Shown: piece by piece, positions 1 through 64,000 of the stretch | How positions within the stretch are numbered: the first letter of the stretch is position 1 | How the letters are laid out: each line of letters begins with the position of its first letter | Assembly (NCBI GenBank): GCA_963664815.2 | Contig: CAXXHB010000003.1 | Location: 1,920,001 to 1,984,000, forward strand | From: Spirochaetota bacterium | GTDB lineage: Bacteria; Spirochaetota; UBA4802; UBA5550 | Length of the DNA stretch: 64,000 nt | Reading direction: 5' to 3' | Program-made: the position numbers and the translations under genes | The notes under the pieces: generated by a model | What the model was told of the DNA's origin: nothing | The model's input: the letters and a program-made list of their open reading frames with translations, nothing else | Database searches by the model: none

Positions 1-875
1 TTGTTCAAAAGCCTTAATACGATTCTTTCACCATAATATGTCGGAAAAATTGATACCCTGATATCAATCTCTTTCCCTCTGATTTTTATCTGTATCCTCC
101 CATCCTGTGGCATTCTGTTTTCAGCAATGTTCAGATTAGCCATAATTTTTATTCTGGAAATTATTGAATCCTGGTACTTCTTTGGAGGTGTGAACATCTT
201 ATAGAGTATTCCATCAATTCTGAATCGTACAATCAGTTCCTTTTCATAGACTTCAAAATGAATATCACTTGCTCTCTCACTTACAGCCTGTCGTATAATT
301 GTATTAACTAGTCTGATAATTGGTGCATCATTTGCCATATCCATTATATCAGAAGTTTCAGATGAAGTTCTTGAGAGAATTTCAAAATCAGATTCTTCAA
401 GATTTTCAATTATTTCGTTTGTTGTGGCAGATTCTACAAGCTCATAGTGAGTATTGATTATCTTAAGTACTTCACTTGTAATTGTCATTACAATTTTAAA
501 TGAATATCCTTTAAACAGCAGTTTTAAATCATCAAGCGGCTGTACATTAAGAGGGTCGGAAATTGCAATTTTTATAGTTCCTTTACCTGAACTGAATGGA
601 GCAATTAAATTACATTTTAAAAAATTAACCGGAAGACCTTTAAAAATTGAGTCAGAATCATTGTATTCAATATGAGCTTTAAACTCAATGCCATTCTGTA
701 AGGCTAGCGATTCAAGGAGGTCAGCTTCCGAAAGATGTCCTTTTTTGATTAATAATTCACCAATCTTTAGTTCTGAATTCTGCTGAAGAAGTAATGCTTC
801 CTGAAGGTTTTCAGGCGAAATTTTACCTTTTTCAATAAGTATTTTTCCAACTGGCCTATTTTTCATTACTGACAT
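1..875 (-). CDS. gspE: Type II secretion ATPase GspE (runs off window start)
   Basis: Manual minus-strand translation from ATG at 875: MSVMKNRPVGKILIEKG...DAPIIRLVN...ASDIHFE...VRFRIDG...MANLNIAENRMPQDGRI...DIRVSIFPTYYGERIVLRLL; follows gspD. Confidence 0.9.
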   Translation of the reverse strand, partial: MSVMKNRPVGKILIEKGKISPENLQEALLLQQNSELKIGELLIKKGHLSEADLLESLALQNGIEFKAHIEYNDSDSIFKGLPVNFLKCNLIAPFSSGKGTIKIAISDPLNVQPLDDLKLLFKGYSFKIVMTITSEVLKIINTHYELVESATTNEIIENLEESDFEILSRTSSETSDIMDMANDAPIIRLVNTIIRQAVSERASDIHFEVYEKELIVRFRIDGILYKMFTPPKKYQDSIISRIKIMANLNIAENRMPQDGRIQIKIRGKEIDIRVSIFPTYYGERIVLRLLN

Positions 876-882
876 ATAATTA

Positions 883-2679
883 TTATTTTTTACTGTTATT
901 CTGAATCTTTTGAAAATCCTTCTGTTTCTCTTCAGTGATTTTCTTTATCTTGGCCGGATCTGTGACAACCCTTGGTGTAATAAAAACAAGAAGATTTGTC
1001 TTTGAGGTTTCTTTGGATTTATTTTTAAATAACCATCCCAATAACGGGATATCTCCCAGCAGCGGAACTTTGGTTTCTGTATCTGTAACAGAATTTCTCA
1101 TAAGTCCGCCAACTACTATAGTAGCTCCATCTTTAATAGAAATTTTTGTTTTAATATCACGTTTTGCAAGATCAGGAGGAATAACTGTATTAGTAGTAGT
1201 TGTTGTTGTTGTTCCAAGAACAGAATTTACTTCAACAAATAGTTCGAGAGTTATTTTTTCTCCTGTAGTGATATGAGGAGTGAGCTTAAGTTTTAATCCC
1301 ACCGGTTTATACTCATATGTATAATAAATATTATTGTTTGTATCCACTCGACTATTGGTTGGAATTGCAATCTCTTCACCAACATTAATTTCAGCTTCAT
1401 GATTATCTATTGTTAAAATATGAGGAGTTGAAAGAATATTTATATTTTTATCCTGACCTGTTGCATTAATTAATGCAAAACCGAGTATTGACGAATCGCT
1501 TAAATAACCGAGAGTCATTGTTTGTGCTTTCAAAGGTACTGCAACCGTTTTATCTGTAATCCCGGTTGGGAGTGAATAGCTTGGAACACTTCCCATAATT
1601 GAGGAACCTCCAAAGATATGTGAACCGGTCTGTCCCCCCAGTGTCCAATCTACACCGAATCCCCAGTTTGATTCAACATCAACCTCAACGATCAACGCTT
1701 CAATAAGTATTTGCGGTCTGACGGTATCAAGCTGTTTTATTACCCTGAAAATTTCTTTAAACTCCGGTCCTGAAGCATTAATAATCAGAGAATTAGTTTC
1801 TTTATTTGCAATTATTGAAAGTTTCGCTGGTTGATTTTTAGGTTGATTAGGCTGGGCTGCACCTTTATTCTTATTTTCTATATCAGGTACTTGAACAGTT
1901 TGAACAGGATTTGTATTAATTACAGCATATTGTGAAAATGGTATTCTTGATAATACTTCAGCAAGGTTTGTGGCATCTGCATTTTCCAGGTGTACAACAT
2001 GTATAAAATCATCTTCATTTTCCTTTTCAATAGCTACATCACCTGTCTTTGATGGATTTTTATCCAGTGACTGGGCAATTTTTACAAGTCCTCTTATGTC
2101 TGTTGAATTCCCGCTGAAAATAATAATATTGAGTGTTTTGTAAACTATTATATCAGTATCAGCAGTTTTTAATGATTTTAAAACATTTGAAACATCATTG
2201 GCATCAGCATTAATGAGTTCCAAAAGAAATGTCACAGTATCTTCTTTATTCAATTTAATCTTATCACCGTCAAGTATAACTTCAACATTTTTTTGAACAG
2301 CTTCTTTTATCGGAACTACTTTTATCAAGTTGGTTGTTTCAATTACTGCAAATCCTTTTATTTCAAGGATAGATTTCATAAGATCGTATGCCTCAGTAAT
2401 CGGAACTTTTTTTGCTGAATTTATTGTAATTTTTCCTTTAACCTTATCGCTAAGAATAATATTTTTTCCAAGAACCTGGCTCATTACATTTAAAAATTCA
2501 GATATTTCGACATCATTAAAATTCAGAGAAAAACTATCTTCTTTTAAATTTTCCTTTACTTTTTCTTTTGATTTTTTTGCAGCCCATAAATAATTATAGT
2601 TATAATCTACTGACACAGTAAATATAAGGATAAACGCCATTGTTAAATGGATTGGGATCTTTAAATATTTTTTATTCAT
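883..2679 (-). CDS. gspD: Type II secretion secretin GspD
   Basis: N0 domain LNFNDVEI, repeated N domains, secretin motif VPLLGDIPLLGWLF...LLVFITPRVV. Confidence 0.95.
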   Translation of the reverse strand: MNKKYLKIPIHLTMAFILIFTVSVDYNYNYLWAAKKSKEKVKENLKEDSFSLNFNDVEISEFLNVMSQVLGKNIILSDKVKGKITINSAKKVPITEAYDLMKSILEIKGFAVIETTNLIKVVPIKEAVQKNVEVILDGDKIKLNKEDTVTFLLELINADANDVSNVLKSLKTADTDIIVYKTLNIIIFSGNSTDIRGLVKIAQSLDKNPSKTGDVAIEKENEDDFIHVVHLENADATNLAEVLSRIPFSQYAVINTNPVQTVQVPDIENKNKGAAQPNQPKNQPAKLSIIANKETNSLIINASGPEFKEIFRVIKQLDTVRPQILIEALIVEVDVESNWGFGVDWTLGGQTGSHIFGGSSIMGSVPSYSLPTGITDKTVAVPLKAQTMTLGYLSDSSILGFALINATGQDKNINILSTPHILTIDNHEAEINVGEEIAIPTNSRVDTNNNIYYTYEYKPVGLKLKLTPHITTGEKITLELFVEVNSVLGTTTTTTTNTVIPPDLAKRDIKTKISIKDGATIVVGGLMRNSVTDTETKVPLLGDIPLLGWLFKNKSKETSKTNLLVFITPRVVTDPAKIKKITEEKQKDFQKIQNNSKK

Positions 2680-2694
2680 AAGAAAAATATCCTG

Positions 2695-3525
2695 TCAGTC
2701 TGTAATATTCAATTCAAATGTAATAATCTGTTCGTTCCTTTGAACATCAATTACCATCTTTGATTCATTTTTCATACCCTGCCACATGTTAAACAATTTT
2801 TCTGTGCTATCAATTTTTTTACCATTAATTCTCTTGATTATATCACCACTTCTTATTCCGTATTCATAGAGTATATTATATGGTCTTATCCTGATTATTT
2901 TAAATCCTTCAATCTGATCATTCTCCCGATGAGGACCTGCCTGAATTCCCTGCATGGCATTGTCAATATTATTCATAACCTTCTGCTGCATTTCAGATCT
3001 GCTTATACTTTTCTTTACAACTCCGCCACCTGTTTCAGCGGTACCTCCGCTGTCAGATGTAGCAAAATCTTTTTTTTCAAATAGATCTAAAACATATTTT
3101 TCACTATTTTTTTTGAGATATATTTTGGAAGAATCAATTCCTGTAATGGAAAAACCATAAACGTCATTCAAGATTTTAAAGACTTTAGGCTGCTTTTCAC
3201 CTTTTTTCATGATTAGGGCTCGCGCTATTCCGGGAGGGCCTGTAACAGTACCAATAAGCTTCAGATCGCTTAATGCTGAAGATAAATCCTCTTTCATCTC
3301 TGAAACATTTGATGAAGCTGTTCTGAAAAATCCTGATTCGATTATCTGATTAATATCAATATTCATGTTTTCTTTTTGGATCTGCTTTGATATTTTAATT
3401 CTGTTTTTTTCAGAGGGATACACTGCAAGATTATTTCTTATAATTCCATTAATTGTAACTGCTAAAATATATGAGAAAAGTATTACTGATGCTAATGAAA
3501 TAGCATGAAATTTAATATTCTGCAT
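2695..3525 (-). CDS. gspC: Type II secretion protein GspC (TM, HR, PDZ)
   Basis: N-terminal TM, LKLIGTV HR motif, PDZ GIRSGDIIKRING; upstream of gspD. Confidence 0.85.
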   Translation of the reverse strand: MQNIKFHAISLASVILFSYILAVTINGIIRNNLAVYPSEKNRIKISKQIQKENMNIDINQIIESGFFRTASSNVSEMKEDLSSALSDLKLIGTVTGPPGIARALIMKKGEKQPKVFKILNDVYGFSITGIDSSKIYLKKNSEKYVLDLFEKKDFATSDSGGTAETGGGVVKKSISRSEMQQKVMNNIDNAMQGIQAGPHRENDQIEGFKIIRIRPYNILYEYGIRSGDIIKRINGKKIDSTEKLFNMWQGMKNESKMVIDVQRNEQIITFELNITD

Positions 3526-3765
3526 TTTTTCTTCAGGTTTTTCTGATTAATTTAATATTATTATCTTTGTAGTAAACATAGTATCATTCATTCTAAAAAC
3601 ATAAGTCAAGTAATTATTGAAACATATTTTTCAAAAAATTTTTATAATAAGAATAACCGAAAAATAAAAAATATTCTCATTGAACTATTTCTTGTAATAA
3701 TTCACGTAATAAAGATAATTAAAATGCAAAATTATAAAAATTAATCTCAGTATTATTAATACGAG

Positions 3766-4122
3766 TCATACAATAAATGTTTCGGATTTCACCGCCATTG
3801 TACCTTTCTTTACCCATATACGTATCTTGTATGTGCTTTTATTATCACCGGATGTTACAGTCCCAATTTCTTCAATAGCGATTATTGTATCCAGATGGAA
3901 TTCATAAAACTTTTTATCCTCTTCAAACGGATTTGTTATTAGTATCAGAATGTTTTCATTAGTTGGGTGTCTTTTAGGGGAGCCTTCAAATGGATGGAAC
4001 TCATCTCTGTAATTTATATTCCTTAATTTATCTATATTATAGTTTTTTGAAATCCCCAGAAGCTTTTGTACATAATTTTTTTCATCCATAATTTTGTCTC
4101 CTATAACAGCTCTGTATATCAT
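3766..4122 (-). CDS. Small hypothetical protein
   Basis: 118-aa ORF with globular composition (FEGSPKRHP...FYEF...IRIWVKKG); start could be the later MDEKN. Confidence 0.6.
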   Translation of the reverse strand: MIYRAVIGDKIMDEKNYVQKLLGISKNYNIDKLRNINYRDEFHPFEGSPKRHPTNENILILITNPFEEDKKFYEFHLDTIIAIEEIGTVTSGDNKSTYKIRIWVKKGTMAVKSETFIV

Positions 4123-4236
4123 TATTCAAAATAAAATAAAAATTTAAGTGCTTGACGCAATTTAAGATGATATTTAACTAACTAACTAAGTGAGTATAAA
4201 TAATTTAATAAAATGATTGAGTAAATAAGAATTTCT

Positions 4237-6483
4237 ATGAACCAGAATAAAAAATTTATTATTTCGCTCGGTGTAATTTTCTCGGTTATGCTCTTAAGTT
4301 TCAGTATACTGAAAATATCAATTAATATTTTATATCCGGTAAATGAACTTTCCAATTCTTTAAAAGATACTTTCAAAGATATCTTTGGTAAAGCCATTAA
4401 ATTCGATTCTCTCCATTTTAAATATAATGGTGATATAGTACTTCAGAATTTTTATCTCTCGAATACTAATGATTTTAATGACAATATAAATTTAATAAAA
4501 TGCCGGGAAATAACAATTGATACATACTTATTAGATTTAATCCGAAAAAAAGTTACATTTTCCGGCGTTTATATGTCTGAACCCGAAATAACTATAATTA
4601 AAAATTACGGGAAAACATATAATGAAACATTTATTGAAGAATTAATTAATGGAATAAATGAGAATAAAATTAAACAGTTTATTACTGAAGGTTTTCGTTT
4701 CGAATTAACTGATTCAAGTTTAGCATTCAGAGAAACTCTGAAAAACTCTAAATCTGAGTTAGATTTATATAATCTGGATTTGATGATAAAATATAAAAGT
4801 GACTATATTACATACAGATCATATGGTACAATTCAGGATAGAATAAATAATAGCTGGTTTAAGAAAAGCAGATATAGGGTAAAGGGAAAAATATTTTTAA
4901 ATAAAGATCATTCAGAATCGGATATCGAACTTGAAAATTTTGATTTGTCTCACTTGAATAATTTACTGAATGACAGATTGACAACACGGACATTAATGGC
5001 AGGTACATTTTCGGGTGAACTGAAATTGATAAATGAAAATGATGTCATAAAATGCAAAGGGAGCACTGATACATCTTCTCTTAATATATTATATTACGAA
5101 AATGACACACCATTTCCTTTCATAAAAGATGAAGATTTCGAGACTGAATTCAGTTTTAATATTTCCAGAAATTGTGAAAGATTAACAGTGGATAAGCTAG
5201 TAATAGATGATGATATTGTTGAGTTATCAACATCTGTAGATTTTCTTAAAAATGATTTTATATCCTTTCAAATTAAATCCAATATAATAAATCTCGATGA
5301 ATTATCTGAAAAATTTTTTATTTTTAAAAATTGCAGATATGGCGGTAAATTATCTGTTAATGGAATATGTAAATATAAGCTGAACGAAAATAAACCTGAA
5401 AATATAAACCTTGATATGATACTGGATAAGTTTAGTCTTGTTTCTTTAAAACAATCTCCTGATGAATTTAAAAATATCAAAGATGCTAATATTTTATTAT
5501 CTGCAAATAATGATAAAATTGCAATTACTACAAATTTAAAGACCGGAAATTCAGATTTCAATGTTTCATTGAACAGTGCAATATCATGCTGGAATCCAAT
5601 TAAAACAACAAACACAATTGAGATAGTATCTAAAAAGATTGAACTTGATCTGTTAAGAGAATTATTTACTGACACAATTAAAAAAGTTTATAGTTTAGCA
5701 TATGTTGATATGTTCCAGAATTTTGACGAGCAAAGAAATTTCCTGAAAGAACCCGAAGGAATATTTATAAATAATAATGACATATCTCTCAAACTTTTCT
5801 CCGAAAAACTAATCATCTCAGGCAAATCATACCTTGATAATTTAAATATAGATATTTCTCTTCTGAAAGGGACATTAAAAACAAATAGTTTCTCATTATC
5901 AGGATATAACGGTACATATAGTTTTGATCTTTTTTCATCTTTAAAACAGGAATACCCCTTTTTCAAGTTTAACTTCAAAGTAGATAAACTCGATCTAAGC
6001 CAGATATCTAATAATGCAGGGCTTGATTATTCTTTAGGAGGAATTTTATCATTAAATTTAAGCTTTGAAACAAGTGCCTACCGGATAGGACAAGTTATTG
6101 AAAACGGTAAGGCTGTTTTTGATGTTTCCATTAAAGACGGTTACATTAATAATATGCCGATACAACGTAAGCTAAATGAATTTATGAGTCAAAATAATTA
6201 TAAGAATATTTTTAATAAAAGGATGGATTTTACAAATTTTTCAGTAGGTTTTATGCAATCAGCAAACACATTTTTTATCCGAAATTTAAATTTTAACTCT
6301 AATATTATTAATTTTACTGCATATGGAAATTTTACGGAGGAAGAAGGATTAAAAGTTCCGCTTAATCTGAATATAATTAAAGATAATAATATAGAAAGGG
6401 TGCCTCTTGAAATAACCGGTAGTTTTGAGGCACCCTGTATAAATCTTAAAATAAAAAATAAATCTGAATCAGTATGTTTTTAA
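4237..6483 (+). CDS. AsmA-like envelope protein
   Basis: N-terminal TM anchor, long beta-rich body, C-terminal VPLEITGSFEAP resembling AsmA-like C-terminus. Confidence 0.6.
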   Translation: MNQNKKFIISLGVIFSVMLLSFSILKISINILYPVNELSNSLKDTFKDIFGKAIKFDSLHFKYNGDIVLQNFYLSNTNDFNDNINLIKCREITIDTYLLDLIRKKVTFSGVYMSEPEITIIKNYGKTYNETFIEELINGINENKIKQFITEGFRFELTDSSLAFRETLKNSKSELDLYNLDLMIKYKSDYITYRSYGTIQDRINNSWFKKSRYRVKGKIFLNKDHSESDIELENFDLSHLNNLLNDRLTTRTLMAGTFSGELKLINENDVIKCKGSTDTSSLNILYYENDTPFPFIKDEDFETEFSFNISRNCERLTVDKLVIDDDIVELSTSVDFLKNDFISFQIKSNIINLDELSEKFFIFKNCRYGGKLSVNGICKYKLNENKPENINLDMILDKFSLVSLKQSPDEFKNIKDANILLSANNDKIAITTNLKTGNSDFNVSLNSAISCWNPIKTTNTIEIVSKKIELDLLRELFTDTIKKVYSLAYVDMFQNFDEQRNFLKEPEGIFINNNDISLKLFSEKLIISGKSYLDNLNIDISLLKGTLKTNSFSLSGYNGTYSFDLFSSLKQEYPFFKFNFKVDKLDLSQISNNAGLDYSLGGILSLNLSFETSAYRIGQVIENGKAVFDVSIKDGYINNMPIQRKLNEFMSQNNYKNIFNKRMDFTNFSVGFMQSANTFFIRNLNFNSNIINFTAYGNFTEEEGLKVPLNLNIIKDNNIERVPLEITGSFEAPCINLKIKNKSESVCF

Positions 6484-8765
6484 TCTTTAATAGCCATTAA
6501 TTCATATATTTTTACTGGCAATGCTTTTCCTTTAACACGGATTAAATCAAGTTCACGCACAATGACCTGGTCCCTGACATATTGATAAGTAAATTCACTG
6601 ATAATAATGTGTGTTTTATAAAACTTGTTAGTTCCTTCAAGCCTTGAACCGAGATTTACATTATCACCCATGAGGGTATAATCCATTCTCGCTGCTGATC
6701 CCATATTACCAACAATCATATCTCCAGTATTTATACCAATTCCTATTTCCAGTATTGGTTTATTTTCGATTTCCCACTTTTTATTCATTTCTTTCAAAGC
6801 ATCCATCATTTCTATTGATGCTTTACATGCATTAAGTGCATGATCTTCCATTTCTATTGGAGCTCCCCAGAATGCCATTACTGCATCGCCAATATATTTA
6901 TCAAGCGTTCCATAATACTTTATAATAATATCAGTCATGGACTGAAGATAAATATTGAGATGTTCAACAAGCTCTTCCGGAGTAAGTCTTTCAGATATAG
7001 ATGTAAAACCTCTGATATCAGAGAAAAGAACAGTGAGTATTTTTTTATCTCCACCAAGCTTTATCTTACTCGGATCCTTTAGAAGTTCGTCAACAACTGA
7101 TTTTGAAACAAATTTAGAGAATGTCTGTCTTATATATTTCTTTTCCTGTTGTTCATTAACAACCCTATATGTTACCAGCATGGAATAGGTAATAGCTGTT
7201 TGTATAACAGGTGTGGCCAAAGCTGTTATAATACTGAAATAATCGAAAAGAATATATGACAAAACAGAATATGCCAGTAAAAAAACGACTGTGGTAACCA
7301 GTGATGGTCCTATTGACATTTTTGGAGTTATAAAACCAACAAGGAGTGCTATAAAAAGCATTATTAAGATATTCTGCAGATCAGAAAGTTTAAAAAGGAA
7401 ATCCTGGTTTAAAATTGTATTCAGGGCATTTGCATGATGCTCAATCCCGAAAGTAGCTCCATATGGCGATTTGTGTTCGTCTGTTGCTACACCAGCTACT
7501 GCATAGGCTGCAATAAGAAGAATTTTATTTGTTAAAGAGGTGTTACCCTCCATTGTCCCGTCATTGGCAAAGAGATAATAAGGATAATGTTGAAAGCTTC
7601 CAGAACCTCCGATATAATTAACGTCCATAAAACCAAATCCATCAATTGGAATAAGGACTTCTCTTTTCTCATTGGGTTTTGCCATTTTTTCTTTTGGAAG
7701 ATTTTTAAGTTTGATATATTCTCCCATTTTTATCTCTACATTTTCAGGCCCAATCCCATAATAACTCATTACAATAGAAAGGTCAATGTTTGGATAATAA
7801 GCACCTTTGTATTTTATAATGAGCGGCATTGTTCTGTTAATATTGTCTCTTCCGGCAAATACGTTTGCAAATCCAATACCTTTAGCGGCCTTGATGAGAT
7901 CAGGTGTTGGAGGTGAAACATCGGATACAATACTCCCGCTTCTGTCATTGGGATTTAGAGGGAATTTTACTTTATCAAGCAATTCCAATCTTTCCTTCTG
8001 ATCCGTAAATTTTACATCAACTTCATCAACATCAAACTTGTAATCAAGAAATGCTACACCGGATTCTTTAATGGCTTTTGCAAGCTCAGCTTCACCAGGT
8101 TTGTGGTCAAGAAACATGATATCATAGAGTATTGCGAGAGGTTTTCCTGAAGCTATATAGTTGGAAAGTTTTGCGTGAATTTTCCATGGAAATGGCCATT
8201 GTATCCCCTGATTTGAGAAGTCATTTATTGTTTCTTCATCAATCCCGATTATTACAATATCTTTTCTGGCTCTGGGATTAATTCTGTTCATTTTTACACC
8301 CTCTTCAAGTTTTACTGTTTTTTGAGAGGGATCCCTGATAAAATATCTGAAGTCAATCGAGCCCCATTCCATTCCTGAAAGAATTGTTGTCTGTGTGAAT
8401 AATACTACCATTAAAATAAAAACAGACATGGAAATGAACAAGCCAATAAGTTTTTCAGGGAGTTTTATAAAAAGAAAAATGAAAATTAAACCAAAAGGTC
8501 CGGTTAAAAAACCTATAATAAATAACAGGATCACATTTTTTTCATTTTTTAAAGCAATATATTTCCCCAGACAACCAAAATTAACCATTATAATCAAAGT
8601 AATTAATATAGTTAATATGCTTATTAAAAAAGAGTTACTTTGCGTTAAAGCAAGTATAATAAAAGATATTAAAAATGTATTTATAATCGATAAAAATATC
8701 ACATCTTTCTTTAGTCTCATCTTATTATCCAGTAATTTGTATTTGTTATTAATCTGATATATCAT
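6480..8765 (-). CDS. CHASE2-domain class III adenylate cyclase
   Basis: DIVIIGIDE...WPFPW CHASE2 region, TM helices, FSDIRGFT, DKYIGDAVMAFW, DYTLMGDNVNLGSRLEG. Confidence 0.92.
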   Translation of the reverse strand: MIYQINNKYKLLDNKMRLKKDVIFLSIINTFLISFIILALTQSNSFLISILTILITLIIMVNFGCLGKYIALKNEKNVILLFIIGFLTGPFGLIFIFLFIKLPEKLIGLFISMSVFILMVVLFTQTTILSGMEWGSIDFRYFIRDPSQKTVKLEEGVKMNRINPRARKDIVIIGIDEETINDFSNQGIQWPFPWKIHAKLSNYIASGKPLAILYDIMFLDHKPGEAELAKAIKESGVAFLDYKFDVDEVDVKFTDQKERLELLDKVKFPLNPNDRSGSIVSDVSPPTPDLIKAAKGIGFANVFAGRDNINRTMPLIIKYKGAYYPNIDLSIVMSYYGIGPENVEIKMGEYIKLKNLPKEKMAKPNEKREVLIPIDGFGFMDVNYIGGSGSFQHYPYYLFANDGTMEGNTSLTNKILLIAAYAVAGVATDEHKSPYGATFGIEHHANALNTILNQDFLFKLSDLQNILIMLFIALLVGFITPKMSIGPSLVTTVVFLLAYSVLSYILFDYFSIITALATPVIQTAITYSMLVTYRVVNEQQEKKYIRQTFSKFVSKSVVDELLKDPSKIKLGGDKKILTVLFSDIRGFTSISERLTPEELVEHLNIYLQSMTDIIIKYYGTLDKYIGDAVMAFWGAPIEMEDHALNACKASIEMMDALKEMNKKWEIENKPILEIGIGINTGDMIVGNMGSAARMDYTLMGDNVNLGSRLEGTNKFYKTHIIISEFTYQYVRDQVIVRELDLIRVKGKALPVKIYELMAIKD

Positions 8766-8939
8766 AATTAATATTAGTCAAGATTTTTTTAACTAACTCT
8801 GAATTCCTAATATTAAAGCCTGATAAAAAGGCTGTTAAATATGATTGACAAAAAGTTGGATTTTTAAGGAATTTAATGTAAATTAAATCCTCCACAAATT
8901 AATTTCGCAAATATTTATTAAAACAATTATGAGGAATAA

Positions 8940-10610
8940 GTGAATATAAAAAATAAAATAAATAATATAATAATTAACTCGTTCGAAAAAGCTATTTCTG
9001 AAGGAAAACTTCCCGTTGCTGAATATCCTGTAATAAAAATTGAATATCCACGAGAGTCAAAGTTTGGAGATTATTCAACACCTATTGCTCTTGAATCAGC
9101 CAGAATTATTAAAAGATCACCAATGGAAATCGGTGAAATACTTAAAAACTATATTTGTAAAAATAATGATCTTATAGGGGAGGTATATCTTGCAAAACCT
9201 GGATTTATTAACATTTTCATTTCGCTCAATTATTTAAAAGAAAACATGCTGGATGTAATAAAACAAAGAGAAAGCTACGGGAGACAGATTAAAGATAATC
9301 CTCTAAGATATAATATTGAATTTGTATCGGCAAATCCGACAGGCCCCATGAATGTTGTATCTGCAAGGGCTGCTGCACTTGGAGATACAATCGCAAATCT
9401 GATTGAAACAAATGGTGATCTGGTTGATAGAGAATTTTATGTAAATGACTTTGGAAACCAGGTAAATCTTCTTGGTATTTCTGTTCTTGCGAGAATAAAA
9501 GAATTAAATAATGAACCGTTCCACTTCCCGGAAGATGGTTATCATGGAGAATATATCAAGGATATTGCCAGATGGATTATTGATAATTACTCAAGCGAGT
9601 TTAACGGATTTAAAGATGATGAAAGTAAAGCTGTTTTTGCCGCAAATAAAGCTATAGAGTTTAATACATCAAGTCAGAAAAAGGACCTCGCGGATTTCAA
9701 TGTTAATTTCAAAACATGGTTCAGAGAAAGTTCACTTCATGCAAAAGGTGAAGTAACAAAAGCTATGAAAAGGCTTGAACAGTATGATCACATATATGTC
9801 GAAGATGGTAAGAAAATATTCAGGTCAACAGTATTCGGAGATGACAAAGATCGTGTCGTTATAAGAGATGATGGGCGTCCTACTTACCTGATGGCAGATA
9901 TAGCATATCATAATGATAAACTTGAAAGAGGATATGATCGTTTAATTGATATATGGGGTCCGGATCATCATGGTTATATTGCAAGATTGTCAGGAGCTGT
10001 TCAGGCTTTGTGTGGAAGAAATGATATGTTCCGTGTACTGATATCGCAACAGGTAAACCTAATCATGGAAGGTGAAACAGTAAAAATGTCAAAAAGACTG
10101 GGTAATTTTTCGACAATGCGGGAGTTGATAGATGAGGTAGGTGTTGATGTTTCAAGGTTCTTTTTTATCATGAGATCTATGGACAGTCATCTTGACTTTG
10201 ATCTCGCTCTGGCAAAAAAGAATAGTTCGGAGAATCCTGTTTTTTATCTTCAATATGCGCATGCAAGAATTTGCTCAATATTTAAGGAAGCAGAAAGAAG
10301 AAACATCTCTCTCAACCCGGAGAAAGCCGATTTAGAAACACTTAGCAATAATGAAGCTGTAGTTATACTTAAACTTATAGCAAAATTTCCTGAAGAAATT
10401 TCTGATGCGGCAGAAACATATGAGCCTCATAAAATTTCTACTTTTCTGATGCGTCTGGCTCAATCTTATCATAGATTTTATGCAGAACACAGGGTTCTCT
10501 CCGAGGATGACATCAAGACTCAAACCAATCTGGCTCTTTGTGATGCAGTAAGAATTACTATAAAAAATGGTCTCCATATTCTTGGAGTATCTGCTCCTGA
10601 GAGTATGTAA
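8940..10610 (+). CDS. argS: Arginine--tRNA ligase
   Basis: FGDYS, PGFIN, EFVSANPTGP, KMSKR, YLQYAHARICSI, LGVSAPESM. Confidence 0.97.
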   Translation: MNIKNKINNIIINSFEKAISEGKLPVAEYPVIKIEYPRESKFGDYSTPIALESARIIKRSPMEIGEILKNYICKNNDLIGEVYLAKPGFINIFISLNYLKENMLDVIKQRESYGRQIKDNPLRYNIEFVSANPTGPMNVVSARAAALGDTIANLIETNGDLVDREFYVNDFGNQVNLLGISVLARIKELNNEPFHFPEDGYHGEYIKDIARWIIDNYSSEFNGFKDDESKAVFAANKAIEFNTSSQKKDLADFNVNFKTWFRESSLHAKGEVTKAMKRLEQYDHIYVEDGKKIFRSTVFGDDKDRVVIRDDGRPTYLMADIAYHNDKLERGYDRLIDIWGPDHHGYIARLSGAVQALCGRNDMFRVLISQQVNLIMEGETVKMSKRLGNFSTMRELIDEVGVDVSRFFFIMRSMDSHLDFDLALAKKNSSENPVFYLQYAHARICSIFKEAERRNISLNPEKADLETLSNNEAVVILKLIAKFPEEISDAAETYEPHKISTFLMRLAQSYHRFYAEHRVLSEDDIKTQTNLALCDAVRITIKNGLHILGVSAPESM

Positions 10611-10613
10611 GAA

Positions 10614-11843
10614 ATGCCTGATGTAATAATTATTTCAACGGGTTATGAATTTATTTATGGAACTACTATTAATACAAACTGTTCATTCATAAGTAATCTG
10701 TTTTGGGGAAGTAATTTTAAAGTTCTTAAACATATTACAATTGGTGATGAAATCGAATCGATTGTCTCAGTATTGAATCAATCTATAAATGAAGCTGATA
10801 TGGTTATTACTACTGGAGGTCTCGGTCCTGCAGATAATAATAATACTGTGGATGCTGTATGTAGTGTTTTAAATATTCATCCGGTTTTAGATGAAGAATC
10901 GAATAATAAGTTCATTGATTATTACAGATCCATGAATTGTTCAATAAATAATAATGATCATAAAATTTCTACTGTACCCGAGAACTCGCTGGTTATACAA
11001 AACATATATGGTCCTGCTCCTGGATTCATTGTCAGACATATGAATAAAATTATAATATCACTTCCCGGTATTCCATCTCAGGCTGAGAAGATGATGATTA
11101 ATGATATTTTGCCATATCTTAAAAAGTTTTCTGAATTTTATAATAAATTTAATCTTAATTATAAAATATCAGACATAAAAGAATCAGATATAAATAGACT
11201 AATTAATGAATTAAGTTTGCCTGATTCTGTAAAAACATGTATTATATACAGGTCTGGAGTTTACGATGTATTAATCACCGGTTTCACAGAATATTCTGCA
11301 GATAAAGAAAGAATTGATATTTGTGTAAGAAATAAATTCTACCAATATCTGGTCGAATATAATACTGCATTTCCCGAAGAGGAACTGATTTCATTGCTTA
11401 TTGCAAAGAAATTAACGATATCAACGGCTGAATCCTGTACAGGTGGGCTTATAGCAAAAAAAATCACTGATATTTCCGGAGCATCTGAAGTATATAAAGG
11501 TTCTGTTATTGCCTACAGTAATGATATAAAAAAATATTTTCTGGATGTTCCTGTTGAAATTCTCAACAGTTTTGGAGCTGTGAGTGAAGTCACAGCGGCA
11601 AAAATGGCAATTTCAATTAAAAATAAATTCAACACAGATATATCAGTTTCAACTACTGGAATAGCCGGACCAGGCGGAGGTAATGAAACAAAGCCTGTCG
11701 GTATGATATGCTTCGGTTTTAAAATAAAAGAATATCTTTTTACTACTACAAAATTTTTTAAAGGAGAAAGAGATACAATACGAAATCTTTCAAGTCTTTA
11801 TTCTATAAATTATTTAATAAATTATATTAAAAATACATATTAA
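10614..11843 (+). CDS. cinA: CinA-family protein (MocF-like domain plus PncC NMN deamidase)
   Basis: TTGGLGP in N-domain; TAESCTGG, GAVSE and TGIAGPGGG in C-domain. Confidence 0.9.
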   Translation: MPDVIIISTGYEFIYGTTINTNCSFISNLFWGSNFKVLKHITIGDEIESIVSVLNQSINEADMVITTGGLGPADNNNTVDAVCSVLNIHPVLDEESNNKFIDYYRSMNCSINNNDHKISTVPENSLVIQNIYGPAPGFIVRHMNKIIISLPGIPSQAEKMMINDILPYLKKFSEFYNKFNLNYKISDIKESDINRLINELSLPDSVKTCIIYRSGVYDVLITGFTEYSADKERIDICVRNKFYQYLVEYNTAFPEEELISLLIAKKLTISTAESCTGGLIAKKITDISGASEVYKGSVIAYSNDIKKYFLDVPVEILNSFGAVSEVTAAKMAISIKNKFNTDISVSTTGIAGPGGGNETKPVGMICFGFKIKEYLFTTTKFFKGERDTIRNLSSLYSINYLINYIKNTY

Positions 11844-11927
11844 GAAAATAATTATCATATTTTAATATTATGATTTACTCAGCTAGATACATCAGTATAG
11901 ATAGATTTATACTTTATATAATAAATA

Positions 11928-14786
11928 ATGGAATTATTAATGAAACGAATAATATATTTTATAGCTTGTTTTCTTATAATTTCTATAAATAGTTATTCTG
12001 CTTCAGAATCGAGAAATATTTTTAATCAGGGAATTGAAGCATTCAAAGCGGGTAATTATGCATCAGCAGAACTATTATTCAGAAAAACCGAAGAAAATAA
12101 TGATGATTATAGAGACAGGGCATGGTTCTTTCTTGCTAAAACAATTTTTCAACAGGGTAAATATAAAGCAGCTATTTTTGAATTCAATTCTTTTCTTAAT
12201 AAATGCCGAACTGAAAGTTTAAGAATTGAATCACGTTTCTGGATAGGAGAGTCATATTTTAATTTAAATGAAAATCTTAAAGCAATAGAGGAATATAATA
12301 GATTTCTTGAAAAAGCCGATGATCTGAGTTTAATTATAACAGCTCATGATAGAATAGCCACTATATATTTTAAACAGCAAAGATATGAAGAATCAATAAT
12401 TGAATGGGAAAACGCTATAAAGAAAAGTTCTGATAAAGAATTGAATGCATCACTTGTTCTGAAGATTGGTCATGCACTTTTTAAAAATGAGAAATATGAT
12501 GAAGCACTGGAAAGGCTGAATCCTCTTTTAAGTTCAAAAATAGATTCGAAAAAAAAGAGTGAGATAAGGCTGATTATAGGGCAAATATACATGATTCAGG
12601 ATAATCATAAAAAAGCACAGACTACATTTAACGCTATCCCCTCGGAGCTTGCTGAAACCTATCCATATCATGATATGTATTACTTCAGAGCGAAATCTTA
12701 TCTTGATACTGAAAAAAATAATCTTGCTAGAAATGATTTTGAACTTTTTACAATAATTGGTAAAAAGTCAGAATACTACTATGATGGGATGTATGAATAT
12801 GGAAAAATTTTACTTAATTCCGGAAAGCCTGAAACTGGAATAGAAATTCTTGAAAAAGTCTGGGAAAACCAGGAAAAAGTTGATTTATCAATAAAAAGCG
12901 CACTCTTAATGTCTAATTATTATATTGAAAAAGATCACTTAAGAGCGATTAAATATCTCGAAAAGTTCGTATCTTATGACGATGAGGAATTAAAAAAGAG
13001 CATAATTATAACTATCAGTAAAGCTTATATAAAAAATGAAAATTATGATAAAGCAGAAGGTCTTTTAAAATATTACATTGAAAAATTTCCATATGAACAA
13101 AATATTGATGAAGTTAAATTTTTACAGGCACGCATTCTTCTTGAAAAAGGTGATTCTGATAATGCAACAGTTATCTTTAATGATCTGAAAAAGAATAATC
13201 CATTTTCGAAATTTTTAAATGATTCAGATTATTATTTTGCACTTGTAAGTTTTAAAAAAGGCAGGATAGGTGAATCAATTTCATATCTTAAAAGATATGT
13301 TTCGATGAAAGACATAAATTACAGATTTGAGGCTCACCGGTTATTAACTGAACTATATCTTTCTACAGAGGATTCAAAAAATGCTGAAAAAGAAATCAAT
13401 CAATTAATAAATTTATTCCCCAATTATTCAGGTGTTGATAAATTATTGTATAATTTTTCTATATATCTAAATGAAAAAAAAGATAAATCTACATTTAAAT
13501 ATTTTAATATACTCCAGCTTCGCTATCCTGATTCAAACTATGCTTTAATGCTTAATGTTATTTATGGAAATAAATATTTTGAAGCTAAAAATTATAATAA
13601 AGCAATATCTTATTATGAAAAATTCCTCAATAGTAATATTGAGGAATCAAGAGGAATTGCTTACTTTAATATTCTTAAATCTTATTTTTATCTACAACAA
13701 TATGAAAAAGTTATAAGTTTAATAAAAAATGTTAGAATACCTCCGCTTGATGAAAATCAATGGAGAGAATTACCATTGCTACATGCCCGGGCCTGTTATA
13801 AAATTTCAAGATATGATGAAGTTTATAATATTTTGAAATGGGAAGAAATTAAAACATTTAATGATGAAGATGCAAAGATGCTTATAGAAAGCACAATAAA
13901 AACAGGAGATGTTGAAGCTGCAGCTAATTTTATAGATAGAATAAAAGAACGCAATCAATTTCATGGTGAACAATTACTAATACTTGGAAGCTATTATCAG
14001 ACTAAAAAAAATTATATAAAAGCAGAAGAGGTGTATAGTACTCTTCTTCTATCTGAGACTTCCGAAAATATCAAAGAAAAAGCAAGAATTGAACTTGCAA
14101 TAATAAAAATGGAAAATGATGATTTCGATCTTTCCATAAATTATCTCAATCAGGTTGAGATGAATGAAAACATACCAGAAAGAGATTCATTAATTATTAT
14201 TAATCATTTTAATATTGGAAAGGATAAAATTGCTTCAGATATAACAGACTCAAGAATAAAATATTTATTGAAGAATAGGTTTACAGAAAAGGTTTTATTA
14301 TTGAATCTTGAATATAGTTTAAAAAATAAAAATATAAATTCATTTTTAAGATATTCTACATATCTTAAACCTTTCAAGGAAAATGAAAACTATCTGGATT
14401 ATCTCACTGGATTTTTATTTTATAATACAGGAGATTATAAAAGATCATTTAATTATTTTTATAAATTATCTTTAAAAGAAAGTGAATATAAAATGGAATC
14501 AAATTATTATCTTGGAAGACTAAGTCTTTTAAATAATAAGAATAAAATTAATGCGTTGAAATATTTTTTAAAAGCAATTGAGACTGAATCTGAAAACGAT
14601 TATTATTATAAAAGTAAAATTGAAGCAGCAATAATATATTATGAAATGAAAAACATAGAAAATTCTTTGAACTTTTTAAATAATATTATAAAAAGCGGTG
14701 CTAGCAGTAAATACAAAAATGAAGCTGAAAATCTTTTAGAATATTTCAGTTTTACAAATAGTACAGTCGGAGGAAAAGATTCATGA
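11928..14786 (+). CDS. Large exported tetratricopeptide-repeat protein
   Basis: Signal peptide and many TPR-like helical repeats. Confidence 0.85.
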   Translation: MELLMKRIIYFIACFLIISINSYSASESRNIFNQGIEAFKAGNYASAELLFRKTEENNDDYRDRAWFFLAKTIFQQGKYKAAIFEFNSFLNKCRTESLRIESRFWIGESYFNLNENLKAIEEYNRFLEKADDLSLIITAHDRIATIYFKQQRYEESIIEWENAIKKSSDKELNASLVLKIGHALFKNEKYDEALERLNPLLSSKIDSKKKSEIRLIIGQIYMIQDNHKKAQTTFNAIPSELAETYPYHDMYYFRAKSYLDTEKNNLARNDFELFTIIGKKSEYYYDGMYEYGKILLNSGKPETGIEILEKVWENQEKVDLSIKSALLMSNYYIEKDHLRAIKYLEKFVSYDDEELKKSIIITISKAYIKNENYDKAEGLLKYYIEKFPYEQNIDEVKFLQARILLEKGDSDNATVIFNDLKKNNPFSKFLNDSDYYFALVSFKKGRIGESISYLKRYVSMKDINYRFEAHRLLTELYLSTEDSKNAEKEINQLINLFPNYSGVDKLLYNFSIYLNEKKDKSTFKYFNILQLRYPDSNYALMLNVIYGNKYFEAKNYNKAISYYEKFLNSNIEESRGIAYFNILKSYFYLQQYEKVISLIKNVRIPPLDENQWRELPLLHARACYKISRYDEVYNILKWEEIKTFNDEDAKMLIESTIKTGDVEAAANFIDRIKERNQFHGEQLLILGSYYQTKKNYIKAEEVYSTLLLSETSENIKEKARIELAIIKMENDDFDLSINYLNQVEMNENIPERDSLIIINHFNIGKDKIASDITDSRIKYLLKNRFTEKVLLLNLEYSLKNKNINSFLRYSTYLKPFKENENYLDYLTGFLFYNTGDYKRSFNYFYKLSLKESEYKMESNYYLGRLSLLNNKNKINALKYFLKAIETESENDYYYKSKIEAAIIYYEMKNIENSLNFLNNIIKSGASSKYKNEAENLLEYFSFTNSTVGGKDS

Positions 14787-15211
14787 AGAATGCTGAAAAG
14801 GGAATGAATGTTCCAGATGATTTAAAATATAATGATAATCATCAATGGATCAAGATGATTGATGATATAACCGGTATATGCGGCATAACAGATTTTTCAC
14901 AGAATAATCTTGGTGAAATAACTTTTATTGAATTTATCAATAATATTGCGAATTGTGAAGTTAACGAAAAAGAAAAAATTGCTATCATCGAATCTATAAA
15001 AGAATCTTTGGATATATATTCTATTGTTTCAGGGAAAATAATAGATATTAACAGAAATCTTGAGGATTCACCAGAAATTGTTAATAATGATCCATACGGT
15101 GAAGGCTGGATTTTTAAAATTGAAGTGGAAGATATTGACAATATTGATGATCTTATGGATCCTGACGAATATCTCGAAATTATAATGCCCGAAGATTTTT
15201 TAGATATATAA
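14783..15211 (+). CDS. gcvH: Glycine cleavage system H protein (lipoyl carrier)
   Basis: GITDFSQNNLGEI, IESIK with lipoyl Lys, VNNDPYGEGW. Confidence 0.88.
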   Translation: MKNAEKGMNVPDDLKYNDNHQWIKMIDDITGICGITDFSQNNLGEITFIEFINNIANCEVNEKEKIAIIESIKESLDIYSIVSGKIIDINRNLEDSPEIVNNDPYGEGWIFKIEVEDIDNIDDLMDPDEYLEIIMPEDFLDI

Positions 15212-15279
15212 AATATCAACTTCCGATAAGATATATTATGTCTCTTTAATTTTTTTTATTCTCTTTTTTAATTTAGCCG

Positions 15280-15768
15280 TTAATCATAATATAAAAGTGA
15301 TACAGTATAAACAGCTATACCTTCTCCTCTACCTGTAAATCCAAGTTTTTCTGTAGTTTTTCCTTTAATTCCTATACAATCAGATTGAATCATTCCATTT
15401 GTTGCTTCAGATATTTTTTCTTTCATTTTCTGAATATAAGGACTTATTTTTGGAGCTTCACAAACAATTATTGAATCAGTATTAATTACTTTAAACCCAT
15501 TAGCTTTTAGCTTTTCACAGACATTTTCGAGAAGGTGTAAACTGCTTATGTTTTTATAAGCTGGATCAGTGTCGGGAAATAATCGTCCAATATCGCCAAT
15601 ATTCGCAGGACTTAAAAAAGAATCTATTATTGAGTGAACTAAAACATCTGCATCTGAATGACCAAGCAAACCGAGATGATAATCTATTTTTACACCACCA
15701 ATTATTAAATCTCTATCTTTTATTAAAGAATGTACATCAAATCCATTACCAATTCTATAATTGATCAT
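15280..15768 (-). CDS. ispF: 2-C-methyl-D-erythritol 2,4-cyclodiphosphate synthase
   Basis: RIGNGFDVH, GHSDADV, GDIGRLFPD, KTTEKLGFTGRGEG. Confidence 0.97.
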   Translation of the reverse strand: MINYRIGNGFDVHSLIKDRDLIIGGVKIDYHLGLLGHSDADVLVHSIIDSFLSPANIGDIGRLFPDTDPAYKNISSLHLLENVCEKLKANGFKVINTDSIIVCEAPKISPYIQKMKEKISEATNGMIQSDCIGIKGKTTEKLGFTGRGEGIAVYTVSLLYYD

Positions 15769-15774
15769 ATTTTG

Positions 15775-16086
15775 TTAAAGATTAAACACATCAGACAGAG
15801 AGCTTAATTTAAGAACATTCAGGACTTTAGAACTGACTTTTTCAATATTCAGATCTTTTCCTTTTTTTTTCTGTAGTTTAAGAAGACTTATAAGAACGCC
15901 AACTCCGGAAGAATCAATATAATCAACTTCAGAAAGATCAATTTCAATATCTTTATCCGTATTTTGGCCAATCTCAAAAAGTTTTTGTTTAAAAGCTTTG
16001 ATCGACATCATTTCTATGTCGCCATGAACTTTTAAAAAAACAGTATCATCACGTTCTTGAACATCAATTTCCATATAATCATCCAA
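15775..16086 (-). CDS. STAS-domain anti-sigma factor antagonist
   Basis: DLSEVDYIDSSGVGVL motif. Confidence 0.92.
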   Translation of the reverse strand: MDDYMEIDVQERDDTVFLKVHGDIEMMSIKAFKQKLFEIGQNTDKDIEIDLSEVDYIDSSGVGVLISLLKLQKKKGKDLNIEKVSSKVLNVLKLSSLSDVFNL

Positions 16087-16160
16087 TATTAATTATAATC
16101 ATATTTAAAATAACACCAATAAACTATAAGTCAAATTAATTTTACAGAAGCATATTAAAA

Positions 16161-18224
16161 TTAGTCGGAAAAATCAATATCAATTATTATCAATCTCGGG
16201 TACAATTTTCCCATATATTCATTGTTTTCCAGTTTAAAAATTAAATCAATATCTTTTTTAGAATTATAAAAAAATGACATAATATCAGACATATTCCAAC
16301 CAATTGCGTGAAGAGATTTATTAATAATATATTTCCCATGATTTTCCTGATTACCGAAAGTGGAAAAGTTTTCTATTCTAATATTATTAGATAAAAACAA
16401 TGGTTCATCATTTCCTTTACCAAATGGCTCAAGGATTGATAAATTTTTAATAAACCCGGAATTTATTTCCTTAAGGTCAATAAATGCATTTAACTTAAAA
16501 CTTTTGTTAGAAATAAATTTATCAACAATGGAATTATTTAATCTGTCAGCAATTTCCTTAATATTTTTTATATCAGCAGTGAATCCAAATGCCTGTGCAT
16601 GTCCCCCTACTCGTTCAAACAAATGATGAAAATCAGCAGTATAATTAAAGAAATCAAAATTTGCTGTGCTTCTGGCGGAACCTTTAAAAATTCCATTCAT
16701 ATCTGTACCAGTTGCAATTACAACAGGTTTTTTATAATCATCAACAAGCCTGTTAGCGATCAAACCTGCAATACCCTCACTTATTTCATCATGCATATAA
16801 AAAAAAATTTTATCGTCTATTATAATGTTTGTTTTTTCACTGGCAATTTTTCCAATTATTTCTAAAACAAGTTTTTTTCTTTCTTTATTAATTTTCTGAA
16901 TTTTCTTTAATATTAATTCTGTTTTAGAATTATCCTTCTCTAAAAAAAAATTAACAGTTAAATCTGTTTCTCCCATTCTGCCTGGCGCATTTAATAGTGG
17001 AGCAATGTCCCAGCTTATTGTTTTTGATGTTGTGGATGATTTATTAATTATTGATAAAATTCCAATATGTCCTTTTTTGTTATTCATAAGTGAAAGCCCA
17101 TATTTAACAAACTGTCGATTTTCACCATGTAATGGCATAATATCTGCTATTGTACCAATAGCAACAAGAACAATATATTCGCTGAGAATAGAAATTATTT
17201 TTTTTAAACTTCTCGCTTGCAACTCCTTGAAGATTTTGTAATATAATTCAAATTCACTTTTGATATTTTTATTGTTAATATTAAATTCTAAAGAAAGCAT
17301 ATTAATCATTTGATTGAAATCGGAATAATTAGTTTTGTTGAATGAAGATGCTATTTTTCTAATATCAGTAATTATAATATTACTATAAATTGATTTTAAT
17401 ATTGATTCCAATTCCAAACTTTCAATGTTTAATAAAACTACCTGATCAGTAGTTTTTATAAAAGTTGTAATTGTATTAATCAGATCATCTTTCTCTATAA
17501 TAAACTCATCTGTTGAAACTCCATTTTTTACAGATTTAATTGTATATAAATGGTTTTTTTTGTAAATAAGTACAAAATTTACATTATAAATGGAAGTGAA
17601 ACTGAAAAGAAAAGCATGTGCAAATTTAAAAGCTACACCAACACCGGCCAGTTCTTTGAATGGATACAAACAATTATTTTTTTTTGGATTAATAATTATT
17701 GCATCGGGTAATGATTTACCCTGCTCATGATGATCTGTTATAACAAAATCAATACCATTTTTTTTCCCATAATTTATTTCTTCAACATCACGAATTCCGG
17801 AATCAACAGTTATTACAAGGTTTACTTTTTCCTTAATAAATTCATCGATAATATTACATGTGAGACCATAACTTTCTTTTGCTTTTGGATATCTGATTAT
17901 TGCATTACACCCTGCTCTATTCAAGACACTATGAATAATTGTTAATGATGTTATACCATCGAGATCTGAATCTCCAAAGATTGCAATTTTTTCACCATTT
18001 TTTATAGCTGTTTTAAGACGGCTTACTGCATCATAGATTCCATCGAGTAAGAAAGGGCTATGAAGATTGTTAAGTTCTGGATAAAGGAATTCTGTAATCT
18101 CATTAGATGTCTTTATTCCCCGGGAATAAAGTATTGAAACAATATTTTTATCAATGCCAATATCTTGTGAAATATTTTCGATTTCCAGAGAATCTAGTTC
18201 CGGAAAAAGCCAATCGGACTTCAT
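16161..18224 (-). CDS. recJ: Single-stranded-DNA exonuclease RecJ
   Basis: GDSDLDG, TVDSG, TDHH, GTIADIMPL, GSARS, GGHAQAFG. Confidence 0.93.
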   Translation of the reverse strand: MKSDWLFPELDSLEIENISQDIGIDKNIVSILYSRGIKTSNEITEFLYPELNNLHSPFLLDGIYDAVSRLKTAIKNGEKIAIFGDSDLDGITSLTIIHSVLNRAGCNAIIRYPKAKESYGLTCNIIDEFIKEKVNLVITVDSGIRDVEEINYGKKNGIDFVITDHHEQGKSLPDAIIINPKKNNCLYPFKELAGVGVAFKFAHAFLFSFTSIYNVNFVLIYKKNHLYTIKSVKNGVSTDEFIIEKDDLINTITTFIKTTDQVVLLNIESLELESILKSIYSNIIITDIRKIASSFNKTNYSDFNQMINMLSLEFNINNKNIKSEFELYYKIFKELQARSLKKIISILSEYIVLVAIGTIADIMPLHGENRQFVKYGLSLMNNKKGHIGILSIINKSSTTSKTISWDIAPLLNAPGRMGETDLTVNFFLEKDNSKTELILKKIQKINKERKKLVLEIIGKIASEKTNIIIDDKIFFYMHDEISEGIAGLIANRLVDDYKKPVVIATGTDMNGIFKGSARSTANFDFFNYTADFHHLFERVGGHAQAFGFTADIKNIKEIADRLNNSIVDKFISNKSFKLNAFIDLKEINSGFIKNLSILEPFGKGNDEPLFLSNNIRIENFSTFGNQENHGKYIINKSLHAIGWNMSDIMSFFYNSKKDIDLIFKLENNEYMGKLYPRLIIIDIDFSD

Positions 18225-18910
18225 TAATTTTTTTTATCCTGAACCTTTTCAGACATTTTTGTTGCAAGAAAAACAGCTTTATCATTTGAACTTTTTGCAA
18301 TATATTCTAATTTAAATTTATCAATTTTTTTAATTAACGGAGCAACTTCAGACAGAAAATTCTTTATCTCAGAATCTTTGGTTTTAAAATCTGAATTCAA
18401 CTGCCTGAAAAGGGTCTCAGAATCTGTCCTGATTTTTATTTCGCTGACTTGAAAATATTCGGCGAGTTTAAGAGCTCGTATAAGTACAAAACGCTCAGCG
18501 ATGAAAGTTGTTCTTTTTCCTATATACTCGGAAACCTTACCAACCTGTCTGTCCTGCTGATCAAATATGACTATACCTATTCCCGCATGTCCTGGATTTC
18601 CAGTGGATATTCCGGCTATATTCATTGTTAATTGTGCATTTACAGGAATAGCGTTCAGCTCTGCTCCGGAAAGTATCTCCTTGATATAGTTCTGATCAGA
18701 AATTATGTTGTTATCAGTATTAACAGTCGTTTTCTTTTTTAAAACAACTTTTCTTTTTGAAATATTTTTTTCATGTTTTGCAAGGAGATCCCTTGCTTCT
18801 TCAATAAGATTTACTACATCAGCAGAATCACATTCTGCAAGTTCAGCAATTTTTTCAATTGTTTTGCCTTCTGATACCAGCTGTAGTACACGATCTATAC
18901 TTAAAAGCAT
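18224..18910 (-). CDS. RNase HI-like protein with N-terminal HTH; catalytic residues degenerate
   Basis: AGISTGNPGHAGIG, IRTDSE and NDKAVFLA align to RNase HI motifs DGAS-GNPG, DS and N-AD-LA. Confidence 0.75.
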   Translation of the reverse strand: MLLSIDRVLQLVSEGKTIEKIAELAECDSADVVNLIEEARDLLAKHEKNISKRKVVLKKKTTVNTDNNIISDQNYIKEILSGAELNAIPVNAQLTMNIAGISTGNPGHAGIGIVIFDQQDRQVGKVSEYIGKRTTFIAERFVLIRALKLAEYFQVSEIKIRTDSETLFRQLNSDFKTKDSEIKNFLSEVAPLIKKIDKFKLEYIAKSSNDKAVFLATKMSEKVQDKKN

Positions 18911-18934
18911 TTTTTATTCTCCGGTTTTGGTGAT

Positions 18935-19630
18935 TCAATAGATAAAACGTCCACAGTTAGTGCAGATCTCAATTTTCTTATAACTTAATGCTGATACAGC
19001 AATTGCTGAAGGAATATCAAAATTACAATGACTGCACGTTTCACCATTTAACTTAGCTATTGCGATTCCATCTTTTGAAGTGATCAATTTGGTAAATCTT
19101 GATTTGTTTGCAGGGGAAAGAGATGGTAAAAGTTCATTGAACCTGTTTTTAAAAGATTCAGATTCTTTGATATTGTTTAAGATTTTTTTATTTAATTCAT
19201 CAATGTCTGTTTTAATCTGTTTATCTGACTCGTAAAACTCATTTTTATATATTGAAAGATCAGACTCTGTTTTTTCAAGATTATCAATTAACTCAAATAT
19301 TTTTTCTTCAAGGGCCTCTTTAGAATCGTTAAGGAGAATGACTTCATTGTTTTGTGCCTCTATCTCTCTTTCAGATTTTAACTGGTTTATTCTTTGTTCG
19401 ATTTTTTTTATTTTTAATTCAGTATCTTCAAGATCTAGTTCATTTTTTTTTAAATTCATTTTCAGAGTTTTAACTCTTGATTCATTGTCTGAAACTTTTA
19501 ATGAAATTTCATTTAACCTGCTTTCCCAGGTCTTAATAGATTTTTTAAACCTGTCATTTTCAGCTTCGGATTTTAAAACATTATCCCAATAATGCTGTAG
19601 TTCAATCATTATACTGATTTCATTTTTCAT
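18935..19630 (-). CDS. Coiled-coil protein with C4 zinc ribbon (DUF164/CT398-like)
   Basis: Long coiled coil, CSHC...CTNCGRFIY; usual neighbour of Nif3 and RNase H genes. Confidence 0.88.
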   Translation of the reverse strand: MKNEISIMIELQHYWDNVLKSEAENDRFKKSIKTWESRLNEISLKVSDNESRVKTLKMNLKKNELDLEDTELKIKKIEQRINQLKSEREIEAQNNEVILLNDSKEALEEKIFELIDNLEKTESDLSIYKNEFYESDKQIKTDIDELNKKILNNIKESESFKNRFNELLPSLSPANKSRFTKLITSKDGIAIAKLNGETCSHCNFDIPSAIAVSALSYKKIEICTNCGRFIY

Positions 19631-19632
19631 TT

Positions 19633-20427
19633 TTATTTATATACTTGAAATGGATTTTTTTCTACATCTGATATTACTATTTCAATTTTTTCATCATACA
19701 ATACATTAGCTACGCTTTGAGCAAGCAACTTTTTAAAAATAAATTCAGTTCCGAAGTGGCCGGCATCAATAAATGCTGTACCGGAATCAATGGCATATTT
19801 AGCATGATGATAATTAACATCTCCGGTAATAATACAATCCGGTTTGTGTGAAGCAATTACTTTTTCAATTGAGCTGCCACCCGATCCATTTATAAATGCA
19901 ATAGATCTTATAATTTTATTTTTATCGCCTGAATAAATAACAAAATCCAGTCCAAGTTTATTTTTTGTATTATATAGTATTTCTGAAAAATATTGAAATT
20001 GATTGAGAATAATATATGATCCAAATCCGGTTATTGTATCAGGCAGTTCCATGGTATTATTCAATGGAATACTGTCGGGATATCCCAGAAAATCTGATAG
20101 TGCTTTATACATAATCTTATCATAATTTGTATGCAAAGCAAATAATGAAATTTTTTCAGTTATCAAATTAATCAGTATTTCGGATCTGGATTCATTTGAT
20201 ACAATTTTTTTCACAGGTTTAAATATTAATGGATGATGGCAGATTATTAAATTACAATTTTTTTCTTTTGCATTATTAACTGTATGGTGATCAGCATCAA
20301 GACAGATATATATTCTTTTTAATAATTCCTCATCGAATATTATCTGAGTTCCGGTATTATCATATGATTCCTGTATATTATCAGGAAATTCATTATTAAT
20401 TCTTTTTATTATTTCATTTATTTTCAT
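19633..20427 (-). CDS. Nif3-like dinuclear metal centre protein
   Basis: YDNTG, HHPLIF, HTNYD, ITGDV, DAGHFGTE. Confidence 0.93.
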   Translation of the reverse strand: MKINEIIKRINNEFPDNIQESYDNTGTQIIFDEELLKRIYICLDADHHTVNNAKEKNCNLIICHHPLIFKPVKKIVSNESRSEILINLITEKISLFALHTNYDKIMYKALSDFLGYPDSIPLNNTMELPDTITGFGSYIILNQFQYFSEILYNTKNKLGLDFVIYSGDKNKIIRSIAFINGSGGSSIEKVIASHKPDCIITGDVNYHHAKYAIDSGTAFIDAGHFGTEFIFKKLLAQSVANVLYDEKIEIVISDVEKNPFQVYK

Positions 20428-20442
20428 AGATAAATACTTCCG

Positions 20443-21489
20443 CTAAATTATAAACATTGCATCACCATATGAAAAAAACCTGTATTCTTTTTTAACAGCT
20501 TCTTCATATGCTTTCATAACAAGTTCATATCCGGCAAAAGCAGCAACGAGCATAAGAAGTGTTGATTCAGGTGTATGTAAATTTGTAAATAGAGCATCTA
20601 CAGATTTAATTTCATAAGGCGGATATATAAAAATATCTGTATAACCTTCACCGGCGACATTCTTACCATTTTTAAATGTGCTTTCAAGAACGCGCAGAGA
20701 TGTTGTACCAATTGCAATAATTCTTCTGCCTGCAACTCTTGCGGAATTTATTTTTTCCGCAGAATACTTATCAAGAATAAATTTTTCCGAGTGCATTTTG
20801 TGTTTTGCAATAACGTTGTGTCTTACAGGGCTGAAGGTTCCCCATGAGACATGCAGTGTTGTAAAAATTAATTCAACTCCTTTGTCCTTAATCGAGTTTA
20901 AAACATCATCAGTAAAATGAAGCCCTGCGGTTGGTGCAGCGACAGCTCCATACTCTTTGGCATAGATAGTTTGATATCTATCAGCATCAAAACTGTAACT
21001 TTCTCGTTTAATATATGGCGGGAGTGGTACCTCTCCTATTTCAAGGAGAAATTCTTCAGTAAGTTCAATATCGGTATCAATTTCAATATATTCTCCGGAT
21101 CGACCAACAACAGTAAAAATTAAATCCTGATTCTTTAAAGGTGAGAAACAATCATTGATTTTTAATTTTTTTGATCTGTTTGAAATGACAAACCAGCGTT
21201 TTCCGGAGATTTTTTGAGTGAGAACTATTTCTAATAATGCGCCTGTTTTTTTTAAGCAATATATTCTTGCGTTGATTACTTTAGTGTTATTAAAGACAAG
21301 AATATCATCTTTATTTAAATATTCTATGAATGATTTGAAACCTGAATGTTTAAATTCTCCACTGCTTCTGTTTAGTAAAAAAAGCCTGGAATCATCTCTT
21401 GATTCAACAGGTTTCTGAGCGATTAACCTTTCCGGCAGGTTATAGTAGAAATCCTTAAGAGTATATTCTTCTTTTTGTACTTTCATCAA
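20443..21489 (-). CDS. queA: SAM:tRNA ribosyltransferase-isomerase QueA
   Basis: LIAQKP, PLPPYI, YQTIYA, AVAAPTAGLHF, YRFFSYGDAM. Confidence 0.97.
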   Translation of the reverse strand: MMKVQKEEYTLKDFYYNLPERLIAQKPVESRDDSRLFLLNRSSGEFKHSGFKSFIEYLNKDDILVFNNTKVINARIYCLKKTGALLEIVLTQKISGKRWFVISNRSKKLKINDCFSPLKNQDLIFTVVGRSGEYIEIDTDIELTEEFLLEIGEVPLPPYIKRESYSFDADRYQTIYAKEYGAVAAPTAGLHFTDDVLNSIKDKGVELIFTTLHVSWGTFSPVRHNVIAKHKMHSEKFILDKYSAEKINSARVAGRRIIAIGTTSLRVLESTFKNGKNVAGEGYTDIFIYPPYEIKSVDALFTNLHTPESTLLMLVAAFAGYELVMKAYEEAVKKEYRFFSYGDAMFII

Positions 21490-22679
21490 TATACATGATT
21501 ATTTGAACCTTTTTTCTGTGCAAGATAATTATTGCCAAGTTTTTGAAATTTTATATTTTTATAATAACTTTTCAGGATATCATCATATTTAATCCCACTC
21601 TCTGCTCTCCCCTTTGCACCCCATTGACACATGCCAACACCATGACCCCATCCATGGCCAGAGATCAATAGTATTTTATTATCTCTTTTAGCCGTGAAAA
21701 AAGTACTTTTCAATTTCTGTGATGGAAATAACATTCTGAATTCATTACCGGAAAGCTTAATTGTGCCGTTTTTATGCATTATTGTTACTTCAACAACTCT
21801 GTCGTTACTTTTCCTGAATGTAATTTTTTGTATATTATCAATACTTTTATACTTCCGTGAAAGTATTTCTTTTATCTCGTTTAATGACAATTCTGTTTTC
21901 CATTCATAATGAGGAGAATTTTCATCGTATTTACATTCAACACTTTCAAGATAAGGTAAATCCTCCCCAGGCCAAACATCTTTATCATCAGCAGTTTTAC
22001 CACCGCTGGTTGAATGAAAATATGCAGCAATAGGTTCATAATTATATATCATTATTATACCTGATGTTTTCTGTACAGCTTCAATCGAAGATGGTGTTTC
22101 AGATGATATACCTTTATAAACCTGAAAATTTGTTGTTGAATCAAGGTCGTAAATATTTTTGTTTTTATTGTTAAGCAGATGGTAACATGAATATGTTCTT
22201 GCAGCAACTGCCTGAGCCTTTAACGCTTCTAAATGCCATGATGAAGGCATTTCTGAAGAGACAACACTGTATAGATATTCTTCAAGATTTATTATATTTA
22301 TAATATAAATTTTTCCAAGAACATTATGCAGCTCGAACTTCCCTCGATATGCGGCTTTATTCAGATAAAGAATATTTTTATCTGATTCTATTAAATAAAC
22401 ATTTTTAATTTTTTCTGGATAAAAATTTAAGCCGCCATTTTTAGACTCATATATAATTCTTGATGATTTTGTATCAATAACTCTCACACCTGAATCTGAA
22501 TTTATTTTGAAAGAATTATTTTCAGTTTTAATCAGCACTTTTATATAATTAGTACCAGTTGACATTCCCCGGTTTTTTGACCTGAGATATTTTTCCGAAG
22601 GCGTGCAGGATATCAACAGGATACCTGACAATAAAAAAACAATAAAATTTAAATATATTCTTCCCACTACTGAAACCAT
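21486..22679 (-). CDS. SpoIID/LytB-domain lipoprotein
   Basis: LEEYLYSVVSSEM, EALKAQAVAARTY, GWGHGVGMCQWGA; start moved to ATG 22679 just after xerD, giving lipobox LLISC. Confidence 0.88.
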   Translation of the reverse strand: MVSVVGRIYLNFIVFLLSGILLISCTPSEKYLRSKNRGMSTGTNYIKVLIKTENNSFKINSDSGVRVIDTKSSRIIYESKNGGLNFYPEKIKNVYLIESDKNILYLNKAAYRGKFELHNVLGKIYIINIINLEEYLYSVVSSEMPSSWHLEALKAQAVAARTYSCYHLLNNKNKNIYDLDSTTNFQVYKGISSETPSSIEAVQKTSGIIMIYNYEPIAAYFHSTSGGKTADDKDVWPGEDLPYLESVECKYDENSPHYEWKTELSLNEIKEILSRKYKSIDNIQKITFRKSNDRVVEVTIMHKNGTIKLSGNEFRMLFPSQKLKSTFFTAKRDNKILLISGHGWGHGVGMCQWGAKGRAESGIKYDDILKSYYKNIKFQKLGNNYLAQKKGSNNHVY

Positions 22680-22680
22680 T

Positions 22681-23577
22681 TTATCCTTTTGGATGATAAC
22701 TCTTATGTATCTTCTGAAGCTGCTTCTTTGCCATATGTGTATAAATCTGTGTAGTCGATATATCCATGTGACCCAGTAATTCCTGAACCGAACGAAGATC
22801 AGCACCATTCTCAATAAGGTGAGTTGCAAATGAATGTCTGAGCGTATGAGGTGTTATATTTTTCTGTATCTCTGTTCTTGTTACATAATTTTTCAAAAGA
22901 CGCCATACTGATTTTCTGTTAAGCTGGGAACCTTTTTTACTTACGAACAGGAACTCTGATTCTCTGCTACCTATAATTGCAGGCCTTGATTCTTTCTGAT
23001 ATTTTGTCAGCAGTCTTACAGATTCTTTTCCGATAGGAACCATCCTCTGTTTATTACCTTTTCCAATAACTGTAACGAACATATTTTCAAAATCGACATC
23101 TCGATTAGTAAGATCTATTGCTTCAGATATACGCAATCCACTTGAATATAAAAGCTCAAAAATTGTTTTATCACGCAATTCATAGCAGTCTTCTTCAGAT
23201 ATCGAATTGAAAAGTTTATTAAGCTCATTAACAGTTAAAAAATCGGGCAATATTTTTTCAACATGTGGTGTTTCAATTTTCTCAGTCGGATTGATAATAC
23301 TAGTATCTATATTGTCTGATATAAAATTATAAAATTGTCTTATCGCAGCCAGTGATCTTGCAAGTGTCCGTGATGAATTCTTTTTATCATTTTTCTCATA
23401 CTTGAGAAACTGCTGAATATCCTCCTGCGTTGCATCGAGAATAGTTTTACTTTTTATCTGTAGAAATTCACTGAACTTTTTCAGATCATAAGTGTAGGAA
23501 TAGATAGAGTTTTGTGAAAGGCCTTTTTCTACCTGTAGAAATTTCTTAAAACGTTTAATTGCAACTACTTCTTTCAC
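22681..23577 (-). CDS. xerD: Chromosomal tyrosine recombinase XerD
   Basis: EKGLSQNS, ELLYSSGLRISE, GKGNKQR, TPHTLRHSFATHL, LLGH, TTQIYTH, YHPKG end. Confidence 0.92.
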   Translation of the reverse strand: MKEVVAIKRFKKFLQVEKGLSQNSIYSYTYDLKKFSEFLQIKSKTILDATQEDIQQFLKYEKNDKKNSSRTLARSLAAIRQFYNFISDNIDTSIINPTEKIETPHVEKILPDFLTVNELNKLFNSISEEDCYELRDKTIFELLYSSGLRISEAIDLTNRDVDFENMFVTVIGKGNKQRMVPIGKESVRLLTKYQKESRPAIIGSRESEFLFVSKKGSQLNRKSVWRLLKNYVTRTEIQKNITPHTLRHSFATHLIENGADLRSVQELLGHMDISTTQIYTHMAKKQLQKIHKSYHPKG

Positions 23578-23903
23578 CGGGATACTCCTGTTTTTAAAAT
23601 TTCAAAGTCCAGGACATGTAATTTACAAATTTAATTTTAATTTGTAGATTCTAATTACATTATATGTATCGGTAGTGCTGAATTATGTCTTAATATGGAT
23701 ATTATTTTTTGTTACAAAAAGACATAATTTTTTTAAAATTATTGATATTTATCAATTGTTTATTGATAAATTCTTTGATTTGCATTTGAAGAATGTTGTA
23801 AAATAATATTATAAAATGTTATACAGGCTATCTGATTTTTGTTTATAACAGGTGAAAGAATAAAAGCATTTTCATTGAAATACTGTTTATTATATTTGGG
23901 ATG

Positions 23904-24629
23904 CTATTTTTTTTTCTTTGATGGTTTTTTGTGCTTAACCGGGGAATCATCAATAATTTCACCATCTTTAAAGAGTACCTTCCTGTCTGTAAATTCAGCA
24001 ACATCAGGTTCATGTGTAACCATTATAATGGAAATACCGGTCTCTTTATTCAATCTCGTAAAAAGATTCATAATTTCGACAGTATTCTTTGAATCAAGAT
24101 TACCAGTAGGTTCATCGGCAAGTATTATCGCCGGATCGTTAATAAGCGCACGAGCTATTGCAACACGCTGCTGTTCACCACCTGAAAGTTTATTGGGATG
24201 ATGATCGTACCTTCCCGATAAGCCAACCATATCAAGAAGTTCTTTGGCTCGTATAGTCAATTCTTTCGCAGTTACTCCACCTTTATAAAAAAGGGGTAGC
24301 TCAACATTTTCAATAGCGGAGGTTCTTGAGAGCAGATTGAATCCCTGAAAAACGAAACCAATCTTTCTGTTTCTTATCTCCGCTTTCTGGTCGCTGTTAA
24401 GCATTGAACAGTCTATACCCTCAAGAAGATAAGAACCTGTAGTCGGGGCATCAAGAAACCCTAAAATATTCATAAAGGTTGATTTTCCTGATCCGGATGC
24501 ACCCATAATAGAAACGAACTCACCTTCATGGAAATTAAATGTTACACCTTTTATGGCTTTTACACTCACCTCTTCACTCAGGTTGTATATCTTTACAAGG
24601 TCTTTAATTTCAATAATCTTACGGGTCAT
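23904..24629 (-). CDS. MacB/LolD-type ABC ATP-binding protein
   Basis: [34 protein letters not shown]. Confidence 0.95.
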
Positions 24630-24639
24630 ACTTCAGTCA

Positions 24640-25722
24640 CTATTTTTTTTCTTTTACACGTACAAGAATTTCATCATTCTCTTTAAGCCCACCGAGTACC
24701 TCGGTATACATGTCACCCTGAAGTCCGGTCTGTATTTCAGTTTTAACATACGATTTGCCATTGATAAGACCAGCTTTTTTCCATACAATCTTTTTTGATT
24801 GGCCGGAATCACTATCATCTTCCGGAGAAACAATAAATGCCTGGTTAAGCACCATCAATATATTTTTCTTCTCATCTATAATTACTGTTGCTGTTGCTGT
24901 CATTCCCGGCCTTAATAAAAGCTCGCTGTTGTCGCAAAGAACAGTTGCCTGATAGGTTACCAACCCACCCGCTTTGACAGGATTTATTCTTACCTGGCTT
25001 ATAGTGCCGGAAAACTTTTTATCAGGAAATGCGCTTACTGAAAATAAAACCTGCTGTCCGTTTTTGATGTATCCGATATCAGATTCATCAATACTGATGG
25101 TCAAAATCATTTTGTTAAGACTCGGAGCCAGAAGCACAAGTGGAGTTGTAACTCCTACAGGTATATTTTTTTTAACATAAATAGCGACAACGATACCGCT
25201 GATTGGAGAGTGAACTTTGGCATATTCTCTCTCCTGAACTATCATATCGTAATCAATCTTTACCTGTTTATATTTATTCAACACTGTATTATATTCAATT
25301 TCTGACAAATCCATTGCCTTTTTCGATATAAGATTGTCCTTAAAAAGATTTTTCTTTCCTTCTATATCTCTTTCGGCAGTAGTTATTTCATATCTGGCAC
25401 TCTGAAGCAGGCTTTGAGCTTTAACAATTCTCTGCTCTATTCCGGATGAATCAATTTTTATAAGCAGCTGCCCTGATGATACATTCTGGTTGAAATCGGT
25501 ATAAACATTTTCAACAATTCCACTTGTTTTACTGAGTATCGTAACCGGATTCAGAATATCAAGTTCACCTGTTACGGAAATTGTTTTCTTTACCGTCCCT
25601 TTTGTAACTTTTTCATAAATAAGTTCCTTGGTGCTGCTTTTCCCGCACCCCCTGTTGATTATAATAAATATAATTACTAAAACAGATAACAATATAATAG
25701 TTTTTAATCCTGGTCTTTGCAT
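24640..25722 (-). CDS. Efflux periplasmic adaptor (MacA/HlyD family)
   Basis: SPISGIV, IDESDIG, LRPGMTA; lies between TolC and ABC ATPase. Confidence 0.9.
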   Translation of the reverse strand: MQRPGLKTIILLSVLVIIFIIINRGCGKSSTKELIYEKVTKGTVKKTISVTGELDILNPVTILSKTSGIVENVYTDFNQNVSSGQLLIKIDSSGIEQRIVKAQSLLQSARYEITTAERDIEGKKNLFKDNLISKKAMDLSEIEYNTVLNKYKQVKIDYDMIVQEREYAKVHSPISGIVVAIYVKKNIPVGVTTPLVLLAPSLNKMILTISIDESDIGYIKNGQQVLFSVSAFPDKKFSGTISQVRINPVKAGGLVTYQATVLCDNSELLLRPGMTATATVIIDEKKNILMVLNQAFIVSPEDDSDSGQSKKIVWKKAGLINGKSYVKTEIQTGLQGDMYTEVLGGLKENDEILVRVKEKK

Positions 25723-27044
25723 AAAGCATTCTCTCCAACACCTATAATTCCGCTCAATTTTGCCAGAGTCAATAAATAACCGTATTTTGCTTCGAGAAAA
25801 CCGATATCCGCATTTATAACGCTTAATTCGGCATCCTGCAGTTCAAGCTGAGATCCGCCTCCGTTCTCATAACTTCTCTGTGCCAGCAGAAGGTGCCTCT
25901 GGGCATTTTTTGTGATAAGGTGAGATATTTCAATCTGCTTTTTTATCTCTTCAATACTTTTAAAGCTATCCCTGATCTTGTTTTTTGTTTCAATTATAAG
26001 TTCCTTTTCTTTATATGTGATTTTATTAAAATCAGTTACTGCAGAATCGACTGAAGCGGATATTCTCCCACCTGTATAAATTGGTAATGCGGCTACTATC
26101 AACCCGTAAAAAGTAGGAGTCCAGTTCTTGAAATTTAAATTTTCAGATGCCTGAGCTGTGCCATATATTTTTTCCTCTGAATATCCGAAGCCAAGAGAAA
26201 GATCAACCGTTGGATAATGCAAAGCATCACATTGGGACACCTGCAATCTGGCAGTTCTTTTTTGCAGTGTTATTATTCTTATCTGAGGACTATATACCTC
26301 AGCCATTTTATATAATTCATCGAGAGAACATTTAATTTCAGGTAATGTATCGATATCTTTGGGATTTATGGATAAAGATTCTGTCTCTTCAAGCCCCATT
26401 GAATGGAAAAGGCTGAGTTTGGTTTTTCTCTCATCGTTTCTTGCTTTTTCAAGTTGAAGCTGTGAATCGGCCACATCAACTTCAGCTTTACTCACATCAA
26501 GTATCGGCCTTGAACCCTGCTCAAATAGCTGCTTTGCGAGATCGGATTTTTTTTTATATTTCTTATTTATCTCTTCCCTTATAATCAATATATTTTTTGA
26601 AAGAAGATACCCGTAATATGAATTTTTAACTTCCAGTATAATATTGTTTTTAGTTTCCTGGTTTTTTAACTTTGAAATATCAAGACCGGTTTTGGCAGAT
26701 TCCTCAACATATTCTTTCTTTGCATCATAGAGATTGTATGATATGGTTATGCCTGCAAAAAGGCCAATATCCGTATCTTTACCCGGTATTTTAACTTTTG
26801 AATTTGTTGCCGTACTTTCTTTATCAGTTTGAATAGTCTGGAGTTGACCGTTAACAATGATACTTCTCTGTGATTTGGCAATACGGTAATCAGCCGCACT
26901 TTTTTTGTTGTCTTCAATCGAGAGAAAAATATCTGGATGATTCTGGAGTGCAATATTAATGCATTCGTCAAGATTAACATTACGCTCTTCCGGGAAAGAA
27001 ATTGCCGGTATTAAAAGGATGAAAATAAGAAAGATTTTTTTCAT
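25704..27044 (-). CDS. TolC-family outer membrane efflux protein
   Basis: Signal peptide from MKKIFL (ATG 27044), ALQNHPDI, two OEP-like repeats (FEQG, YENG). Confidence 0.9.
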   Translation of the reverse strand: MKKIFLIFILLIPAISFPEERNVNLDECINIALQNHPDIFLSIEDNKKSAADYRIAKSQRSIIVNGQLQTIQTDKESTATNSKVKIPGKDTDIGLFAGITISYNLYDAKKEYVEESAKTGLDISKLKNQETKNNIILEVKNSYYGYLLSKNILIIREEINKKYKKKSDLAKQLFEQGSRPILDVSKAEVDVADSQLQLEKARNDERKTKLSLFHSMGLEETESLSINPKDIDTLPEIKCSLDELYKMAEVYSPQIRIITLQKRTARLQVSQCDALHYPTVDLSLGFGYSEEKIYGTAQASENLNFKNWTPTFYGLIVAALPIYTGGRISASVDSAVTDFNKITYKEKELIIETKNKIRDSFKSIEEIKKQIEISHLITKNAQRHLLLAQRSYENGGGSQLELQDAELSVINADIGFLEAKYGYLLTLAKLSGIIGVGENALCKDQD

Positions 27045-27463
27045 GAAAAATATATAATCCCATCTATATAAATAAAAAATAAATAAAAAATGCATTAAAA
27101 ACTATATTCAGTTATAATACCCGGATAAAAAATGTTTATAAAAAGATTATTTTTACCCGCTGATTACAACAGGAAAATCAAAACTTTTTTATAATAAAAA
27201 CCAGGGATTTAATGCTGTGCAATATTATTAATTAAAATATACTATATATGTCAAGACAATAAAAGTGTATGATTATTTCATCACATCCGAGAATACTCAT
27301 TTTACTGCTTTACTATTTGAACGCTTTTATCTTCATAAAGGTAAAACAATAAAAACTTTATAAACAGATTATTATTTAAGAATATTTAAGAATACATGTA
27401 GAGTCATTAAAAAATCAGAACTGTTACATTAAAAAAATAAAAAAAATAATTATTAAAAAAACA

Positions 27464-27492
27464 TTGACAGTTAAATTATATAAAAATATTAG
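27464..27492 (+). promoter_or_regulatory. Probable sigma70 promoter of tRNA pair
   Basis: TTGACA-17 nt-TATTAG about 15 nt before tRNA-Thr. Confidence 0.5.
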
Positions 27493-27507
27493 TTACATCG
27501 TTGTTTT

Positions 27508-27580
27508 GCTAGCGTAGCTCAATCGGTAGAGCAGCTGATTTGTAATCAGCTTGTTGGGGGTTCAATTCCTCTCGCTAGCT
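27508..27580 (+). tRNA. tRNA-Thr (TGT)
   Basis: GCTAGCG/CGCTAGC acceptor stem, CTGAT-TTGTAA-TCAG anticodon arm, GTTCAA T-loop; CCA not encoded. Confidence 0.97.
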
Positions 27581-27585
27581 AACAT

Positions 27586-27667
27586 GGTGAGGTTCCCGAG
27601 CGGCCAAAGGGAACAGACTGTAAATCTGTCGTCAACGACTTCGAAGGTTCGAATCCTTCCCTCACCA
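27586..27667 (+). tRNA. tRNA-Tyr (GTA)
   Basis: GGTGAGG/CCTCACC stem, ACAGA-CTGTAAA-TCTGT, long variable arm, GTTCGAATCC. Confidence 0.97.
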
Positions 27668-27698
27668 AAAAGTCCTGATTTAATCAGGACTTTTTTTT
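27668..27698 (+). terminator. Rho-independent terminator
   Basis: AAAAGTCCTGATT-T-AATCAGGACTTTT hairpin followed by T run. Confidence 0.85.
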
Positions 27699-27766
27699 AT
27701 TAATTTTAAATTGTTCTTCTATTTAAATTAAATACTAAAATGAATAATTGTTTTTAAACGAAAAGT

Positions 27767-28189
27767 ATGAAAAGAAAAACTGTTATAAAAACAATAACAT
27801 TGATTATCGTGCTGATTGCTTATATTATTATAAGGGCCGATGCATGGAGTCTGCTTCTTTTTTCAAAGAATACATCGGGACGGATTGTAAAGGTTGATAA
27901 AATAATTTATGATCCTCACACAACGACATTGAAGGCTAAGGTCGGATATACCTTCAGTAATGAAGAGGGAAAAGTCTATAGTGGTTCCGGAGACCGGGTA
28001 TTTATGGAGGGAGAAAATACAAGTAATCTTACATGGTTGTTAAATACCGGTATTGAAATTGTCTACTTAATAAACGATCCTGAAATTAACGGGATCAGCG
28101 GGTGTGAGTATGCAGTTCTTTTTCCGCTGATACTTATACCTTTTGTAATTGCTATGGAATTATTCATTCCCAGTCATTCACGTTCATAA
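27767..28189 (+). CDS. Membrane protein, DUF3592-like
   Basis: TM, beta domain (YTFSNEEGKVY...IVYLINDP), TM. Confidence 0.55.
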   Translation: MKRKTVIKTITLIIVLIAYIIIRADAWSLLLFSKNTSGRIVKVDKIIYDPHTTTLKAKVGYTFSNEEGKVYSGSGDRVFMEGENTSNLTWLLNTGIEIVYLINDPEINGISGCEYAVLFPLILIPFVIAMELFIPSHSRS

Positions 28190-28323
28190 AATAAAAAATT
28201 TTATAACGTTAAGGCAGAGTAATCCTGTCTATATTAAATTATATTTCAATCATTCTTGACAAAAAATAACCTGCACATATCAGTTAATATCAGATTTTCA
28301 GAATCACTCCGGAGAAATAATTA

Positions 28324-29025
28324 ATGCATCTTCCAGTCTTCGATCTTTTTGATTTTTTAAGAGGCCCGGGATTTATTATTTCAGTCACCGTTTTTTTTTC
28401 AGGATTATTCTGGCGTACAATTTTAATGATTCGGGCTACTCACAATTTAGAAAGAAACAGAATTTTGACTGGGAATACTGTTCCTGATCTGTATATATCG
28501 GCAAATACAGATTCTAAAAAAAAGTTACCGTCTTTAATCGGAATTAAAATGAGAAATACAATTTTCTTCTCACACCCAATTATGGGTGTAGTCAGCCTTA
28601 TTTTTCACTTATTGCTCTTCATAACTCCCCTGTTTCTCTCTGCGCATAACATCATTGCAGATATGACAATAGGTTTCAGCCTATCCACATTACCCGAACA
28701 ACTGACTGATATTTTTACTGTAATACTTATTGCTGCCTGTGGATTTTTTATGGCAAGACGGATTTTAATTTCTCAAGTGAGAATTATTACCACTCTTCGT
28801 GATTACCTTATTCTTTTTATTGTTATGATGCCGTTAATTAGCGGATTTATGGCATATCATCATTTTTTTAATTATCGCATTATTGTTTATGCCCATATGA
28901 TAATAGGAGAAACGGCTATTATTGTAGCCCCATTTACAAGTCTTGCTCATATGCCGTTTGCTATCTTTTCTCGATTTTTTATTGATGGAGAATATACATT
29001 TTTATCAGGAAGTCGAAGATGGTAA
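28324..29025 (+). CDS. NarI-like di-heme cytochrome b (TmcC/HmcE/DsrM-like)
   Basis: About five TM helices with His pairs FHLLLFITPLFLSAH and AHMIIGE...PFTSLAHM. Confidence 0.8.
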   Translation: MHLPVFDLFDFLRGPGFIISVTVFFSGLFWRTILMIRATHNLERNRILTGNTVPDLYISANTDSKKKLPSLIGIKMRNTIFFSHPIMGVVSLIFHLLLFITPLFLSAHNIIADMTIGFSLSTLPEQLTDIFTVILIAACGFFMARRILISQVRIITTLRDYLILFIVMMPLISGFMAYHHFFNYRIIVYAHMIIGETAIIVAPFTSLAHMPFAIFSRFFIDGEYTFLSGSRRW

Positions 29026-29092
29026 AATGTATACGTCAGCTTAGTTAAGCCGGAAACTCCATTTTACAGAGACATATAACAGGATAAACATA

Positions 29093-29512
29093 ATGAAAAT
29101 AATGAACAGAATGGACAGGATAAATAAAGATAATACCGAAAAAAACATGATAAAAATGATAATTGATAAGAAAAAAGATATGATAAAATTATCCATGTCG
29201 GCATGTATTCATTGCTCAATCTGTTCAGATAGCTGTTTTAAATATACTTCAAACAGGAAAGATCCGACTTATACCCCATCTTATAAAGCTATTAATTCAA
29301 TTGGTCGTATATATAATAAAAATGGAAAATTGTCTGATGAAGAATACCTTGAGATCAGCGATTTAATCTGGAATAAATGTGTTCTATGCATGAGGTGTTA
29401 CTGTCCTCTCGGAATAAATATACCATCGCTGATTGCAACTGCGCGAAACATATGCAGAGAAAAGGGATTTTACCGCAAATATGACAATTTTGAGGATATT
29501 TCCGGTTTATGA
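29093..29512 (+). CDS. 4Fe-4S dicluster protein (HdrC/TmcB N-terminal-like)
   Basis: CIHCSICSDSC and CVLCMRCYCP. Confidence 0.85.
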   Translation: MKIMNRMDRINKDNTEKNMIKMIIDKKKDMIKLSMSACIHCSICSDSCFKYTSNRKDPTYTPSYKAINSIGRIYNKNGKLSDEEYLEISDLIWNKCVLCMRCYCPLGINIPSLIATARNICREKGFYRKYDNFEDISGL

Positions 29513-29889
29513 AAAAATACGATATAATATTTATAATTTTTTTACTTATATTACCGGTATTACTTATTGCACAGGTTGAGGTTTTAATCATTGATAATCC
29601 CCTCTTTAAATCCCGAAGCCGCTCACCGGTGAAATTTAATCACTTCAGGCATATGTCTATAGATGGTGCTGCCTGTACTGACTGTCATCACAGGTACGAA
29701 AAAGGCCGAAACATCCTTGACATTGCGGAACTGACTAATGAAAACAGATCGGTTTACTGCAGCAGCTGTCATTCGAAGGCATCAGATCTTGAAAAGGCAT
29801 ACCACCGATTATGCATAAAGTGTCATGAATCAGCTGTTAAAAATAAAAAAACAGCCGGACCCAGACTCTGCGGTGAATGCCATGAATAA
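29509..29889 (+). CDS. Tetraheme class III cytochrome c3
   Basis: Signal peptide, PVKFNHFRH, four CxxCH (CTDCH, CSSCH, CIKCH, CGECH). Confidence 0.92.
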   Translation: MKKYDIIFIIFLLILPVLLIAQVEVLIIDNPLFKSRSRSPVKFNHFRHMSIDGAACTDCHHRYEKGRNILDIAELTNENRSVYCSSCHSKASDLEKAYHRLCIKCHESAVKNKKTAGPRLCGECHE

Positions 29890-29907
29890 ATTTTTCCGGA
29901 GAAATCT

Positions 29908-30585
29908 ATGATCAAAGCAAGGCAGAAACCACTTGAGGAAATTTATAATCTTATAAAAAGTTATTCACGGATACTCTGTACAGGTTGCGGAGGATGTACC
30001 TCGGTTTGTCTTGCGGGTGGTCAACGTGAAACTCTTTTACTTAAAGAGGAATTATCTGAATTATCACGGGATCAGGGAAAAAAAATTAATCTGTCGGTTT
30101 TTGTAATAGAACGCCAGTGTAATCCGGAATATATTTCAGATATTGAAGACATGGTGAATGATTACGACTGCATTTTATCAACGGCATGCGGAATCGGGGT
30201 ACAGTTTCTTGCAGAGAAATATAGTTCAAAACCTGTATTTCCGGCACTTAATACAATGTTTATCGGGCTTGACCGGAGCACGGGATTATATCAGGAGAGA
30301 TGCCGTACCTGTGGCGACTGCCGGCTTGGATTAACCGGGGGTATATGTACTGTAACATGTTGTTCCAAGAATCTTTTTAACGGACCTTGCGGAGGAACAA
30401 ACCTTGACGGCAGCTGTGAAGTTGACAGAAATATTCCCTGTGCATGGAACCTGATATATGAAAGGTTAAAATCCCAGAATCGCCTGGAAAGCATTCTTTT
30501 AAATCATCCACCAATGGAATGGAAAAGTAATGGGCCTGCAACGATGATACAGTCCGGATATGAAAAAAGATATACAGTTAAATAA
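29908..30585 (+). CDS. metV: MetV (methylene-THF reductase C-terminal-domain Fe-S protein)
   Basis: GCGGCTSVC, RQC, ACGIGVQ, CRTCGDC..GGIC...CSKNLFNGPCGG, CAW; precedes metF. Confidence 0.88.
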   Translation: MIKARQKPLEEIYNLIKSYSRILCTGCGGCTSVCLAGGQRETLLLKEELSELSRDQGKKINLSVFVIERQCNPEYISDIEDMVNDYDCILSTACGIGVQFLAEKYSSKPVFPALNTMFIGLDRSTGLYQERCRTCGDCRLGLTGGICTVTCCSKNLFNGPCGGTNLDGSCEVDRNIPCAWNLIYERLKSQNRLESILLNHPPMEWKSNGPATMIQSGYEKRYTVK

Positions 30586-30761
30586 TAAAATTTCAGTAAT
30601 ATTTTTTAACGTATATTTTATTGCAAAATATACATTTATTTCTCAACACCGAAGGCGGCTGTGAGAATAGAGTATTTCATGTTATTAAGAGTTAATGCAT
30701 ATTTATTGACAAATCATATTGAAACAAAGGTGCAATCGGATTTTAAGGAGAAACAGATATA

Positions 30762-31688
30762 ATGAATTCTGGGAGTAATCTTGAGAAAGTATTGAATGCC
30801 GGATATTTTTCAGTAACATCAGAGCTTGGGCCTCCGAAAGGAACAGATATTTCATCAATTAAAAAAAAAGGTGAATTTCTTCGTGGACACGTTGACGCTG
30901 TTAATGTAACCGACTGCCAGACTGCCGTTGTAAGGATTTCAAGTATAGCAACCTCTGTAATACTTATGCAGATGGAGCTGGAACCTGTTATGCAGATGAC
31001 CTGCCGCGACAGAAACCGGATAGCAATACAAAGCGACATACTCGGTGCATCAGCTCTCGGAATAAAAAACATGCTTGCACTTTCAGGAGATCACCAGAGT
31101 TTCGGAAACCAGAAAAATGCGAAGGGTGTTTTCGATATAGATTCAATGCAGATGTTGTCACTGGTAAAAAGAATGCGCGATGAAAAGAAGATAATGAGTA
31201 TAGATGAATCCATACATGGTGATCTACCTATGTTTATTGGCGCTGTCGCAAATCCATTTGCTCCGCCTGTCGAATTCCGGGCCATGCACCTGAAGAAGAA
31301 AATTGATGCCGGTGCTGATTTTATCCAGACTCAATGCATATTTGATATTGATAAATTCCGTGAATGGATGAAGATAGTATGTGACATGGGACTGGACAGG
31401 AAGTGCTATATATTAGCCGGTTTAACTCCATTGAAATCACTGCGGATGGCGGAGTATATGGCGTCCAGTGTTCCAGGAATCTATATTCCTGATACATTAA
31501 TCAAACGTATGTCCGGTGTTCCGAAAGATAATGCGGCTGACGAGGGTATAAAAATTTTCTGCGAACAGGTCGAACAGTTAAAGGAAATTAAAGGTGTATC
31601 CGGTGTTCATATAATGCCGATCGAATGGGAAAGCAGAATACCTGAAATTACCGAAAGAGCCGGGCTGCTTCCACGGCCGGTGATATAA
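30762..31688 (+). CDS. metF: Methylenetetrahydrofolate reductase
   Basis: ELGPPKG, NVTD, QMTCRDRNRIAIQSDILGA, SGDH, KKIDAGADFIQTQ. Confidence 0.95.
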   Translation: MNSGSNLEKVLNAGYFSVTSELGPPKGTDISSIKKKGEFLRGHVDAVNVTDCQTAVVRISSIATSVILMQMELEPVMQMTCRDRNRIAIQSDILGASALGIKNMLALSGDHQSFGNQKNAKGVFDIDSMQMLSLVKRMRDEKKIMSIDESIHGDLPMFIGAVANPFAPPVEFRAMHLKKKIDAGADFIQTQCIFDIDKFREWMKIVCDMGLDRKCYILAGLTPLKSLRMAEYMASSVPGIYIPDTLIKRMSGVPKDNAADEGIKIFCEQVEQLKEIKGVSGVHIMPIEWESRIPEITERAGLLPRPVI

Positions 31689-31900
31689 CCGGAATAAACT
31701 ATTCCGTGACAATCTTCGTCATTGAATAGTTTATTATCATATTTATTAAATGTACATATCGAGCTATATTATTTAACAATCCTGCTGCACAATTAACTCA
31801 ATACAATTTAAATTTATATTAATAATTAATAATACCTTGTTTTACCGGAATGATTTATTATATTTATTAAAATAAAAGTCATTACTATTCAGAGGAAAAA

Positions 31901-33745
31901 ATGAAATCACTTAAGTATAAAACAATGATTCTCATTGCGCTTACAGTATTCATCATATCTGTAATTTTTGGTTTCATATCCTATATGCAGATAAAAAAAA
32001 TACTCTTGAGCAAAACTGAACAAGCATTTATTGCAATTACATCTGAAGCATCAAAGGTTATACAGGCTAACATGCGCACAAATACAGCAGTAATGGAAAC
32101 ACTTGCGGAAAGAAGAATTATTGACGATGATACCCCATGGCAGAAAAAAGTGGAATCCATGGAAAAAGAGGCAAAGCGTACAGGGTTTGAAGTTTTCTCG
32201 TTTGCTGATACTGATGCAAATTCATACAGATATAATATGGAAAAATCACCATCGAAAATCTCAGACAGGGATTACTATATAAGAGCCATCGCGGGTATAC
32301 CGACTTATTCTTCAGTATTTATAAGCAGGGTTTCAGGTTTGCCAAGCATTTCTGTTGCTGTTCCAGTAAGAAGAGACGGGAAAATAACAGGAGTATTCTA
32401 TGGTATAAGAGATGGCAATGATATATCACATCTGGTGGAAAACATTAAAATAGGTGAGACAGGTTATGCTTATGTCGTAAACAAAGAAGGGACTGTTCAG
32501 GGACATAAAGACAGTCAGCTTGTTCTGAAAATGTACAATCCGATTAAAGAATCTTCTCAGGATAAATCACTCAATCAGCTTGCCGGGTTTTTAAAAAAAG
32601 CAATATCCGGAGATAAAGGAACTGCTCAATATTTTTTCAAGGGACACGATATTTTCTGTTCATACGCACCAATTGCAGGGACAGATGGCTGGTTTGTAGT
32701 TATAGCTATTGAAATGAATGAATTATTAAACGATGTTAATCATCTGAGAAATATTATTATATTGATTACAATTGCGCTTACTATTTTAGGTGTTGTTCTT
32801 TCATATTATATAGGGAACCACATAGCTAAACCAATTATAGCAGCAGCAACTTATGCAGAGAATCTTGCCAGACTTGACTTCAGCAAGGATGTTGAAGAGA
32901 CATATATTAACAGAAATGATGAAATAGGAATACTTGCAAGATCGTTTCAGATACTTATTGATATATTGAGAACAACTGTCACAGAAATTATAAGATCAGC
33001 TCAGGAGGTTGCCGTTGCTACAGTTAAAATAAGCGACGATAATCAGAATCTTTCTCAGAGAACTTCGGAACAGGCATCATCACTTGAAGAAATTGCCGCT
33101 GCCGTTGAAGAAGCCAATGCTTCAACAAGACAGAGTTTTGATAACTCCATTGAAGCAAATAACTACGCCAATAACTCATTAAAACTTGCTCAGGATGGCG
33201 GAAAAACAGTAGATACAGCTATAATTGCGATTGGAGAAATCAATGCTTCAAGCTCAAAAATTGCTGAAATAATTACAATGATTAACGAAATTGCTTTTCA
33301 GACTAATCTTCTTGCACTCAATGCAGCTGTTGAAGCTGCCAGGGCAGGAGAGCAGGGACGAGGATTCGCAGTAGTTGCAGGTGAAGTCAGGAATCTGGCC
33401 CAGAGAGCCGGCGCAGCGGCCAGGGAAATAGATATTCTTATTAAAAATTCTATCGATAAAATAGAGACCGGAACAAGCCTTGTTAATAAAAGCGGACTGG
33501 CTCTTGCAGAAATTATTGCATCAATACAAAAAGTAAACACACTTGTATCAGATATGACTGCTGCAAGCGAGGAACAGAGACGCGGGATTGAGCAGATTAA
33601 TACAGCAATAACAGACATGGATACAATGACCCAGCAGAATGCTGCACTTGTAGAAAAAACTGCTGCAGCAAGTGAGGAGATGTCTGCCCAGGCGGGTGAA
33701 CTTGTGTCCATTGTTGAGAGATTCAGCGTTAATGCAAAAAACTAA
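31901..33745 (+). CDS. Methyl-accepting chemotaxis protein (dCache, HAMP)
   Basis: Two TMs, dCache region, [34 protein letters not shown]. Confidence 0.96.
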
Positions 33746-34047
33746 GTTTAAATAAAATTTAGACAGGTAATTACAATTGCAATTTATATTGAATTATAGC
33801 TGTTAAAAACTGAATCAATTCATTTTCCATCATTTACGCGAAGAAGTGAATCCAATTAATATTAACATCTGTTTCTTTTCATTTTTTCATTGTTAAACAA
33901 CTTTAAAACTTCTTCTTTTAAATATTATTTAAAAAAAATTATTCTTTATGAATTTCATATCTAATAAGATAATGGACCTGTAATAACATTGTGTTCGTAA
34001 ATACAGAGATACGAAAAATGATAATTTTACATGTGGATTATTGATTT

Positions 34048-36135
34048 ATGATTGATTACAAAGCTGTAATTATAAATTCATCATTCGGATATGCTTATCA
34101 CAGGCTGATACTTGATGAAAAAGGGAAACCTGCCGATTATGAATTTCTAGATGTAAATGCTGCATTTGAAAAATTAACAGGTATGAAAAAAGATAATATA
34201 ACGGGTTTAAGAGTCACTGATTTAATACCTGATATAAAAAAGGATACATTTGACTGGATTGGTTTTTACGGAAAAGCAGTACTTAGTAAAAAAGGTCACG
34301 AAATTGAAAAATACAGTGAAAGTCTTAAGAAATGGCACAGAATTGAAGTTATACCCATGGAAGGACTCTGTTTTGCGGCCCTTTTTATTGATATAACTAC
34401 ATTGAAAGAGAATATATCACAGATGAAACAATACCTGCATTATTCTCCGAAGGGAATTTTTATTACTGATAAAAATGGAAGATATATTATTGTAAATCAG
34501 GCCGCATGTAAATTATTGGGATATAATGAAAACCAATTACTGACAATGTCAATAACCGATATTGTACCACCGGATAACAGGGACATAGCTCTTTCCTTAT
34601 TCAAAACATTCAGAGAAAAGAAGGACGTCAGCGATGAAGTTTTACTTCAGAGAAGTGACGGTACAACTGTTTGGGTTGAACTCGCTTCTGTAGCTCTTCC
34701 TGACGGTACATTTATGGCATATTGTATTGATATTTCTCATAGGAAGAAATCTGAAACAGAACTTAAGGAGTTGCTTCATTTTAATAAAACACTTCTTAAT
34801 ACCATTCCTGCCCCGATATACTATAAAAATAAAGAGGGCAGATATCTCGGTGTAAATAATGCCTTTGCAGATTTTTATGGTAAATCGCAAGAAGAGATGA
34901 CAGGCCATACAGTTTTTGAGATTGCTCCTCCTGAACTTGCTGAAATTTATTACAAAATGGATAATAATCTGATTTTAAATCATGGTGTACAGGTTTATGA
35001 ATCTCAGATAGAAAATTCAAAAGGTGAGTTTCATGACGTTATATTTCACAAGGCGACTTTCAATGATCTGAATGGTGAAACTGGTGGATTAATCGGAGTT
35101 ATTCTAGACATCACTGAGAGAAAAAAAGCCGAGAAGGAGCTTGAACTTTATTACAGGGCAATGCAATCAATAGATCAGCCGGTTTTAATAACTGATAATA
35201 AAGGAAGAATAATACGTGTTAATAAAGCGTTTATAAGATTGTACGGTTTTTCAATTGAAGAACTTGAAGGTGAAAACCCAAGAATATTGAATCCTGGAAA
35301 AAATGTATATCTTGACCTGGGATATACAGAAGAAGAACATGCCAGGCTTTTTAAATCGATGTGGGAGGCAATAACAAATAAAGAAGTTGGTACATGGGAA
35401 AATGTTGTAATCAACAGAAAAAAGGATGGAACTATCGTCTGGGTCAGGCTCTTTATAAACGTGGTTTATGATGACAATGGCGTACCTATTAATTACATAG
35501 CTCTGCCTGTTGATATATCAGGTACTGTACAGAAGGAAGTAACGACACGCATACAGCTATATCAGACAATAGCCGGACTTGCAGAACTGAGAGACAATGA
35601 AACAGGAAACCATATGAGACGTGTCGGTATATTTGCAAAGCTTATAGCCAGAGAATACGGAATGCCTGAAAAGTACTGTAATGATATTGAAATATTCGCT
35701 CCCCTTCACGATATCGGTAAAGTCGGTATATCAGATTATCTGCTTCTTGCAGGAAGAAAGCTGACACAGGAAGAGTTCGAAATTATGAAAACGCATACAA
35801 TTATGGGTCACAACATTGTAAAAGGTAAAAAGGAGCTTGAGATGGTGGCCGCTATAACAATAAGCCACCACGAGTGGTTCAATGGAGATGGATATCCTAA
35901 TTCCCTGGCAGGTAAAGATATCCCACTTTCTGCAAGAATTACAGCAATAGCAGATGTTTATGATGCATTAAGAAATAAAAGACCTTATAAAGTTGAATGG
36001 GACCATGTTACTTCAAGAGATTATATAATTAACAAATCTGGAAAGCAGTTTGATCCTTCTCTTGTAGAAATATTTATAAAAGTGAATGATAAGTTTGATA
36101 TAATATTCAATGAGCTTAAAGATAATCCTGCTTGA
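34048..36135 (+). CDS. Multi-PAS HD-GYP phosphodiesterase
   Basis: Four PAS repeats; HDIGK, HHEWFNGDGYP, ADVYDAL, RPYK. Confidence 0.93.
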   Translation: MIDYKAVIINSSFGYAYHRLILDEKGKPADYEFLDVNAAFEKLTGMKKDNITGLRVTDLIPDIKKDTFDWIGFYGKAVLSKKGHEIEKYSESLKKWHRIEVIPMEGLCFAALFIDITTLKENISQMKQYLHYSPKGIFITDKNGRYIIVNQAACKLLGYNENQLLTMSITDIVPPDNRDIALSLFKTFREKKDVSDEVLLQRSDGTTVWVELASVALPDGTFMAYCIDISHRKKSETELKELLHFNKTLLNTIPAPIYYKNKEGRYLGVNNAFADFYGKSQEEMTGHTVFEIAPPELAEIYYKMDNNLILNHGVQVYESQIENSKGEFHDVIFHKATFNDLNGETGGLIGVILDITERKKAEKELELYYRAMQSIDQPVLITDNKGRIIRVNKAFIRLYGFSIEELEGENPRILNPGKNVYLDLGYTEEEHARLFKSMWEAITNKEVGTWENVVINRKKDGTIVWVRLFINVVYDDNGVPINYIALPVDISGTVQKEVTTRIQLYQTIAGLAELRDNETGNHMRRVGIFAKLIAREYGMPEKYCNDIEIFAPLHDIGKVGISDYLLLAGRKLTQEEFEIMKTHTIMGHNIVKGKKELEMVAAITISHHEWFNGDGYPNSLAGKDIPLSARITAIADVYDALRNKRPYKVEWDHVTSRDYIINKSGKQFDPSLVEIFIKVNDKFDIIFNELKDNPA

Positions 36136-36188
36136 ACAACCGGTTTTTCTACAAAAATTTCCTTATTTTGTATATCCAGTCATTCGAT

Positions 36189-36509
36189 TTAAACATCCGG
36201 CGGGAGATTTTTAAACTTATCTGCAAGGAAAAGAAATGTAGCATTCAAAAGCTGCATCTCAACACAATACTCACTGTCTTCAGGCGTACCATCCTTAAAA
36301 AAAAGACCCTGAAACTCCATTGCAAAAGATATATACTTTTGTGCTTCAGTGTAATTACCGTATAAAAGGTATTTAAATCCTCTTCGAACGAAAATATATG
36401 GAGTAAGCCCTGTTTCATGAAATACCTTTGATATCTCAGCCACGTCCGGTAATCCTGAAGCTTTTCGGGAATCAATGATAGAAGCAGTTGTATTATTTGG
36501 AAGTTTCAT
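36189..36509 (-). CDS. Small hypothetical protein, paralog of 39943..40263
   Basis: Shares TPYIxVR, GxYxEA, FxGxF and LADxFKxL with the paralog. Confidence 0.75.
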   Translation of the reverse strand: MKLPNNTTASIIDSRKASGLPDVAEISKVFHETGLTPYIFVRRGFKYLLYGNYTEAQKYISFAMEFQGLFFKDGTPEDSEYCVEMQLLNATFLFLADKFKNLPPDV

Positions 36510-36517
36510 ATTTTTTG

Positions 36518-36644
36518 TTATATTCGATAATATCGATAATATTTTAATTATATTCGATATACCCGTATTTATGCAAAAAAAGTCAACTTTATTTACTATT
36601 TTTAAATAAAAAATATTTTGATAATTCGGTATTATCGAATATAA
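36518..36644. promoter_or_regulatory. Putative operator repeats between divergent genes
   Basis: TTATATTCGATAATA at 36518, TTATATTCGATATA at 36548, inverted copy TATTATCGAATATAA at 36630. Confidence 0.6.
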
Positions 36645-36651
36645 TAACTAT

Positions 36652-37047
36652 ATGACTGGATATGGGACAAAACTAAAAAACCTGATAAAAGATTCCGGAT
36701 ATACACTAAAGCAGATATCTGAAAAAATTGAGGTGCCTGCATCTACTATTGCATCATGGTACAAATCCGAGTATCCTCCGCTTGAAGCAATAATCAAGAT
36801 GTGTTGCTTTTTAAAAATCAATCTATGGGAATTCTTTATTAATGATAATGAAGATTTAAAAAATATTCTGCCCGATTATATCAAACCGGAAGATGCGGCT
36901 CTGTTTAAACTGCTAAACAACGATGTTGATATCAGTATCAGAATTGAAGTTAAAAAGCTGATGGTTCAAACAATGAAAGTTGTACTTTCAGGTAATGTTG
37001 ATAAACTGAAGGATAAACCTGAATATAAGATGCTTTTTGGAGATTAA
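36652..37047 (+). CDS. XRE/Cro-type HTH regulator, paralog of 40404..40802
   Basis: KLKNL...YTLKQISEKIEVPASTIASW HTH; C-terminal LPDYIKPEDAAL shared with paralog. Confidence 0.88.
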   Translation: MTGYGTKLKNLIKDSGYTLKQISEKIEVPASTIASWYKSEYPPLEAIIKMCCFLKINLWEFFINDNEDLKNILPDYIKPEDAALFKLLNNDVDISIRIEVKKLMVQTMKVVLSGNVDKLKDKPEYKMLFGD

Positions 37048-37083
37048 TAATATTCTGTTATGCTGATAAAAGTTCGGATATTA

Positions 37084-38370
37084 TCACAATAGTTTCAAAC
37101 TGACTCTTGCTCCCAGCCTGTGGAGTAGACGATAAAGTCCATACATTGTTCTCCCGAAATACATAAAACCCCCATGGTAACTTTCGATATAGTTATATAT
37201 TTCAGGTATATAAATTTTCATTTCATTGAAATAATCTGTGTTTTCTGCAAAATCGAAATATTCCGATCTTACAGGTCGTGTAATATACTCGATCCATGAT
37301 GTAAAGAATTTATAAGACTCCCTGTCAGTTTCGCTTTTTTTACATTTTATACCTGAAAGTCTGAAAAGTTCTTCAGCATTGTTAAAATTACCTTTATCAA
37401 TAAAATCCGGACTCAGTTTTTTTACACATCCGAAATCGATCAGTCCGAGTCTGCCGTCATCACGGAATAGAAAATTACCTATATTCGGGTCAGCATGTAT
37501 AAGAAAATTCCCTTTTATCGATGAAATAAAAAGATCACACAGAAGCTGGCCATAATAACTGCGTTTATCCCTGTCCGGAGACCGGTATAGCCAGCCATCT
37601 AGTTTTTCCCCATCTATAAAAGAAGTTGCAAGTACACGTTCGGAGCTGTATTCCCTGTAAACTTCAGGTATGATTATATTATCCATGCAGAGATTATTAT
37701 AAAAAAAATCTGTGTTATCCGCTTCAAGCCTGTAGTCGAGTTCTTCGGCCAAACCCTCTTCAATCTCTGTTAATGCACCGTCAATAATCCATGAAAAGGG
37801 GGTTATTCTTAAAATATTCCTTAACATCTGTACATCAGATTTAATACTTTCCGCGATGCCTGGATACTGGACCTTTACCGCAATTTTTTTGCCTTTAAGG
37901 GATTCAGCTCTGTGTACCTGACCGATGCTTGCTGCAGCGAACGGTGTTGATTCAAAGGAGCTGAATATATTCTCCGGCCATTCTCCGAGTTCACGTTTTA
38001 TAATATTGCGTATAAGTCCCCTGCTTATCGGCGGTACCTGGTTAGCCGATTTGATCAGTTCTTTTTGATATGTTTCCGGCAATCTTTCAGTTTCCATTGA
38101 GAACATCTGCGCGAGCTTTACCGGTGCACCTTTCAGCATACCTATCGCAGAGAATATAATTTTGGCAATCTCATCGTTATTAGACTCACGTAACTCTTCT
38201 TTCTTATCGCCATCAATAAAAGGGAGTTTTGAAACATACTCCAGCTTTTTGAGTCCTGCCTTTGCTGTCGTTATACCGATTACGCTGCTGCGTTTAATCT
38301 TTCCTTTTGGTATATTAGTCTGTTCCATGCTTTTCATCGTCCATCCCTGACTTACTGCGCATTTTTTCAT
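37084..38370 (-). CDS. ABC1/UbiB atypical kinase
   Basis: KLAQM, PFAAASIGQVH, AVKVQYPG, ELDY, HADPNIGN, IDFG. Confidence 0.93.
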   Translation of the reverse strand: MKKCAVSQGWTMKSMEQTNIPKGKIKRSSVIGITTAKAGLKKLEYVSKLPFIDGDKKEELRESNNDEIAKIIFSAIGMLKGAPVKLAQMFSMETERLPETYQKELIKSANQVPPISRGLIRNIIKRELGEWPENIFSSFESTPFAAASIGQVHRAESLKGKKIAVKVQYPGIAESIKSDVQMLRNILRITPFSWIIDGALTEIEEGLAEELDYRLEADNTDFFYNNLCMDNIIIPEVYREYSSERVLATSFIDGEKLDGWLYRSPDRDKRSYYGQLLCDLFISSIKGNFLIHADPNIGNFLFRDDGRLGLIDFGCVKKLSPDFIDKGNFNNAEELFRLSGIKCKKSETDRESYKFFTSWIEYITRPVRSEYFDFAENTDYFNEMKIYIPEIYNYIESYHGGFMYFGRTMYGLYRLLHRLGARVSLKLL

Positions 38371-39088
38371 TCATAGCAGTATATAATACATTTTTAGCAG
38401 GAAAAATTTTACTGATATTCTGGAAATTGCTGTATATATGATTTTTAAAGATAAAAGAAGCAATGTTAGTAAATTTAAAAATTAGTCCGCTGTGAAGAAT
38501 TTCGACAATGACATCCAGGCTCAGATCTATAAACTGGCTTGTGTTACTCATCCCTGTTGATTTATCGTTGCACCAGTAAAGGCTGACAATACCGACGTAA
38601 TCCCAGTATAAATTTGTAATAAAACTTTTAAAGACATATTCCTGTATCTCATTTTTATGAAGAGCATCTACAAAAAATTCATTCACAGATTTTGTAAAGA
38701 GATCTTTTATCGGAATCATCTCTGTAAAAGTGCGGAGCGGTGAATCGAACATAAGCCTGAACGCTTCAACTACAAATTCACGATCTTCAAGATACATATC
38801 TAACAGGGATTCCATCTGAGTCTGAAGCTTTTCTTTCAGAGTAAACTCTCCGAATTCAGGAATTGTTTTCATAAGATTTACAAGATCGCCATGCTTATCC
38901 TCAAAATATGCATACAGAATCTTTTCCTTGGTTGGAAAATAATTATAGATTGTAGCAGTACCAAAACCAGCCTTTTCAGAAATTTCACGCATAGTTGAAT
39001 TTTGAAAACCTTTATATGTCATAATCTCTACTGCGGCTTTTAACAGTTTTTTACGGATTTCATTTTTCTGTTCCTGAGATACTTTCAT
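38315..39088 (-). CDS. TetR-family regulator
   Basis: GFQNSTMREISEKAGFGTATIYNYFPTKE. Confidence 0.92.
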   Translation of the reverse strand: MKVSQEQKNEIRKKLLKAAVEIMTYKGFQNSTMREISEKAGFGTATIYNYFPTKEKILYAYFEDKHGDLVNLMKTIPEFGEFTLKEKLQTQMESLLDMYLEDREFVVEAFRLMFDSPLRTFTEMIPIKDLFTKSVNEFFVDALHKNEIQEYVFKSFITNLYWDYVGIVSLYWCNDKSTGMSNTSQFIDLSLDVIVEILHSGLIFKFTNIASFIFKNHIYSNFQNISKIFPAKNVLYTAMNEKMRSKSGMDDEKHGTD

Positions 39089-39101
39089 AAGCTACCCTCA
39101 A

Positions 39102-39602
39102 TTATTTAAATAAAGCATATGCATCCTTTGTCATTTCACCGAAGTATACACACCTGGCATCAGTAAATTTTAAATCGCGTACAACATGCATATTATCCCA
39201 GACGATTTTATATCCTTTTGTTCTTTTAAAAACTTTAACCTTCTTCATCCATAAATCTATCTCTCTATCAGTTGCCACCCTTCGTGGACCGGCTGTCCCA
39301 TAAAGACGGATAGCACAGGGAGAATTAAATCTGCCGCGAATCATACTTGTAAGCATAAAAAAGAATCCGCTGTTTGCAGCAAGTATGCATACATTGGGAT
39401 TCTCTTCCAGATTGTGTGGTAAATTTTTTGGATACTCCTCAAAATAAAAAGCATGTCCCGGTTCAAGGAAAATCAATGATCCTATCGGGGTAATATGAGG
39501 CAGGCCTTCAGGTGTAACTGTGGCTATTGCGTAATGACCTGAAGAAGAAAGTGCTTTTTTAAATAAACGCTGGATGTTTTCCCAGTTTTTTATGATATCC
39601 AT
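39102..39602 (-). CDS. Pyridoxamine 5'-phosphate oxidase-like FMN-binding protein
   Basis: IATVTPEGLPHITPIGS, NLEENPNVCI. Confidence 0.8.
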   Translation of the reverse strand: MDIIKNWENIQRLFKKALSSSGHYAIATVTPEGLPHITPIGSLIFLEPGHAFYFEEYPKNLPHNLEENPNVCILAANSGFFFMLTSMIRGRFNSPCAIRLYGTAGPRRVATDREIDLWMKKVKVFKRTKGYKIVWDNMHVVRDLKFTDARCVYFGEMTKDAYALFK

Positions 39603-39942
39603 TTTAAACTCTCATTTATCTCGCCAGATTTTAATAAATAAATACTATTCATTAAATAGCAATATAAACCATATATAATATAGCATTTACATATTAGTCA
39701 ATCTTTTTTTAAATTTCAATCTCCTTTTTTGCTATCTCTTTATTATTAAGGATTAATATTGAATGATATCTAACGAAAAAGATTGAATTCAGTTTTAATG
39801 CAGCTATATTTGAGAGGTTTTTAATAAAGTCCGGGTAGAATGAATCATGCTTCGTATATTGTTTTTACTCTACTGAGTATTATGTTATTAACTGATTTAT
39901 TTATATTATAGACATATTCCGGTTGTTTTTATACCCGTACTG

Positions 39943-40263
39943 TTACAACTTTTTAAACTCATCGGCAAGATGCAGCTCAATATATTTTAAAAGTTCTATT
40001 GTCTTTGCATAATCTTCATTTTCAGCTGTATTTTTTTCATAGAAAACCCCTTCAAACCCTCCAGCCAGTTCAAGAAGCCTGTATGCCTCTTTATATTCAC
40101 CCTGAACAAGCTGCCTCAAGGAATTACGTACATATATATATGGAGTAACATCCAGCCGCTTTAATATTTCTGAAATAAAAACTGATGTTCCTTTGCTGTC
40201 AAGAGCAAGCGGGTATTGTATCAAAGAACTTGCAAAGATTCTGAACATGTTTACCTCCGGCAT
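39943..40263 (-). CDS. Small hypothetical protein, paralog of 36189..36509
   Basis: TPYIYVR, GEYKEA, FEGVF, LADEFKKL. Confidence 0.75.
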   Translation of the reverse strand: MPEVNMFRIFASSLIQYPLALDSKGTSVFISEILKRLDVTPYIYVRNSLRQLVQGEYKEAYRLLELAGGFEGVFYEKNTAENEDYAKTIELLKYIELHLADEFKKL

Positions 40264-40403
40264 ATTTATTTCTGAATAAAATAATAGAAATAATATGTAT
40301 ATTAAATCACATAATATACTTTAATGTTCTAATATCAAGAAATATTTTTTCTAAACATTAATTTATTATTTATTTTTTTTCTAAAAATATTAATTTAAAT
40401 AAT

Positions 40404-40802
40404 ATGAAACTAGGTGATAAATTAAAAAACCTGAGGGAGCATTACGGTTACAGCCAAACCCAGATTGCAAATGTGCTTGATACTTCACAGAGGAATGTCT
40501 CTAATTATGAATCAACAGAAGAGATAACCGGCTTACTTGATTATATATTCAAGTTTTGCAGATATTTCAAGATACCTGTCTCAGAATTTTTTATTGAAAA
40601 TATAAGTGATTTAAAAAATACATTACCTGATTACATCAAACCGGAAGATGCAGCTTTAATAAAGATAATAAATACAGGGGTTGATATCCAGACACAGATA
40701 GAAATTAAAAAGGCTTTTATACAGGTGGCCAGGGCTATTCTGATAAATAAGTCTGACAGGATTAAGGATATGCCTGAGTATAAAGAGTTGTTCGGAGAGT
40801 GA
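40404..40802 (+). CDS. XRE-type HTH regulator, paralog of 36652..37047
   Basis: KLKNLREHYGYSQTQIANVLDTSQRNVSNYE; LPDYIKPEDAAL; PEYKELFGE. Confidence 0.9.
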   Translation: MKLGDKLKNLREHYGYSQTQIANVLDTSQRNVSNYESTEEITGLLDYIFKFCRYFKIPVSEFFIENISDLKNTLPDYIKPEDAALIKIINTGVDIQTQIEIKKAFIQVARAILINKSDRIKDMPEYKELFGE

Positions 40803-40864
40803 AATAAACCCTGCTTTTGTTTCCATATTTAAAAAATTGGTAATTCATTCTGCCACAGGATTTG

Positions 40865-42709
40865 TCAGAAATCCTCTTCAACGAGCTTCATGGCAGAAAT
40901 ATCGTTGCTTTCAATCGCCTGTTTTATCGCAAAAGCCTGCGGAAGCACGTTGTTGATAAAAAATGTGGAGGTGAGTATTTTGCTGTTGTAAAATGCTGCA
41001 TCTCTGTCTTTTGCTGTCAGCTGTTCCATTTTCACTATATCTTTTACATCAAACCCTTCGTTAGCGGCTTTTCCGGCGAGTTTCTGTGATGCAATTCCGG
41101 CCTGCCAGTAAAGAAGCCACGCAGACATTACAATACCGGTAAGGTTTAGGAACGGGTATGAGTTAACAAGAGGTATTAATAAATTCTTTTCTTTCATACA
41201 CCCCGTTAAATATTCCGCTGTATCGGTAAAAACATTAACGGCATCCCTGAATTTACCGGATAATCCGGAAATTAAATCTATACTGCTGTATTTGTCAAGA
41301 GCTGAATACATTTCTGTCACAAGGTTTCTGAAGTTCTGACCGCTATTCTGACTCAATTTGCGCATAACAAGATCTGTGGACTGTATACCGTTTGTTCCCT
41401 CGTATATGGAACCTATCTTCATATCGCGGAGAAATTGTTCTACGGGATAATCCTTACAGTAACCGTAGCCTCCATAAACCTGCATTGCTGTTTCCGTAAT
41501 CCTGAATCCTGTGTCAGTCCCGAATGCTTTAAGAACCGGAACCATAAATTCCATAATACCGCCCCACTTTCCGGATTCATCACCTGCGGATGACTTTTTA
41601 CGGTCAATTGAATAAGCGCATAGAAAAACCATTGCACGGAGAGCTTCCACATGGGATTTCATCCACATCAGCATTCGCCTTACGTCGGGATGATTGATTA
41701 TTGTAACAGCTTTCGCATCGGACCCCGTAATCGGCCTCCCCTGTATTCGTTCCTTTGCGTATGATAAAGCATGATGGTAAGCTGCAGAACCGGTGCTCAG
41801 GCCCTGCAATCCCATATTTATCCGCTCCTCGTTCATCATATTGAACATTATCTTCATTCCCTGCCGTTGCTCCCCCAGAAGTTCCGCGTAGCAGTTGTCA
41901 TTATCCCCGAAACTCATGGCACAGGTTGCGTTCGCGCTGAGACCAAGCTTATGTTCTATACCTGTGACGGTGTAGTCATTTCTGCGCCCTTTTGAACCAT
42001 CATCATTCACAAGGTATTTCGGCATAAGAAACAGCGATACACCCGACGTGCCTTCAGGATCACCTTCAATACGCGCGAGTATTGGATGTATAATGTTTTC
42101 AAACAGATCGTTATCACCGCATGATATGAATATCTTCTGACCCTTTATTTTGTAGGTACCATCAGGCTGCCTGATTGCTTTTGTTTTAAGAGCACCTACA
42201 TCAGATCCGGCATCAGGTTCTGTAATCAGCATTGTTCCGCCGTTTTTGCCTTCAAATATTTTGTGCATATATTTTTTTTTCTGATCATCTGTCCCGAAGT
42301 CATAAATAAGGTGGGCCGCCCCGGTTGCTCCGGCCGGATACATAAAGTATCCCATATGAAAAAGAAAGTTTTCCTGCACAGCAGTCTCAATAACGTAGGG
42401 CATACCCTGCCCGCCGGCATCCTGCGGAGCTGAGACAGTGAGCCATCCCCCGTCAGACATAATTTTCTGCAGAGAGTGAAGGCATTTCGGCACATAAACT
42501 GAACCATTAACAAGCGAGGCACCCTCCCTGTCAGCCTCCATACACCGGGGAAGCACCTCTTTCTCACCAAGTTTATATGCCATGTCAAGAGTCATATCGA
42601 ATGTATCTCGCGTGAAATCTTTAAATTTTTCAGTTAAAAAAAGTTCTTCAATACCAAGCATTTCATAGAGTATAAAATCCTGGTCACGCCTGTTTGTTGT
42701 AAGTGACAT
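40865..42709 (-). CDS. Acyl-CoA dehydrogenase
   Basis: GTMLITEPDAGSDVG, GQKIFIS, MMNEER, QVYGGYGY, IYEGTNGIQ. Confidence 0.95.
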   Translation of the reverse strand: MSLTTNRRDQDFILYEMLGIEELFLTEKFKDFTRDTFDMTLDMAYKLGEKEVLPRCMEADREGASLVNGSVYVPKCLHSLQKIMSDGGWLTVSAPQDAGGQGMPYVIETAVQENFLFHMGYFMYPAGATGAAHLIYDFGTDDQKKKYMHKIFEGKNGGTMLITEPDAGSDVGALKTKAIRQPDGTYKIKGQKIFISCGDNDLFENIIHPILARIEGDPEGTSGVSLFLMPKYLVNDDGSKGRRNDYTVTGIEHKLGLSANATCAMSFGDNDNCYAELLGEQRQGMKIMFNMMNEERINMGLQGLSTGSAAYHHALSYAKERIQGRPITGSDAKAVTIINHPDVRRMLMWMKSHVEALRAMVFLCAYSIDRKKSSAGDESGKWGGIMEFMVPVLKAFGTDTGFRITETAMQVYGGYGYCKDYPVEQFLRDMKIGSIYEGTNGIQSTDLVMRKLSQNSGQNFRNLVTEMYSALDKYSSIDLISGLSGKFRDAVNVFTDTAEYLTGCMKEKNLLIPLVNSYPFLNLTGIVMSAWLLYWQAGIASQKLAGKAANEGFDVKDIVKMEQLTAKDRDAAFYNSKILTSTFFINNVLPQAFAIKQAIESNDISAMKLVEEDF

Positions 42710-43001
42710 TATTCGCCTCTCTTTATCAGCAGAAGATAATTACATATTATTATTCAATAAGAGTAAAAAAAGTAAATTATGGTGAACTGTAAATATTAGA
42801 TTGTCAATGGAAAAATCCATGTTATTTTCAATCTTCTAATTTTCCATAAACAATTAACACAGGCCTGCACAGATTTAAAATATAGCTGCTGCATTATAGC
42901 GTGATACAAATTTCCTTCACTGACCGCTGCATGCTCAGGAAATATTTATATGATCATATCCGGGTAAGCCGCACTGTTATTTAGAATGAAACGCATTCTA
43001 A

Positions 43002-43862
43002 TTATGAATTGTAAAAATCTCTAATTATTCCGGCAGTCTCCTCCGGTCTTTCCATAGGTATGGTGTGTCCTGTACCTTCAAGCAGTCTATATTCTCCGAT
43101 AGGCATAAGTGACGCAGCCTTTTTAAGATCAATAAATGTCCTGTTTTCACTTTCGGCACCCTCCAGTACAAGCACAGGACATTGTATTCCACCGAGAACC
43201 AGCCACGGGTTAAAATGCAGTCCCCCCATAAAAACAGCTGCTTCATGTTCAGGTGAACAGGCAAGATTGATACTGCCTATGGTGTTTTCAACCATTCCAT
43301 AGTTGATGAATATATCCATTGCTTCAACATCCCATTTTTTATAAAGCGTTTTTGACAGAAGATATTCCCTTGCCTCTCCCCTGTCTTTCCATTCATTGCG
43401 CCGCTTTATAGATTTTGAAGCAAGAGGATGCTGGTTAACACTCATATTCATTGTGTAAACATCCTCCGGTAAAAATATCGGTTCCATAAGTATCATCCTG
43501 CCCGGAAGGTCTGGATTAATGGAAGCAGCAATAGTTGCCACCGTAGCGCCCATGGAATGTGCCACAATGCAGCATTTTTTTATTTTGAGTTTATTGCAGA
43601 AATTGCAGATATCTTCGGCAAGGATCTTCCATTTCAATCCCCCTTCTTCCGGCAAGGCCTCTCGGTGATCGCAAAAAAATGGCGCAATGATCCTGTATTC
43701 ACTATTCAATCTGTGTGCTACAGGGTGCCATAACCAGGGGAGAAAACCTGTACCATGAAGGAACATGATAGTAGGTCCGCCCCCTTCATAAAGCAAATAT
43801 TCAATTTCCGCAGAATCATCAATCTTCTCCCGCTTTATCAGCGGGGATTTATTCTCCGTCAT
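43002..43862 (-). CDS. Alpha/beta hydrolase
   Basis: FLHGTG, AHSMG nucleophile elbow, C-terminal GH. Confidence 0.9.
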   Translation of the reverse strand: MTENKSPLIKREKIDDSAEIEYLLYEGGGPTIMFLHGTGFLPWLWHPVAHRLNSEYRIIAPFFCDHREALPEEGGLKWKILAEDICNFCNKLKIKKCCIVAHSMGATVATIAASINPDLPGRMILMEPIFLPEDVYTMNMSVNQHPLASKSIKRRNEWKDRGEAREYLLSKTLYKKWDVEAMDIFINYGMVENTIGSINLACSPEHEAAVFMGGLHFNPWLVLGGIQCPVLVLEGAESENRTFIDLKKAASLMPIGEYRLLEGTGHTIPMERPEETAGIIRDFYNS

Positions 43863-44087
43863 CAGCCGTCCTCCGATTCTGAGATTTGCATAATCTTTAA
43901 TCAGCGATTTTTTAGCAGCTGCGTTATGTTTTTATAAGGCTAATGTCCTGTTTCTTGGAAGATGATCTGCTGACATACCGGTTTTACCAAAATAGGACCA
44001 TGTGCGATCAATAAAACATCTTTTTTAGGGCTTACTTTTATTGCTAAAATATCCATTTTATTTCTCCGTCAGTTTTTGGCGTATGGC

Positions 44088-44146
44088 ATATAACTCTCAG
44101 AATAGTATCTCAATCTTCTCTGGTTGAGATACTATTCAAGTTGGCC
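44088..44146 (-). mobile_element. attC-like site (distal end of array)
   Basis: ATATAAC...GTTGGCC flanking a perfect 14-bp stem GAATAGTATCTCAA/TTGAGATACTATTC. Confidence 0.6.
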
Positions 44147-44520
44147 GGCTTTTTTATACTATAACTTTGACACAGCTCATTTTGACAGGACCAATACAAT
44201 CAGTGCATCGCCTGTTATATGCCGCCAGGTAGTCCCTGTGAGCCTGTCTAAGTGCAAAAATACTGTTTGCCCGACAGAACTGCTTGAGCAACAGCCAAAC
44301 ACAATATTAATGGATTTTAAATTACCGGATTTATAATTGCAAGAATAATTCGTATGTTGAAATTTGAATAAATAAACAAACGCATCTTTATAACAACCAA
44401 TGTATCTACTTTTAAAACACTGTTAAACGGCATTCCCAAGAATAAATTATCAGTATTTCTTAATCATCAGAATAAAAGTATCCCTTCATGGTCTTTTTAT
44501 AGTTCCATAATCATAAGATA

Positions 44521-44710
44521 TTAATATGCAGATAATAATCTACAACCGCTCTGCTTCGCCGGAGGTGACCAATACCTCACCGGTTCAGGAATCTCTTTTA
44601 CAACAAGCCTTCCGGTTTTGCATGCAGGGCAGCATGAAACGCGACAACTATCTTGGCACATAGGGCAACAGCCTTCTTTTTGTTTCTGTGTGATAGAATT
44701 CCGAAGTACT
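44521..44710 (-). pseudogene. C-terminal remnant of an IS91-family transposase
   Basis: CPACKTGRLVVKEIPEPVRYWSPP resembles the C-terminal CPxC...PP tail of IS91-like transposases. Confidence 0.45.
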
Positions 44711-44712
44711 AT

Positions 44713-45288
44713 CAGGGCAAACAATCTTGCCCTTTGCCGGATGTTTCCCGGTCAGCTGTCAGCCCCTGGCGGAGCAGTATGAGCTGAGCAAAGAGCTTCC
44801 TGAGGATACAGCTTTCCTGTTCTGGAAATATTTCAGGATTGATATAACTCTCTGCAGGGAGTGCGAAAAGGGACACATTCATTATATCCATGGCCTGTCG
44901 ACTTACGGTTAGCTGTTATAAAGAGTATAGCTGTACTTCACAAATTTAAAAAACTGTTTCATAGAGAGGATAAGTATGTCCGGAGATTTTGAGATTTTGC
45001 ATAAAATCGCCATTCACAGTCTATCAGATAACTGTAGAAATAATTATTTTACGGGATTATTATTTTTTCCGGTAAGATCATCGGATTTTTACTGTATGTT
45101 ATTTCAAAGATCGGGATAAAACGGTATTCAAATTCCTAAATATACTGTTCGATCCCAGTGGTTTCGTCCAACAGAGTCTTAACATAGCTGCTGTCTGAAG
45201 ATTGAAATCATCTGTTTAATGTTTTTATACCTCTAATAAAGATTAGCGGTTTTTTTGAGACAACTACGTTAAGACTTCTATAAGTTAT
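44713..45288 (+). repeat. Copy 1 of about 570-bp duplication (IS91 3' end plus attC-like site)
   Basis: Near-identical to 47362..47929 with a 7-bp and a 1-bp insertion. Confidence 0.93.
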
Positions 45289-45290
45289 GC
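45166..45290. mobile_element. attC-like site
   Basis: GTCCAAC-aga-GTCTTAACATAG...CTACGTTAAGAC-ttctataa-GTTATGC with internal hairpin. Confidence 0.7.
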
Positions 45291-45317
45291 GATGTTTTAG
45301 GCTTTAAAGAATAAGTT

Positions 45318-46541
45318 TTAACTATTGTTAAATTTTAACAAACCAGAATTATCATGGAATAAATTAATTATTTCGTTCGTCGTAATTTTTTTCAATAAAA
45401 AAGCTTCAAAAATTTCAAGCAGACTTTTCGTCTCAATTATCAAACTTTCATTTCTTTTTGCTAACTGGATTTGTTTTTCGTGAATTTGTTCGCGTTGTAG
45501 TAACTCTTTATTCCTTTGATGACAAATAATTAACAATGATTTTTTTGTTTTTGTTGAAATACTTTCACTTATTTTATCAAGATAATTCTGATAATGAACA
45601 TCCAATTGAGAAATGTGTTCGGATTTAACGTTTGTTGATACGCCCTTAATTTCACCAATAAAATTAATCTTCTCCAGTTCTATCAAAAAATCTTCATTTT
45701 TATTATCAATAAATCCTGTTAAATCACAATTTAATATTTGTTCAAGAATTTCAAATACAACATTAACCAAATCATTACCGTTTAAATAAAGAATCGATTT
45801 ATATTTATTGTTTCGATTAAGAAAATCATTTGCTTCTTGAATATTATTTTGTGCATTTTCTATTATTGAAATATTTTCTTGTATTGTTGATTTATGTTTT
45901 TTGTCATCATAAAAAATTACATCATTGATCCAAGATGGTATATTATCTTTTATTTTTATAAGGTTTAATAAATTTAAAAAATCGAATAATTCTTCAGTAT
46001 TATTAATTGAAAGTGTTGTTAAAATAATGTCATCAACTTCAATGGTTGTTGCTTTATTACTTAAAATTGATTTTGTTAAAACAATATGGTCAACATTAAA
46101 ATAAAAATCAGAACTAATAGTATGTGTAGATATTTGTGTTTGTGTTCTTTCAAACGTTAGTGATGTATAAGGTAACTTTAAATATTTAATTAGAATATTT
46201 ACTTCCAATTCATGCAAAATATTTTTTAGTTTACTACGACTCATATACTTACCAGAGAAATAATTATATTCAAAATTGATATCCTGTGGATAAATATATA
46301 TGATTTTTGTGTCTTGTGAGTTGTTTATCATCGTCGATAAGTGTATTAAATCGTTCGCTATATTGACTGAGTTATAACTATTCTTCGTATTACTCCATAT
46401 ATTGGAACTCCTTAAGTCAATTATATTGATTTGATACATATCAAGTGAGTCGGGATTATTAATCTCATTAATTGAAATATCATCTGAGTCAAAAGAATTA
46501 TAATTGCTTCGAGTAAGTAATTGTATCAATTTTTTATTCAT
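45318..46541 (-). CDS. Cassette protein with C-terminal PD-(D/E)XK nuclease-like domain
   Basis: Very AT-rich; coiled coil then EDFLIE...FIGEIKG...HISQL. Confidence 0.6.
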   Translation of the reverse strand: MNKKLIQLLTRSNYNSFDSDDISINEINNPDSLDMYQINIIDLRSSNIWSNTKNSYNSVNIANDLIHLSTMINNSQDTKIIYIYPQDINFEYNYFSGKYMSRSKLKNILHELEVNILIKYLKLPYTSLTFERTQTQISTHTISSDFYFNVDHIVLTKSILSNKATTIEVDDIILTTLSINNTEELFDFLNLLNLIKIKDNIPSWINDVIFYDDKKHKSTIQENISIIENAQNNIQEANDFLNRNNKYKSILYLNGNDLVNVVFEILEQILNCDLTGFIDNKNEDFLIELEKINFIGEIKGVSTNVKSEHISQLDVHYQNYLDKISESISTKTKKSLLIICHQRNKELLQREQIHEKQIQLAKRNESLIIETKSLLEIFEAFLLKKITTNEIINLFHDNSGLLKFNNS

Positions 46542-46556
46542 AATAATTTCCTAAAA

Positions 46557-46974
46557 GTCTGGTAGGTCGGGGAGTTTGCACCCCCTTTCCCCCATAAGAA
46601 CCGTACGTGAAAGTTTTACCACAGGCACTTCCTACGGTCGCCCTCCATACGGCTCAAGCCGTCTAAAGCTGATTATACAACCAGCCGTTGTTATCTGTTT
46701 GTATTCCCATTTTTCTATAGCAGAAATAATCAGAATCTTCTTTTAAAAATGGGTTCCTGTCAAGACTTATCATTCTGTGCCGTACAATTTTAATGTGTCC
46801 CGCAGTAATGAGAATCTCCTCTTCAGAGCAGAAAGTCCAATCCCTGTTTCCTATGCGTTTCCAGTACCGGTTTTTAAGCCATAAAGAATTTTTCATCGGG
46901 TGCCTGAATCTGCCCCATCTCCATAGAGCCTGAAAAAGAACAGTATCGGGATTTTTAAAGGCTTCCTTTGACAT
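46557..46974 (-). mobile_element. 3' remnant of a group II intron (RT/maturase C-terminus plus domains V-VI)
   Basis: LWRWGRFRHPMK...WTF...IVRH...NPF; DV GAGCCGTATG...CACGTACGGTTC; DVI ending CCGACCTACCAGAC. Confidence 0.88.
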
Positions 46975-47554
46975 TCAGGAAAATGCTTTTATTCCACCTC
47001 GGCAAAGAACTTAAAAACGGTTCTTTAAAGACACCTGACGGTATTGAAGATATTGCAAAGCTTTTTAATCAGCTTGCGCATATTCCATGGGTTGTAAATT
47101 CCCAGCCTCCCGGCAAAGGTAAAAAGAAACCGGTAAACATAGTCCGCTATCTTTCGAGATACGTTGCTAAAAGTGCAGTCAGTGATAAACGGATACAGAA
47201 AGCGGAGAATGGAAATGTTTACATCCGCTATTACAATAGAAAAAGGAAGCAGAGTAAAATGGAGGTTGTTACAGAGATTCAATTTATGAAACGGCTGGTG
47301 CTGCATATTCTTCCTAAAGGATTTAAAAAGTCCGGTTCTTCGGTTTTATGGCAAACCGTAACAGGGCAAACAATCTTGCCCTTTGCCGGATGTTTCCCGG
47401 TCAGCCCCTGGCGGAGCAGTATGAGCTGAGCAAAGAGCTTCTTGAGGATACGGCTTTCCTGATCTGGAAATATTTCAGGATCGATATAACTCTCTGCAGG
47501 GAGTGCGAAAAGGGACACATTCATTATATCCATGGCCTGTCGACTTACGGTTAG
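46968..47554 (+). pseudogene. IS91-family (Y2) transposase, 5'-truncated and frameshifted
   Basis: VRYLSRYVAKSAVSDKRI, FMKRLVLHILPKGFKK, then frameshift to VRFFGFMANR...CRECEKG. Confidence 0.85.
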
Positions 47555-47929
47555 CTGTTATAAAGAGTATAGCTGTACTTCACAAATTTAAAAACTGTTT
47601 CATAGAGAGGATAAGTATGCCCGGAGCTTTTGAGATTTTGCATAAAATCGCCATTCACAGTCTATCAGATAACTGTAGAAATAATTATTTTACGGGATTA
47701 TTATTTTTTCCGGTAAGATCATCGGATTTTTACTGTATGTTATTTCAAAGATCGGGATAAAACGGTATTCAAATTCCTATATATACTGTTCGATCCCAGG
47801 GGTTTCGTCCAACAGAGTCTTAACATAGTTGTTGTCTGAAGATTGAAATTATCTGTTTAATGTTTTTATACCGCTAATAAAGATTAGCGGTTTTTTTGAG
47901 GCAACTACGTTAAGACTTCTATAAGTTAT
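47362..47929 (+). repeat. Copy 2 of about 570-bp duplication
   Basis: Near-identical to 44713..45288; identity ends at GTTAT. Confidence 0.93.
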
Positions 47930-47931
47930 AT
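47807..47931. mobile_element. attC-like site
   Basis: GTCCAAC-aga-GTCTTAACATAGTTG...CAACTACGTTAAGAC-ttctataa-GTTATAT; internal ACCGCTAAT/ATTAGCGGT hairpin. Confidence 0.72.
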
Positions 47932-48199
47932 GAAGGCGGCGCGCTGAATATGAAAAGTCGGACGAAGACAGGACGTCTGAGGCCGTTGAAAAATCTATTT
48001 GTTTTGTACTAAAAGAAACAAAATTTTTTATATCTTGACAAATAATTGGTTTATTCATTATATTATGCACCTATAAGTGTTAATAAATATGCCATATCTA
48101 GAGTTTTTTGTCTAGTATCTATTAATTGTTTCAGTTGCTTTTTGAATAATTAGAAAGCCTTCTTTTTTGAAATTAAATTGTTTAAATGAAAATATTATT

Positions 48200-48934
48200 A
48201 TGAATGACGAAAATATCTTAAAATTGCCAAATATTAACAAAATAAAATACCAAAGTAATTTTATTCGTTTGGCTGTATGTGAATTGCGGTTTCCAACTCT
48301 ACTTGAATTGGAAACTAAAGAGCCTGCAAAATTTCAAGCAGCAATAAGAAAAGAATACCCATATTATACAAAAGGTAAAAACATAAATATTGAACCCGGT
48401 AGTGAAAACCCATCTCTTGAAACTGTTTACAATTTTATTTCAAAAGATCAGAGTTGGACGATTGGTCTTAAACCTTCATCCATATCGCTTGAAACTAAAG
48501 CATATAAAAATTTTAGTGAATTTCTAGAACGCTTATTAAAAGTAATTGATAAGGTAAAACCAATTATTGATACAGATTTTTTTACTCGTGTTGGTTTGAG
48601 ATATATTGATACTTTACCAGTAAAAACTGAGCCAGTCAATGAATGGATTAATCCTGAGCTTACAAACCAACTTATCAATGGGGAACTCGGTAAGCCCGGA
48701 AGTTATTGGCAAGAAATTGTTGGAAATACTTTTTGTGGTAAATATACATTTCGACATGGAATAAAAAATAACAATCATAATGATTATATTCTAGATTTTG
48801 ATTTTTATGATGAAAATGTAGAATTAAAAGATATTGGAACAAAAATTAGAAATTTACATGATGAGAGTATTAAATTATTCTTTTGGTCTCTTGGAAAAAA
48901 AAGTATAGAATATATGAATTCACAACATCAATAG
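48200..48934 (+). CDS. TIGR04255-like protein
   Basis: AVCELRFP, RVGLRYID and YILDFD motifs; start set at ATG 48200. Confidence 0.75.
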   Translation: MNDENILKLPNINKIKYQSNFIRLAVCELRFPTLLELETKEPAKFQAAIRKEYPYYTKGKNINIEPGSENPSLETVYNFISKDQSWTIGLKPSSISLETKAYKNFSEFLERLLKVIDKVKPIIDTDFFTRVGLRYIDTLPVKTEPVNEWINPELTNQLINGELGKPGSYWQEIVGNTFCGKYTFRHGIKNNNHNDYILDFDFYDENVELKDIGTKIRNLHDESIKLFFWSLGKKSIEYMNSQHQ

Positions 48935-48944
48935 GATAATAGTT

Positions 48945-49379
48945 ATGAATTTGATAACAGCAACAACTACAAAATCAGATGATATGTATAAACTGGATAA
49001 TGGTAGTTTAACAAGGTCATCATTCGATGAAATAGAAAAGGATTTGGACGATTATTCTTCATTACGAAATTGGAAGAACCAAGACCTTAAACGAACTAAT
49101 TATATAGATTCTGATGATTATATTATTGAATTTGATAAAAATAAATCAGAAGTTCAAATATCAAATGAAAATCGAATAACATTATTGGCTAGAAAGTATA
49201 TATCAGGAAAATTGTCTCTTGAAGAAGAATCTCGACTGCTTATTGAAAAAGAACGAGTTAAACAACTAATTCCACTTGTCACCATAGAAGATTATAAACT
49301 TGTTGGAGATATGCTGGCAGATGTAAAAAAAATTCAAGATAAACAAAAAGCTATCAAGGAAAAACTAAATATAAAATAA
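48945..49379 (+). CDS. Hypothetical protein (middle gene of 3-gene cassette)
   Basis: AGGA RBS, 10 bp after previous gene; disordered N-half, helical C-half. Confidence 0.7.
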   Translation: MNLITATTTKSDDMYKLDNGSLTRSSFDEIEKDLDDYSSLRNWKNQDLKRTNYIDSDDYIIEFDKNKSEVQISNENRITLLARKYISGKLSLEEESRLLIEKERVKQLIPLVTIEDYKLVGDMLADVKKIQDKQKAIKEKLNIK

Positions 49380-49383
49380 ATAT

Positions 49384-50007
49384 ATGGAACCATTCATATA
49401 TCCTCAGATAAAACATCGGCGTACCCAGACACCTCCAAAATTCAAGCGTTATCAATCATATAAAAAGTATTTAAAGGTTGAGTTTGAAAACAAGTGTATC
49501 TATTGTAGAATGCCTGATGGCTTAAAAGGAGATGCTTTTTTCGGCGTTGAACATTATAAGCCATCAAGTAAATTTAAAAGTTTAGAATGCACTTACTCAA
49601 ATTTATATTATAGTTGTAATACTTGTAACAGTAATAAAGGCAATTTTTGGCCCTCAGCACGACAATTAATTAAAAATTTATTTATTCCGAATCCATGTGA
49701 TCATATTATGATTCAACATCTTAAATACGTTGATGAGTATGTAAAGTCAAAGTCTGATACAGGAGATTTTTGCATAGAATTATTACGATTAAATGAAGAG
49801 AGTGTTGTTGATTATCGTAAATATGTAATTGATACAATAAAGATTCTTAATAAAGAACTCTCCTCTTTAAAATCTGATATAATTGAGTTTGAAAAATTAA
49901 AATTAAGTGATAAAAATAAATTAGACGAAATAAAATCAGCTATAAATGAAACAAATGAAAATATTGAAAGAATAGATAAACATATTCAACGTCTTACTGG
50001 AAAATAA
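49384..50007 (+). CDS. HNH endonuclease
   Basis: CIYC...VEHYKP...YSNLYYSCNTCNSNKG; C-terminal coiled coil. Confidence 0.88.
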   Translation: MEPFIYPQIKHRRTQTPPKFKRYQSYKKYLKVEFENKCIYCRMPDGLKGDAFFGVEHYKPSSKFKSLECTYSNLYYSCNTCNSNKGNFWPSARQLIKNLFIPNPCDHIMIQHLKYVDEYVKSKSDTGDFCIELLRLNEESVVDYRKYVIDTIKILNKELSSLKSDIIEFEKLKLSDKNKLDEIKSAINETNENIERIDKHIQRLTGK

Positions 50008-50033
50008 TTAATATTACTCTTTTTATAATTCAT

Positions 50034-50074
50034 ATTTCAGAAAAAGCGGGCAGGACGCCAGCTTTTTCTGAAAT
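50034..50074. terminator. Strong hairpin after HNH gene
   Basis: ATTTCAGAAAAAGC...GCTTTTTCTGAAAT perfect 14-bp stem. Confidence 0.55.
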
Positions 50075-50099
50075 CAGTAAAAAGTCAAGCGCCGCTTTC

Positions 50100-50197
50100 A
50101 TATAACGTTTTGCTTACCCGAAGTTGCGCGGCCTTTTGCGCAATTTGCCGCAGGCCAAGTGAGGTACTCCGAACGCAGCGGGTAAGCTTTGTTATAT
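50100..50197 (-). mobile_element. attC site
   Basis: Minus strand ATATAAC-aaa-GCTTACCCG...GGCCTGCGGCAAATT...CGGGTAAGC-aaaac-GTTATAT; complementary R and L boxes. Confidence 0.85.
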
Positions 50198-50280
50198 GCT
50201 GAAAGCGCGATCATGAAATGTTTTGAGCAAGCGAAGCACGGATGCTGAGCTTGTACTAACGGATTATTATTAAATTTCCC

Positions 50281-50952
50281 TTATAATGGTTCCCATGTTT
50301 TAATAGGTTCTTGAAATTCACCATCAATTTCATCCGGTTTAAACGTGAATAAATAATTTTGCAACCATAAGTATTTATCTCTAATTTGTACTTTGTTTTT
50401 TATGTCACTAGAATTTGTTTTTACCATATTTTTTAAAACATCATATATTTTTTTCCAATTAGTATTATCAATAATATGCAATTGATAATTATTACCGTCT
50501 CTTCTTATTAAATTTTTTTCTTGAAGTGTGGAAAAAGTACCTTTATTTTTTTCAATCTCAATTATATTTGGGTTAATTAAAATTCTGGGATATGTTGCTA
50601 TTTGCTCTAACTGATAAGCTTCTGATAATGCTAAACTATAAGTTATTGTATCGTTTTCAAAATGTTTATTAAAGGATGTTCCTCCTCTGATTAACAATCC
50701 ATTTTCCATAAAATTAATAAATATATTTTTCAATATTTCAAGAAAATATATGACATTGTTAGTATCGTTATAAGCAATGAATAATGAATCCGATATTGAT
50801 TTATAGCTTATATCCGTTTTGCTAAAACCTTGTAGATATTGAAAAGATGATTGTAGCTTTTCTTTAAATAACTCTGTATTTTTTCTTTCATCATCTTCTA
50901 TAAATTGCTTATAACCAAGTACATCTAAAAAAGCATATAATTTATAACTCAT
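50281..50952 (-). CDS. Nucleotidyl-cyclase-like hypothetical protein (cassette)
   Basis: AFLDVLGYK, SISDSLFI, LIRGG, AYQLE...PRI; overlaps ParA stop (ATGA). Confidence 0.6.
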   Translation of the reverse strand: MSYKLYAFLDVLGYKQFIEDDERKNTELFKEKLQSSFQYLQGFSKTDISYKSISDSLFIAYNDTNNVIYFLEILKNIFINFMENGLLIRGGTSFNKHFENDTITYSLALSEAYQLEQIATYPRILINPNIIEIEKNKGTFSTLQEKNLIRRDGNNYQLHIIDNTNWKKIYDVLKNMVKTNSSDIKNKVQIRDKYLWLQNYLFTFKPDEIDGEFQEPIKTWEPL

Positions 50953-51977
50953 ATTGTTAACGACTCAACAATTTTTTTTATTTCATCTTTATATGCAATT
51001 AATTTTGTATTATATGTGTCCCAGACTTGACCATAAAACTTTTGATTTATTTCTGATAAATATGTTGAATCGTCTTGGCTGATGTCAAATATAGCTTTCC
51101 CTACGATTTGTGCAACTGGAAGTAGGGGCCCAAGATCTTCAACTTCTGATATTATTGGTTTGTTCCCTATTTCTTTAGAGTTGGATTTTAAAGAACCATC
51201 TTTGATACAAGACTTCAATTCGTCGGTTATTTTATTACTCCATACATCATATACCTTTTTAGCTTTTCCTTGATACTTTTGATATTTTTGGGAGATGGAG
51301 CCTAAAAATATTGGAAAGGATTTAGTTACTTCAATTCCGAAAGGTGATAATGTATCATATATTAGTTCATCAGTTTTTTCCCATTCATTAAAAAGATTTT
51401 TTAATACTTTGATTGCTAACATAGAAAAACGATCAGGACTGACTGGGATAAAAAATCCATCCGTTGCGAGAAAAGCAAGTCTTGTTAATGCACCACTACT
51501 GGGACCAACGTCTGTGATTATATAATCATATTTATTTCTATAGTCATCTATAAGTCTTTTAAAAGAAACATATGTATTTTTTTCATTAACTCTGCTTGTA
51601 ATTGCAAAATCAATTGCTGATGCAAAATATTGTTCTGCACGTGCACTAAACTGGAAATCGCCACGTATTAAATCTAAGTTTGGATATAATTTAGATTTGC
51701 TTATTACGATTTTTGAAGTATCAATTCGATGTGATGCTCCATCTATTCGGTCTTGAAAGGCGTCTAATATTGATGTTCCGGGTAAATCTTTTTCGGGATT
51801 ATCCATTATTTCAGTATTTGAAGCGAAAAATAATTCTGTTAAATTACATTGTGGATCTGCGTCTATTAGTAATATTTTTTTACCAAGAATTTTACTCAAA
51901 TAAACTCCAACATTAAAGGCAGTAGTTGTTTTTGAAACACCACCTTTATTATTATAAAATGTAATCGCCTGTATCAT
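50949..51977 (-). CDS. ParA/Soj-family ATPase (cassette)
   Basis: NNKGGVSKTT, IDADPQCNLT, YDYIITDVGP. Confidence 0.9.
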   Translation of the reverse strand: MIQAITFYNNKGGVSKTTTAFNVGVYLSKILGKKILLIDADPQCNLTELFFASNTEIMDNPEKDLPGTSILDAFQDRIDGASHRIDTSKIVISKSKLYPNLDLIRGDFQFSARAEQYFASAIDFAITSRVNEKNTYVSFKRLIDDYRNKYDYIITDVGPSSGALTRLAFLATDGFFIPVSPDRFSMLAIKVLKNLFNEWEKTDELIYDTLSPFGIEVTKSFPIFLGSISQKYQKYQGKAKKVYDVWSNKITDELKSCIKDGSLKSNSKEIGNKPIISEVEDLGPLLPVAQIVGKAIFDISQDDSTYLSEINQKFYGQVWDTYNTKLIAYKDEIKKIVESLTI

Positions 51978-52049
51978 AGCTTCTCCTTCTCTTTGTACAT
52001 TTTTATAAATGAGGCCACGGATGGCCGATTAAAAAGTTTTTGCGCTTTT

Positions 52050-52135
52050 TGCATATAACTCTTTTCTATCCGAACAAACTTTCGCATAGTACAGGAAAAT
52101 TCTGTTAAAACCGAAAGAAAGTACGTACAGTAAAG
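52050..52135 (-). mobile_element. Probable attI site immediately downstream of integrase
   Basis: Minus strand ...CGGATAGAAAAGA-GTTATATGC at first cassette start; matches GCATATAAC at that cassette's end; no attC-type hairpin upstream. Confidence 0.6.
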
Positions 52136-53209
52136 CTATATATCCAGGGGACTCTTGATGCTCCTGAGTTTACCCGTACTTACATGTGTATAAATCATCG
52201 TGGTATCAGGACTTTGATGCCCTAATAGTTCCTGTATATATCGTATATCTATACCCTGTTCAAGCAGATGTGTAGCAAAACTATGCCTTAAAGAGTGAAC
52301 TGTAACTGCTTTTTTTATACCGGCTTTTACTACAGCGCGTTGAAAAATATTCTGGACAGATCTCCCTTTGATGTGGCTCCCATCCTCCTGCCCTTTAAAA
52401 AGCCAGTTTTCAGGATGATATATCTCAATGTAAGATTTTAAAAGGGCAAGAAATGTTTCGGACAGAAGAGTGGCACGATCCTTCCTCCCCTTTCCGCACC
52501 TTAAATTGATGGCACCCCTGCCAATGTCTATATCGCTCAGCTTTATTGTAACTGCCTCGTTTAGCCTCAATCCGGCGGAATAAATTAATGCAATAATTGT
52601 TTTATGCTTCAGATTTTCTATACTTTCAAGTAAAGAATGAACTTCAGGTTTACTTAAAACAACAGGAAGCTTTTTATCCCTTTTAGGCGGCGTAATTTCA
52701 TAAATAAAATCTCTCTTTAATACCTCACCATAATAAAATCTGAGAGAATTGATCATCAGCTGCACTGTCGCTGCGCTTAGATTTTTTTCTGAAACTTTGG
52801 AAGAAAGAAATACCGTTATATCCTGCTGTATAATGCTTTCAGGTTTTTTTTCAGAAAAGACAAGAAGATCTGCATTATAGTGAAGGTAGCTTTTAATTGT
52901 GCTGCGGCTGTATTTTCTTATTATAAGTTCATCTTTAAGCGCTTTAAGAAATTCATCCGGAAAGTCATTGTTGCCGTTGGCAGGTGTGGCATCACTGCCA
53001 ATGTATACACAATATTTCAGATTAACTACTGTTTCAAGCAGTCTGTCAAAGTTCTCTTTCCTGTCAGGAATATACCATATTTTTCCTGCATTATCCCATC
53101 TTCTGCCTGATATACCTCTGATTACTGTAAGCAATTCCTGATTATACATGAATTTTACAGCAAGATGAGAATTGTCAGACGAGGCTATATGAATTTCATT
53201 TTTATTCAT
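52136..53209 (-). CDS. Integron-associated tyrosine recombinase (HARP-like N-terminus, SAM-like domain, no IntI insertion)
   Basis: YSRSTIKSY, LPVVLS, YSAGLR, GKGRKDR, HSLRHSFATHLLE, LLGH, TTMIYTHV, SPLD; adjacent to attC array. Confidence 0.9.
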   Translation of the reverse strand: MNKNEIHIASSDNSHLAVKFMYNQELLTVIRGISGRRWDNAGKIWYIPDRKENFDRLLETVVNLKYCVYIGSDATPANGNNDFPDEFLKALKDELIIRKYSRSTIKSYLHYNADLLVFSEKKPESIIQQDITVFLSSKVSEKNLSAATVQLMINSLRFYYGEVLKRDFIYEITPPKRDKKLPVVLSKPEVHSLLESIENLKHKTIIALIYSAGLRLNEAVTIKLSDIDIGRGAINLRCGKGRKDRATLLSETFLALLKSYIEIYHPENWLFKGQEDGSHIKGRSVQNIFQRAVVKAGIKKAVTVHSLRHSFATHLLEQGIDIRYIQELLGHQSPDTTMIYTHVSTGKLRSIKSPLDI

Positions 53210-53564
53210 TATTTAACTTGCTCATCATTGCAACCGGCTATTAATACGTATCAGAATTGCCGTTATTTCAATACATTTTTTCAAATATTCAAATAAATAT
53301 CAGGATTGTTTCCAAACCGGCATTTTTATAATCCTGTGCATAAAAAGATAATACAATATAAACTACTACCTGTTTTGCAACCAGCCCGGCTGTTATGTGA
53401 AACTTCACTATTACTCTTAAGGCGGTCTGCCGGTAGCCTGTATATAAACTGCTTTTCATACTTTATAAAATCCATAATTTCCTGAAGTTTTCTTTTATCA
53501 CAAAACCGGTAATCACGTTGTTGAGCTGGCTGCCGCGCAATGAAGGAATATGAAAAATGTTATA

Positions 53565-53580
53565 AGCACAAATCGTGCCG
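53565..53580 (-). promoter_or_regulatory. Possible sigma54 (-24/-12) promoter
   Basis: Minus strand CGGCACGATTTGTGCT: GG-N10-GC spacing. Confidence 0.45.
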
Positions 53581-53720
53581 AAAACCGCAGTAGGCTGCAG
53601 TGATTATGCACCATCTGTCGCCATGTATATGCCTTTTATCCGTCACAAATCCGCCATGTATCCGGCGAAGTAACATCAGAATTTTTTTTGCTTTTCCCGG
53701 AAATTTTTTAAATTCCCCGA

Positions 53721-54009
53721 TTTCTTTAACCACACCGTTCCCCGGGTGTTTTTAAGTAAAACCGGAAATGTATCGAGGGGACCACTACAGGAAAATTGTT
53801 TTCTTAAAATATATTAATAATATCATTCGTCTGAACACGATTACAGGATTAAAGGATTGGCAGGATTTTGGTTCATGTGCTCTCTGTTGATCGCTTTGAT
53901 GCTGTTCGTAATGAAATATTATCAATATACCCGTGTCAACGATGGAACCGCACCTTCCCTTTTCTTTAACCACACCGCTCCACTGGTTTTTTATGTGAAA
54001 CCGGAAATG
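53721..54009. repeat. Two imperfect about 50-bp direct repeats 240 bp apart
   Basis: TTTCTTTAACCACACCG...AAACCGGAAATG at 53721-53770 and 53961-54009. Confidence 0.75.
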
Positions 54010-54166
54010 CTATAGTCACCCCTCGCCATTTGGAGAGGGGCCGGGGGTGAGGTCTGCATCGTGCATCATCTGATTCAGATTCAAATTCACTGCAGATTTA
54101 TGACAAAATCCCGACTCTGTTTACAGAGTATTCAGTATCGCTTCAATTACGCCTCAAACACGCTAC

Positions 54167-54712
54167 CTACAGCTTTAAACGCGCGTTTTTCTCTGCCGGT
54201 AACGGTGTTGAAACGGTATTGAAACGGTTTTTAACAGGGTCTACATACTGCTTAAGTACTGTTTTAACAGCTTCACCTCTGTCTTTTCCCGCATTAATAT
54301 TACTCTGCCCACCTGCTGTTCTGCTGTTTTCTGAATGGTAACCGGCATATTCTGTAATATCACCAGAAGCGGATACAACCACTGCATCCCCTGTTCCGCC
54401 GATTCGCGATGGAGTAACAGGTGAACCTGGAGCAATGCCGCGAAGGTATTCAGACATAAAAAGGTTGTACCCTGACTTTTTCTTCCTCTTTGCCCTGTTT
54501 CTGTAGAGAGCTTTCTCCTCTTCCGGAAGAACCTGCCAGGCCTTTACGCCGCCGCCGAAATTACCCCTGCACTTCACCTGCGGTTCAGTACGCGGATTGG
54601 AGGGAATTGTGCGTGCTTTAATGTAGATTTTACCATAACGCCTGTAAAGCACAAGATCGCCCATACCTCCATGCGCAGTTCTTAAATAGGGATGAAGCTT
54701 AACTTTTGCCAT
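54167..54712 (-). CDS. Basic putative DNA-binding protein (DUF6266/HMG-box-like)
   Basis: GGMGDLVLYRRYGK...SNPRTEPQ...WQVLPEEEKALY...SGYNLFMSEY; AGGAG RBS. Confidence 0.6.
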   Translation of the reverse strand: MAKVKLHPYLRTAHGGMGDLVLYRRYGKIYIKARTIPSNPRTEPQVKCRGNFGGGVKAWQVLPEEEKALYRNRAKRKKKSGYNLFMSEYLRGIAPGSPVTPSRIGGTGDAVVVSASGDITEYAGYHSENSRTAGGQSNINAGKDRGEAVKTVLKQYVDPVKNRFNTVSTPLPAEKNARLKL

Positions 54713-54864
54713 AGATATACACTCCTTTATTGCTGTTATATTTTATCGTAATTTATATAGAAACTTATGTCTCTAATAACCAGTGCGGAAAAACAAATGA
54801 CATGGGGCAAGCAGAATTTTTAAAAATTTTATATCTTAATAAACCAGGTTTATCAAAGAAGATA

Positions 54865-55034
54865 TTCTGCTTTGCCCCTTCCGGGCGCCCGAGCGCAGCG
54901 ACAAAGTACCCTTGGGGTAGGTGCGGGGGCTGATAAGTCCAGGTTGCTGAAGGTATACTATACAGACAGTTCTGCCTTGCCCCTTCCGGGCGCCCGAGCG
55001 TAGCGACAAAGTACCCTTGGGGTAGGTGCGGGGG
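54865..55034. repeat. Two 65-bp GC-rich direct repeats (REP/MITE-like)
   Basis: TTCTGC..TGCCCCTTCCGGGCGCCCGAGCGYAGCGACAAAGTACCCTTGGGGTAGGTGCGGGGG at 54865 and 54970. Confidence 0.85.
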
Positions 55035-55192
55035 GGTCTGAGCTGCGTCAAATTGTACGGGGTCCGGGCTGTTACGGCTGCTGAACGTATATTTTCAATG
55101 CTGTACTACTGCTTTCCCCTGTTACGATACTATACATTTATATTCATTGACATTTTTTATATATATTTAAAAGTTGAAAAAAATAATTAAGG

Positions 55193-55426
55193 AGAAATCA
55201 TTCCGGAACTGACTGTAATATTTAAACCAGAACCGGAGCTGTAGAATACTGAATCGATACCAATAACCGTTTTTTAAGTAAAGTAAATCATTTTAACTAC
55301 TTGAAAGGGGTGAAATATGTATATCGGGTATTTTCTGCAGAAAGGGATTTCTTATAATTATTAATACCTCCCTCATTATTAAACAATCCTGAATAACATT
55401 TTTGCCCCTTGTAATTTACAGGAGGC
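55193..55426 (+). ncRNA. Candidate structured 5' leader RNA
   Basis: Nested complementary segments and an RBS-occluding hairpin; no known family recognised. Confidence 0.35.
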
Positions 55427-55430
55427 ATAT

Positions 55431-56225
55431 ATGCTGATCACCCGGAATCAAAGGGAAAATCTTAACAATCTTTTTGACAGATTAAAATTAAACAATAAGC
55501 ATGGAAAGGATCATGATGCTAAAATCGAACAGATTCTCTCTTATCTGGAGATTATCCATGCTGAAATAAGAAGATATTCTATGAAAAGAAACCTTGTTTT
55601 CATAGAGAGCTGCGCAGGGAACTGCTGTCTAAGCTTTCTTGTTTATTATTACTACACACATATTGAAAAACGTCCGGTGTCAATACATTGCGTTGATATC
55701 AACAATAAGCTTTTATTCAATGCAGAAAAAACAGCTGCAGAGATGGGATTCGACAGAATGTATTTTCATAACTGCGACATTCTGAATTACAATGCTGCCG
55801 GGAATATTGATCTTGTTTACTCTCTCCATGCATGTGACACGGCTACAGACGGAACGATTTTTCTCGGTTTGAAAAACAGGGCAAAAACAATACTCTCAGT
55901 TTCATGCTGTCAGCATTCAATCAAGAAACAGCTGAGAAATCCCCGGTACAGAGTAATAACCAAGCATGGTGTGTTTAAAGACCGAATCGTTTACATGGCG
56001 GGGGACTCATTACGTGCGCTCCTTCTGGAAATGAACGGATATAAAACAGATATTTTTGAATTTGTGTCCTCCCGGTACACGGATAAAAACATCATGATAA
56101 GGGGACGTATCGGGAACTGCATCAATCGCGGGGAATTACTTGAGGAATATACAAAAGTCAGCAATGAATTTCATTTAAAACCGGCGCTTGAAAGATATTT
56201 AAAAGACTTTTCTTCTGTAATTTAA
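55431..56225 (+). CDS. SAM-dependent methyltransferase
   Basis: IESCAGNCCLSF, CVD, SLHACDTATD, VSCCQH. Confidence 0.85.
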   Translation: MLITRNQRENLNNLFDRLKLNNKHGKDHDAKIEQILSYLEIIHAEIRRYSMKRNLVFIESCAGNCCLSFLVYYYYTHIEKRPVSIHCVDINNKLLFNAEKTAAEMGFDRMYFHNCDILNYNAAGNIDLVYSLHACDTATDGTIFLGLKNRAKTILSVSCCQHSIKKQLRNPRYRVITKHGVFKDRIVYMAGDSLRALLLEMNGYKTDIFEFVSSRYTDKNIMIRGRIGNCINRGELLEEYTKVSNEFHLKPALERYLKDFSSVI

Positions 56226-56292
56226 ACTTTTAAATATCTGTGATTCACTCCGGTCACTATGCATGTCCGGAGTGAACAATCTGTTATCGCCA

Positions 56293-57015
56293 TTAAAGAT
56301 TTTTTCTCTGCCATTCAGCAGCCTTCCGGCGGCTTATCTGTTCTTTGCGGTCATGTTCTTCAATCTCATTCATAGCTTTTATAACATCCGCTTCTGTTAT
56401 TTTATCAGGGTTATAATAATCGAGAAAAATCTCAGCTTCAATAAACGGGAAATATTCAAATACCTTTATCTGCATTGCGCGGGAACATCCAAGCAATGAT
56501 ATAGCTATTGTACGGTAATCAATAACTCCCAGATCTGCCGGATTGCCGCCTATGATTTTATACAGAAAAATTGTTTCGATTTTATTTACAAGTTCCGGAT
56601 CAATTTTAAACAATATTGATGTGCTGAAAAACTCATTCTTACGTCTTTCCAGTTTAAGATGTTTTTCAAAATAGAGATTTTCTATATCCGGATCCACAAG
56701 CATAAAAAGCCTTAATCTTAAAATAAACGGTGAACCTGAGCCGGATTGTATCATTGAGAGAGCAATCTGAACTATCTTTTTTAAAAGCTTTGTATCAATA
56801 TCGTTTTCAGATTCAACAAGGTCTGACAGATGTTTCCAGACAATTTCCGGATCTGTACCTTTCGTAATCATTTCCAGGGCATTCGAAAGATAACTGTAAT
56901 TGCCGGTCAGATAACCGTACTTCTCTAATTCTATCAATCCCCTTGTAATTGCTATTTCGTATAATGAGGTCAAAATATGAATAAGGTCCATCTGATTTTT
57001 TTTAATGTTATCCAT
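56293..57015 (-). CDS. Soluble MotA-cytoplasmic-like plus FliG-C-like protein
   Basis: RGLIELE...GTDPEIV and IQSG.SPFIL resemble MotA; IDYRTIAISLLGCS...DVIKAMNEI resembles FliG C-terminus. Confidence 0.55.
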   Translation of the reverse strand: MDNIKKNQMDLIHILTSLYEIAITRGLIELEKYGYLTGNYSYLSNALEMITKGTDPEIVWKHLSDLVESENDIDTKLLKKIVQIALSMIQSGSGSPFILRLRLFMLVDPDIENLYFEKHLKLERRKNEFFSTSILFKIDPELVNKIETIFLYKIIGGNPADLGVIDYRTIAISLLGCSRAMQIKVFEYFPFIEAEIFLDYYNPDKITEADVIKAMNEIEEHDRKEQISRRKAAEWQRKNL

Positions 57016-57044
57016 GAGGGTATAAATCCTTATAATATAATATT

Positions 57045-58028
57045 TTAATCAATTGCTTGAAACGGAATTCTATTATGTTTTGAGTATTCTTCAGAAAAGG
57101 AATTTTTATATCCGTAAATTGTTACTCCGGTGCATTCGAAAAACGCAGACGACTGAATTATATTGACGCTGCCTGGTATGGTGACAGATTTAAGGCCTGT
57201 GCATCTGCTGAATGCCCTTTCCCCTATAATGGTCACTCCTGCAGGAATTATGATGCTGTTTATTCCGGTACAGCAGGAAAACGCATCCATTTCTATCTCA
57301 TTAACTCCATCCGGAATAATATATGTTTTCTCTTTTTTCCCTTCAGGGCATTGACGAAGAATTCTGCCATCCCCTGAAAACAGCACTCCATCGATGCTCT
57401 CAAATATCTTGTTCTCTTTTTTTACATTGATTTCTGAAAGAGAGATACATCCGGCAAACGCTATACCACCCACTTTAGTTATACCTGCAGGGAGAGTAAC
57501 AGATGTAAGGGCCGTACAGCTGGCAAACATACCCATAGGTATTTCAGTTATTTTTTCCGGTAAAGAAATACTTTTAAGTCCTGTACAGTGTGCAAAGGCA
57601 AACTCATAGATTGAAATCACGCTATCCGGTATTTTAATATCTGCAAGAGAGGCACAGCCGGAAAAAGCTTGATACCCGATTAAAGTCACATTGTGCGGTA
57701 TTGTAATACTTAGCAGGCCCGTACAGCCGGTAAAGGAGGAATCTCCAATTACAGTTACTTTATCCGGTATAGTAATATTTTTAAGTCCCGTGCAGCCGTT
57801 AAATGCTTTTCTGCCGATTTCTGTTACCGGCTTTCCTTCTATAAATTCCGGAATTACTACATTACCCCCCTTGCCGTTGTATTTCTCAATAGTGATTTCA
57901 CCTTTATTGTCACTGTAACTGAAATTACTATAATTACCGGCCTTAAGAGGAATTGATGAAATAAAAAACAATAAAAACATTGTGATGAAAAGGTAAAGTG
58001 ATATTTTCTTGCAGAGCATCAGAACCAA
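57045..58028 (-). CDS. BspA/TpLRR leucine-rich-repeat surface protein
   Basis: Signal peptide; repeated IPxxVTxIGxxAFxGCTGLxSI units. Confidence 0.93.
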   Translation of the reverse strand: MVLMLCKKISLYLFITMFLLFFISSIPLKAGNYSNFSYSDNKGEITIEKYNGKGGNVVIPEFIEGKPVTEIGRKAFNGCTGLKNITIPDKVTVIGDSSFTGCTGLLSITIPHNVTLIGYQAFSGCASLADIKIPDSVISIYEFAFAHCTGLKSISLPEKITEIPMGMFASCTALTSVTLPAGITKVGGIAFAGCISLSEINVKKENKIFESIDGVLFSGDGRILRQCPEGKKEKTYIIPDGVNEIEMDAFSCCTGINSIIIPAGVTIIGERAFSRCTGLKSVTIPGSVNIIQSSAFFECTGVTIYGYKNSFSEEYSKHNRIPFQAID

Positions 58029-58097
58029 CCTTTACGTTAACCGGTAATGTTACATGGTTAGAAAAAAATCACTGAATAAGGGATATTTTTCTAACTA

Positions 58098-59588
58098 CTA
58101 AATCTTAATCTTATTGAATTCCTTATTCATAACTTTAAAATAATCATCATAATACAATAGACAATACTGTAATATTTTTTCTTTATTAAAATCGTAATTG
58201 GATCCAAAAGCCTGTTTATACTGAAGGATTCTTAAACAGTAATCAAAGTATACTTTCGAAAAAAGTCTCAAATAAACAGTCGAATATTTCGCTGAAGGAT
58301 TCTTCTTATTAAAAGTTTCAATTTTATTTTTTAATGATACCAGGCTGACATCATATTTTTTTATACTATCCCCCAGCCTTTTAACCACCTCTTCATCAGA
58401 AGCGTTCTCTTTATCTTTATTGATAATTTCATCTATTTTTCTCTTTTCCTCATCCTGAAGCTTCTTAATACTTTCAAAAAAGTCAACGATTACAAGAGGT
58501 AAAAAACGGGGATTTGCTGTAATGATTTTTCACCTGTAACCGCTGTCAGGGTTGAAATTATCAATTTTATCCCATGCGTTGAAAAGTGTGCCGATCTCGT
58601 TAGGAAAACTTTCTATATCTGACTTTGCATCCTCCCCCCTTCTGCTGTAAGGTGAGATTGAATAGTTTTCATAAATCCTTTTAAACTCGGCAGGACTGGT
58701 ATTATATAATCTGTTTTTAATCTCATTCGCAGAAAGTATAACTTTTGCAAGCATTCCTTTTTCACTTGTAAAATATATAAATGAATCAAAAATCTTTGTG
58801 TTATCTGAAAATGATACAGATATGTATGCAGCCTTTTTTATATTATCGAATATAAGATCCTTTAAAGTTTTCATCTCTTCTAATGGCAATATAAATGAAT
58901 TATCTGTCTGGTAGGCCTCATAAAAACATTTCATTGCTTTCGCATACCCCTGTATTGTCTGGTCGCTTTCTGCATCAATTCCCATAAGATAAAGTCTATA
59001 CGCTTCACGGTTTGTTGTAAATTTATAAAAGGAGGCGAAATCCCTGTAATACGATTCAAACATGGTGTTTATTGAATAAGCGGTTTTTTCCGCGATATTT
59101 TCCTCAATATAAAACAGACTGTCGGGATATTTCTCTTTCATCACTATAGGTGTAATCTTTACTTCACCGCTTGTCACGTCAACCAGCTGTATCATCACTT
59201 TTATCTCATTTCCGGCAACACGGTATGTACCGCTGAGTACAAGATCAACATCCAGTTTTTCAAATTTATCAATCTGATTCTTTATTGAATCCTCATCGCC
59301 AACTCCTGAAAACTGTGCAAATGCCAGCTGCTGTATATAATAAGTACGCACTTCATTTGGATCAACAACTGAAAGCTCTTTAACCTGAGATAATGACTGT
59401 TTAAGACTAATAGATATCTCCTTGCCAATTGAATCTATATCTTTGCCTTTTTTACCCAGATTTTCAAGGGGGAGAATGACAAGTTTCTTAAATGATTTTT
59501 TCTCCGATGAATTTACAATTGTATAATTTGACGTAAGGCAAATGGATAAAAAAATAATGCAGAGGGCAATTCTTCTTTTTAATTGCAT
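58098..59588 (-). pseudogene. Exported TolB-N/FlgO-like protein interrupted by one in-frame TGA
   Basis: ORFs 58530..59588 and 58098..58388 share a frame; only TGA at 58530-58532 interrupts (GYR*KIITANP...). Confidence 0.6.
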
Positions 59589-59697
59589 GGGAAAACACCT
59601 GGATAGATTTTTATATTATACATATTTAAAATAATATAATTTCATTTCTGTCAATTATAATAATAACACAGCTTATCCTCAGTATTTTTATTCAGAA

Positions 59698-60636
59698 TTA
59701 TATACCAACAGAATCAAATACCCGTTTAATCTCATCTTTGTAATGAAAAATACTCCCTGATTTCCGAATTCTCTTTTCAATCTTTCTGCTGTCTGGAAAA
59801 CTCTGAGAAATATAAAACCACAGACCTCTCATTTTATCAAGCACATGAGCATCGGACTGCAGGTCGTTTATATATGCATCAAGCAGATAACCGGTAAAGT
59901 TTTTAATCCTTTCAATCTTTTCGCTTTCTGGTATAGCTTTTCCGTTTTTAATTTCCATGGCTAAACATGGATTAATAAGCAGCCCTCTCCCTATCATCCA
60001 GCCGTTCACGGAAGGGAATCTCCCGAAAAGAGTTTTGAAATCATCCTCTTTTTTAATATCCCCGTTATAAATAACAGGTTTCTCTGAAAGTTTAAGTGCT
60101 TTCTCAAATGCATCTAAATCTACATCACCTGTGTACATCTGTCCTCCTGTTCTGGGATGGATAATTATCTCTTTAACAGGGAAGGAGTTTATTACAGGTA
60201 TAAGTTTCAGAATCTCATCAGGTGCATGCATTCCAATTCTCATTTTTATTGAGATCGGTAGGGTTAAGCTGCTGCAGACTTTTTCAAGGAATAATGATAT
60301 ACTGTCGGGATGTTCTAATAATGCTGAACCTTCACCTTTTTTTACAACAGCTGCGAAGGGGCATCCCAGATTCCAGTTTACCTCTTTGCATCCGTAACCT
60401 TCAAGTTTCCGCGCAAGCGAGATAAACTCATCCGGCGACTTTGTCAGTATCTGCGGAACTGTCCTTACAGCTGTATTTAACTCCGGCGATAATGCCTTTA
60501 ATTTACTTTCACTGTCCGATTTTGTTACGAAGGGAGCAAGGACGGAGTCTACACCACCGAAATGCCTTATAAATGCATTCCGGAATGTTCTGTCCGTAAT
60601 CCCTTTTATCGGGGCAAGATGTATTAATGTTTTCAT
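59698..60636 (-). CDS. tRNA-dihydrouridine synthase family protein
   Basis: LAPIKGITD, NLGCP, GSALL, SIKMRIG, IHPRT, NGDI, MIGRG. Confidence 0.92.
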   Translation of the reverse strand: MKTLIHLAPIKGITDRTFRNAFIRHFGGVDSVLAPFVTKSDSESKLKALSPELNTAVRTVPQILTKSPDEFISLARKLEGYGCKEVNWNLGCPFAAVVKKGEGSALLEHPDSISLFLEKVCSSLTLPISIKMRIGMHAPDEILKLIPVINSFPVKEIIIHPRTGGQMYTGDVDLDAFEKALKLSEKPVIYNGDIKKEDDFKTLFGRFPSVNGWMIGRGLLINPCLAMEIKNGKAIPESEKIERIKNFTGYLLDAYINDLQSDAHVLDKMRGLWFYISQSFPDSRKIEKRIRKSGSIFHYKDEIKRVFDSVGI

Positions 60637-60689
60637 AAAGAAAATTCTGCCATTATAATCATACCGGCGTCAATGATTTAACTGTATTT

Positions 60690-61676
60690 TTATCTGCTTA
60701 AAATTTTCATCATTGCTTCCGGATAACGTAATCCGCTTGCCGCGTCCGGAGGGAATATTTCATTTATCTCTTTCATCTCCGCTTCGGTGAATTTAATTTC
60801 AACCGACCTGACATTTTCTTCCATGTGTGATCTTTTTGTTGTTCCAGGTATAGGGACAATATTTTTACTTCGGTTTAAAACCCAGGCAAGTGCAAGCTGC
60901 CCCGGTGTTACATTTCGTTTTACTGCTAGCTTTTTTATTCTTTCAACCAGCTCAAGATTTTTACTGAAATTCTCACCCTGAAAGCGCGGAGAGTTTCTCC
61001 TGTAATCATCTTCAGAAAAGTCTTCATAATTTTTAAATTTATCTGCGAGGAAACCCCTCCCTATCGGACTGTAAGCCACAAACCCTATTCCAAGTTCCTC
61101 AACCGTCTTAAATATTTCAATCTCGGGATCACGGGTCCATAGCGAATATTCAGTCTGAAGCGCGCTCACCGGATGTATGACATTTGCCCTTCTTATGGTG
61201 TTTACTCCGGCCTCCGACATCCCTATATATCTGATTTTGCCCTCTTTGACAAGCTCACTCATTGTTCCGATCGTATCCTCTATCGGCACTTCGGGATCAA
61301 CCCTGTGCTGATAATAAAGATCTATACAGTCAATTCCAAGCCTTTTTAACGACCCCTCGCAGGACTTTCTTATATATTCAGGCTTGCTGTTTAATCCCCG
61401 TACATTCGGATCGCTAGTACGCACAATGCCGAACTTTGTAGCAATTATCAGCTTGTCTCTTATCCCCTTAATTGCCTTACAAAGAAGCTCTTCATTTTTA
61501 TAAGGCCCATACATGTCGGATGTATCGAGAAAATTTATTCCAAGTTCAACAGCACGGTGAATTGTGGCAATAGATTCACTCTCGTCAGCATGACCGTAAA
61601 AATCGCTCATACCCATACAGCCAAGACCCAGAGCAGATACCTCCAGCCCCTGTTTTCCAAGTTTTCTTTTTTCCAT
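60690..61676 (-). CDS. Aldo/keto reductase
   Basis: [33 protein letters not shown]. Confidence 0.96.
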
Positions 61677-61979
61677 GGCAAACCTCCCCTAACTGTTATA
61701 ATATTTATTACATTTAACTATATCTGTTTTTTTGTCAGTAAATATTTTTAAAATTTAAAATGTTATGTCTTAAAGCTATAATAAAAGCTATGATATATAA
61801 CTGTTTTTATTATTCAAAATATATATTAATATACAAAATATTTTCAGCATATCAATGGTCTTTAAAATAGAAATTGTCTGCTTTACTTTAAATGTCTTTC
61901 TGGTGTTGTAATTTTATTGACATTAAATATACATATTATTCTAAAGCATAAGAGAATCTAAGGAGAGTATTTTGTTATT

Positions 61980-62831
61980 ATGCGGAATTTTATCTTTTTA
62001 ATAATGTTATTATTTCTTGCATGTACAAGAAATTACGATGAATCACTTAAAATACTTGTTACTAAAAATGAATCGTCAACCCAGGAGGAGTTATGGACAA
62101 TGGACTTTGATGGGAAAAATGAGAAACAGTTAACATCCTTTGCACTGGAGAACAGGTGTACCCAGGGATCATGGTCTCAGAATGGTAAAACTATTGTTTA
62201 CCTTCAGTACGATTCTGTTAATTTTTCAAAATTAATGATAATGGATTCAAACGGAAATAATAAAAAGCTGATTGCAACAGATTCAACAGGTTTTCAGACA
62301 CCTTCATTTTTCAGTGATAATAAAAGAATAGCTGTTTCCGTTCAATCAATCACTGCTCCATACTTTTTTTATATAATAGATACTGATACAGGAACTAAAA
62401 CAACCTTATCTACTAATGAATTTCAGGTAAACCGTATGTCAGTTTCTTCAGACGGAACAATTATGATGAGTGAACCAAGTTCAGACGGAGGATATCAATT
62501 GTGGAATGAAAAAACCGGATTAAGTTCACTTGTAGTCCCTGCAGGACTATTAACATTCAGCCACTTTTCATGGAATTCTGACGGTAAGTTATTAGCTTTG
62601 TTTGACAGTACGCTCGGTTTATTGATTTACAATCCGTCAACTCAAACCACTTCAACAGTATTATCAACAGTAATAATTGATACAATAGTGAGCTGGGACC
62701 CATCCAGTGAATACATCTTTTTTTCATCTGCATCAGGTATTCAGAAAATTAAACCTGATGGAACAAATATTCAGACAGTGAATTCCAATCCATTATATAC
62801 ACAGCCTCAGATACAGTTTAAGACAATGTAA
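61980..62831 (+). CDS. TolB-like beta-propeller lipoprotein
   Basis: Lipobox FLAC; repeats WSQNGK, WNSDGK, WDPSSE. Confidence 0.75.
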   Translation: MRNFIFLIMLLFLACTRNYDESLKILVTKNESSTQEELWTMDFDGKNEKQLTSFALENRCTQGSWSQNGKTIVYLQYDSVNFSKLMIMDSNGNNKKLIATDSTGFQTPSFFSDNKRIAVSVQSITAPYFFYIIDTDTGTKTTLSTNEFQVNRMSVSSDGTIMMSEPSSDGGYQLWNEKTGLSSLVVPAGLLTFSHFSWNSDGKLLALFDSTLGLLIYNPSTQTTSTVLSTVIIDTIVSWDPSSEYIFFSSASGIQKIKPDGTNIQTVNSNPLYTQPQIQFKTM

Positions 62832-63037
62832 ACTGATAATCATCGGAATACATTGTCTCATTCTCAGGGAGATTAAAAATCATATGAATATGCCTTGTTA
62901 TTCATTATAGATTTTATATGAACAGATTAAATATATTTATACATTTCATTTTTTTTAAAAACAGAAAATTTTTTATCTAAAATATTGTTGACACAAAGAG
63001 TGTTAATTTGTTATTACCCTTCTTGTCTTTGAAATAT

Positions 63038-63110
63038 TCCTCTGTAGCTCAGTCGGTAGAGCAGTTGGCTGTTAACCAATTGGTCGCAGGTTCGAGTCCT
63101 GCCGGGGGAG
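63038..63110 (+). tRNA. tRNA-Asn (GTT)
   Basis: TCCTCTG/CGGGGGA stem, TTGG-CTGTTAA-CCAA, GGTTCGAGTCC. Confidence 0.97.
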
Positions 63111-63126
63111 CATCATTTAATTTAAT

Positions 63127-63157
63127 AAAAAAGCACCTGTTAAAAAGGTGCTTTTTT
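63127..63157 (+). terminator. Rho-independent terminator
   Basis: AAAAAGCACCT...AGGTGCTTTTTT. Confidence 0.85.
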
Positions 63158-63278
63158 AATTTATTCTTTGCACTGATGAATTCCGAATTATATCAATCCA
63201 TTATACTTTAAGAGATAACTTGATACCAGATTCAAGTTTTTATGTATTTCTGCCGATATATAATTAAGGTGGATAAAT

Positions 63279-63545
63279 ATGCTTTATGAACTCGGAATTA
63301 CCAAGCTTTCAAAATACCATTTCTATAAAAACGAAATAAAAAATCTCAACAAGTATAAAAACGAAATACTCAGTAAATTCGGCAGCCTGGAAAACCTCCC
63401 GATACAGGTGCATTACTGCTATGAAAGGGAAAAATCAAGAGTTGAAAGATATGCGAAAGAAAATTGTATTCACGATATTTCTGAAGAAATACTATCTGCA
63501 AACAATACCGAGTACACTATACAGAATCAATCTGTTAAAGAATAA
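63279..63545 (+). CDS. Small hypothetical protein
   Basis: AAGGTGG RBS-like sequence, 88 aa, converges on proB. Confidence 0.45.
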   Translation: MLYELGITKLSKYHFYKNEIKNLNKYKNEILSKFGSLENLPIQVHYCYEREKSRVERYAKENCIHDISEEILSANNTEYTIQNQSVKE

Positions 63546-64000
63546 TAAGATCGTCCCTGTTTATTACCTCTTCAAAAAAATGCCCATGAAGCAGATTTTT
63601 GATCTCTGACGTCTTCTTCCCTTTTATTAAAAAAAGTTCATCCGAACTGTAATTTACAATTCCCTTTGCAATGATATTATTCCCTATGTCAGTTATTTCT
63701 ATAATATCACCCATGTCAAATTTGCCATTAATTTTTATTACACCAGTAGCAAGGAGAGATTTTTTATTGCTGACAATCGCTTTTACTGCGCCATCATCAA
63801 TTGTTACTGAACCTCTTGCTTTTCTCATACTTATCCATTTTTTTCGCCCGCTTATCTTCGTTTCTTCACCTGCAAAGAGAGTTCCTTTTTGTTCTCCGGA
63901 CATTATTTTTGAAAGTATATCCTTTTCCTTACCATCGGCTATTATCATCATTCCGCCGAAACGCATTATCATCTCTGCTGCGTTGATTTTAGTAATCATA
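63535..64000 (-). CDS. proB: Glutamate 5-kinase, C-terminal part with PUA domain
   Basis: MITKINAA, GTLF, RKKWI, DDGAVKAI, KSLLATGV, KGIVNYSS, EVINRDDL. Confidence 0.93.
   Translation of the reverse strand, partial: MITKINAAEMIMRFGGMMIIADGKEKDILSKIMSGEQKGTLFAGEETKISGRKKWISMRKARGSVTIDDGAVKAIVSNKKSLLATGVIKINGKFDMGDIIEITDIGNNIIAKGIVNYSSDELFLIKGKKTSEIKNLLHGHFFEEVINRDDLIIL

What the first reader, a model, noticed from the sequence alone, without database searches (positions are those of the whole stretch)
44088..53209. Atypical integron driven by a HARP-like-domain recombinase lacking the IntI signature
Seen: an intact tyrosine recombinase (R-K-HxxR-H-Y) followed, downstream and co-oriented, by a GTTATAT site and four AAC...GTT hairpins separating AT-rich gene units whose ends are mutually complementary. 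Known: canonical IntI has an insertion of about 30 aa between GKxxKDR and the WxF motif, needed for folded single-stranded attC. Here the segment is short (LLKSYIEIYHPENWLF). The N-terminus (KFMYNQELLTVIRGISGRRWDNAGKIWYIP) resembles a HARP ssDNA-annealing domain. Inference: an integron class that standard intI models would miss, in which the HARP-like domain may handle attC hairpins.
Basis: partly seen in the sequence, partly recalled or inferred. Interest (0 to 1): 0.85.

Follow-up and report, generated by a model that had tools for sequence, protein, structure and literature searches.

The report
Integron whose integrase lacks the hallmark domain
This is the decayed copy of a gene-capture system (an integron) whose recombinase lacks the protein segment thought to define and enable all integron integrases and instead carries an extra DNA-binding-like domain at its front end, so standard detection rules would probably miss the whole class.

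Summary
The core of the finding holds. Window 52136-53209(-) encodes an intact tyrosine recombinase. It is IntI/Xer-like but has 17 residues where Vibrio IntI4 has the 59-residue I2 segment. It scores below the IntI cut-off. It also carries a 72-residue N-terminal domain with weak but repeated HARP/UvsW/XPB-like signals.

The decisive evidence is comparative.
- Orthologues in related uncultured Spirochaetota sit at the head of co-oriented attC arrays. At least 43 sites lie directly downstream in one complete genome.
- All 45 sites in the ortholog loci are downstream and co-oriented.
- In 31 of 35 sites the R'' box is the exact reverse complement of the preceding site's R' box. This is the signature of cassette exchange.
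- No canonical IntI is found in these genomes.

On a core-domain tree the clade lies outside the monophyletic canonical IntIs. The role of the N-terminal domain is untested. My eight literature searches found no description of such an integrase.

The parts
52136..53209 (-). Integrase gene: 357-aa IntI/Xer-like tyrosine recombinase without the I2 insertion. SAM-like domain at residues 87-167, catalytic domain at 185-344.
   Evidence: ORF. Pfam. NF040815 235.3 bits, over its 220 cut-off; TIGR02249 220.7 bits, under its 265 cut-off and split in two. Gap opposite IntI4 182-240. AF2 model pLDDT 84.3, best PDB folds 2a3v then XerA.
52994..53209 (-). N-terminal beta-beta-alpha-beta-beta-alpha-beta domain (residues 1-72), HARP/UvsW-N/XPB-DRD-like. 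It is joined to the core by a low-confidence linker (residues 73-81).
   Evidence: Pfam HARP E 0.0056 here and E<=0.01 in 28 of 65 relatives. Domain model pLDDT 91.8. Foldseek top hit 4o66, E 0.032, prob 0.97. VIA-align: UvsW Z 7.1, XPB Z 5.9 and 5.8, 4o66 Z 4.3 at rank 29.
52040..52135 (-). attI-like region between the stop codon and the first cassette. The R box GTTATAT reads 52059->52053 on the minus strand.
   Evidence: Sequence. The same ...AGTTRTRYGC site lies 70-170 nt after the stop in the orthologous loci, and one orthologue (L165) shares AGTTATATGCAAAAAGCGC. In relatives the attI R box is the reverse complement of the first attC's R''.
50107..52058 (-). Cassette 1: ParA-like P-loop ATPase (50949-51977) and a 223-aa protein with no family hit (50281-50952). 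Both are co-oriented with the integrase.
   Evidence: ORFs. AAA_31 E 1.1e-28; no Pfam, NCBIfam or PADLOC hit for the 223-aa protein. The boundaries follow from the G|TT positions of attI and attC1 (inference).
50100..50197 (-). attC1, the only complete attC in the window: R'' ATATAAC, 3-nt spacer, 9-bp L stem, variable centre, L', 5-nt spacer, R' GTTATAT.
   Evidence: CM R1 108.4 bits, E 4.3e-23. ssDNA fold -27 to -28.5 kcal/mol, z -3.5 and -4.1. Covariation in the L stem across 28 sites.
47932..50099 (-). Cassette 2 body. Its three genes lie on the + strand, antisense to the array: TIGR04255-family protein (48167-48934), a 144-aa protein (48945-49379) and a PtuB-like HNH endonuclease (49384-50007).
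   Evidence: ORFs. HNH E 1e-5. PtuB models down to E 5.8e-22. TIGR04255 E 3.2e-37.
47925..47931 (-). R''-only stub of a second attC (ATATAAC on the minus strand). The rest of the site is replaced by an IS91-like end.
   Evidence: Sequence. One-mismatch match to the 9-mer. No fold. The junction ...CTATAA|GTTATATG is shared by 17 module copies in the genome.
46968..47924 (+). IS91-family remnant B: the C-terminal part of a Y2 transposase (46968-47429) plus about 500 nt of 3' end. It is antiparallel to the array.
   Evidence: Y2_Tnp E 8.9e-20. NF033538 82 bits, under its 125 cut-off. Direct repeat with copy A. Copies elsewhere in the genome.
46557..46974 (-). Group II intron remnant: domains V/VI (46557-46657) and a maturase fragment (46663-46974).
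   Evidence: Rfam RF00029 45.3 bits, E 1.8e-6. GIIM E 4.6e-4, below its cut-off.
45318..46541 (-). 407-aa AT-rich ORF of unknown family, co-oriented with the array. Probable cassette gene.
   Evidence: ORF. No hit in Pfam, NCBIfam or PADLOC. G+C 26%.
45284..45290 (-). R''-only stub of a third attC (GCATAAC on the minus strand), abutted by IS91-like remnant A.
   Evidence: Sequence. Junction shared with the other module copies.
44710..45283 (+). IS91-family remnant A, a shorter copy of remnant B (97-98% identical).
   Evidence: Direct repeats D1, D2 and D5. blastn.
44088..44724 (-). 3' end of a second, minus-strand IS91-like element: the Y2 C-terminal 67-aa ORF (44521-44724), a 3' flank, a terminal hairpin (about 44100-44146) and the GTTATAT box (44094->44088) at the border with core genes. 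It contains the inverted repeat GGCATATAAC (44085-44094) / GTTATATGCC (44214-44223).
   Evidence: Read by eye against the intact TR+Y2 element of the same genome printed; no alignment statistic. Sequence. Fold. Not attC-like by the CM.

Best explanation
The region is a chromosomal integron of an undescribed class, here in a decayed state.

The gene at 52136-53209(-) encodes its integrase. This is an IntI/Xer-like tyrosine recombinase that lacks the I2 ('additional') domain of all recognised integron integrases. It carries an N-terminal HARP/UvsW-like domain.

The layout is the 'inverted' one known from Treponema. The integrase gene points towards an attI site about 80 nt past its stop codon. 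Cassettes follow on the same strand, each ending in a folded-hairpin attC.

The inferred mechanism is as follows. The integrase exchanges strands at the G|TT of the R boxes (attI x attC and attC x attC). Cassettes are thereby excised as circles and re-inserted at attI.

Shown here: the anatomy of the sites, their conservation, structure-preserving covariation and orientation, and the chimeric R-box pattern that such exchange leaves behind.

Inferred: that this protein is the catalyst; that attC is used as folded single-stranded DNA; and that the N-terminal domain contributes structure-specific or accessory DNA binding.

In this genome the array has shrunk to two recognisable cassettes plus debris, and has been invaded by IS91-family ends and a group II intron.
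For: 1. Protein. It is IntI-like (best PDB sequence and fold match 2a3v IntI4) but has 17 residues opposite the 59-residue I2 region. It falls below the IntI HMM cut-off.

2. No other candidate integrase.
- 0 of 12 TIGR02249 matches in the own genome reach the cut-off.
- The complete same-genus genome G006 has no TIGR02249 match at E<=1e-60.
- G006 has no orthologue of the IS91-associated recombinase; the best match to it is the HARP-type gene itself, at 39%.
- G006 has no IS91 transposase match.

3. Conserved attI-like site. It lies 70-170 nt after the stop codon in the orthologous loci I read.

4. attC arrays.
- The CM R1 finds 48 matches in G006. Of the 45 listed, 43 lie on the integrase's strand within C1:4328805-4426618, directly downstream of the gene at 4426936-4428000.
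- In the fetched ortholog loci, 45 of 45 hits are downstream and co-oriented.
- 9 of the 10 loci with more than 2 kb of downstream sequence have at least one.

5. Structure. 90.2% of cells pair, against 74.4% in shuffles. 101 cells have changes on both sides, against 35. Slid controls pair at 21-43%.

6. Cassette signature. In 31 of 35 sites the four variable R'' positions are the exact reverse complement of the preceding site's R' (attI for the first site). Only 6 of 35 match their own R'. The predecessor fits better in 28 sites, the own R' in 1, with 6 ties.

7. Gene orientation. In 18 of 22 cassettes whose longest ORF is at least 100 aa, that ORF is co-oriented with the array.

8. Window. 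The attI R box matches the R'' of attC1 and the next R'' stub. attC1 is nearly identical to same-genus sites.

9. Same design in another phylum. Bacteroidota homologues that carry the N-terminal domain have an attI-like site and 12-bp-stem attC-like hairpins with the same 3/5-nt spacers. All of these are downstream and co-oriented.
Against: - No recombination was observed. Contig laying gave no clean attI/attC junctions.
- The window itself has only one intact attC, so this copy may be inactive.
- The CM and the first site set were derived from sites chosen for pairing, which inflates the paired percentage. It does not inflate the R-box chain test.
- One orthologue with 17.8 kb of downstream sequence has no attC and no attI-like site (L177/G039).
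- At genome level the association is loose. By my hand tally, 17 of 26 relatives with a full-length orthologue have CM hits, but so do 16 of 34 without one.
- Deleting or altering I2 in IntI1 is reported to affect single-strand recombination (abstract of PMC7790495). An I2-less enzyme acting on folded attC therefore runs against current understanding.
- IntegronFinder itself could not be run.
Confidence: 0.78

Rival explanations
1. The recombinase is an ordinary Xer/XerA-type enzyme (chromosome dimer resolution or another housekeeping recombination) that merely lies beside an orphan attC cluster (a CALIN). An integrase that is absent or lost built the cassettes.
For: The NCBIfam XerA model NF040815 is passed (235.3 bits against 220). 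XerA is the second-best PDB match. Cury et al. [quoted passage not shown] The window's array is decayed.
Against: Gene, attI-like site and array keep the same order and strand in 10 loci from several genera. The attI R box pairs with the first cassette's R''. The genome has other Xer-like genes: window 22681-23577 and C3:2478010-2478780. No canonical IntI is present in G000 or in complete G006. Dimer-resolution Xer proteins lack the extra N-terminal domain, which is also found on Treponema integron integrases.
Confidence: 0.1
2. The IS91-associated tyrosine recombinase (the 'integron-like' subgroup that accompanies Y2 transposases), or the IS91 elements themselves, generate and move the units. 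The GTTATAT boxes would then be IS91 target or end sequences rather than integron sites.
For: An intact recombinase + Y2 transposase pair lies directly after an attC at G000:C3:3695479-3697634. 17 IS91-like module copies in G000 all end ...CTATAA|GTTRYRYG. IS91-associated recombinases are reported as the closest relatives of IntI and lack its insertion (preprint 10.1101/542381, passages). That IS91 elements target GTTC/CTTG is recalled, not taken from any call.
Against: G006 has at least 43 attCs but no IS91 transposase match and no orthologue of that recombinase. 0 of the 4 array-bearing relatives tested pass the IS91 model, and only one has a match at all, at 20.8 bits. The IS91 pieces in the window are truncated and antiparallel to the array. 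The R-box chain holds across arrays without IS91.
Confidence: 0.05
3. The clade is a degenerate offshoot of canonical IntIs that lost I2 and with it attC activity. The arrays would then be fossils inherited from an I2-bearing ancestor.
For: Treponema-type canonical IntIs in the same phylum share the N-terminal domain and the inverted layout. The window's array is eroded.
Against: On the core-domain tree (272 columns, 76 rows) canonical IntIs form one clade (SH-aLRT 100) that excludes this clade (98). A tree uniting this clade with Treponema-type IntIs is rejected (AU p 1e-53). The catalytic residues are invariant across 65 members. R'' boxes match the preceding R' exactly in 31 of 35 sites, which random decay would blur. 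The attC type differs from the Treponema type.
Confidence: 0.07

Closest known systems
Treponema-type 'inverted' chromosomal integrons (T. denticola, T. succinifaciens and relatives)
   Same: Same phylum. The integrase is transcribed towards attI and the cassettes (PMC3607928, passages). A homologous N-terminal HARP-like domain is present (BLASTP E 9e-9; 10 of 10 sampled loci). Arrays lie directly downstream.
   Different: The Treponema integrases have the I2 insertion: my motif-spacing measure gives 102 residues against 61 here. They pass TIGR02249. They nest inside canonical IntIs on the tree. Their attCs are short (63-66 nt) with 2-nt spacers, and model R1 does not find them.
Canonical integron integrases (Vibrio IntI4/VchIntIA, class 1 IntI1)
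   Same: They are the best sequence and fold matches (2a3v: E 1e-44; Foldseek E 2.5e-17). They share the SAM_4 + catalytic architecture and the attI/attC logic with GTT crossover boxes.
   Different: This protein has no I2 helix or additional domain (17 residues against 59). It has an extra N-terminal domain. The gene is co-directional with the cassettes. The attCs are longer (94-176 nt), with 3- and 5-nt spacers and an uninterrupted 9-bp L stem followed by a 1x4 internal loop.
CALIN (clusters of attC sites lacking an integron integrase), as defined by IntegronFinder
   Same: Under the two-profile rule (PF00589 plus intI_Cterm; PMC4889954, passages), these arrays would presumably be reported as CALINs.
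   Different: Here an intact, conserved recombinase with its own attI-like site heads the array. IntegronFinder was not run, so this is a prediction.
IS91/IS3-associated 'integron-like' tyrosine recombinases (Smyshlyaev et al. preprint 10.1101/542381)
   Same: They are IntI-related, they lack the IntI insertion (passages), and one is present in this genome.
   Different: That protein is 37% identical to this one, has no N-terminal domain and is paired with a Y2 transposase. This gene is not paired with a transposase, and the literature I saw does not link those recombinases to attC arrays.
Archaeal/bacterial XerA (NF040815)
   Same: It passes the HMM cut-off and has a similar core length without insertions.
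   Different: This protein has an extra N-terminal domain and a conserved attI + attC array context. No dif-type function has been tested.

Membership tests
Integron (system) | A tyrosine recombinase gene adjacent to the cassette array | tested here: met
   Gene 52136-53209(-) with attC1 1.9 kb downstream. Orthologues head arrays in 10 loci and in G006.
Integron (system) | An attI site beside the integrase, ending in a GTTRRRY-type box where cassettes are inserted | tested here: met
   GTTATAT 77 nt after the stop. The position and AGTTRT core are conserved in orthologues. In L173, L174, L175, L186 and L183 the R box is the reverse complement of the first attC's R''. Binding was not tested.
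Integron (system) | attC sites: imperfect palindromes (R''-L''...L'-R') conserved in structure rather than sequence | tested here: met
   Model R1 and covariation. One site in the window, 45 in ortholog loci. The sites were first picked by a pairing filter, so the paired percentage is inflated.
Integron (system) | Cassette boundaries at G|TT: each attC is a chimera whose R'' matches the preceding site's R' | tested here: met
   31 of 35 sites match exactly, against 6 of 35 for the site's own R'. Uninformative within the window, because all boxes are identical.
Integron (system) | Integrase-catalysed excision and integration of cassettes | not testable with these tools
   Contigs of 4 public runs gave no clean junctions.
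Integron integrase IntI (TIGR02249; IntegronFinder's PF00589 + intI_Cterm rule) | IntI-specific additional domain (I2 helix region near patch III) | tested here: not met
   17 residues opposite IntI4 182-240. TIGR02249 positions 180-234 are unmatched, and the score is 220.7 against a 265 cut-off. The intI_Cterm profile itself was not available.
Integron integrase IntI | Membership of the monophyletic IntI clade | tested here: not met
   Canonical IntIs (23 rows) form a clade with SH-aLRT 100 that excludes this protein. Its own clade (23 rows, 98) is their sister together with 3 short archaeal proteins, at support 84. This is a quick search rooted on two Xer-like proteins of the same genome.
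XerA-like recombinases (NF040815) | HMM score over the curated cut-off | tested here: met
   235.3 bits against 220. The model's own name already reads 'site-specific tyrosine recombinase/integron integrase'.
HARP domain (PF07443) | Sequence match over Pfam's gathering score | tested here: not met
   16.6 bits against 25. 28 of 65 relatives match at E<=0.01, best 2.4e-6.
HARP domain (PF07443) | Fold like the SMARCAL1 HARP substrate-recognition domain | tested here: inconclusive
   Foldseek rank 1 is 4o66, E 0.032, prob 0.97, TM 0.45. VIA-align gives Z 4.3 at rank 29, while UvsW N-term scores Z 7.1 and XPB Z 5.9 and 5.8. The tool notes that Z under 8 is common by chance.
IS91-associated recombinase | Gene adjacent to and co-oriented with a Y2 (IS91) transposase | tested here: not met
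   The nearest Y2 fragments are truncated, antiparallel and at least 4.2 kb away. A separate genuine pair exists at C3:3695479-3697423.

The most novel reading that the evidence does not exclude
A large, cross-phylum sister lineage of the canonical integron integrases runs full integrons (attI, folded attC, cassette shuffling, arrays of more than 40 cassettes) without the I2 domain. It is seen in Spirochaetota and Bacteroidota, with relatives in other bacteria and in archaea. If so, integron recombination either predates the acquisition of I2 or can be achieved in another way, possibly with help from the N-terminal HARP/UvsW-like structure-specific DNA-binding domain. Many arrays now reported as orphan 'CALINs' would then have an unrecognised integrase next door.
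Probability: 0.45. Interest if true: 0.9.

Novelty: new variant of a known kind. Interest (0 to 1): 0.8.

Why it matters
Integron integrases are currently defined by the I2/additional domain, both in software and in the literature I saw.
- IntegronFinder's rule is described in PMC4889954.
- The archaeal integron study uses the same rule (10.1101/2022.02.06.479319).
- Acquisition of I2 is presented as the innovation that gave single-strand attC recombination (abstract of PMC7790495).

A natural clade that heads long, freshly chimeric attC arrays without I2 would have three consequences.
1. It would show that surveys undercount integrons and mislabel arrays as CALINs, notably in Spirochaetota and Bacteroidota.
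2. It would give a direct experimental handle on how attC hairpins can be recognised without I2.
3. It would open a new view of how integrons arose from Xer-like recombinases.

The shared N-terminal domain on Treponema integrases is also a testable and, as far as my searches show, undescribed feature of the 'inverted' integrons.

Tried and rejected
1. Model R1 on more distant homologues' loci. It found 0 hits in 80 genome loci and 3 weak hits (E 0.003-0.007) in 80 metagenome loci. The model is clade-specific, so this says little. A generic hairpin scan then found a few strong co-oriented sites in Bacteroidota loci, amid weak hits on both strands (23 on the + strand, 5 on the - strand).

2. ESM Atlas search with residues 1-85. 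The best scores were 0.84 to unnamed Bacteroidota clusters, which is uninformative.

3. Synteny of the integron's flanks in five relatives.
- The 264-aa upstream neighbour was not found with this query.
- The alpha/beta-hydrolase neighbour lies about 200 kb from the G006 array.
- I therefore make no claim that the chromosomal anchors are conserved.

4. Sequencing runs. Five DNA runs from 2 studies hold the stretch. Laying Logan contigs of four of them gave only short-sided joints (21-58 nt) at repeats and contig breaks at the repeated sites. Two contigs of run X4 diverge after 50194, inside an R box (agreement 0.67). This is evidence neither for nor against cassette exchange.

5. PADLOC, Pfam and NCBIfam gave nothing for the 223-aa, 144-aa (one ThsB hit at E 0.0038, discounted) and 407-aa proteins.

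6. Rfam found only the group II intron. It reported no attC-type family match.

7. Site A (44085-44223) was considered as a terminal attC and as an invertible segment. I rejected both readings in favour of the end of an IS91-like element, after reading it by eye against the intact element.

8. I considered that the IS91-like 3' module might be a recombination site of its own, because 17 copies end at G|TT. This is left open and reported as seen in passing.

9. Literature. Eight searches found no paper describing an integron integrase without the additional domain, or a HARP-like domain on one.
- What I saw of each paper: PMC3607928, PMC4889954, 10.1101/542381, 10.1101/2022.02.28.482270 and 10.1101/2022.02.06.479319 as passages; PMC7790495 as abstract and outline; all others as search listings only.
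- Supplements were closed. Supplementary Figure S1 of PMC4889954 shows the four 'intermediate' recombinases and may include members of this clade.
- Subscription-journal papers (for example the original T. denticola integron description) are not in the library.

Full report
**What is in the window**

The minus strand of 52136-53209 encodes an intact 357-aa tyrosine recombinase. It has a Phage_int_SAM_4 domain (residues 87-167) and a Phage_integrase catalytic domain (185-344). The catalytic Arg, Lys, His-x-x-Arg, His and Tyr positions are invariant or nearly so in a 65-member family alignment.

Its best solved relative is the Vibrio integron integrase IntI4 (2a3v, E 1e-44), ahead of XerA. The alignment breaks in two, however. 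Query 86-261 pairs with IntI4 4-181, and query 279-355 pairs with 241-317. The protein therefore has 17 residues where IntI4 has the 59 that hold the IntI-specific I2 region.

The HMM results agree. The integron-integrase model TIGR02249 matches in two pieces, skipping profile positions 180-234. It scores 220.7 bits, under its 265-bit cut-off. The XerA-type model NF040815 is passed at 235.3 bits against 220.

**The N-terminal domain**

Residues 1-72 form a separate beta-beta-alpha-beta-beta-alpha-beta domain. It is modelled with pLDDT 91.8 and joined to the core by a low-confidence linker.

The evidence for a HARP-like character is as follows:
- Pfam HARP matches weakly here (E 0.0056, below the cut-off).
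- HARP matches at E<=0.01 in 28 of 65 relatives, best 2.4e-6.
- Foldseek's first hit for the domain model is the SMARCAL1 HARP substrate-recognition domain (4o66, E 0.032, prob 0.97).
- The Foldseek-independent search ranks the N-terminal domain of T4 UvsW first (Z 7.1). Two XPB damage-recognition domains follow (Z 5.9 and 5.8), and 4o66 comes at Z 4.3.

All of these are small structure-specific DNA-binding modules of SF2 helicases. Scores of this size are common by chance, as the tool warns. I therefore call the HARP-like reading moderately supported, not proven.

**Sites in the window**

All four exact GCATATAAC 9-mers of the window lie between 44086 and 52059. The whole 5.2-Mb genome has 95.

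Reading the integrase's strand, the order of features is:
1. stop codon;
2. 77 nt later, an R-box GTTATAT (52059->52053);
3. a ParA-like ATPase gene and a 223-aa gene;
4. a 98-nt hairpin at 50197->50100;
5. a three-gene unit on the opposite strand (TIGR04255-family protein, 144-aa protein, PtuB-like HNH nuclease);
6. an ATATAAC box (47931->47925) that runs straight into the 3' end of an IS91-family remnant.

The 98-nt hairpin reads ATATAAC-AAA-GCTTACCCG...CGGGTAAGC-AAAAC-GTTATAT. It folds well as single-stranded DNA (z -3.5 and -4.1).

Further on lie:
- a group II intron remnant (Rfam 45.3 bits; maturase fragment);
- a 407-aa orphan gene;
- a second box (GCATAAC, 45290->45284) abutted by a second copy of the same IS91 remnant (direct repeats);
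- the 3' end of another, oppositely oriented IS91-like element, which ends in a hairpin and GTTATAT at 44094->44088, at the border with core genes.

The window thus holds an attI-like site, one complete attC, two attC stubs and one unrelated hairpin. It does not hold four attC hairpins. The covariance model built later finds only the one site (108.4 bits; next best 12.3 bits).

**Why it is nevertheless an integron**

The host is an uncultured member of the Spirochaetota. A flanking housekeeping protein has its best named hits there, at up to 84% identity.

Orthologues of the recombinase are full-length, include the N-terminal domain and are 42-66% identical. They occur in most genomes of the same genus and in many of the same family and order. 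Strikingly, their contigs often end just past the gene, as happens at repeats.

Where sequence continues, a conserved site ...AGTTRTRYGC lies 70-170 nt after the stop codon. Short direct repeats precede it. It is followed by arrays of hairpins of one design: a 7-nt R'' ending in AAC, a 3-nt spacer, a 9-bp L stem, a variable centre, L', a 5-nt spacer, and an R' starting with GTT.

An alignment of 28 such sites shows compensatory changes throughout the L stem and an inner helix. On a named structure, 90.2% of cells pair, against 74.4% in shuffles and 21-43% when the partner is slid. 101 cells carry changes on both sides, against 35 expected. The sites were first selected by a pairing filter, so the paired percentage is inflated; the double changes are less affected.

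The calibrated model R1 gave these results:
- It finds 48 matches in the complete same-genus genome G006. Only 50 candidates were scored, so this is a lower bound.
- Of the 45 listed, 43 lie on the integrase's strand within C1:4328805-4426618. That is immediately downstream of the orthologue at 4426936-4428000.
- In the fetched ortholog loci, 45 of 45 hits are downstream and co-oriented.
- 9 of the 10 loci with more than 2 kb of downstream sequence have at least one. The exception is L177.

**The cassette signature**

Integron recombination at G|TT makes every attC a chimera. Its R'' belongs to its own cassette and pairs with the TTRRRY that opens that cassette, that is, with the R' of the preceding site.

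With the model-defined sites of six arrays, the four variable R'' positions are the exact reverse complement of the preceding R' (attI for the first site) in 31 of 35 cases. They match the site's own R' in only 6 of 35. The predecessor fits better in 28 cases, the own R' in 1, with 6 ties.

An earlier count with my cruder scanner gave 20 of 26. By my reading of the coordinates, most of its exceptions lay after sites the scanner had missed.

Cassette genes mostly run with the array. In 18 of 22 cassettes whose longest ORF is at least 100 aa, that ORF is co-oriented.

I take this pattern as strong indirect evidence of repeated site-specific exchange at these boxes.

**Who is the integrase**

- The window's genome has no TIGR02249 match over the cut-off: 0 of 12 matches.
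- G006 has none at E<=1e-60.
- Only 1 of 39 sampled genomes of the family has one.
- G006 also lacks any IS91 transposase match.
- The best G006 match to the genome's IS91-associated recombinase is the HARP-type gene itself.

The HARP-type recombinase, with its own attI-like site, is therefore the only visible candidate. That it catalyses the exchange remains an inference.

**Relation to known integron integrases**

A scan of 401 Spirochaetota genomes found canonical IntIs over the cut-off in 41, concentrated in one family of 2.5-3.3-Mb genomes. One of them sits at the coordinates published for the T. succinifaciens integrase. That genome group is therefore the Treponema group with 'inverted' integrons.

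These Treponema-type proteins have the I2 insertion. By my motif-spacing measure they have 102 residues, against 61 here. They also carry an N-terminal domain homologous to the one here:
- pairwise BLASTP gives E 9e-9;
- an HMM of the domain hits 10 of 10 of them, and none of the 52 other I2-bearing ORFs sampled.

Their attCs are a different, short type (63-66 nt) that model R1 does not detect.

On a tree of the core domain only (272 columns, 76 rows; N-termini cut off and insertion columns dropped):
- The 23 I2-bearing proteins form one clade (SH-aLRT 100). They include the Treponema type and class 1 IntI1.
- The I2-less, HARP-bearing Spirochaetota proteins form another (23 rows, support 98). 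This clade includes five database relatives, among them ones whose sources name Desulfurobacterium and a Methanotrichaceae archaeon.
- The two clades are sisters, together with three short archaeal proteins (support 84).
- A tree that unites all Spirochaetota HARP-bearing proteins is rejected (AU p 1e-53).

Caveats: the search was 'quick', the root rests on two Xer-like proteins of the same genome, several rows have deviant composition, and the tested group was named after a first tree had been seen.

On this evidence the clade did not recently lose I2. It is a separate lineage next to the canonical IntIs. The N-terminal domain has either been exchanged between lineages or lost many times.

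**Beyond the Spirochaetota**

Bacteroidota homologues (34-41% identical) carry the N-terminal domain. They show an attI-like ...ACGTTRYRG site about 160 nt after the stop codon. They also have about 200-nt hairpins with 12-bp L stems and the same 3/5-nt spacers, all downstream and co-oriented. In one case the R'' is CTATAAC after an attI GTTATAG.

A Chryseobacterium plasmid has a 39%-identical homologue. It is followed by small co-oriented genes, an IS110-family transposase and a group II intron reverse transcriptase, with one attC-like hairpin.

The protein family is very large. All 8000 scored candidates matched, and NCBI names some members 'site-specific tyrosine recombinase/integron integrase'. 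I have not shown that all of it is integron-associated.

**Mechanism**

Shown: the anatomy, the conservation and the exchange signature.

Inferred, by analogy with canonical integrons: recombination of attI with a folded attC strand, and excision of cassettes as circles.

Two details may bear on how it works without I2. First, these attCs have an uninterrupted 9-bp L stem. Second, the L stem is flanked by unequal spacers (3 and 5 nt) and a 1x4 internal loop. This differs from the single extrahelical base inside the L box of classical sites; that comparison is recalled from the literature on attC_aadA7, not taken from a call.

The N-terminal domain could bind the hairpin or branch, or the direct repeats of attI. 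Because Treponema integrases have both the domain and I2, it is not simply a replacement.

**Is it known?**

The papers I could see treat the additional domain as defining IntI:
[quoted passage not shown] They mention only four intermediate proteins, each with fewer than three attC sites (PMC4889954, passages).
- The IntegronFinder 2 preprint and the archaeal integron preprint use the same rule.
- Escudero et al. present the acquisition of I2 as the step towards single-strand recombination (abstract).
- A tyrosine-recombinase classification notes an 'integron-like' subgroup without the insertion in IS91/IS3 elements, but no link to attC arrays.

Eight full-text searches found no description of an I2-less integron integrase or of a HARP-like domain on one. 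Supplements and subscription journals were out of reach.

I therefore rate it a new variant of a known kind.

**State of this copy**

In this genome the array is eroded. It has one attC, two stubs, IS91 and intron debris, and AT-rich cassettes that look like defence or partition-type genes.

Ten further R1 matches at E<=1 (six of them at E<=0.001) lie at five other loci of the genome. They sit beside recombinase pseudogene fragments and IS91-like modules. The integrase gene here is intact, but whether it is active is unknown.

**Verdict**

Confidence that this is the integrase of a genuine integron class: about 0.78. Interest: 0.8.

Noticed in passing
window 44710-45283 and 46968-47924 (+); G000:C3, 15 further places: A repeated IS91-family 3' module occurs in 17 copies in this genome. 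Each ends at exactly ...ACGTTAAGACTTCTATAA, followed by GTT[A/G]... and then unrelated sequence. The IS91-like ends therefore sit precisely at R-box-like GTT sites. All copies lie in the five regions that also hold attC hits. This could be target choice for attC/attI boxes, or a recombination site of its own.
   Followed up: partly
G000:C3:3695479-3697634 (locus L190): An intact IS91-type pair lies immediately after an attC (90.5 bits). It comprises a 295-aa frame for an insertion-less 'integron-like' recombinase (37% identical to the window's) and a full Y2 transposase (429.7 bits). The pair ends in a hairpin followed by GTTAGAC.
   Followed up: partly
loci L194-L203 (unnamed Spirochaetota genomes, Treponema-type): Canonical, I2-bearing integron integrases of the 'inverted' Treponema type are about 400-440 aa long. 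They start with a domain homologous to the HARP-like domain here. I found no mention of this in the papers searched.
   Followed up: partly
window 46557-46974 (-): A truncated group II intron (domains V/VI plus a maturase fragment) is fused to the broken IS91 fragment. The same composite junction recurs at three or more other places in the genome.
   Followed up: partly
window 48167-50007 (+): A cassette holds a TIGR04255-family protein, a 144-aa protein and a PtuB-like HNH nuclease, with no PtuA ATPase. It is possibly a compact defence unit.
   Followed up: no
locus L206 (Chryseobacterium sp. plasmid NZ_CP041688.1): A plasmid-borne homologue (39% identical, with the N-terminal domain) is followed by small co-oriented genes, an IS110-family transposase and a group II intron RT. 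This may be a mobile version of the same integron class.
   Followed up: partly
window 53274-53500: In contigs of all four public runs laid, 225 nt upstream of the integrase gene are replaced by the same 35 other letters. This is a population variant or an assembly difference.
   Followed up: no
G000:C3:3590287-3590526, 3211819-3211911, 3699436-3699636, 1363978-1364184, 2569660-2569866: Fragments of HARP-type recombinase genes (46-90% identical; four of the five with internal stop codons) lie near other attC hits. They suggest several dead integron platforms in one genome.
   Followed up: no
window 22681-23577 (-): A second tyrosine recombinase lies in the window (298-aa ORF, 36% identical over residues 99-351, no N-terminal domain). 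It is probably a Xer-type enzyme and was used as a tree outgroup.
   Followed up: no
window 1-40000: Most of the upstream 40 kb is also AT-rich (24-38% G+C), with many large ORFs. It was not examined, and R1 found no attC there.
   Followed up: no

Follow-up and report, generated by a model that had tools for sequence, protein, structure and literature searches.

The 64,000-nucleotide window, the whole stretch of Spirochaetota DNA that was analyzed, carries a two-gene module in which the gene for a ParA-like ATPase overlaps that for a protein predicted to adopt a class III nucleotidyl-cyclase fold. In the present genome the pair is a discrete unit of ~1.95 kb, flanked by a GTTATATG core site on one side and an attC-like hairpin on the other, and its neighbor is an IntI-related recombinase (Table 1). 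We consider it probable (roughly 60%) that the pair belongs to the recently named ParA-PAACC kind of two-gene ParA-effector module, that is, a ParA switch with a cyclase-fold effector. Its most likely function would be in abortive defense, with a toxic effector that forms nucleotides under the gating control of the ParA switch.

Table 1. Positions of the gene pair and of the elements around it in the window
Feature	Position	Strand	Basis or detail
ParA/MinD-type deviant Walker A ATPase gene, 342 aa (KGGVSKT; DADPQCN)	50949..51977	-	ORF listing and sequence
Class III cyclase-fold protein gene, 223 aa (PAACC-like)	50281..50952	-	ORF listing and sequence
ATGA stop/start overlap (upstream TGA and downstream ATG)	50949..50952	-	Direct sequence reading
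GTTATATGCAAAA core repeat, attI-like position between recombinase and ParA gene	52047..52059	-	No other exact match in the window
attC-like imperfect hairpin 3' of the pair	50100..50197	.	Outer arms ATATAAC / GTTATAT; inner arms GCTTACCCG / CGGGTAAGC
Second hairpin, with common GCATATAAC / GTTATATGC core	44088..44220	.	Relaxed hairpin scan
Xer/IntI-related tyrosine recombinase, 357 aa, N-terminal extension of ~85 aa	52136..53209	-	Co-directional with the pair

A preliminary description had reported the ATGA overlap, the absence of a ParB and the absence of a separate effector gene, and all three observations hold. The overlap likely couples the translation of the two genes, and a Shine-Dalgarno-like GGAGAAGCT stands ahead of the first ATG of the pair. 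None of the neighboring genes has a ParB-type Pfam match. The listing of ORFs of at least 50 aa contains no third gene between the flanking repeats; inside positions 50198-52059 it holds three further ORFs, which are antisense, 63-76 aa long and located entirely within the two genes.

The upstream gene encodes a ParA/MinD-clade protein, as indicated by a deviant Walker A motif with the signature Lys, a DxD motif, the Walker B Asp and the fold. It matches the Pfam families AAA_31 (1.1e-28) and CbiA (3.7e-13), and its AlphaFold2 model (pLDDT 92.7) aligns with 3pg5_A (Z 27.6), McdA (26.7), ParA (25.9) and MinD (22.4) over 232-273 residues. BcsQ (Z 20.2) and FlhG/FleN (about 20) are further structural neighbors. 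The closest solved relative (3pg5, E 2.5e-18) is DIP2308 from Corynebacterium diphtheriae, an uncharacterized ParA-like structural-genomics target of similar length that has the NNKGGVxKTT...DxDPQCN motifs in common with the window protein. K11, G12, G13, V14, K16, T17, D39, D41, Q43 and D156 are invariant in 40 homologs. Because the deviant Walker A with its signature Lys, the DxD and the Walker B motif are intact, the protein is apparently an active ParA-clade ATPase.

The 223-aa partner consists of a cyclase domain (residues 1-162) followed by a C-terminal helical extension. It has no match among Pfam, NCBIfam and PADLOC models; the PADLOC models match neither of the two window proteins and none of 25 members of the partner's family. 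The AlphaFold2 model (pLDDT 88.4) finds its best fold match in the guanylate cyclase 3et6_B (VIA; Z 16.5, rmsd 2.5, 151 residues aligned). The Pycsar cyclases 8jsz (Z 14.1), 7r65 (Z 13.3) and 8jsf (Z 12.6) follow, and GGDEF domains score lower (Z about 12). Foldseek returned 86 PDB matches at E<=0.001, and among the matches listed these are class III cyclases throughout. The predicted structure is thus a divergent class III nucleotidyl-cyclase fold, in agreement with the preliminary description, which had likened the protein to this class including the Pycsar enzymes. In the ESM Atlas the protein sits with unnamed clusters (0.97-0.98), and the nearest named entry, Guanylate_cyc (0.87), serves as a lead only.

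The family is large, with 7673 cluster representatives at E<=0.001, of which 2402 reach E<=1e-10. A tblastn search of a phage collection gave no match to the 223-aa protein. A profile of 82 more distant members (19-45% identity to the window protein) gave ten weak PDB matches (E 0.13-0.78), nine of which are class III cyclases; vAflDiLGF is aligned with VLFADIVGF, and afSDsI with VSGDSY. PF00211 has sub-threshold matches in 2 of 55 distant members and none at E<=10 in 21 close ones. When the close alignment was compared with the PDB by sequence, it produced chance-level matches only (actin-capping protein, bL20m).

The translation contains AFLDVLGY (residues 7-14), KSISDS (51-56), IRGG (88-91) and YPRI (121-124). 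These family-conserved segments hold the four motifs singled out earlier (FLDVLG, SISDS, RGG and PRI). D10, G13, K51, S54, D55, S56, R89, G90, G91, P122 and R123 are invariant across 21 aligned homologs, and D10, D55, R89, G90, R123 and K193 across the 82 distant members. D10 and D55, one in each acidic motif, correspond in alignment to the pair of Asp that binds metal in class III cyclases. Since this metal-binding pair is kept along with the beta4 Arg, and all three are invariant in the family, the protein most likely binds NTP-Mg and performs nucleotidyl-transfer chemistry. Cyclase chemistry as such appears doubtful, because the transition-state Asn/Arg of helix alpha4 (VNlASRlE, invariant in nine bona fide cyclases of the same genome) align with S110/Q114, which are variable columns, in an hhalign alignment of low confidence (probability 1.5%, E 0.034).

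With the canonical class III cyclases (PF00211) the protein has in common the element order beta-alpha-alpha-beta-beta-alpha-beta-beta-alpha-beta and the metal-binding Asp pair, which lies within FxDxxGF and xxDx motifs. It differs from them in that VNxxxR is not conserved (by the same low-confidence alignment), it stands alone without sensor domains, and it has no PF00211 match at E<=10. The Pycsar cyclases (PycC) resemble it in fold and in defense-type genomic behavior. Unlike them, the window protein is partnered by a ParA ATPase, has an extra C-terminal helical extension with the invariant K193, and has neither a PycC HMM match nor, next to it, a TM/TIR effector that contains a cNMP-binding domain. 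Its dimerization arm appears, from motif spacing, to be ~6 residues shorter than in Pycsar cyclases; enzymes of class III work as dimers.

The pair is conserved across phyla, beyond chance, in support of the two-component system suggested in the preliminary description. A ParA-like gene lies directly upstream in all five genome loci with a full-length relative (Methylobacillus, three Pseudomonadaceae and Sideroxydans). Both further genomes found with the ParA protein as query carry a 244-246-aa cyclase-fold relative directly after the ParA gene, and the pair also occurs on a Hyphomicrobiales megaplasmid. It is therefore found in eight loci besides the window; every close homolog examined is immediately preceded by the ParA-like gene, and these eight loci have no conserved third gene. 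Of the nine examples, the window included, seven come from large contigs of 36 kb to 4.3 Mb; the other two are the megaplasmid copy and one from a contig of 8.5 kb.

The pairing is limited to the closer subfamily, and distant relatives of the cyclase-fold protein stand alone. In 18 other genomes of the window's phylum, no ParA-like gene lies within 1.5 kb of the relative, and none is beside it at loci L006-L008 or on a B. cereus plasmid. Some of these stand-alone relatives adjoin GmrSD and HEPN genes, an AbiEii/OLD-like ATPase with RadC, DNA methylases, an Eco57I-type R-M gene and transposases. The distribution is patchy: this ParA type (E<=1e-40) occurs in 3 of 401 Pseudomonadota genomes, and the cyclase-like superfamily in 19 of 401 genomes from the window's phylum, with none among three genomes of the same genus. 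The G+C content of the pair is low in the seven other loci compared (0.36-0.49 versus 0.52-0.58 for the locus) and in the window (0.29-0.31 versus 0.38).

The module had been put forward as a candidate new system. It is not new in kind: Li, Burroughs & Aravind (bioRxiv preprint, 22 Oct 2026; 10.64898/2026.10.19.760177) predict, in the accessible part of their text, that ParA together with PAACC (ParA-Associated cNMP-Cyclase) forms an immune effector system. This preprint was the only paper found that uses PAACC in the present sense; literature searches on ParA with class III cyclases and anti-phage defense, on integron defense cassettes with ParA, and on 3PG5 returned nothing bearing on the pair. 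The window's pair fits the predicted system, as judged by the description given there. In both, a ParA gene is coupled to a gene for a previously unrecognized cyclase-fold domain, relatives also occur without ParA, adjoining R-M genes, and an effector role is predicted. As far as the accessible text goes, the ConB1/PriB1 ParA proteins are marked by a Val in Walker A and a Gln two residues past the DxD (10.64898/2026.10.19.760177); both markers are present and invariant in the window's ATPase family (V14 and Q43). There are also differences. The same text has no mention of integrons, whereas the window's pair is a cassette-like unit. Its authors ascribe 'intact catalytic residues' to PAACC (10.64898/2026.10.19.760177), whereas the window family conserves the Asp pair and the beta4 Arg and varies at the Asn/Arg positions in the low-confidence alignment.

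Structure prediction of the two proteins together gave an ipSAE of 0.40 (runs 0.45, 0.38 and 0.40), and the best of three controls reached 0.00. Contacts agreed by at least 92% between runs, with a partner pLDDT of at least 88. The ipSAE mark is reached by 116 of 157 solved complexes and by 2 of 215 mismatched pairs; at ipSAE <=0.60, it is reached by only 18 of the 157 together with both mismatches that passed. The score falls in this weak band and lends weak support to direct binding. We propose that the ParA protein acts as a switch that dimerizes in an ATP-dependent manner, binds DNA and either senses the invading DNA or sequesters it, and that physical contact with it restrains, or activates, the cyclase-fold enzyme. 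Upon a trigger, the enzyme could make a toxic or signaling nucleotide or drain the NTP pool, and the growth of the infected cell would stop, amounting to abortive defense. The cyclase-fold protein would itself be the effector, making a separate receptor or effector unnecessary.

The boundaries of the unit are cassette-like. The GTTATATGCAAAA core at 52047-52059 lies 77 nt downstream of the recombinase stop codon, and the core is also found on both arms of the hairpin that follows the pair (50094-50106, minus strand; 50191-50203, plus strand). As expected of an attC site, this is an imperfect hairpin that carries inverse core/core sites and closes the cassette on its 3' side. Folded as DNA it has an energy of -29 kcal/mol (z -2.88), and 0 of 200 shuffled sequences were as stable. 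The attC core consensus is GTTRRRY, from which the GTTATAT core departs once; for this reason a strict RYYYAAC/GTTRRRY scan missed the hairpin, which a relaxed scan recovered. The whole 5.2-Mb genome contains only two such hairpins, and the other could possibly be the distal boundary of the cassette-like region. In sequencing run X4, assembled contigs break off at 50184 and start again at 50208; two contigs continue into other sequence at 50194. This is a hint of recombination at the hairpin. Contig joints at 53118-53120 have short sides (21-30 nt) and were set aside as probable repeat artefacts.

The recombinase matches Phage_integrase (2.7e-41) and Phage_int_SAM_4 (3.2e-15) in Pfam and passes the NF040815 cut-off (235.3 bits against 220). 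Its score against the integron-integrase model TIGR02249 is 220.7 bits, under the cut-off of 265. It is 32-33% identical to IntI1 and lacks the 43-residue insertion of that enzyme. The integron setting proposed earlier is therefore partly supported: the element is integron-like in its IntI1-related recombinase, its attC-like hairpins with a common core, one of them 3' of the genes, and the GTT-containing core at both boundaries. It differs from an integron in the missing insertion, the co-directional recombinase, the GTTATAT core and the two hairpins genome-wide, and the label attI is an interpretation of the core repeat. The preliminary description had concluded from a position next to attI that the module was the most recent acquisition. 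That argument took the element as an integron, and the recombinase data do not support a canonical one; the order of acquisition of the module cannot be inferred. The cassette format is not general, since the relaxed scan finds no hairpin beside the pair in six of seven other loci and none downstream of a related recombinase on a Chryseobacterium plasmid.

Toxin-antitoxin cassettes are known stabilizers of chromosomal integron arrays, and the two overlapping genes in a cassette-like unit could likewise be an addiction module. Its cyclase-fold toxin would be neutralized by ParA, stabilizing the cassette region or mobile element instead of acting against phages. The weak predicted ParA-cyclase binding would suit such an arrangement, and other PAACC contexts (PanA, TIM-B) are read as toxin-antitoxin-like in the accessible text of the preprint (10.64898/2026.10.19.760177). 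An ATPase of 342 aa that is apparently active and whose catalytic motifs are invariant would however be an atypical antitoxin, and the pair lies outside a cassette array in seven of the eight other loci, so we regard this explanation as unlikely. It overlaps mechanistically with abortive defense, and both may be true together. Signaling of the Pycsar type, in which a cyclic mononucleotide made by the enzyme switches on an effector whose gene lies elsewhere in the genome, is suggested by the fold likeness to cUMP/cCMP synthases (8jsz, 7r65, 8jsf) and by the retained metal-binding Asp pair. We think it distinctly unlikely: the eight loci have no conserved third gene, the module moves between phyla as two genes, which makes a fixed distant receptor unlikely, and the canonical Asn/Arg are not conserved in the low-confidence profile alignment. 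Moreover, the PADLOC PycC models miss the 223-aa protein, yet they match a true cyclase-2TM fusion (L043).

The resemblance of the ATPase to McdA, BcsQ and FlhG/FleN, together with ten ordinary PF00211 cyclase domains in the genome, could also point to a housekeeping role in which a ParA-like ATPase localizes a second-messenger cyclase, as McdA or BcsQ do with their cargo. The very patchy distribution, the atypically low G+C in every host, the mobile or defense-related contexts and the cassette-like location in the window all argue against this, and we judge it highly improbable. Least credible, with hardly any probability left to it, is a partition system in which the cyclase-fold protein takes the place of ParB as adaptor. 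The ParA fold, the ParA-first operon order and the member on a megaplasmid are in line with partition, but most examples sit on large contigs, no centromere-like repeats were noted, neighboring genes have no ParB-type Pfam match, and the invariance of the catalytic-type Asp pair points to an enzyme.

The preferred ParA-effector reading can be extended into a more specific proposal that we hold only tentatively and consider unlikely as a whole. Here the partner would not be a cNMP cyclase, having lost the canonical Asn/Arg and gained the family-invariant Arg123 and, in the C-terminal helical extension, Lys193. It would instead form a non-cyclic or unusual nucleotide, place a nucleotide adduct on a target, or drain NTP, and the dimer cycle of ParA, which depends on ATP and DNA, would gate it directly. 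The module would be mobilized by the IntI-related recombinase, which would use attC-like hairpins without the integron-specific insertion. If true, the module would provide the first example of a nucleotide-forming effector under the control of a ParA switch, and the element would be a platform for integron-like capture that does not belong to the canonical IntI family.

In textbooks, ParA ATPases figure as motors of DNA segregation. Their recruitment into immunity is so far a prediction, going by the accessible part of the preprint, and the partner family is large yet has no Pfam or PADLOC model. The locus is a compact and intact example of 1.95 kb, portable by nature, on which the ParA-PAACC kind could first be tested: whether such a module restricts phages or plasmids, which nucleotide it produces and how the ParA switch gates the enzyme. 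Its cassette-like packaging beside a recombinase that lacks the IntI insertion is also relevant to the reach of integron-type gene capture beyond canonical integrons.

A ParA-like ATPase gene and a partner gene form a same-strand pair (see table). The ORF listing and the sequence agree with the coordinates, overlap and motifs of the preliminary description: the TGA stop of the ATPase gene and the ATG of the partner gene share an ATGA, and the only other ORFs of at least 50 aa in 50198-52059 are three antisense frames of 63-76 aa inside the two genes.

Features of the window around the pair
Feature	Coordinates	Strand	Remark
ParA-like ATPase gene, 342 aa	50949..51977	-	ORF listing
Partner gene, 223 aa	50281..50952	-	ORF listing
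Tyrosine recombinase gene, 357 aa	52136..53209	-	upstream of pair, same strand
Core sequence GTTATATGCAAAA	52047-52059	-	between recombinase and ParA gene
98-nt hairpin	50100-50197		just 3' of partner gene
Second hairpin with this core	44088-44220		
Three-gene cluster	48167-50007	+	between hairpins 47818-47915 and 50100-50197; strand opposite to pair
Direct repeat, ~530 nt	44710-45242; 47359-47883		97-98% identity
Unknown 407-aa gene	45318-46541		between ~530-nt repeats
Group II intron remnant	46557-46657 (Rfam RF00029); 46663-46974 (GIIM fragment)		between ~530-nt repeats
Y2_Tnp (IS91-like) fragment	46968-47429		between ~530-nt repeats
G+C-rich 65-nt direct repeats	54865-54929; 54970-55034		97% identical, 105 nt apart; in A+T-rich stretch upstream of recombinase region

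The ATPase matches the Pfam families AAA_31 (1.1e-28) and CbiA (3.7e-13), and every NCBIfam model falls under its cut-off, the top one being ParA_partition (62.7 bits vs 180). Among solved sequences the nearest is DIP2308 (3pg5, E = 2.5e-18), an uncharacterised protein that has the motifs NNKGGVxKTT and DxDPQCN in common with the ATPase. The AF2 model (pLDDT 92.7) matches 3pg5 (Z = 27.6), McdA (26.7), a ParA (25.9), the pSM19035 delta protein (24.1) and MinD (22.4). The signature lysine K11, the Walker A residues G12, G13, V14, K16 and T17, the residues D39/D41/Q43 and the Walker B D156 are invariant in 40 homologues, so the protein looks like an active ParA-type switch. Its family comprises 2691 proteins at E ≤ 1e-10 out of 6181 candidates.

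The partner is matched by none of the Pfam, NCBIfam and PADLOC models, and all named proteins among its 28 homologues at E ≤ 0.001 are annotated as hypothetical. Residues 1-162 of its AF2 model (pLDDT 88.4, pTM 0.87) follow the element order of a class III cyclase domain, and a helical extension makes up the C-terminal part. Foldseek returned 86 PDB chains at E ≤ 0.001, and all matches listed are class III adenylyl/guanylyl cyclases. In a VIA-align comparison with ~48,000 chains, the model aligned with guanylate cyclase 3et6 (Z = 16.5, rmsd 2.5, 151 residues), with Pycsar cyclases (8jsz, 14.1; 7r65, 13.3; 8jsf, 12.6) and, over a shorter range, with GGDEF domains (Z ~12). The cyclase fold guessed beforehand from sequence is thus correct.

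Sequence comparisons link the partner family only tentatively to class III cyclases. PF00211 has no match at E ≤ 10 among 21 close homologues and sub-threshold hits in 2 of 55 distant family members. An 82-member partner profile searched against the PDB yields class III cyclases in nine of ten hits (E = 0.13-0.78), pairing FLDxLGF with FADIVGF and SDS with GDS, and it recovers a bona fide PF00211/PycC-like cyclase (locus L043) at E = 5e-9. This 702-aa protein from a genome of the window's phylum (L043 118-2226, minus strand) carries a true PF00211 domain (PADLOC PycC, 5.2e-10) fused to 2TM domains and looks like a cyclase-effector fusion of the Pycsar type.

D10, D55, R89, G90, R123 and K193 are invariant across the 82 members. 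To place these residues, the family profile was aligned with nine true cyclase domains of the window's own genome. In this alignment (Prob 1.5%, E = 0.034), the two metal-binding aspartates coincide with D10 and D55 and the β4 Arg/Gly position with R89; the Asn and Arg that are invariant in the VNlASRlE helix of the cyclases line up with variable positions of the family, occupied by S110 and Q114 in the partner. The partner therefore retains residues by which it probably binds NTP-metal, and at the low statistical support of this alignment the canonical Asn/Arg pair is likely lost.

The predicted ATPase-partner complex reaches an ipSAE of 0.40 (runs 0.45, 0.38 and 0.40), and the best of three controls 0.00. 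At least 92% of the contacts recur across the runs, and the partner pLDDT is at least 88. Of 157 solved complexes 116 attain the ipSAE mark, as do 2 of 215 mismatched pairs; those that attain it with scores of at most 0.60 are 18 of the 157 and both passing mismatches. The model thus hints that the two proteins may bind each other.

Searches from both directions place a ParA-like gene upstream of the closer partner relatives, and the pair is real. A full-length relative (30-47% identity) is present in five of eight genome loci, those of Methylobacillus, three Pseudomonadaceae and Sideroxydans, and in all five a ParA-like gene (40-51% identity) ends no more than a few bases from the relative's start; none of the three loci with weak or partial matches (L006-L008) has one. 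Querying with the ATPase at E ≤ 1e-40 matched 3 of 401 Pseudomonadota genomes, including two new ones (36-37% identity) where a 244-246-aa partner relative with the motifs kept follows directly. Nine plasmid records match the partner; of two examined, a Hyphomicrobiales megaplasmid carries the pair (41% and 38.5% identity), and on a B. cereus plasmid the relative (25% identity) stands alone. A broader partner profile matched 19 of 401 genomes of the window's phylum and none of three of its genus, and the 1.5-kb flanks in the 18 other genomes of the phylum hold no ParA-like gene. Neighbours of these stand-alone relatives include GmrSD with HEPN, an AbiEii/OLD-like ATPase with RadC, N6/N4 and Eco57I-type methylases, an NTF2 immunity protein and transposases. 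The ParA-linked clade thus nests within a stand-alone family that is far larger, with 7673 representatives at E ≤ 0.001 and 2402 at 1e-10.

The pair is much more A+T-rich than its surroundings in all seven other loci measured; in the window its G+C is 0.29-0.31 vs 0.38 for the contig. An accessory module that moves horizontally behaves in this way. In three Pseudomonas-type loci (L002, L003 and L023) it lies directly downstream of nrdB, the ribonucleotide reductase small-subunit gene, the L023 pair being a divergent variant with a ParA 36% identical to that of the window. This position may mark a hot spot for insertion or reflect a functional tie to nucleotide metabolism. Two Pseudomonas loci (L002 2564-3907, L004 6994-8436) have genes for a Bro-N domain protein and an HNH endonuclease after the pair.

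The layout is integron-like, and the pair is a discrete ~1.95-kb unit. An exact-word search finds the core sequence once in the window, and each outer arm of the 98-nt hairpin is formed by this core as well (-29 kcal/mol, z = -2.88, 0 of 200 shuffles equally stable). A scan of the 5.2-Mb genome finds only two hairpins with this core, 6 kb apart. Hairpin, common core and cassette-like unit uphold part of the claimed attI-adjacent integron cassette, but the recombinase argues against it: it is 32-33% identical to IntI1 and lacks the 43-residue insertion of IntI1 at that position, which is the integron-specific additional domain; it scores under the TIGR02249 cut-off, though over that of NF040815 ('tyrosine recombinase/integron integrase'); and it is co-directional with the module. 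Since six of the seven other loci scanned have no such flanking hairpin, the cassette format is not general. The order of acquisition can therefore not be inferred, and the preliminary description's 'most recent acquisition' is not sustained.

In one public sequencing run, a 4122-nt assembled contig covers 47916-52037 with no differences and the arrangement intact. Contigs from a run of a different study stop at 50184 and restart at 50208, and two contigs pass into other sequence at 50194, at the hairpin's outer core, which hints at alternative junctions. In contigs of runs X1 and X5, from two studies, position 50207, immediately beyond the attC-like hairpin, is linked to the group II intron remnant at its 3' end, 46556 (shorter side 53 nt), suggesting that an intron copy adjoins the hairpin in part of the population.

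Of the three genes in the cluster on the other strand, one encodes a TIGR04255-family protein (3.2e-37), one a 144-aa protein assigned to no family and one a PtuB-like HNH endonuclease (PADLOC PtuB, 5.8e-22); the cluster has no PtuA ATPase and may be another defence cassette. Decayed copies of the recombinase 3' end with stop codons occur in the same genome (G000 C3:3699436-3699636, 1363978-1364184, 2569660-2569866 and 3590287-3590526), and after some of them comes sequence resembling part of the hairpin or the 158-nt spacer between recombinase and ParA gene. The recombinase also has an intact paralogue at C3:3696605-3697423 (37% identity). Its nearest relative on a plasmid, that of Chryseobacterium plasmid NZ_CP041688.1 (L046), is 39% identical over 98% of the length with the N-terminal extension in common; it is followed by a series of small genes in the same orientation, by an IS110 element and by a group II intron, and a scan found no attC-like hairpins there.

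We read the pair as a conflict module of a ParA and a ParA-Associated cNMP-Cyclase (PAACC), with a probability of about 0.6. The ATP/DNA switch of the ParA would gate a nucleotide-forming effector, and the gated action would lead to abortive defence; the binding, product, trigger, phenotype and mobility are putative. A TA-like unit stabilising the cassette region is unlikely. Though the fold extends to Pycsar cyclases, signalling of that type to a distant effector is improbable, and housekeeping localisation of a cyclase by the ParA is quite improbable. Partition through a novel adaptor, despite the ParA fold, is very improbable indeed.

The preliminary description had considered the candidate system new. 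The ParA-PAACC system has been in print as a prediction since October 2026 (Li, Burroughs & Aravind, bioRxiv 10.64898/2026.10.19.760177), so the window pair adds a member of an already predicted kind. The main text of that preprint sets 'ParA-effector systems' within the ConB1 ParA assemblage and describes ParA-less PAACC in R-M operons, BREX operons and TA-like dyads. Its ParA markers, the Walker A Val and a Gln two residues past DxD, are invariant in the window ATPase family. Compared by description, as that main text gives no accessions, the fold, the pairing and the stand-alone relatives near R-M genes agree with its PAACC. No other paper retrieved by a whole-word literature search for PAACC gives the term this meaning. 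Beyond what the preprint's main text describes, the window pair adds cassette-like packaging beside a recombinase without the IntI1 insertion and an enzyme from which the canonical Asn/Arg pair is apparently absent.
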